Source: the human T2T-CHM13v2.0 reference genome, Homo sapiens. From it: DNA of 64,000 nucleotides. The DNA is taken from the NCBI RefSeq assembly GCF_009914755.1, contig NC_060946.1, one strand, 5' to 3'. The notes beneath the pieces were generated by a model that worked only from the letters and a program-made list of their open reading frames with translations, ran no database searches and was not told the origin of the DNA. Shown piece after piece: positions 1-64,000 of the stretch (the first letter of the stretch is position 1; each line of letters starts with the position of its first letter). A program made the position numbers and the translations under genes.

Positions 1-302
1 GATATGCCTCCTAATGGGATGCAACATAAATATACAACATCACCTGTGAAAGATTTTGGGCAAAATGATTTAACTTGAATCTAATCAAACCTCTAGCATA
101 GACCTAATGTCCAGTGTACAGAAAACATAGGCTATATTGGAACAAATTCAATGCTACTTTGAGGAAATATCAGAAAAACCCAGAATGTGGCTTGAGCTTT
201 TCAAAAAAGTCCATGTCATAAAAAAACAACTAATAAGCGGGGGGGGCAGGATACTGTTATAGATTCAAAGACACCAAAGAGATAAAACTAAATACAATTT
301 CT

Positions 303-809
<507 letters not shown>

Positions 810-913
810 CTAAAAATTAAAATACATTTTGGGGACAATTGGGGAAATCTGAATTTGGATTAGCTATTAGAGAGAGAAAGCAAATGGGGCAAAATGTGAA
901 TACTTGGCAAATG

Positions 914-989
914 CCTGATGGACAGTTCAGTGTACTATCCTGATGGACAGTTCAGTGTACTATCCTGATGGACAGTTCAGTGTACTATC
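914..989. repeat. Three perfect 25-bp tandem copies
   Basis: cctgatggacagttcagtgtactat x3. Confidence 0.95.
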
Positions 990-1365
990 AACTTTCTGAA
1001 AGGTTTTTCTAAGTAAAATAAAATTTCTGAAAAAGGCAGAAGACAGAGGAAAATGTCCATAATATGCTGCTAGTGGGAAAAAATAGGTCTAAAAAACAGA
1101 CCAACAGTATGACTCTACACTACTTTATTTAGTGATACGGATATATGGGCCCAGAAAAAAAAGACTGGAAGGATTTATAGGAAAATGTTGGCAATGTGTA
1201 TCTCTTGGTACTTTTATGTGGTTTCCGGGTCCTTTGTTTGCTTTCATTGAACACATAATGTTTTTGTAGTTAGAAAAAAAAAATAACAACAAAAAAAGCT
1301 CTGGTCTCTGTTATTAGGAGTTTATAATCTGACCACAAGAAAGCTGATTATGCTTATGATGGTTA

Positions 1366-1830
<465 letters not shown>

Positions 1831-2037
1831 CTATCCGTGGCCAGGCGTTCTCTACGTAGGAATAAAGTCCTTCTCTGCCCCTGTGGATGGAAGGCAGGGC
1901 TAAGAAATACTTTTTTAGACTGTCATCTGAAATTCTTATTCTATTATCACAGCGGTGAATAGGAAGGGCTCCCAGCTTTCCTTTTCTCTCAGCCCAAGGC
2001 CTCATTCTCCATCTCGTTTGTATATAAAAATATTCTT

Positions 2038-2378
<341 letters not shown>

Positions 2379-3224
2379 TTAGAATCTCAGCTACACTCGC
2401 CACAAGCTGTGGGACCTCAGACAAGATAGCAGTCATCCTCTGTGCCTCCATTTCCATATCTGTAAAACAGAGATAATAATGCCCACTTTAGATGATGTTA
2501 ATCATAATCCTGGTAGTTATTTATGTAGTATCAGCTGTATGCCATTTAATCCTCATCACAACACTGTAAGTTTGGTATAACTATCCAAATTTTAGGAATG
2601 AGTAGATAAAGATATTGAGCTTGGAGGTCGAGCTGTGCACATAAGATCTCAAAGCCAGTGGTTGCTAAACTGGGACTCAAATCTAGGGCTGCATATCCCA
2701 ACCCAGGTTCCTTCCACTACACTAAACTGTCTTTAGAGAACAATGAAGTGATGTTTGGGAAAACATGTTGCAAGAAATAAAACACTATGAAATGTGAGTT
2801 GTTGTTATTACTCTCTCCCTATAGAACATGTAAATAAGTTTGTGGACATGCAGTTCTGTGCAGAAGACGCAAAGTCCTCCTAGTTCATTACGAAACTCCT
2901 CCTGTTGGGGAGCTCAATGTAGACGTGGATCATCCCAGCCCTTGTTATCTGCCAGGCACTAGCCTTTATCTCTGTTGTGTCTGTAATCTGCATAATAGCC
3001 CTATGAGGCAGGTACTCTTATCCCTATTTTACAGGTGAAAAAAATGAGGCACAGAGAGAAGCTGGAACTTATCTCAAATCACTCGGTTTGCAGTAGAGTT
3101 GGTTCCTGAGTCCAGGTGTGTTTGAACCAATAGACCAGTTTGATTCCAAATAGAACCCGTGTTCTCTGACTCCTATGGTAAGCTGCTAAGACTCAGGACA
3201 CCAATATAGGCCACACTTGTTTTC

Positions 3225-3532
<308 letters not shown>

Positions 3533-3944
3533 AACCACACCTGTTCTCTTGAGATCTGAGCTTTCTATTAGATCTTTAGGATAAATGGCAACAGGGCCAG
3601 GAATATGCTGATGGGTCTAAGGGAGGAATGTGTCTGAGGAGGGTGTTAGATTAAACATACATGTGGACAACAAAATTCCTGGTCAGTACATACTCTGGGG
3701 TCAACGAGTGTCTGGGAAGCACTATTTAGTTTCAATATATGTTAGAATACCAAGTTAGCACATTCATTCTGGTAGGTGGAAAACAGATTTTGCACACAAG
3801 GAAATTTGACACACCCTGGGGTCTCATGGCCAGTTCACGAGGCTGGCTCTAGATTTGGAACTAAGATGAGCACGATTCTGACCCTGAGGCTCGCACCACT
3901 GGCCACCTCTGGCGAGTACACATGGTGTGCCAGGCGCTGTGCTA

Positions 3945-4193
<249 letters not shown>

Positions 4194-4553
4194 CTAAGGA
4201 TGAAAGAAAAAGGAAAAATAAAGGATATTGTCATTTTTACAGTCTGTATTAAGAACCAGAAAGGCATCAAAGCACTCATGTCCTTTGATCCAGTAATTCC
4301 AGTTTTAGGATGCACCCTAAGAAAATTACTCAAAATAAAGCAAAAAAAGGTCAAGGGGCAAAGATGTCCACTGCAGAGATGTTTACTATACATAGCAAAA
4401 TATGAGAATAACTTAAATGTTCAAGAAGACATTGATCTCTTTACCCAAAGGAATGGTATGTCACTATTAAAATGTTTATGAAGAGTTGATAACCTAAAAA
4501 AGGTTTCAGGTATAATAGTAAATTTTTAAATACTGAGATGCAAAGTTTGATAG

Positions 4554-5248
<695 letters not shown>

Positions 5249-5303
5249 TTAGTAAAAAACAGATAGATGAGAGACTGGAAGGCTCTTACCAAAACGTTAA
5301 TAA

Positions 5304-6200
5304 TTCATTCAGCAAATATGTATTGAGTGATTACTATGTATAAATACTATTTTAGGTGCTGGAGATTCAGCAGAGAACAAGACAAATTCCAGCCCTTATG
5401 GAGTTTACATTACAGTTGGAAGAAAACAATGAAAAAAATCAACAAATAAAGGAATAACATGATATGATGAATACTAATAAGATCAATCAGGCCAGGGTAT
5501 GGAGAGTGGTAGGGAGGAGAGGACTGGGGTTCCATGGGGTGATCAGGGAAGGCTGTGAGGAGGTGAGACCCCAGGGATCCTGAATGCTGTGGGGAAGGGA
5601 GCCATGGGAAGGTCTATCAGGAGTTGTTCCTGGCTAAGAGGACAGCAGGTGCAACAGATCCAGCCACTGATATGTGCTTGGTGTGGCTGAGGGGCAGAAA
5701 TGAGGTGGCTCACAGGGGTGGGGGCGGGTGCAGAGGGAGCAGGTGCTGTGGTCATGGTGAGGAGCTGGGATATTTTTCTAAGGGTCATGGAAGCCACTGG
5801 CAGATTCTGAGCTGGGGTACAATATAATCTGAGTAATCTGTTAAGGTCTCTTTGACTGATGGGAGGAGAAATGACTGTGAGGGTAAGAATGGGTGCAGAA
5901 GAGCAGTCAGGAGGCCCCTGCAGGAGTTGGGGAATTGCTGATGGGGCCCAGGACTTGGTGATTGCAGACAAGGGGTGAGAAGTGAGCAAATTTACAACAT
6001 ATGATAAAGGAGAACTGGCAAGATTTGCTGATGGACTCAACTCTACGTAGGTGTGAGAAAGAGAAGAGTCTAGGGCGGCTCAGAGGACTTGGGTGTCAGC
6101 TGCTCAGGTGGGACAATCTGGGGAGGAACAGGCTGGGGCGGTGGGAAAGTCAAGTCCCGTTTTGGATGCTATTTGAGATGCTAATAGACAGCCAGGAGGA
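5304..6200 (-). mobile_element. L2 LINE fragment
   Basis: ttcattcagcaaatatgtattgagtg (L2 3' end, antisense) followed by typical G-rich L2 body. Confidence 0.65.
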
Positions 6201-6458
6201 AACAGATCAGAAAGAGAACAGGCTGGGGCCAAGAATGGTTTGTTTTCTTCTGCCTTTTTCCAAAAATGACAATACTGCTTTTGTGTTTAAAAAAAAATAC
6301 ATTTTATTTTGAAGAAGCAGTTATACCTTAATGCAACAAAAATTCCACTTCACAAATAAAGGCTGCAGCAGTACCCAATCACACTATTTTCTAATCCTGT
6401 TCTAATGGGATAGGGTTGCATTTAATTAATTGTCTAATGGGATTTCTTCTGTCTCCAG

Positions 6459-6662
6459 CAAGGTTTCTCAACTTCAGCACTACTGACATTTGGGGCTGGA
6501 TATTTCTTTGTTGTGGGAGGCTCTCCTGTGCACTGTAGGATGCTGAGGAGCATCCCTGGCCTCCCCCAATGTCCCCCTGCCCCCAGTTCTAACAACTAGA
6601 AATGTCTTCAGAGCTGGCCAAATGTCTCCCAGAGGACAAAATTGCCCCAGTTGAGAACCACT
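6459..6662 (+). mobile_element. MER20 (hAT-Charlie DNA transposon)
   Basis: ttctcaacttcagcactactgacatttggggctgg...aaaattgccccagttgagaaccact. Confidence 0.8.
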
Positions 6663-7079
6663 ATTCTAACAGCAAGATACCACTGGAATCACAGAAACCT
6701 GGAGTTAGCAGGGAATTTATAGATCATTTGGTCCAGTGATTCTGACATGCTGTCTCCTAATGGAGGCCATGCTGTGTCCAGTGGTCAACAGGGAAATGAG
6801 TGAAACAAGGAAAAATCTACACGACTCTAAGTAAATTGATTCACTTCAAAGACCTTTTTAAATTTTTTCATTTGTGATATTAATGACTTTCTTTTATAAA
6901 ATGCTACTGACGACAGACAGCAGTCATTTTGTTTTAATGAATTTACTTAGTAAAAAAATAAATTTTTTTTCAAAGCCTACGAAAGTCCAGCATCTGGGAT
7001 CCACTAATGCAGTGCAAGGTTTCTCTGAGGGTGATTCTTTGGCAACCCAGCGTCCTTCCCCTTTCCTAACAGCCCCTGA

Positions 7080-7814
<735 letters not shown>

Positions 7815-8276
7815 TCATCTCTTTAAACTTCAGTAAAGTCTTCCATTCTTCCATATACACAAATACATGCACACAGAGGCCTTCTGTGAGTGGTTTTTGT
7901 AAAAATCAGAAGAGTTCCACATTCGGGCTGATGCAGTTAGTATGTGCATAGTGTATGCAGGACAGACAAGGAGCTTAGTGCCAGGAAAACATCAGGCCCC
8001 CAGAGGTCACAAACATATTTGAGAGGGTACTAGACTTCAAACAAATTAGATAACAAATGCTTAAGCCAATTTTTAGCTAAATTCCAAGGAATAGAGTGAC
8101 CCCTGGTGATACTGGGGGGTTATGTGAGTAAAGATTTTATTGAGAATAGGTAATAATATAAAATATTGGGAAAAAATTGGGGAAGATGTTTTATATAATC
8201 TTAGAATGGTAAAATGCTTAGCAACAAATGAAATCTAAAAGCCATAAGAGACTACTAAATATGACTATAATAATTA

Positions 8277-8622
<346 letters not shown>

Positions 8623-8814
8623 AGAAATCTACATTCCTTGTGGTACTTGGCCCAAATTCTATGGCCAACTCCCTTGCTAGCTGGTGCCTGGGGAAGCTCC
8701 CAAACCTCTCACCCTGTTCTGGTCCCACTACACAAGACTGAAGTTCCTATTGATATAAACTACCATCCACTGAGGTTTGTGGGGAAGGGGAGGAGGAGAG
8801 AATGATGCTAGTGA

Positions 8815-9264
<450 letters not shown>

Positions 9265-9519
9265 TAGTATCACTTATTTGCTTTATGATATTTGACAAAT
9301 TGGGTACCTGCTCCCAGCATCACTTTGCTCATTAATAAACTGGAGAATAACAATGGTAACTATCTCAGAGGACTGTGACAGTAGAAGAAAATGCACTGTT
9401 TGCATAAGGTTTGGCATAGTACCTGGCATATAGTAAATATTCATTAAATGTTAATTATCATTTTCTTACCACACCTCTCACCCCCTTTGGAATCACCTTT
9501 ACTATTAAATTTCCAATCA

Positions 9520-9888
<369 letters not shown>

Positions 9889-10232
9889 CTAGCCTTAAAT
9901 AAATGCTCATATTAGAAAAGAAGGTCTCATTTCATTCAGTTCAAATATTTTCTAATTTCCCTTGGCAACTCCTCTTTGATACATGGGTCTTTGTGAATTG
10001 AATATATATGTAAGCTCTGGGGGACTTGCAAAGTTTCCTACAAATATTTACCTCTATTTAGAGCCCTGGCTAAACCTCTTGATCAGTGGTCCCCAAGCTT
10101 TTTCTTTAAAAGTTTTACTGGGACATAATTCGCATACTAACTTCTCTGAGCCTCCATTTCTCCCTCAAAAAAATAATAAAGTTTAAATAACAATAATGAT
10201 GTGAAATTACCTAGGATGATACTTAACAGTTC

Positions 10233-11015
10233 ATGTTCTGTGTTTTCTTATATTCCGTATTTGTCTATTTGCCATCCATTCATTACCAGGGCTAGACTAA
10301 CAGACAAAATTGCTAACATACCTCTCCTACAATCCAGAGGCCACACTTTGAACCAACTCTTATATCTAACTCACACACCAAGCCAACTAGGGACAGCCCC
10401 TATGCCCCAGAGCCCATTGGAATTATCCAATCCAGCCAATTCTAAACTTTTATTTTTTTTTGAGACAGGGTCTCACTGTCACCCAGGCTTGAGTGCAGTG
10501 GCTCAATCATGACTCACTGTAGCCTCAACCTCCTGGACTCAAGTGATCCTCCCACCTCAACCTCCTGAGTAGCTCAGACTACAGATGTGCACCATGGTGT
10601 CCAGCTAATTTAAAAATTTTTTTTGTAAAGACAGGGTCTTGCTATGTTACTCAGGCTGGTCTTGAACTTCTGGGCTCAAGCAATCCTACTGCCTCAGCCT
10701 CCCAAAGTGTTGGGATTACACTGTAATGTACGCAACTAATCCTAAACTGGTTACCATGCCTTGCTTTGTCTTTCCTGCTGAGAAACTTCAAAAAAGAGTG
10801 TGGCCTGTCCCTTCCCCATGCTCCTTTCTGCCTCCTGGCCAGCACTGGTGCTTCCCGCTGTGGCCCTGCATGGTGTGCTGAGTTTAACATTACTCATGAT
10901 TTCCAGGGCGAATTGCCAGGGGAATTGCAAGTAACATGAAACTTTTCTTTCAATGGCACTGACCTCTCTGTACTATCACAGTCACCAATATAAATTAAGA
11001 CCTGGGTGCAAATTA
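10233..11015 (+). mobile_element. ERVL-type LTR (MER73/MER74-like) interrupted by an AluJ (10447-10720, minus)
   Basis: gggacagcccctatgccccagagccc...agccaattctaaac, and tggtgcttcccgctgtggccctgcatgg. Confidence 0.55.
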
Positions 11016-11171
11016 GTTCCAACCTTAGTAATTACTGGTTTCTGGTGGGGGACAGGAGCAGTCATCATGTCTTAAATTTATTTTCTTCTGGTGTCAGTAA
11101 CCTCTCTTCCCCACAGATAACAGCACTGTGCTGACCTCATCACCACAAAAGTGGAACTTAATCAGTGCTTA

Positions 11172-11475
<304 letters not shown>

Positions 11476-11515
11476 TCAATGCTTATTGAACTGAAAAGAC
11501 AACTACATCCTTTCA

Positions 11516-12004
<489 letters not shown>

Positions 12005-12377
12005 TCAACAGCCAGTGATCTGGGGCAAGTCATCAAACCTCTTTACCGCCTTGGTTTCCTTGTAGGATTAAGTCAGCAAATGCATGCAAATTACACGAGT
12101 GCTCAAGGTGAGTGCTTCAAAAACATTGCTGTCACCCTTTATGCAATCACCTTTTTCAGCAAATGTTTCACTGGGCAACTACTAATGTGTTTGCACTGGG
12201 CAAACACTGAAACTGAGCCCCTGGCTTGAGGAGCTTCCAGTCTAGCAGGGGAGATAACAGGAAATAGACAGTTATACTTAAGTGTGGAAAGCATCCCCGA
12301 TTTGTTATAGAGAGGCAATAGAAGTTAGGATTATGTTTGAATGTGACAGAGACTCAAAATAACAGTGGCTCAAACTA

Positions 12378-15418
<3,041 letters not shown>

Positions 15419-16019
15419 CTACCATAAGGGTTGGGGGTAAACCACGACTGTTCTGAGACCCCCTGTCCCATCCCAGCATAGAGGAGATGGAAGTGTTCCA
15501 GCCCACCTGGCCACCCAGCTGCTCAGATTCAGCACGCTGAGGGCTCAGTTGTTATTGTACAGAGTTGGGGGTTGGGGAGCCTAAATTTGAGCTACTATGA
15601 GATACAATCTAGGGATGCCTAGAAATGTCTGGGTGCGGAGGGAGCTGCGCAGACCTGGAATTAGCAGGTATGGGCAAGAGCTGCAAAAATCTTGAGTCCT
15701 TATTGTTAAGGACACTGACTATATCTATGCTGTTGAACTTGGGAAAATTCTGGTTAAATTAGTAGGTATTCTGACAAGACATAACTAAACGACAATCTCT
15801 GGGACATCACCTACCCCTAGATTGAATCTATAAGAATCAATACCAGTCGCGATGCCCATTTTGTGGATAAAAACATTGAGGCCTAGATTTGCCTCAAGCA
15901 ATGTAACTGATAGGTGCATCACTTAGATGGAAATGTAGGTCTCCTGGCACCAAGCCCAGAAAGGCCAGCACTGTACCCCAGTGCCTTTGCCCGTGGTTCC
16001 ACTGTAGTCGTGCACTCCT

Positions 16020-16790
16020 AGTTCCCATATTTTGGCTTGGGTAGAAATTGTTCTCTCTGTAAGCCAGGTCTCTCCTCCAAAGTCCAGTCTTGTATATTTA
16101 CCCACTTGGCATCTATCTTCATTTGCACTTTTCATAGGCATCTTAAAGTTAACAAGTTCAAAGTTGAACTCTTGATAGCTTTCCACTAACCCAAACCCTA
16201 CGCTGTCCATCTCAGTAAATGGCACCATTCAGATGCTGAAGCCGCACACCTGGGAAGCAACCTTCAACTCCGTCCTTTCTTCCCCCACTTCTCCTCCCCA
16301 CTCCCAAAGCCAACCCACTAGCAAGTGTTGAAAGATCCATCTCCCAATGCGTCAGGTCTGTCTGCTTCTTGCCACCTTCCATATTTGTCATTTAGACAAA
16401 TACGGAAGCCTCCCAGCTGGTCTTCTGTGCCCCTCCAATACATCCTCCATATTCAAAAGACAGTGTGATCTTTAAAAAATATAAATCACATCATGTCATC
16501 CCTAATGTAATGAATTATCATGGCACTTCAATTATATCCATATTCATATTCCTTTCTATGATGCTTACAACTCTGCAGCATCCAGCCCTGCCAACATCCC
16601 AGCCTTCGCTTGTGCTTCTCTTCTCACTCTCTGGGGTACAGTATTGGCCTTCTCTGTTTCCTGAACACTCGAGCTCTTTTTTTTCGCCTCAGGGCCTTTG
16701 CACATGCTGTCCCTTCTTCCTGGAAGGTTCTGCCATTTACTCTTCCAATGGCTGACTCCTCATCTCTTGGTTCTCAGCTCAAATGGTATC
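16020..16790 (+). mobile_element. L2 LINE fragment
   Basis: ccatctcagtaaatggcaccat; cctcagggcctttgcacatgctgtcccttc; tctcagctcaaatg. Confidence 0.65.
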
Positions 16791-17309
16791 TTCTGGGGTC
16801 ATTACTTGTTACATGTGTGCTTTTTCTTCTCCACATATGTGAAACCCATCCCCAAGGTAAGAGACTTAAGTTGCAGCTGGGGTGCAGACATTTCACCTAG
16901 GCTCTACCTGCAGATGCACCACCCCTGCCTGAGATTTCAAGATGGAAATGAGCAATGGGGAGGAAATGGGAAGTATGCGGACTCCAGTTTTTGGAGAGAC
17001 TGTTGACAGGAGCAACTGGTTTTTCAAGGAGTAGAGTAGAACTTTTAACATCCAGTCCTCAGTCACACTGGCACACAGTAGCACACCTTGGCAGAGGCAG
17101 TATGGTTTGGCCATCATTCTTGGCAGCATGGCCTCTGAAGCTAACACGGAGACTCTTCCAGGGTAGCTGTGCACCTTTAATACATTTCTTTCTGCTTAAT
17201 AGCTAGAGTGGATTCTACAGTTTGCAACTGAGAACTTTGGTGATGATTCCTCCTTACAGAGGCCTTCTTTCACTGTCTTTTTTTGGCGCTACAAAAATTC
17301 TACAAAGAA

Positions 17310-17841
17310 ATATATTTTTATATATATATTATATATATGTAAATATATTATATATAATTATATATATATATTATATATAATTATATATATATTATATATA
17401 ATTATTTATATAATATATATATTATATATTATATATCTATGCTGTATATATATTATATATAATATATATATATTATATTATATATATCTATGCTGTATAT
17501 ATATTATATATATATCATATATAATATATAACATATATTATAACATATATTATATATCATATATAATATATATCATATATAATATATAACATATAATATA
17601 TATCATATATAATATATATCATATATAATATATAACATATATTATATAATATATATCATATATAATATATAACATATATTATATAATATATATTTATAAT
17701 ATATAATATATGATATATATAATATATAATATATATTATATATTATACATGTTATATATATAATATATGATATATATAATATATATAACATATATTATAT
17801 ATAATATTAATATATATTATATATATATATTATATATAATT
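17310..17841. repeat. Complex (TA)n low-complexity repeat, about 530 bp
   Basis: Almost exclusively A/T, with atatatc, ataac and ctatgctgt interruptions. Confidence 0.95.
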
Positions 17842-18285
17842 TGTTTGTTTTCCCCCCTGCAAGGATCTAGGTCCAAGGTCCCAGCCCAGGGATGTCCTTG
17901 GACCCTGACAATGCAGTTTCTAGCTATCTCATCATCTTCCCAGAGACAAAGCTCAGGATCCTAATACTATGTGTTTGCACCTGACATATATAACGGGGAA
18001 GGTGTGTACAACTGGGTTTCACGGATGTTGGGAGTCCCTGAAATGTATGCCTTCCTGGCTCAAAGACATCATTTTTCCTAATCTCCAGCTGTGTTTCTCT
18101 AGGTACCACCCTTGTATAATATGATTAAGAGCTAATGTTTATTGAGTTCTTACTCTGTGCTATGCTGTTTGCTGAGTGCTTGCATGTAAGATCATATTTA
18201 ACGCCCACATTGTGACTGATTTCTCTAGGTACCTATTTTACTGATAAGAAAACTGAGGTTCAGTGAGATGAAATGACTCATCTGA

Positions 18286-22370
<4,085 letters not shown>

Positions 22371-22526
22371 AAACCAATTAAAAAAAAGATTAGCAGGGGA
22401 AACAGCCATGATCAGAGTAATAACCAAATAATTACATGAGTGCTCTGAAGGAAAGGGACATTGGCCTGTATAATAAGGAACATCATCCAGCCCAGAGGGG
22501 CAGAAAGCTGACCCTGAGGATGAGAG

Positions 22527-23101
22527 TGAAGGGGGTTAGAATCTGCCATCCCAAAATAGGCCACTTTGCATAGGAATTATTTTGAGCTGAAGGCAATTGA
22601 AAAACAGCAGATGCAGGAAATCTCTTTACAATTCCAGTTTCCATCTAAAAGCAGAGCATAAATTTTCCTTTGTGAAGGTGTCCCCACTTCCCATCTCCAG
22701 TACCAGGAAGAAGAGACAACTCATCACTGGAGATGGCACCCCTTGAATCTGCATATAGAAATCTTATTGAAAGAATCCTTATCTTCCATTAGTTTCTCCC
22801 ATATATTTACCTTCCCACAATTTACCATCCCCAGAAGCCTAAACCTCTTTTCCTTTGTCTTGTCACATCTCCACAATTAATTGCTCTTTGTTAGGGTGGT
22901 ATGTGAACTATCAGACCTAGCCACTTCCTTGAGGTTTTCGCTTTCTTCCAATGAAGTCCTGTGTCATGTAAAAATACTAACATCAAATAAAATTTGAATG
23001 CCTTTCTCCTGTTAAACTGTCTATCTTTTGTCAGTTTAACTTGTAGGGCTCCATACACTTTGCCTCAGAGGGTAGATAAAAGGTTTTTTTCCCTCCCTAC
23101 A
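22527..23101 (+). mobile_element. Solo ERV1 LTR (MER34-like)
   Basis: TG...CA ends; cccaaaataggccactttgcataggaattattttgagctgaaggc; aataaa in the 3' part. Confidence 0.65.
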
Positions 23102-23145
23102 AGAATCTGAACTGAGATGGAAGGATGACTATATATCTCCTAGAC

Positions 23146-23357
23146 CAGGGGTTAGCAAACTTTTTCTGCAAAAAGCCAGATGATAAATATTCGGCTTTGC
23201 AGGTCCTAAAGTCTCTATCGCAAGTACTCAACTCTGCTGTTTCAGTGTGAAGGTAGTTGTAGACAATAGTAAATGAATGGCCATGGCTGTGTGCCAATAA
23301 AGCTTTATTTTCAAAAACAGGCAGTGAAAGGTCTGATTCATAGTTTGCTAAACCCTG
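23146..23357 (+). mobile_element. MER58A-like DNA transposon
   Basis: Terminal inverted repeats caggggttagcaaact / agtttgctaaaccctg; internal ggctgtgtgccaataaagctttatt. Confidence 0.8.
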
Positions 23358-23576
23358 CCCTGGGATTTTTTTTTCCAGCTCTTCAGAAAAAAAAAAAAAA
23401 AAGCCTTTATTTGTGGCATTTGGTTAACTGCATGCTATCAATGTCTCTGGACTTGGGGGTTGGGAGGAAATGCTGACAGTGACAATGGCAATGGTGATAG
23501 GAGCTTACCTGGGACAAGAAGAACAGGAGGTACAGAGGCCACATACAGAAAGGGAGTGTGGTATACAAGGAAATAA

Positions 23577-24066
<490 letters not shown>

Positions 24067-24488
24067 TAGGATAGGGTCAGGTGGTGATGGGATGATGTAC
24101 TTAGCTTTGCACTTTGAAAAGATGGCCCTAGAAGTATCTGAGAACCTGAGGGAGACCAGTTAGGTGCCTACTGCAGTAGTGATGGGAGCTCAAACTAGGG
24201 TGGTGGGAGTGGAAAAGTGAGAAACAGGTGGTTCTGGGAGGTACATCAGAAGGAACATCAATAGGGCAGAGGAGAAAGTACGTATCAGGGATGACTGCTA
24301 GGTTTCAGGTTTGCCATGAGGATTAGTGGAGAAAAAAAAATAAGTAAAAGCATCTTGCACTGCAGCCTACACTGAAAACCTGGTTCCTTCCCTCTCTCTT
24401 CTCAATCGCTGCATTTCTGTGAATGCCCCTTAGTATGCCACTTAGCCACTTACCCATGGGAGACCTGGAGGCCTCCCAGGGCTCCTCA

Positions 24489-25303
<815 letters not shown>

Positions 25304-25447
25304 TCAGAAGAAAAACCAATTCAGAGCTCTGCAAAATTAAAATGCTTAAATGCTTAAGAAACAATCTATCAAACTCATAGCTGTTAAATTTAATATTCAT
25401 TAAAATGTCATTAAACTCAAGCAATTTATGGGTTAGGTTTTTCTTCA

Positions 25448-25836
<389 letters not shown>

Positions 25837-25884
25837 CTACAGGGAAATCGTATCTATGAAGGGATCAGGAAATGGAAATGCTTA

Positions 25885-26067
<183 letters not shown>

Positions 26068-26399
26068 CTAATAACCACCACCGTGCTCTGCTCTAAGGGT
26101 TTCAGGTATTCTATTACTTAGTGCCCTAAACCAGGGCTTCTCAAACTGGAACATGCTTCTAGATCACTGGAAGTCCTGATCAACTGCAGAGTCGGAGTCA
26201 GTTGATTTGGAGAGATGCTGATGCTGCAGGTCCTTGGACCAACACACCCTTCAAATCTCAGCTCAAACGCCACGTACTGACCTTCTCAAGGCTGGACTGG
26301 GTCCCCCTCCCGCTGTTGCCTTACCCCTCTGAATCCCCCCCACTGCAGTGCCCAATCCCCTGCAGGACAATTGTGTGGCCTGAGTTTCCCACTAGATCA

Positions 26400-26808
26400 T
26401 GAAGAGGTGAGGTTGGAGGTGGAACTCTACTCCAGACCTAATTGAAGACTAGCTTCCTAAGACATGCCCACCAGGCATCAAGACAGTTTATCCATTCCCT
26501 AGCAATGACCAGACTTGGAATTTACCACCCCTTTTTCCAGAAATTTCTGAATAATCTGCCCCTTAATTTGCCTGTAATTAAAAGTGGGTATAAATGAGCC
26601 TGCAGAACTGGCCCTGAGCTGTTCTTCTCAACACACTGCTTATGGGGTAGCCCTGCTCTGCAGAAGCAGTCAGAGAGCTGCAACAGTCAAGGTGAGCTGC
26701 TTTGTTCTACCACCAGCTCATCCTTGAATTCTTGAATTCCTTCCCGGAAAAAGCCATGAACCTTTCCAGGCAGAAGCCCCATTTCTGGGGCTCCTTGGCC
26801 CTGCAACA
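26400..26808 (+). mobile_element. MER41-family solo LTR, partly deleted
   Basis: gggtataaatg; cactgcttatggggtagccctgctctgc; 3' end aagccccatttctggggctccttggccctgcaaca. Confidence 0.75.
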
Positions 26809-26996
26809 GAGGGACTGGGCTTGCCTCCACCACCATGTTCCCAGTGCTGAGCAGAGTGCCTGGCACCCAGAACTCATTATGGGTCTGCTGAGTGAAATAG
26901 AAAAGCTGACCTTGGACAAGTTGCTTCTCTGAGCTTTAGTTTCCTCATCCGTGAAGTGGATTTAGTGTGTACTTCAGCAGGTTGTCGTGAGGATTA

Positions 26997-27287
<291 letters not shown>

Positions 27288-27524
27288 TCAAAAAAAAAAA
27301 AAAAAAAAAAAAAAGAGGCAGAGAGCCCAGCACAGTGCATGGCACACAGGTAGACACTCATTATCTGGCATCCACTATTCCAATACAAAATTCCATCCCC
27401 TGCCTCCCAACAATTATGTTGTACACTACAGTCCACAAGCACGAAGAATTTTGGTGGCTAATTTGGGGGTACCCGAGAGAGAACTTGACCTGAGGACATC
27501 AATGCTAAGGCCTCTCCTCCCTCA

Positions 27525-27929
<405 letters not shown>

Positions 27930-28828
27930 TTAGCCCTGTCCCATGCTAGCCTTGTGGCCTTGGGTGAGTCACTTCCTCTCTAGAGGGCTTTGGCTTCTTC
28001 ATCTGAAAAACGGGGATGATGACCCTGCCCTACGTGTCAGCTGGGTGTAAGGGTCACAACACACAGGTGTGTGAGTCCCTGACATGCTTTGCAAATGTGA
28101 AGACATCACAGTTATTTGTTTTCCATGTCCCCTGTTCTGGCTATACCATGAGTTCCCTGAGAACAGGGAGTGGGTCTTCTTCTTTATACCTCCAGAGCTC
28201 TAGATCTGGCACATAATAAATACAGTAGGTGCTTAGTAAATGTTTAACATGATCACACTTAGCTTAGTGCCAGAAATGGTTTCTCTTTACGTGTTTGACA
28301 GTGATGCTTCCAAGGATTACTTGAGACATTTGAGCCACTATGCAAAGCTGCTGGCTCCATTGGACAAAGTGGACAGGGGGTTTATTACTGGGGATAAATT
28401 GGGGTAAGAAGGTGTAGCCTTGGACGTTAAAGGGAACAGCAAGGTGCAACGGCAAGAAGAGAAGACAGTCAGAAAATGGGAGGCAGGGTGGCATAATGGT
28501 CAAAGACCCAGCTTTGGAGTGGCACAGCCCTGGAATCAACACTTGTTCAGTGCTCATGCCTGTAATTCCAGCACTTTGGGAGGCTGAGGCAGGTGGATCA
28601 CCTGAGGTCAGGAGTTCGAGACCAGCCTGACCAACATGGTGAAACCCCATCTCTACTAAAAATACAAAAATTAGCAGGGCATGGTGGCATGCACCTGTAA
28701 TCCCATCTACTCAGGAGGCTGAGGCTGGAGAATCACTTGCACCCTGGAGGCAGAGATCCTGCCATTGCCCTCCAGCATGGGCAATAAGAGCAAAACTCCA
28801 TCTCAAAAAAAAAAAAAGATTAAATGGG

Positions 28829-29381
28829 TGTGCAGAAGAGTTAACACAGCAGGCCTGAGACTGCTATCCTTAGAAAGGCCTGCTTGCGAGGATGCCTTGG
28901 CTGGCCTCTGGGAACCTGGCTAGTAAACAGTTTCTTCCACTAATATAAAACTCTCTTAACGGAAGAAGAATGGCTCGTTGTGCCTATACTGTTGGTAGAA
29001 ACTATGTGGCTTATGCTGAACACTGCCTTCCTGGAATTGTGGTACGTGACAGACAGAGGTGTCTATGTGACGATCCCAATGAAAACTTTGAGGACTCCAG
29101 CTCTAATGGGCTTCCCTGGGCAGAAGCAACACACACATGTTGCTAGATTTTCATTGTAGGGGGATGAGTGGGTTCTGTATGACTCCTTATGGGAGGGAGG
29201 GGCATAAGGAAGTCTGCGTATGGATTCCTCCAAACTCTACCTTTTTCCCTTATAATCCAGCTCTATTTCCTTACTACATTACTGTAATAAATCATAGCGA
29301 GACTACACTTAAACGCAGAGACCTATGAGTTCTTCTAGCAAATCTTCTAACATGGGGGTGATCTTAGGAAGCCCCAACACA
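28829..29381 (+). mobile_element. MER21-family solo LTR
   Basis: tgtgcagaagagttaacacagcaggcctgagactgctatccttagaaaggcctgcttgc...ccccaacaca. Confidence 0.75.
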
Positions 29382-29616
29382 ATAGGAAATTTAAAAGTGC
29401 TTACTTAGCACAGCACCAGGTACACAGGAACCTTCCTATAAATGGTAGCTTTTAATGAACTTAGAAAATGTCAAGGTTGAGGTGGGGGAGGGGACTAGGA
29501 GGCGGTTGAAAAAGCAGACATCTGCCGGGTATGGTGGCTCACGCCTGTAATCCCAGCACTTTGGGAGGCCTTGTCGGGCGGATGACGAGGTCAGGAGATC
29601 AAGACCATCCTGGCTA

Positions 29617-29988
<372 letters not shown>

Positions 29989-30248
29989 CTAACAGGGCTG
30001 TGTTGAAACTTTGCTATCTTATTAGGATATGGCCCCTCACTCCCTGTAGATGTAGCTGAACACAAAAAGGGGATTAGGGGCCAGGCGCCATGGCTCATGC
30101 CTGTAATCCCAGCACTTTGGGAGGCCAAAGCAGGCGGATTATGAGGTCAGGAGGTTGAGACCAGCCTGACCAACATGGTGAAACCCTGTCTCTACTACAA
30201 ATACAAAAATTAGCCGGGCATGGTGGTACATGCCTGTAATCCCAGCTA

Positions 30249-30464
<216 letters not shown>

Positions 30465-30587
30465 TTAATGTTAAGGAGAGAAAAGAGAGAATGCCTTCAT
30501 GAAGGGGTGTCATAGCAAACAATAACATACCTAGGTGCCAGCGGAAAACATTTTTCTAGAATCGCTTTCCCCGGTGGAAAAAAGTCA

Positions 30588-30737
<150 letters not shown>

Positions 30738-31281
30738 TCAGGCAACGTTCTCAACATTTCCACCCGGCTTACATGATTTGGGGATGAGGAAGGACTTTCT
30801 TTTTTTATATATAGTTTTTGTTGTTGTTGTTGTTTAGAGACAAGGTTCTCACTGTGTTACCCAGGCTGGATTTGAACTCCTGGCTGAAGTGATCCTCTAA
30901 TCCACTTGCCTCAGCCTTCTCGGTAGCTGGGAATAGAGGTGTGTACCACTGCACTTGGCTATACTCTTTAATTTACACAATCTAAGAAGTAAAATGGGGC
31001 CGGGTGCGGTGGCTCACGCCTGTAATCACAACGCTTTGGGAGGCCGAGGCGGGTGGATCACCTGAGGTCAGGAGTTTGAGACCAGCCTGGCCAACATGGT
31101 GAAACTGTGTCTCTACTAAAAATAAAAAAAATAAAAAAAAATAGCTGGGTGTGGTGGTGCATGCCTGTAATCCCATTTACCTGGGAGGCTGAGGCAGGAG
31201 AAGCACTTGAACCAGGAGGACAGAGGTTGCAGTGAGCTGCGACCGTGCACTCCAGCCTGGGCGACAGAGAGACTCTGTCTC

Positions 31282-31345
<64 letters not shown>

Positions 31346-32161
31346 GTATATATATTCTATATATAGAGAGAGAAATTAGCTAGGTGTGGTGGTGCATGCC
31401 TGTAGTCCTAGCTACTCAGGAGGCTGAGGTAGGGGGATAGTTCAAGCCTAGGAATTTGAGGCTACAGTGAGTTATGATTGCACCACCCTGGCAGCAAAGC
31501 CAGACTCTGTTTCTAGAGAAAAGAAAACAAAGAAAGTCCTTCCTCATCCCTAAATCATGTAAGTATTCACTTATATTTTCTTCTAGCAATCCTTTTAGTA
31601 TATATATACATACATATATACCTATATAAAAAGTATATATGTGTAGTCACATTTTAAATTTTAAAATTATATGCTTATTTAAATACTACAGAAAAATATA
31701 AAATGGAAAGGGAGGCCGGGCGCAGTGGCTCATGCCTGTAATCCCAGCACTTTGGGAGGCCGAGGCAGGCAGATCACTTGAAATCAGGAGTTTGAGACCA
31801 GCCTGGCCAACATGGTGAAACCCTGTCTCTACTAAAAACACAAAAATTAGCCGGGTGTGGTGGTACGCACCTGTAATCCCAGCTACTCGGAAGGCTGAGG
31901 CAGGAGAATTGCTTGAACCCAGGAATTGGAAGTTGCAGTGAGTCGAGATCATACTACTGCACTCCAGCCTGGGCGACAGAGTGAGACTCTGTCTCAAAAT
32001 AAATAATAAAATGGAAAGGGAAAGTTTTTTTTTTGTTTGTTTGTTTTTTTGAGGCAGAGTCTCACTCTGTTGCCCAGGCTGTAGTGCAATGCTGCAATCT
32101 CGGTTCACTGCAACCTCCGCCTCCCGGGTTCATGTGAACCCTGCCTCAGCCTCCCGAGTAG

Positions 32162-32374
<213 letters not shown>

Positions 32375-32629
32375 TAAGAGTTTGGTAAATATTTTTCCAG
32401 GTTTTTTTTTTCTATTCATAGGTATATATATCATATAGAGTTGTACAAATTGCTTTGTTTTTCACTTAAATATATCATTGCATCTCCCGATCAGTATAAA
32501 TAGCTCTACTGTATTTTTGTAACTTCTGCATTGCAAGTCAGTGTATGGATTATGACAATTTACTAATTACTCCCTTATGTAAAGAATGTTTAAGACATTC
32601 TCTTGGCATCAGAAATGAACAGAAATCTA

Positions 32630-32797
<168 letters not shown>

Positions 32798-33186
32798 TTA
32801 CTAAAGTCCCTTGCTGAAACAACTGAGGGGCTGGGATTTTTAAATCAGTATTGTTTTCATTTCCAAGAATCTTATTCTCAAGATATTTAGCCTCATATGC
32901 TTTATGAAATAATGTGTTCATTTTTGGGGATAAGATGTACAAAGCACGTACACAGAGGCAGAGCGCTGTTGAAGACGGCACCCTAACACTGGCCCAGAAG
33001 TCCTGAGGTCTACTCTCAACCCTGCCTGTGACAGCTGTGCAACCAGCTCCTAAAGCCTGGGGGAGCCGCAGGGCATTGTGCAATGGCTGAAGCACAGGGT
33101 GTGTGGCTGAGGCATGGGACGGGAGGGGACTGGGTGACAGGGGAGGCTGTGGGGTGCTCCATGGGATCAGAGGGGCTTGTAGCTCA

Positions 33187-33378
<192 letters not shown>

Positions 33379-34073
33379 TCACATTATTATTATTGTTGTT
33401 ATCTTTTTAAAAATCCATCTGGAGTCAATGTATTTTAGAATGAACAGAAAAACCACCTAATCTGTTAGTGAGGCCCTACCCAGGTAATTTTACATACTCT
33501 CATTTAACCCCTATAATAGTCTTATGAGGAATACATCATTATCTCATAGATGAGGAAACCGAGGACCAAAGTGGCAAGTGGCTGAGCCAGGACTGGAACC
33601 CACAAATCTAGACTCTGGACAGCTGCTCCACACCAACTACCTCCAGCTCTCACCTCCTACACTCAGCCAACAGCAACTAATATCAACCAACGCAGTTAAC
33701 GGGCAAACATAAACCACTGAACTATAAGATTCTGCTGAGTTAGCAGTAAGCATGTGGAATTCTAAAGTTAAAATGGAATTATCCGTGAGCTCAGAGCAGC
33801 AGAGATGTAGCTTCCGTTGTCATACAACTGGGTCTTCACCCTTGCCCTGGCTCCAAAGCTCCCACTATAATAATATAACATGTACCATTTAGTGAACACT
33901 TCCTGTATCTGCCCCAGGGCTAACACCTCCTCTCACTTTATTTTCCACAATCTATGTGGTAGGTAGTACAGTTATCCTACTGTATAGAAGAGGAAAGTAA
34001 GGACTGAAAGGTCAGCATTCTTGCCTGAGCTTACATGGGCCAGGAGGTTCCAAAGCGAGTAGCCTGGGCCCAG

Positions 34074-34626
34074 ACTCACACACAGGTGCCTCTCCTTTAC
34101 CATCAGGAAGCGTGCCTCTTCTTTACCATCACTCACACACAGGTGCCTCTCCTTTACCATCAGGAAGCGTGCCTCTTCTTTACCATCACTCACACACAGG
34201 TGCCTCTCCTTTACCATCAGGAAGCGTGCCTCTTCTTTACCATCACTCACACACAGGTGCCTCTCCTTTACCATCAGGAAGCGTGCCTCTTCTTTAACCA
34301 TCACTCACACACAGGTGCCTCTCCTTTACCATCAGGAAGCGTGCCTCTTCTTTACCATCCATCACTCACACACAGGTGCCTCTCCTTTACCATCAGGAAG
34401 CGTGCCTCTTCTTTAACCATCACTCACACACAGGTGCCTCTCCTTTACCATCAGGAAGCGTGCCTCTTCTTTGCCATCACTCACACACAGGTGCCTCTCC
34501 TTTACCATCAGGAAGCGTGCCTCTTCTTTAACCATCACTCACACACAGGTGCCTCTCCTTTACCATCAGGAAGCGTGCCTCTTCTTTACCCGCACTCACA
34601 CACAGGTGCCTCTCCTTTACCATCAG
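34074..34626. repeat. VNTR, about 9.6 copies of a 57-bp unit
   Basis: Unit actcacacacaggtgcctctcctttaccatcaggaagcgtgcctcttctttaccatc with small indels. Confidence 0.97.
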
Positions 34627-35382
34627 CCATCTCTGGGATGCAGACGGAAAGACCCGGTGGCATTGCCCTGCAGCCTCCGCACAGGTAAGATCGACATGCA
34701 TGGATAAACGAGCCTCATCCACTCGTAAGGAGCTCTCTGAGCCCCGCTCTTTGCTTTGTCTTTCTCACTTTTCCTCGTGTTTCTTCAGACTGGCAGTCTA
34801 GTGGAGTGATTAAGAGCACAGACTTGGGTGCCAGACTGCCTGGATTCAAATCCAGCTCTTTCACTTATTGGCTGTGTGACTTTGAGCAAAGTTACTGAAC
34901 CCCTCTGTGCTCGATTCTTTCACAAAACACATGGAGATGGTCATGGTCCCCGCCTCAAGGACTGTTGTGGAGGTTCGATGAGTGGTTCCTATTAGGGCTT
35001 AGAACACTGCCAGGCATTCAGGAAACACTTGACAGGAGTATACTAGTTACTGATTGTTTATTCATTCACACTCCTCCCACCTTTCAAAAAGGATTTCATG
35101 TCAGCTCTTCAACAAATATTTATTGAGCACCTCCAGGTGCTCAAGATGATGCCATAGACTCCCTGCCCTCCAGGGTTTCACAGATAAAGAGACATTTACA
35201 ACAGTGTGATAGGATCCCCGGGACAAGGCATCCCAGGGGGATGTGGAGCCCAGAGAGGGCATCTCATCTGCGCTTCAGGTCTCGGGACAGTGTTACGAGT
35301 AAAAATAACTGGATGGCCAGGCGCAGTGGCTCACGCCTGTAATCCCAACACTTTGGGAGGCCGAGGCAGGTGGATCACCTCA

Positions 35383-35559
<177 letters not shown>

Positions 35560-35627
35560 CTACTCCAGCCTGGGCGACAGAGCGAGTGTCTTACTCAAAA
35601 AAACAAAACAAAACAAAAACTGGATGA

Positions 35628-35970
35628 TGCAGCCATAAAAAAAGAATGATATCGTGTCCTTTGCAGCAACATAGATGGAGCTGGAGGCACTATCCTAAGT
35701 GATCTAACTCAAACAGAAAACAAAATACTGCATGTTCTCACTTATAAGTGGGAGCTGAACACTGGGTACGCGTGGACATAAAGATGGAAACAATAGACAC
35801 GGGGGACTCTCAAAAGGGGGAGGATGATGAGGACGAGGGTTGAAAAATAACTTGTCTGGTACAATGTTTGTTATTTGGGAAATGGGTTCACTAGAAGCCC
35901 AATCCTCACCAGTATGCAATATACTCATGTCACACACATGCACAGGTACCCTCGAGTCAAAAATAAAATA
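35628..35970 (+). mobile_element. L1 3' end fragment (L1PB/L1MA-like)
   Basis: gcagccataaaaaagaatga...gcatgttctcacttataagtgggagctgaac. Confidence 0.8.
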
Positions 35971-36674
35971 TGATGTAAGAAAATAACTGCATGATGAAGG
36001 GAGAGCTGAGAGCTCCTCAGAGACGGGGAAAGCGTGTGCAGAGGCTATGGAAGCACTTGACACATGTGGGGTACTCCAAGGGGTTTCTGTGCAGTGGAAG
36101 CACTGGGTGCAGGTGGCGAAAGAGCAAGCAGGAGCCAGGCTATGAGGCGCCTGGTGCCGGGACTGGGAGCGGTTCTGAAACTGGACAGGGGGAGAAAAGG
36201 TACTGGTGCTGAGACATTTTCAACAGGGCAGAACACTGTGACATTGGTGTTCTAGAAAGATCCCTGGTGGCAGTGTACAAGACGCACTGGAGGGGATTAG
36301 AACTGCAAGGCAGACAGCGCTGGGCAGAAGACACAGTAACCCAGACAGGAAGTTGTGGTGCCTGAACTTGACAGTGGCCAGTGGGAAGGGGAGGAGACAC
36401 AGGAAAGACGGTAGTTAAATCTTCCTAAGAGTGCGCAGAGGTAGAGATGAGGGTAAGGGAGGAGACTGGCTGATGCCCAGGTGGAAAGCTGTGTTTTCAA
36501 CAAGACGGCGAGCCCTGGAGGAAAAGCAGAACGGATGGGTATGAGAGCCTGAGGGGCACTGAGGTTAGATAGAGGCAGAGGGATGGAGCGATATGGGAGT
36601 CTGCAGTGTAGTGAAGGCCTTGGAGGAAGTGACACAATTCTGAAGTAGTGATTGGTCTCATGTGGGAATATGAT

Positions 36675-37025
36675 TGCTATGGTCTGAATGTGTTCCCCAA
36701 AGTTCATGTACTAGAAACTTAATCCCCAGTGCAACAGTGTTGGAAGCTGGGGCCTAAGAAGAGGTGACTGGGTTAGAGGGCTCCACCCTCATGAATGGAT
36801 TAATGTGGTTATCTGGAGGTGGGTCAGTTACAAAAGCAATTTCAGTCCTTTCGCCCCCTCTCTTCCATCTTCTACCATGGGATAACACAGCACGAAGGCC
36901 CTCACCAGATGTGGCCCCTTGATCTTGAACCTGCCAGCCTCCAGAACTGAAAGAAATAAATCTCTGTTCTTTATAAATTACCAGTCTCAGATATTCTGTG
37001 ATAGCAGCACAAAGAGACTAAGACA
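36675..37025 (+). mobile_element. MaLR LTR (MST family)
   Basis: tgctatggtctgaatgtgttccccaaagttcatg...gatagcagcacaaagagactaagaca. Confidence 0.85.
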
Positions 37026-37831
37026 ATGACCAAGGTCCACCTGCCCCCTAGGGTTTGTGCAGAGAGAGACGACAGAGAGTAGAAGGGAGGGGTCCCAAAG
37101 AACATGGGTGATAAAGGGGCCTGGGACACCAAGATAGTGCTGTTTGCATAGAGGGAGAATGACCCACCAAAACCAAAGGGGAAAGAACTTCAAAATGCAG
37201 GGAGTTGTCCTCTGGGTCAGTTCTACCAGAGGTCATCTAATAACAACAGAAACACAGTCTTTAGATTCGACAAGGTGAAAGCTAATGATTGACTCGGGAC
37301 ACTTTCAGCAGTGGGTGAGGGTGGGAACCCAGGCTACAGCTGGATGAAGAGAATGGAGATGAGAACATGAAGCCAGCATATGTGGACAGCTCCTCCAAGA
37401 AGTCCCAGGCGAGGGCTGGTGCGGAGCTGAGAAGGCACTCCCAGATGGGGCAAGGTGGGAAAGGCTTTTGTCCTTGTGGAGCTCAGGGTTGCTGGCAGCC
37501 CCCAGACTCTCTAAAGCAGAGGCACAGCTGATGCCAAGAGTGAGGGGAGGTAACGGAGGAGAGGATTTGAGGAGGTGAGTGAAAGTTTGACATGGCCCCT
37601 AAGCAGAGTAGAAGAAGGTCCTTTCGAAGACGGGGCACAAATTTGCTTTGAGTTTCCTGGGAGCCAAAGAAAAGCAAGAAACAGTATCAGCTGTAAGGCT
37701 GAAACCATTCCGGGAGTTGCACAGTTTTATTTGTAGTAAGTCTGAAGGAAAACGTTCCTCATAGGACCTCAAAAATGGGGCATTAAATAACATAGCAGTC
37801 TGTCCTTGGGGGCTTTCCACCCCGCAAATGA

Positions 37832-38092
<261 letters not shown>

Positions 38093-40311
38093 TGAGTAGC
38101 TGGGATTACAGGTGTGCGTCACCACGCCTGGCTAATTTTTGTATTTTTAGTAGAGACAGGGTTTCACCACATTGGCCAGGGTGGTCTTGATCTCCTGATC
38201 TCGTGATCCAACCACCTTTGCCTCCCAAAGTGCTGGGATTACAGGCGTAAGCCACTGTGCCCGGCCTATCATCTTATAACCTTGTAACTCAGAGACCAGT
38301 GGTAATATCTATGTATTTCATTTAAAATTTTCCCACGTGTGCACTTACATAGATTGAATTATTGGCCAGGTGTGGTGGCTCACACCTGTGATCCCAGCAC
38401 TTTGGGAGGCGGAGGCAGGTGGACCACTTGAGGTCAGGAGTTCAAGACCAGCTTGGCAAACATGGGGAAACCCTGTCTCTACTAAAAATACAAAAAATTA
38501 GCCAGGCATGGTGGCTGCATATCTGTAGTCCCAGCTACTCAGGGAGGCTGAGACAGGAGAAGTGCTCGAACCCAGGAAGGGGAGGTTGCAGTGAGCTGAG
38601 ACTGTGCAACAGCACTCCAGCCTGGGAGACAGAGCAAGACTCTGTCTCAAAAAAAAAAAAAAAAAAAAAAAGATTGAATTGTAGAGAGTTTTCCATACTG
38701 ATACTTTTCATTCAACAACACAGCATGAAATGTTAACATACACTCTTTATAAACATTCACTTTTATCATCACATTTTATCATGGCTACACAGTCCATGAT
38801 ATAGATGTCAAAAATGACCATGCTGTTCCTCTATTATTGACCATTAAACTGTTTCTAATAACACTAATCATACAAACTACCGTTTTCTTAGAATTTATGA
38901 CTTTTAGCACTGTGCTAGGCACCTTTACATGCATTATCTTATTTATTTCACAATAACACCTCAAGGTAGAGACTGATTTTATCTCCATTTTACAGGAGAA
39001 GAAATTAAAGCTCAGAGAGGCGCTTAACCACCCAGATGTACTGCTTTCCACTTCCTTGCTATTGTAACGAACACTGTGGTGAGCATCTTTGTACACTGTC
39101 CTGTAGGGAACGTGATGCTCTGAGCACCTGTCCCTCCTACTGCCTCTCCCGAGGAAAGCAGGAGCAAAGGGAATCAGGTACCCAACACCTGGGCCACCGC
39201 TGCCAGGCCCAGAGACCAGCGCCCCTTCCACTGACTGACTGCAGGCCATGCCAGCAAACAGCACTGTCATTCTGGGCAGTGACTGGCCCAAACAGATCAT
39301 CTCTCTTAGGAAGTCCGAATGTAAGAAACAGATGGGACCGACATAGCCCAGAGAGAAGGCAGCAGGAAGAAGCCATGAAGAAGAGAGGAGGGGGTCGGGC
39401 GCAGTGGCTCACACCTGTAATCCCAGCACTTTGGGAGGCTGAGGCGGGCGGATCACAAGGTCAGGAGATCGAGAACAGCCTGGCCAACAGTGAAACCCCC
39501 GTTTCTAATAAAAATACAAATATTAGCTGGGTGTGGTGGCACATGCCTGTAATCTCAGGCAGGGGAATCGCCTGAATCAGGGAGCGGAGCTTGCAGTGAG
39601 CTGAGATCGCGCCACTGCACTCTGTCCAGCCTGGCGACAGAGCGAGACTCTGTCTCAAAAAAAAAAAAAAAAAAAAGGAAGGAAGGGCATGGGGAGAAGG
39701 AGAGGGAGACAGAGATAGAGAGATGGGGTGTGGCTCAAAGCAGCAGTGAGAACTACAGGTAGAACAGACTGAGATGCTGGGTCTCAGGAATGGTGGGGTG
39801 ACTGGTTAGGAGCTCAGGGGACAATGATCAGAGCTGCTTTGGGGACAAGAGTTATGTGATGAAGAGCCATGAGGCACAGCTGTACAGTGGCCGAGACCAT
39901 TTCCTGGGCTTCCTCCCTTCTCCAAGACCTCCCTACAAGGATCTCCCATCTCCAGAGTTGCCAGTGTTTGTGTCGCCTGAGCAAACAGGTTCCTCTGGGC
40001 CTTAGAATACTTCCTTGCTTTCTTCCCAAGGAACCCAGCATGCTCTAGTGCGCAGCTCTGCAAGGAAGCATACTCACCCCCAGAGGCATGAGAAGAAAAT
40101 ATTCTAACTAATGTCTACATAAGAAAGAAAAGCAATTGGCTGGGCATAGTGGTTCACACCTGTAATCCCAGCACTTTGGGAGGCCGAGGATGGGGAGGGG
40201 AAGATGGCTTGAGCCCTGGAGTTGGAGAATAGCCTGGGCAACCTAGCAAGACCTCCTCTCTACAAAAAAATTTTTTTAAAAACTAGCCAGTGTGGTGGTG
40301 CATGCTATTCA

Positions 40312-40563
<252 letters not shown>

Positions 40564-40858
40564 TTAAGCATACTCATATGCATTGTAGTGATTGGCAACA
40601 GAATAAGTATATAATTTATAAACAGACACGTTTCAATGAGGGTTTGTGATAAAAATTGCACACCAGTAGGATATGTGATCAAAACAGTCTGAAGACTGTT
40701 GCTCTGGTAGAAGGAATCTAGGTTTTGCAGTGAGGTTGGGCTAGGGTTCCTAGCTCAGCTCAGACACCTGCAAGTCTGTGGCCCTAGGTGAGTTCCTCAG
40801 TTTCTCCTGGGGTGTGAAAGGGTGACAGCTGCATTTGCCCCATGGGTTGGCAAACTCA

Positions 40859-41062
<204 letters not shown>

Positions 41063-42450
41063 TCACATTTTGACAGTGTGAAACAATAGGCTAGCTTCCC
41101 CTCTTTATTATGAAGACAATATAACAACCTTATAGAATGTTGAGAAAATGAGGGGTGTTTAGGATCCTAGGACCCCTTCCAAACTCCTATCTACATTATT
41201 TCTTTTTTTTTTTTTTTTTGAGACGAAATTTCACTCTTGTTGTCCAGGCTGGAGTGCAATGGTATGATCTCGACTCACTGCAACCTCTGCCTCCTGGTTC
41301 AAGCAATTCTCCTGCCTCAGCCTCCTGAGTAGCTGGGATTACAGGTGCCCGCCACCATGCCCAGCTAATTTTTTGTATTTTTGGTAGAGACAGGGTTTCT
41401 ACTAAAAACTGTTGGCCAGGCTGGTCTTGAACTCTTGACATCAGGTGATCCACCTGCCTCAGCCTCCTAAAGTGCTATCTACATTATTTCTGTTTTCCCT
41501 TATATGATTTGAGGAAATGTACACGAACACAAATACGTAACTTCAATCGTAATATGATTTATATATGATTCGTCTGGCTGACTTTGATCGTTCTAAGAAG
41601 TAAAATATATATGTGATTTTTATGTCCTGCTTTATCTACTTCACTTTAGATTTTCATGTAGTTATGTTGTCTTCAGAATTATCATTTAAGATGATATATC
41701 CTGTTAAGACGTGCTATAATTTAATTAACTACTCACTGATTACTTCCAATTACTACTAATATCACGAATAGCTTGGAGCATGTAGTTCCCCTCCCTTTGG
41801 GGTTATTTAGTGTGAATTTCTTAAAATGCTAATATTGGATATTACTATCTTTGTGGTTAATATATATCATTAAATGATTTTTAGGATAAAACTAAAACAT
41901 GATGACTATAAAAAATGTAAAAATATGGAAAATAGGAAACTAATTACCGCCACCCAAAGGTGCCCACTGAAACACCTGGATGGCCCAGCTGACTTCCTAA
42001 CTGGGCTCTGGCCATGGTCAATGAAAGAACAGTTCATGATTCACGGCACTGACTCTGAGTTAGATGACTGCAGTCAGGTGGCAGCTCCGCCATGTGCTGG
42101 CTGTGCCACCTTTGCAGGACACTTAGCTCAGCCACCATCAATGGATTGTATGACAGTTCCAATGCAGACCCACACCTCCCTTAGGCCTTGTGCTGTTTTG
42201 GAATTTCCTAGGCTAAAAGGTGTTAAGAAGGATAAGAACAACATACTGTTTCAGATTCCCTAGCAGTTAAAGGTTTGGATACTTAAGACCTAGGCAGTGT
42301 AAAGAACAAGCTAAGGGCTGGGCACGGTGGCTCACACCTGTAATCCCAGCACTTTGGGAGGCTGAGATGGACAGATCACTTGAGGTCAAGAGTTCGAGAC
42401 CAGCCTAGCCAACATGGTGAAACCCCATCTCTACCAAAAATGCAAATTTA

Positions 42451-42735
<285 letters not shown>

Positions 42736-43134
42736 TCAGTGAGCTGCATGACCCTGTGACAAGTCACCTTCTGCTCCTGAATCTCAGCTTCCTGAGGCAT
42801 CCGCAGCAACTCTGCAGTGGTACAACTAGCATGGGGTGTGACTCAGAGCAGCTGCACAGGAGCCTGCAGTGTGGACAGCCCCTTGAAGCTGCATGGCACA
42901 GTGGCTCTGGATTAGACCTGAACATCTCTGAGCAGAGACACCTTCTAAGTTCTAAAAATAAACAGACACATGACCTCTGTCACCTTCCCTATTCTGAGGC
43001 TGGGGTCAGCTCTGCTGTTGTAAGGGTGTTATGAGAAATTCTAGATTCAGGAGCTCTGCGATTTTTCCTTCATAATCACTACCCAGGCACCAAGTATTCT
43101 CCTCCCCAGGAATAAAATCTTTATTTCATGCCTA

Positions 43135-43317
<183 letters not shown>

Positions 43318-43542
43318 TTACAACTGTGCTTTTTCATTCCACTTGAGCTGCCAGAGGACACTCCTACTACTAGTCTCATAGGTCCCAACTGTGTTGCCGA
43401 CTTATCTGATTAGACCACTTGATCCAGAGAAGCAGCAAGGAGGAGCAGACAGACTGTGACTTTAGGTAAGTTACTCCCCTCCCTCCAAGGCTGTTTCCTC
43501 ATCTATAAAATATATTAAATGGTACCTACTTCCCAGGTGTTA

Positions 43543-43950
<408 letters not shown>

Positions 43951-44085
43951 TCAGATTTAAGGCTCCTTCAGAAGAAGACAGAAACATCCTCATCTGAAAC
44001 TTGGGATTCCTACTCAGTTGCATTTTAGATACTAAAAAAACAAACCCCATGAAAAGAGCATCAAGGCTGAGGGAAAGGTTTTTGC

Positions 44086-44155
44086 CTTTGTCTTCTGGAC
44101 TGCTGCGAGTTTTCTCTCTTAAAGCCTTCTTCTCCAACTCAAATCTCTCAATTGC
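44086..44155 (-). CDS. FAM227A: FAM227A coding exon 3 (AIERFELEKKALREKTRSSPEDK)
   Basis: ttttcttggtttttgaAG acceptor; 70 nt; frame continuity with the next exon requires a GC donor (AAG|GCAAAA). Confidence 0.85.
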
Positions 44156-44426
44156 CTTCAAAAACCAAGAAAAAGGGGGGCATTAGGGATTAATGCAAAT
44201 CCTGGAGAAGGGTGGGGTTAGGGTCTAGGCGTTTCCTCTTGTTGGTGCACAAAAGACCTGGAGCAAAGTTTGTGGACAGTGCCTTGTCTTTCCAGGTGGT
44301 AGGTCCTGGTGGCCTCAGTGTCACTGACATCATCCCCCAGAGTGTCCCCACTGTCTCACACTGCCCCTTCTTCTAGGAGTATGTGATTTAGAGCAGGAAT
44401 TAGAAATTAAACAAGCTATTGTTTAA

Positions 44427-44669
<243 letters not shown>

Positions 44670-45858
44670 TAGCCAGGATGGTCTTGATCTCCTGACCTCC
44701 TCATCCGCCCACCTCGGCCTCCCAAAGTGCTGGGATTACAGGTGTGAGCCACCACGTCCAGCCTCTTCTAGGGTTCTTATAAGGGTCAAAAATAAAGTGT
44801 TTAATGTATTTTAAAACACTGGCAAAGAGGCTACCAGATAGGAGCTGTTCAATAAGGGGTCTCTATTATCTACCCTTGACCTCTCAAGAGAGACTTCTCT
44901 TGATCTCTGACTCTTCCCCACCCCCATCCTCCTACGCCCCTGAAAAGGAAGACAGAAAAATGAATGCTAGTGACCCAAGTTGCATTGATTGTCAACCAAG
45001 AGTCCAGCAATGAGCTTGGATAACAAAGTTAACAAACAAGTATGAGTCTGTGTTTTTGCCCTCAAGGGACTTACACTCTATTTGGAGAGCCAAATCAGCA
45101 CTCGTGGAACAATTAAATGCTAAACTGCTGTGATTACGAATCAAAGTGAGGTCAACGTGGGCCAGAGCAGTCACAGAGGACTGTCCAGAAGAGGCGGACA
45201 TGAGTGTTGGTGGCATCAGGCTCCTGAGCTTGATAAACTGGGAAATACCTCTCCAGGCCTCCCCCATCTTTCCCTTGCATCAGCACTCCCTGGTCTGCAT
45301 GAGTGAAAGGTACTGGGCATGTGTGCAGGGGTGTGTGTATGTGTGTGTGCCAGTGGTGGGGGGGCGGTCACAGGGGTTAGTCTATGTATTAACATTGTTG
45401 CTCCAATTAAGTAAGCTGAAATTTAAGGCATGAGGAATGAATTGGATGGGTATGAGTCACTGTAGCAATATAGCAATATCTCTGATCTTTACCAATGTCA
45501 TTATAGCAGACACTGTATGGCCTGGAAGGATGGATAAGATTTGCACAGAAAGAGGGGAGAAAGGATAGTTGAATGCTGAAAGAAGAGCAAGTTTTGGGGG
45601 GAAAGATGGTAAGACCAGCACTGGGCTGAGTTTACCTTTGAGATGACTTCAGGGCCTACAAGCAGGGCTGTTCTCCAGGAAGGCAACTCCCAAACCGGAC
45701 CAATGACCGGCATTTTGGGGAAGTATTCAAATACACAGATTCCCGGGCCTTTGCATTAGAGATGCTTATTTCCTGGGTCTGCATTGGGTCCTGAATTTTT
45801 TATGCATTTATAGTGGCTCCTGAATAAAAAATTAGCCGGGCGTGGTGGCACGTGCCTA

Positions 45859-46216
<358 letters not shown>

Positions 46217-46289
46217 CTTAAGTGCAGTTAAAAATAAGAAACAAATACACGACATTGCCAAAACCCAAAATAGCCAAAAAGACACTTAC

Positions 46290-46327
46290 AGATGATTCAC
46301 GCCTGTGTTCTTCCATCTTGTGGGAGC
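46290..46327 (-). other. Candidate hidden exon A (38 nt; APTRWKNTGVNH)
   Basis: tagcAG acceptor and perfect GTAAGT donor; phase 0 entry fits the upstream coding exon. Confidence 0.5.
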
Positions 46328-46381
46328 CTGCTACACAACAGCTACTTGCTTAACATTTAGCACTCCTGCCTCCCGAAAAGA

Positions 46382-46382
46382 T

Positions 46383-46420
<38 letters not shown>

Positions 46421-46430
46421 GCGCGTGTGT
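46382..46430. repeat. (TG)n(CG)n microsatellite
   Basis: Uninterrupted purine-pyrimidine alternation. Confidence 0.95.
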
Positions 46431-47009
46431 TTGAGAATTATTGAAGGGTTTGTATTTTTTCCCAATAAAAATGTACCAAAATTAACCTTCAGACTTCTCA
46501 TTTCAGGTCCACATGTAAGGATCTCATAAGTCACCATTCTGTCCCAATAATAAGTAAAGCTGAATAAACTGAAAAATCAACAACTCTTCTTAGATCATTC
46601 AGAGAAGTGAGGTCACAGGGCAAACTACTGCCTGAAAACTGAACAGACAGGTAGGTAGATACAGAGAATGCCAACTGGCAGGAGAATAAACCCATGGGCA
46701 GAAACCTCCATGGGAACCAGTAGCAAAGCCAAAACTGTCATAAATGAATTCTGGAGGCTCAGTGTAGACACCCTGAGAGGTAAAAACTCCAGCCATCACA
46801 AAAATGAACTCAAAATGAATCAAAATCAAATGTAAACATAAAACTATAAAACCCCTAGAAGACAAGAGGAGAACACCTAGGTGACCTTGGGTTTGGCCAT
46901 GACTTTTTAGATATGACACAGAAGGTACAATCCATGAAGGAAATGATAAGTTAGATTTCGTTAAAATTAAAAATTTCTGCTCTGTGAAAAGACACTGTCA
47001 AGAGAATGA

Positions 47010-48596
<1,587 letters not shown>

Positions 48597-48743
48597 GATG
48601 TGGAGGAAACTAAAAAGCATACTAAGTGAAAGAAGCCAACGTAAAAAGGCTACGTACTATATGATTCCAACTATATGGCATTATGGGAAAGGTAAAACTG
48701 GAGAGAGTAAAAACAACAGTGGTTCCCAGGGGTTAGGGAGTAA

Positions 48744-51700
48744 AAAGAGGTGAACAGGTGGAGCGCAGAGGACTGTTGGGACAGCGAAACTATGCTGCGT
48801 GACACTACAATGGTAGATACATATCATTAAAGAGGTGAACAGGTGGAGCGCAGAGGACTGTTGGGACAGCGAAACTATGCTGCGTGACACTACAATGGTA
48901 GATACATGTCATTAAAGAGGTGAACAGGTGGAGCGCAGAGGACTGTTGGGACAGCGAAACTATGCTGCGTGACACTACAATGGTAGATACATGTCATTAA
49001 AGAGGTGAACAGGTGGAGCGCAGAGGACTGTTGGGACAGCGAAACTATGCTGCGTGACACTACAATGGTAGATACATGTCATTAAAGAGGTGAACAGGTG
49101 GAGCGCAGAGGACTGTTGGGACAGCGAAACTATGCTGCGTGACACTACAATGGTAGATACATGTCATTAAAGAGGTGAACAGGTGGAGCGCAGAGGACTG
49201 TTGGGACAGCGAAACTATGCTGCGTGACACTACAATGGTAGATACATGTCATTAAAGAGGTGAACAGGTGGAGCGCAGAGGACTGTTGGGACAGCGAACC
49301 TATGCTGCGTGACACTACAATGGTAGATACATGTCATTAAAGAGGTGAACAGGTGGAGCGCAGAGGACTGTTGGGACAGCGAACCTATGCTGCGTGACAC
49401 TACAATGGTAGATACATGTCATTAAAGAGGTGAACAGGTGGAGCGCAGAGGACTGTTGGGACAGCGAACCTATGCTGCGTGACACTACAATGGTAGATAC
49501 ATGTCATTAAAGAGGTGAACAGGTGGAGCGCAGAGGACTGTTGGGACAGCGAACCTATGCTGCGTGACACTACAATGGTAGATACATGTCATTAAAGAGG
49601 TGAACAGGTGGAGCGCAGAGGACTGTTGGGACAGCGAACCTATGCTGCGTGACACTACAATGGTAGATACATGTCATTAAAGAGGTGAACAGGTGGAGCG
49701 CAGAGGACTGTTGGGACAGCGAACCTATGCTGCGTGACACTACAATGGTAGATACATGTCATTAAAGAGGTGAACAGGTGGAGCGCAGAGGACTGTTGGG
49801 ACAGCGAACCTATGCTGCGTGACACTACAATGGTAGATACATGTCATTAAAGAGGTGAACAGGTGGAGCGCAGAGGACTGTTGGGACAGCGAACCTATGC
49901 TGCGTGACACTACAATGGTAGATACATGTCATTAAAGAGGTGAACAGGTGGAGCGCAGAGGACTGTTGGGACAGCGAACCTATGCTGCGTGACACTACAA
50001 TGGTAGATACATGTCATTAAAGAGGTGAACAGGTGGAGCGCAGAGGACTGTTGGGACAGCGAACCTATGCTGCGTGACACTACAATGGTAGATACATGTC
50101 ATTAAAGAGGTGAACAGGTGGAGCGCAGAGGACTGTTGGGACAGCGAACCTATGCTGCGTGACACTACAATGGTAGATACATGTCATTAAAGAGGTGAAC
50201 AGGTGGAGCGCAGAGGACTGTTGGGACAGCGAACCTATGCTGCGTGACACTACAATGGTAGATACATGTCATTAAAGAGGTGAACAGGTGGAGCGCAGAG
50301 GACTGTTGGGACAGCGAACCTATGCTGCGTGACACTACAATGGTAGATACATGTCATTAAAGAGGTGAACAGGTGGAGCGCAGAGGACTGTTGGGACAGC
50401 GAACCTATGCTGCGTGACACTACAATGGTAGATACATGTCATTAAAGAGGTGAACAGGTGGAGCGCAGAGGACTGTTGGGACAGCGAAACTATGCTGCGT
50501 GACACTACAATGGTAGATACATGTCATTAAACAGGTGAACAGGTGGAGCGCAGAGGACTGTTGGGACAGCGAAACTATGCTGCGTGACACTACAATGGTA
50601 GATACATGTCATTAAAGAGGTGAACAGGTGGAGCGCAGAGGACTGTTGGGACAGCGAAACTATGCTGCGTGACACTACAATGGTAGATACATGTCATTAA
50701 AGAGGTGAACAGGTGGAGCGCAGAGGACTGTTGGGACAGCGAAACTATGCTGCGTGACACTACAATGGTAGATACATGTCATTAAAGAGGTGAACAGGTG
50801 GAGCGCAGAGGACTGTTGGGACAGCGAAACTATGCTGCGTGACACTACAATGGTAGATACATGTCATTAAAGAGGTGAACAGGTGGAGCGCAGAGGACTG
50901 TTGGGACAGCGAAACTATGCTGTGTGACACTACAATGGTAGATACATGTCATTAAAGAGGTGAACAGGTGGAGCGCAGAGGACTGTTGGGACAGCGAAAC
51001 TATGCTGCGTGACACTACAATGGTAGATACATGTCATTAAAGAGGTGAACAGGTGGAGCGCAGAGGACTGTTGGGACAGCGAAACTATGCTGCGTGACAC
51101 TACAATGGTAGATACATGTCATTAAAGAGGTGAACAGGTGGAGCGCAGAGGACTGTTGGGACAGCGAAACTATGCTGCGTGACACTACAATGGTAGATAC
51201 ATGTCATTAAAGAGGTGAACAGGTGGAGCGCAGAGGACTGTTGGGACAGCGAAACCTATGCTGCGTGACACTACAATGGTAGATACATGTCATTAAAGAG
51301 GTGAACAGGTGGAGCGCAGAGGACTGTTGGGACAGCGAAACCTATGCTGCGTGACACTACAATGGTAGATACATGTCATTAAAGAGGTGAACAGGTGGAG
51401 CGCAGAGGACTGTTGGGACAGCGAACCTATGCTGCGTGACACTACAATGGTAGATACATGTCATTAAAGAGGTGAACAGGTGGAGCGCAGAGGACTGTTG
51501 GGACAGCGAACCTATGCTGCGTGACACTACAATGGTAGATACATGTCATTAAAGAGGTGAACAGGTGGAGCGCAGAGGACTGTTGGGACAGCGAACCTAT
51601 GCTGCGTGACACTACAATGGTAGATACATGTCATTAAAGAGGTGAACAGGTGGAGCGCAGAGGACTGTTGGGACAGCGAACCTATGCTGCGTGACACTAC

Positions 51701-54700
51701 AATGGTAGATACATGTCATTAAAGAGGTGAACAGGTGGAGCGCAGAGGACTGTTGGGACAGCGAACCTATGCTGCGTGACACTACAATGGTAGATACATG
51801 TCATTAAAGAGGTGAACAGGTGGAGCGCAGAGGACTGTTGGGACAGCGAACCTATGCTGCGTGACACTACAATGGTAGATACATGTCATTAAAGAGGTGA
51901 ACAGGTGGAGCGCAGAGGACTGTTGGGACAGCGAACCTATGCTGCGTGACACTACAATGGTAGATACATGTCATTAAAGAGGTGAACAGGTGGAGCGCAG
52001 AGGACTGTTGGGACAGCGAACCTATGCTGCGTGACACTACAATGGTAGATACATGTCATTAAAGAGGTGAACAGGTGGAGCGCAGAGGACTGTTGGGACA
52101 GCGAACCTATGCTGCGTGACACTACAATGGTAGATACATGTCATTAAAGAGGTGAACAGGTGGAGCGCAGAGGACTGTTGGGACAGCGAACCTATGCTGC
52201 GTGACACTACAATGGTAGATACATGTCATTAAAGAGGTGAACAGGTGGAGCGCAGAGGACTGTTGGGACAGCGAAACTATGCTGCGTGACACTACAATGG
52301 TAGATACATGTCATTAAAGAGGTGAACAGGTGGAGCGCAGAGGACTGTTGGGACAGCGAAACTATGCTGCGTGACACTACAATGGTAGATACATGTCATT
52401 AAACAGGTGAACAGGTGGAGCGCAGAGGACTGTTGGGACAGCGAAACTATGCTGCGTGACACTACAATGGTAGATACATGTCATTAAAGAGGTGAACAGG
52501 TGGAGCGCAGAGGACTGTTGGGACAGCGAAACTATGCTGCGTGACACTACAATGGTAGATACATGTCATTAAAGAGGTGAACAGGTGGAGCGCAGAGGAC
52601 TGTTGGGACAGCGAAACTATGCTGCGTGACACTACAATGGTAGATACATGTCATTAAAGAGGTGAACAGGTGGAGCGCAGAGGACTGTTGGGACAGCGAA
52701 ACTATGCTGCGTGACACTACAATGGTAGATACATGTCATTAAAGAGGTGAACAGGTGGAGCGCAGAGGACTGTTGGGACAGCGAAACTATGCTGCGTGAC
52801 ACTACAATGGTAGATACATGTCATTAAAGAGGTGAACAGGTGGAGCGCAGAGGACTGTTGGGACAGCGAAACTATGCTGCGTGACACTACAATGGTAGAT
52901 ACATGTCATTAAAGAGGTGAACAGGTGGAGCGCAGAGGACTGTTGGGACAGCGAAACTATGCTGCGTGACACTACAATGGTAGATACATGTCATTAAAGA
53001 GGTGAACAGGTGGAGCGCAGAGGACTGTTGGGACAGCGAAACTATGCTGCGTGACACTACAATGGTAGATACATGTCATTAAAGAGGTGAACAGGTGGAG
53101 CGCAGAGGACTGTTGGGACAGCGAAACTATGCTGCGTGACACTACAATGGTAGATACATGTCATTAAAGAGGTGAACAGGTGGAGCGCAGAGGACTGTTG
53201 GGACAGCGAAACTATGCTGCGTGACACTACAATGGTAGATACATGTCATTAAAGAGGTGAACAGGTGGAGCGCAGAGGACTGTTGGGACAGCGAAACTAT
53301 GCTGCGTGACACTACAATGGTAGATACATGTCATTAAAGAGGTGAACAGGTGGAGCGCAGAGGACTGTTGGGACAGCGAAACTATGCTGCGTGACACTAC
53401 AATGGTAGATACATGTCATTAAAGAGGTGAACAGGTGGAGCGCAGAGGACTGTTGGGACAGCGAAACTATGCTGCGTGACACTACAATGGTAGATACATG
53501 TCATTAAAGAGGTGAACAGGTGGAGCGCAGAGGACTGTTGGGACAGCGAAACTATGCTGCGTGACACTACAATGGTAGATACATGTCATTAAAGAGGTGA
53601 ACAGGTGGAGCGCAGAGGACTGTTGGGACAGCGAAACTATGCTGCGTGACACTACAATGGTAGATACATGTCATTAAAGAGGTGAACAGGTGGAGCGCAG
53701 AGGACTGTTGGGACAGCGAAACTATGCTGCGTGACACTACAATGGTAGATACATGTCATTAAAGAGGTGAACAGGTGGAGCGCAGAGGACTGTTGGGACA
53801 GCGAAACTATGCTGCGTGACACTACAATGGTAGATACATGTCATTAAAGAGGTGAACAGGTGGAGCGCAGAGGACTGTTGGGACAGCGAAACTATGCTGC
53901 GTGACACTACAATGGTAGATACATGTCATTAAAGAGGTGAACAGGTGGAGCGCAGAGGACTGTTGGGACAGCGAAACTATGCTGCGTGACACTACAATGG
54001 TAGATACATGTCATTAAAGAGGTGAACAGGTGGAGCGCAGAGGACTGTTGGGACAGCGAACCTATGCTGTGTGACACTACAATGGTAGATACATGTCATT
54101 AAAGAGGTGAACAGGTGGAGCGCAGAGGACTGTTGGGACAGCGAACCTATGCTGTGTGACACTACAATGGTAGATACATGTCATTAAAGAGGTGAACAGG
54201 TGGAGCGCAGAGGACTGTTGGGACAGCGAACCTATGCTGTGTGACACTACAATGGTAGATACATGTCATTAAAGAGGTGAACAGGTGGAGCGCAGAGGAC
54301 TGTTGGGACAGCGAAACTATGCTGTGTGACACTACAATGGTAGATACATGTCATTAAAGAGGTGAACAGGTGGAGCGCAGAGGACTGTTGGGACAGCGAA
54401 ACTATGCTGTGTGACACTACAATGGTAGATACATGTCATTAAAGAGGTGAACAGGTGGAGCGCAGAGGACTGTTGGGACAGCGAAACTATGCTGTGTGAC
54501 ACTACAATGGTAGATACATGTCATTAAAGAGGTGAACAGGTGGAGCGCAGAGGACTGTTGGGACAGCGAAACTATGCTGTGTGACACTACAATGGTAGAT
54601 ACATGTCATTAAAGAGGTGAACAGGTGGAGCGCAGAGGACTGTTGGGACAGCGAACCTATGCTGTGTGACACTACAATGGTAGATACATGTCATTAAAGA

Positions 54701-54779
54701 GGTGAACAGGTGGAGCGCAGAGGACTGTTGGGACAGCGAAACTATGCTGTGTGACACTACAATGGTAGATACATGTCAT
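48744..54779. repeat. VNTR, 71 copies of an 85-bp unit, derived from an L1 3' UTR
   Basis: Unit aaagaggtgaacaggtggagcgcagaggactgttgggacagcgaa(a/c)ctatgctgcgtgacactacaatggtagatacatgtcatt; period 85 read directly from the coordinates. Confidence 0.98.
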
Positions 54780-54987
54780 CATTTGTCCAAATTCGTAGAA
54801 TGTACACCAAGAATCCTAGTGTAAACTCTGAATGTCGAGTGATGATGATGTAACAATGTAGGTCCGTTAATTCTAACTAATGTGCCACTATCTTATGGAA
54901 TGTCAACAGTGGGGGAGATTGTGCATGCGCAGGAACAGAGGGTGTATGAAAAAAGTGTACTCTCTGCTCGATTTCGCTGTGAACTTA

Positions 54988-55146
<159 letters not shown>

Positions 55147-55331
55147 TTAGCCGGGTATGGTGGCACACGGCTGTAGTCCCAGCTACTCGGGAGGCTGAGG
55201 CAGGAAAATCACTTGAAAGGGAGGCGGAGGTTGCAGTGAGCCGACATCGCACCACTGCACTCCAGTCTGGCGACAGAGCAAGTCTCTGTCTCAAAAATAA
55301 ATAAAGTTTATTGGCCGGGCGCGGTGGCTCA

Positions 55332-55664
<333 letters not shown>

Positions 55665-55744
55665 TCAAATAAATGGAGAGGCCCCAGGGCACTGCAACAC
55701 CTTGATGATCCCCGGGGCCCTTCCCTGTCAGAAGCTTTGTCTCA

Positions 55745-60446
<4,702 letters not shown>

Positions 60447-61675
60447 CTGGAAATCATAAACAGCATAGAGCCAGCTCAGAAAACACAAGAAGAAAAGCCC
60501 AACCACGTTCCCCAGCTACACAGGGTTGATGGCAAAGCACATGTCCCATGCCTGCATGGGGAATGAAAGGGTTCCGTCTGAGAAGCCTATTCTTAAATGA
60601 GGATTTCAAGGTATATGGACTTGTTCTTCCAATGTCTGATGCCTGACTCTCCCTCTGCCCCTCCCCCATGATGAAAATTGTTCTAGTTTTAAAAATAAGG
60701 AAACTAGAATGCGGAAAAGGCCAGGGCTCCAGACTACTCCAGACCACTCAGCAAGTCAGTTCCCAAACGAGAAATGAAATCAGATCTCTTTGCTTCTCTG
60801 AGTCCCAACTCTAAAAGAGATTTGGATTAGGTGACCCTAAGGCTCTCTCCAGCTTTCCGATGCTGTGATTCTAGAATACGGGGTCCATCTCCTCAGCGCG
60901 AGGCTCCTGATCAACCTGAAGCTTTCTGCTCCCTCTCAGAAAACTGGCCCCAACCCTACTCTTCCTCCTTGGCTCTGCAACACTCTGGTCTAACAGCTCT
61001 CCTGGGTCCTTGCTTGTTGGCCAGGAACCCATTACTTCCATCTGTGGGCCCTCTATGTCCAGAGTCTAGTGTGATAGGCCTCGTTATAATACAGCAAAAG
61101 ACTTAGATCCTGCCCTCTAGAAGCTCATACATAACGGAAGGACAGAGAAAACGTTGAGTTTGGTGGGAACATGAACTCAAATGCCCTTTCACCATACTCT
61201 CCTTCCCTCTCCTCCGGTTCAGGCCTTTGCTCCATCTTCTCCACAGACATGCATCTTACATGCCAGACCCGCAGAACTTCTTCCTGCTCCCTGACCACAC
61301 AATGCTCTTCCTACCTCTATGCCTTTCCAGATGTGGTTCCCTCTGTTGGACTACGCCCAGGTGACATATCTGTGGAAACCTTCTCAAATAATTCCAAGCC
61401 ATTAGCACCATGCCTCCTCTGCAAAGCCCAAGGTTCTGCATTCATCTATCACAGGACTCACAATAGTGAACTGGAATGATTTGCTTCTACTGCTTTCTCC
61501 ACTAGGCAAATTATGGATTAACTGTGATTCCTTTTAGACTTACCATGGTTTTTTGTTTGTTTGTTTGTTTGTTTTGAGACAGCGTCTTGCTCTGTCGTCC
61601 AGACTGGAGTGCATTGGCGCGGTCTTGGCTCACTCACTGCAGCCTTGACATCCTGGATTCAAGCCTCCCGTGTAG

Positions 61676-62014
<339 letters not shown>

Positions 62015-62155
62015 TAAGAAACCTTCTGCCCTCATGGAGCACACATTCTGGCAGTCAAGATTCAAATGCCCTGTTTAAAGTTAACATATTTGGGCTGGGC
62101 GTGGTGGGTCACGCCTGTAATCCCAGCACTTTGGGAGGCCGAGGCAGGCGAATCA

Positions 62156-62407
<252 letters not shown>

Positions 62408-62563
62408 TCAGAAGAGGCGATATGAAAAAAAGAAAAATTAAAATAACAAAAAAGTTAATATATTTGAGCATATAAAAACAACGCTGACTTTAGGCCGGGC
62501 GCAGTGGCTCACACCTGTAATCCCAGCACTTTGGGAGGCCGAGGCAGGCAGATCATGAGGTCA

Positions 62564-62850
<287 letters not shown>

Positions 62851-62909
62851 TCACGAGGTCAGGAGATCGAGACCATTCTGGCTAACATGGTGAAACTCCG
62901 TCTCTACTA

Positions 62910-63089
<180 letters not shown>

Positions 63090-63133
63090 TTAGCATCTGA
63101 CAGACTTTTTAGTATAACCCTCAGTCATACAAT

Positions 63134-63963
<830 letters not shown>

Positions 63964-64000
63964 TGGATGAAATGATTATTTACTGAGTACCTACCATAAG

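What the first reader, a model, noticed from the sequence alone, without database searches (positions are those of the whole stretch)
48744..54779. 6-kb, 71-copy VNTR born from an 85-bp slice of an ancient L1 3' UTR, making up half of intron 3
Seen: 71 near-identical 85-bp units; unique L1 3' UTR sequence runs into copy 1 and resumes after copy 71, so one internal segment of a dead L1 was amplified. The array is 6036 bp of an 11.6-kb intron. Near-identity of the copies inside a very old element implies recent expansion. Inference: length is probably highly polymorphic and may be collapsed in short-read-era references, making it a hidden structural variant that could affect expression or splicing of FAM227A. 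It lies about 2.4 kb upstream (in transcript order) of the hidden exons.
Basis: partly seen in the sequence, partly recalled or inferred. Interest (0 to 1): 0.7.

Follow-up and report, generated by a model that had tools for sequence, protein, structure and literature searches.

The report
Known L1-derived VNTR inside FAM227A
This is a real 71-copy tandem repeat grown from a piece of an old jumping gene inside FAM227A; the site is already catalogued and already linked to the activity of neighbouring genes, which it likely marks rather than controls, and the one detail not found in print is that this long version carries about 200 methylation-target (CpG) sites where the reference version has three.

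Summary
In detail: 71 units of 85 bp at 48744-54779, 52% of an 11,610-bp FAM227A intron, amplified in place from one slice of an old L1 3' UTR. It is not hidden. The locus maps exactly to GRCh38 chr22:38,644,314-38,644,569, three units. It was listed in 2012 as an L1MC1-derived repeat and in 2021 as an expression VNTR: 24 gene-tissue rows for CBY1, RP3-508I15.9, FAM227A, JOSD1 and GTPBP1, 23 with negative slope. Causality is not shown. Two other repeats in the gene give stronger FAM227A signals in the same tissues, so tagging of a regulatory haplotype is the likeliest reading. I found no support for a splicing effect. One detail I did not find in print: the reference unit differs from the CHM13 unit at positions 22 and 55, so the reference is not a simple collapse of this allele, and the long allele holds 203 CpGs against 3, about 12 kb from the FAM227A/CBY1 shared promoter. 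Population lengths and ape states could not be obtained.

The parts
48744..54779 (+). 85-bp minisatellite, 71 units, variant order G A5 B14 A E A3 C A3 F2 B10 A2 E A18 D3 C4 D C; 203 CpGs; GRCh38 chr22:38,644,314-38,644,569 (3 units)
48598..48743 (+). unique L1 3' UTR sequence running into unit 1 (L1MC1 per Ahmed and Liang 2012)
   Evidence: collinear in dispersed paralogs, mean identity 80% in 33 of 34; subfamily name
54780..55012 (+). remainder of the L1 3' UTR after unit 71; 4 nt missing at the junction relative to 27 of 34 paralogs
47851..48252 (+). broken L1 ORF2 remnant, residues 1102-1239 of LINE-1 ORF2p
   Evidence: stops read as X
46829..47086 (+). broken L1 ORF2 remnant, residues 966-1056 of LINE-1 ORF2p
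   Evidence: stops read as X
48296..48597 (+). Alu-like insertion that splits the L1 between ORF2 end and 3' UTR (two more at about 47086-47390 and 47467-47760)
   Evidence: read from the sequence, family name recalled; paralogs are contiguous across the gap
44156..55765 (-). host intron of FAM227A, 11,610 bp (5,829 bp with three units)
   Evidence: hub annotation
55766..55848 (-). FAM227A exon upstream of the array in transcript order; its donor lies 986 bp from the array
   Evidence: hub annotation

Best explanation
This is a single-locus minisatellite amplified in place from 85 bp of an old L1 3' UTR, 71 copies here and 3 in the reference, which likely grew by block duplication of units and likely tags, rather than drives, a haplotype that changes expression of FAM227A, CBY1 and neighbours. 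Shown: the array, its L1 origin, the single-locus amplification, the exact identity with the catalogued GRCh37/38 locus, the clustering of unit variants, and (in print) the association of repeat dosage with expression. Inferred: a first tandem duplication at a break with at most 1-2 nt of homology and a 4-nt loss at the 3' edge; later growth by unequal exchange or gene conversion of multi-unit blocks; two unit lineages (reference-type with 1 CpG, CHM13-type with 3); linkage, not the array, as the main source of the expression signal.
For: Origin; L1MC1 positions 750-827 in Ahmed and Liang 2012 suppl. table 3. Block growth: 17 runs of like units against 48.6 expected, 0 of 10,000 shuffles as low; a B-block followed by the rare E variant occurs twice, E at units 22 and 44, units 11-21 equal 32-42; Course 2021 reports duplications and deletions as the main source of VNTR allele differences (passage). 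Tagging: in Lu 2023 the FAM227A lead repeats are two other repeats in the gene, p 1.9e-12 in skin and 3.1e-12 in nerve, against 2.9e-10 and 3.4e-6 for this one; five genes over more than 120 kb respond and FAM227A changes sign between skin and nerve; only 162 (1.7%) of eVNTRs fine-mapped as likely causal in Lu 2023; a distal SNP eQTL for FAM227A and JOSD1 is reported.
Against: No conditional analysis or fine-mapping of this locus was seen, so tagging is inferred from priors and neighbours. The locus had no row in the 5 Lu 2023 files searched (one cut, one further file not searched), so the two studies may never have compared the three repeats directly. 23 of 24 slopes are negative, which also fits a direct repressive effect. 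Garg et al. report that 76.6% of eVNTR pairs keep their direction after conditioning on the lead SNV, though only 1,434 of 12,784 stay significant. A 5.8-kb, 200-CpG difference is a larger change than most eVNTRs.
Confidence: 0.62

Rival explanations
1. The long, CpG-gained allele is itself a dosage-dependent cis-repressor: a methylated 6-kb block about 12 kb from the shared FAM227A/CBY1 CpG-island promoter lowers transcription or blocks an enhancer contact.
For: 203 CpGs against 3 in the reference allele; CpG observed/expected 0.63 against 0.28 in the rest of the window; 23 of 24 eQTL slopes negative, strongest for genes at or near this promoter; promoter island at window-equivalent 66501-67500, 11.8-12.0 kb away; methylation-linked VNTRs are described as a class.
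Against: No methylation data seen. GC is 48.5%, below island level. CpG-island promoters usually resist methylation spreading over 12 kb (own knowledge). FAM227A slope is positive in nerve. Other repeats in the gene give stronger FAM227A signals.
Confidence: 0.24
2. The array changes FAM227A splicing or 3' processing (exon 55766-55848, the neighbouring minor-spliceosome intron, or cryptic exons near 46030-46340).
For: It doubles the intron (5,829 to 11,610 bp) and starts 986 bp from the donor; the next intron upstream has a U12-type donor.
Against: Best donor-like site in the unit scores 1.5 against 8.4-12.0 for 11 true donors; best acceptor 4.7 against 4.1-14.2 for 13 true acceptors and is beaten by 15% of the other AG sites in the intron (small home-made matrix). 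No poly(A) hexamer on the transcribed strand. Most eQTL rows concern genes that do not contain the array (21 of 24). The candidate exons are unannotated and match no Pfam family above cut-off.
Confidence: 0.06
3. One of the two lengths is an artefact: the reference lost units in cloning or assembly, or the CHM13 array is over-expanded, and people vary little.
For: Three identical units in the reference (100% identity) could be the remains of a longer reference-type array; no population length table was reachable.
Against: The reference unit has the alternative base at position 22 found in 0 of 71 CHM13 units, so it did not come from this allele. The CHM13 array has ordered variant blocks. Repeat dosage varies enough among GTEx donors to give p 4e-11. 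The nearby 57-bp array is 553 bp in both assemblies.
Confidence: 0.08

Closest known systems
This same locus in Ahmed and Liang 2012 (PMC3389668, suppl. table 3, TR 169417887)
   Same: hg19 chr22:39040321-39040574, 85-bp unit, matched to L1MC1 750-827 on +; one of 601 L1-associated and 7,276 TE-derived minisatellites.
   Different: There 2.99 copies of a unit that differs at positions 22 and 55; the 71-copy allele and its variant order are not in that table.
This same locus as eVNTR in Lu et al. 2021 (PMC8275641, supplementary file MOESM8, TR_locus 75208)
   Same: GRCh38 chr22:38644314-38644569; 24 significant rows: RP3-508I15.9 10, CBY1 8, FAM227A 3, JOSD1 2, GTPBP1 1. The peer-review file calls CBY1 a previously highlighted eVNTR.
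   Different: Total k-mer dosage only; no unit-type analysis, L1 origin, CpG content or conditioning on SNVs was seen; CBY1 does not occur in the final main text, and the review file implies the locus failed the stricter quality filter.
Large intronic human-expanded VNTRs (set of 467 in Course et al. 2021, PMC8327921)
   Same: Long intronic array, near-identical units, clustered variants that point to block duplication.
   Different: No row for FAM227A or these coordinates in the 3 supplementary files searched (file 1 not searched). Human specificity is untested here.
Methylation- and expression-linked VNTRs (Garg et al., bioRxiv 2020.12.16.423078)
   Same: Copy number of large-motif repeats associated with local CpG methylation and expression (passages).
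   Different: Whether this locus is in their tables is unknown; the supplements were not read.

Membership tests
TE-derived minisatellite (Ahmed and Liang 2012) | unit of at least 20 bp, GC at least 40%, at least 2 copies, at least 95% unit identity | tested here: met
   85 bp, GC 48%, 71 copies, 99%
TE-derived minisatellite (Ahmed and Liang 2012) | unit at least 70% like a TE, or overlapping one by a full period | tested here: met
   75% mean identity to 34 of 34 dispersed copies, collinear flanks; listed by the authors
LINE-1 | ORF2p homology upstream of and co-oriented with the 3' UTR | tested here: met
   Pfam found 0 families in 6 frames, so this rests on the PDB sequence search
L1MC1 subfamily | best match to the L1MC1 consensus among L1 subfamilies | not testable with these tools
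   no repeat library here; name taken
VNTR (polymorphic in humans) | copy number differs between human haplotypes | tested here: met
   3 units in GRCh37/38 against 71 in CHM13; dosage varies in GTEx; allele spectrum not seen
eVNTR | dosage associated with expression at 5% gene-level FDR | not testable with these tools
   reported in print: 24 rows, q from 1.2e-7 to 0.041; not recomputed
causal (fine-mapped) eVNTR | posterior inclusion probability of at least 0.8, or independence from the lead SNV | not testable with these tools
   no row in the Lu 2023 files searched, but the locus may not have been genotyped there
human-specific expansion | short or single-copy in apes | not testable with these tools
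   no ape genomes held; Sulovari 2019 not held; absent from Course 2021 list
CpG island | GC above 50% and CpG observed/expected above 0.6 (thresholds recalled) | tested here: not met
   GC 48.5%, observed/expected 0.63
CTCF-site array (L1MC1 copies can supply CTCF sites, PMC9902604) | CTCF core motif in the unit | tested here: inconclusive
   best match to a recalled 13-bp consensus has 3 mismatches; 596 of 2000 shuffled units do as well or better; no ChIP data

The most novel reading that the evidence does not exclude
A unit of a dead L1 gained two CpGs and was then amplified from a few copies to about 70, so human haplotypes differ by some 200 CpGs (and 61 copies of a GCGTG core that the reference unit lacks) 12 kb from the FAM227A/CBY1 bidirectional promoter; this motif-plus-length switch, not nearby SNPs, is the causal variant for the multi-gene eQTL at this 22q locus.
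Probability: 0.15. Interest if true: 0.62.

Novelty: already known. Interest (0 to 1): 0.3.

Why it matters
As a kind it is ordinary: about 23% of human minisatellites come from transposable elements, and this one is already tabulated. It matters modestly because GRCh38 holds only 3 of the 71 units and a different unit, so reference-based genotyping and methylation arrays see it poorly. FAM227A expression has been tied to prostate cancer risk through a SNP-based study. If the CpG-gained long allele proved causal, it would be a clean example of unit sequence and copy number changing together to create a regulatory element from dead L1 DNA, and it can be tested now with public long-read genomes.

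Tried and rejected
Pfam scan of six L1-remnant frames: 0 families; the PDB sequence search settled the point instead. Dispersed or multi-locus satellite: rejected, the two-unit query matches only here. Coding repeat: longest stop-free stretch 32 codons on + and 62 on -. G-quadruplex: no pattern match. Unusual DNA hairpin: z -0.75 against 200 shuffles. PRDM9 13-mer (recalled): 0 in the array, 1 in 4 kb of flank. CTCF array: no better than chance. Cryptic splice sites and sense poly(A) signals: weak or absent. GC-biased conversion as the driver: only two clear weak-to-strong changes, the third may be an indel product, and both could equally be CpG decay in the reference; not claimed. Main-text searches: FAM227A+VNTR 0 papers, FAM227A+tandem repeat 1 unrelated, CBY1+VNTR 1 unrelated, coordinates 5 papers on unrelated topics. 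Supplements with no row for the locus: Course 2021, PMC13263140 (2 small files), Lu 2023, Gustafson 2024 (6 files, one not searched). Not held: Audano 2019, Sulovari 2019, Mukamel 2023, Ebert 2021 and two further ids that I recalled for Garg 2021 and Hoyt 2022; their tables may already give lengths, ape states or fine-mapping.
Full report
Observation. Tandem Repeats Finder reports an 85-bp period, 71.0 copies, 99% matches at 48744-54779. Cutting at an invariant anchor gives 68 units of 85 bp, two of 86 and a last unit of 84; the 68 differ by 0.81 nt on average. The array is 6036 bp, 52% of the 11,610-bp intron 44156-55765. The unit types are strongly clustered: 17 runs against 48.6 in shuffles, 0 of 10,000 as low.

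Host element. Upstream of the array, frames read with X at stops match LINE-1 ORF2p residues 966-1056 and 1102-1239 in the PDB, on the + strand, antisense to FAM227A. Pfam found nothing in the same six frames. Genome searches with left flank plus unit 1 and with unit 71 plus right flank both give dispersed copies at 69-80% identity. In all 14 dispersed loci aligned, one unit runs directly into the right flank; 12 of 14 also carry the whole left flank contiguously. With 20 more loci, 34 of 34 cover the unit at 75% mean identity (these were picked for similarity, so identity is biased upward). A two-unit query matches full length only at this locus. So one internal slice of one old L1 was amplified in place. 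The last unit lacks 4 nt that 27 of 34 paralogs have, and the junctions show at most 1-2 nt of homology; the first duplication is therefore inferred to be a break-repair or template-switch event and not slippage between long flanking repeats.

The locus is known. A 57-bp array at 34074-34626 is 553 bp in both assemblies; its offset places window position 48744 at GRCh38 38,644,314, exactly the start of a 255-bp (3-unit) repeat in Lu et al. 2021. In that paper's supplementary file MOESM8 the locus has 24 significant gene-tissue rows: RP3-508I15.9 10, CBY1 8, FAM227A 3, JOSD1 2, GTPBP1 1; 23 slopes are negative; best p 4.1e-11. The peer-review file names CBY1 as a previously highlighted eVNTR and implies it was among 2,870 loci removed by a stricter filter; the final main text does not mention it. 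Ahmed and Liang 2012 list hg19 chr22:39040321-39040574 as 2.99 copies of an 85-bp unit matched to L1MC1 750-827, in a survey that found 7,276 TE-derived minisatellites, 601 of them L1-associated. What I saw of each paper: Ahmed and Liang, parts 1-3 of 4 of the text and one supplement row; Lu 2021, passages, supplement rows and part 4 of the review file; Lu 2023, passages and two supplement rows; Course 2021, passages and a supplement search; Garg preprint, Fan 2024, Choudhary 2023, the KZFP paper PMC10547255, the Repbase review PMC5753468, PMC11975116, PMC11701250 and PMC13345107, passages only; PMC13263140 and PMC11610458, supplement searches without hits.

What I did not find in print. Comparing the 2012 reference unit with the CHM13 units shows two differences: position 22 (A in the reference, G in 71 of 71 units here) and position 55 (T in the reference, C in 61 of 71 here, T in unit 26 and units 63-71). 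Both CHM13 states make a CpG, so the unit has 3 CpGs instead of 1 and the allele 203 instead of 3. Paralogs mostly share the reference state (A in 32 of 34, T in 30 of 34; 0.4 CpG per monomer), which suggests that the reference unit is ancestral and the CpG-rich unit arose and then expanded. This polarity is inferred: both differences are also what CpG deamination would produce from the CHM13 state, and only ape orthologs can decide. Either way the reference is not a collapsed copy of this allele, although it could be a shortened copy of another. The C at 55 also creates a GCGTG core (recalled as the AhR/ARNT core) in 61 units, without the longer consensus; a 5-mer is weak evidence. The claim 'not in print' rests on main-text searches and six papers' supplements, some cut or partly unsearched; tables of Garg 2021, Mukamel 2023, Sulovari 2019, Audano 2019 and Ebert 2021 were out of reach and may hold more.

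How it most likely works. Growth: a B-block followed by the rare E variant appears twice, 21-22 units apart, and the reference-like state persists at the 3' edge, which fits multi-unit duplication by unequal exchange or conversion (inferred; Course 2021 describes the same pattern in other VNTRs). Effect on genes: association is shown in print, cause is not. For tagging: two other repeats in FAM227A give stronger signals in the same two tissues, five genes respond, the FAM227A sign flips between skin and nerve, and only 1.7% of eVNTRs fine-mapped as likely causal in Lu 2023. For a direct effect: near-uniform negative slopes, a 5.8-kb CpG-dense block (observed/expected 0.63 against 0.28), and a CpG-island promoter 11.8-12.0 kb away. 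I put tagging at 0.62, direct repression at 0.24, artefact at 0.08 and splicing at 0.06.

Splicing and other mechanisms. On the transcribed strand the unit has no credible donor, one mediocre acceptor and no poly(A) hexamer (matrix built from 11 donors and 13 acceptors of this gene, so crude). The exon-like pieces 2.4 kb downstream in transcript order are unannotated and gave no Pfam match above cut-off; I did not test them further. No G-quadruplex pattern, unusual fold, PRDM9 motif or CTCF match above chance was found.

Verdict. Real, correctly described, already catalogued twice. The residual value is a concrete and cheap test: unit type and length across long-read haplotypes, then fine-mapping. 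Interest 0.3.

Noticed in passing
window 1622-4035 and 55849-60210 (- strand): Two FAM227A introns have minor-spliceosome (U12-type) signatures: one begins ATATCCTT and ends AC, the other begins GTATCCTT and ends AG (consensus recalled).
   Followed up: partly
window 43254-44085 (- strand): The annotated intron begins GCAAAA, an unusual GC donor; other transcripts end this exon at 44046 (hub annotation).
   Followed up: no
window 48744-54779 (+ strand): Every internal unit junction creates an ATTAAA hexamer, 70 copies, antisense to FAM227A.
   Followed up: no
window 51209-51380: The two 86-bp units sit between an A block and a B block and carry the letters of both types, so the B variant may have come from an insertion plus a deletion and not from a substitution.
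   Followed up: partly
window 46030-46340 (- strand): Two exon-like pieces with plausible splice sites and an acidic open frame of about 50 codons; unannotated, no Pfam family above cut-off.
   Followed up: partly
window 34074-34626 and 17310-17838: A 57-bp array (553 bp in both assemblies) and an AT-rich array (529 bp here, 392 bp in the GRCh38 row, boundaries may differ) are the lead FAM227A motif eQTLs in Lu 2023.
   Followed up: partly
L067 4501-5500 (window-equivalent 66501-67500): CpG island at the head-to-head FAM227A/CBY1 start sites, observed/expected 0.81-0.88.
   Followed up: partly
G000 C13, C14, C21, C22 short-arm hits: Several 336-bp hits with the same score lie on the acrocentric short arms and on C2, C3, C4, C18, which suggests that one copy of this L1 family sits inside a segmental duplication.
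   Followed up: no
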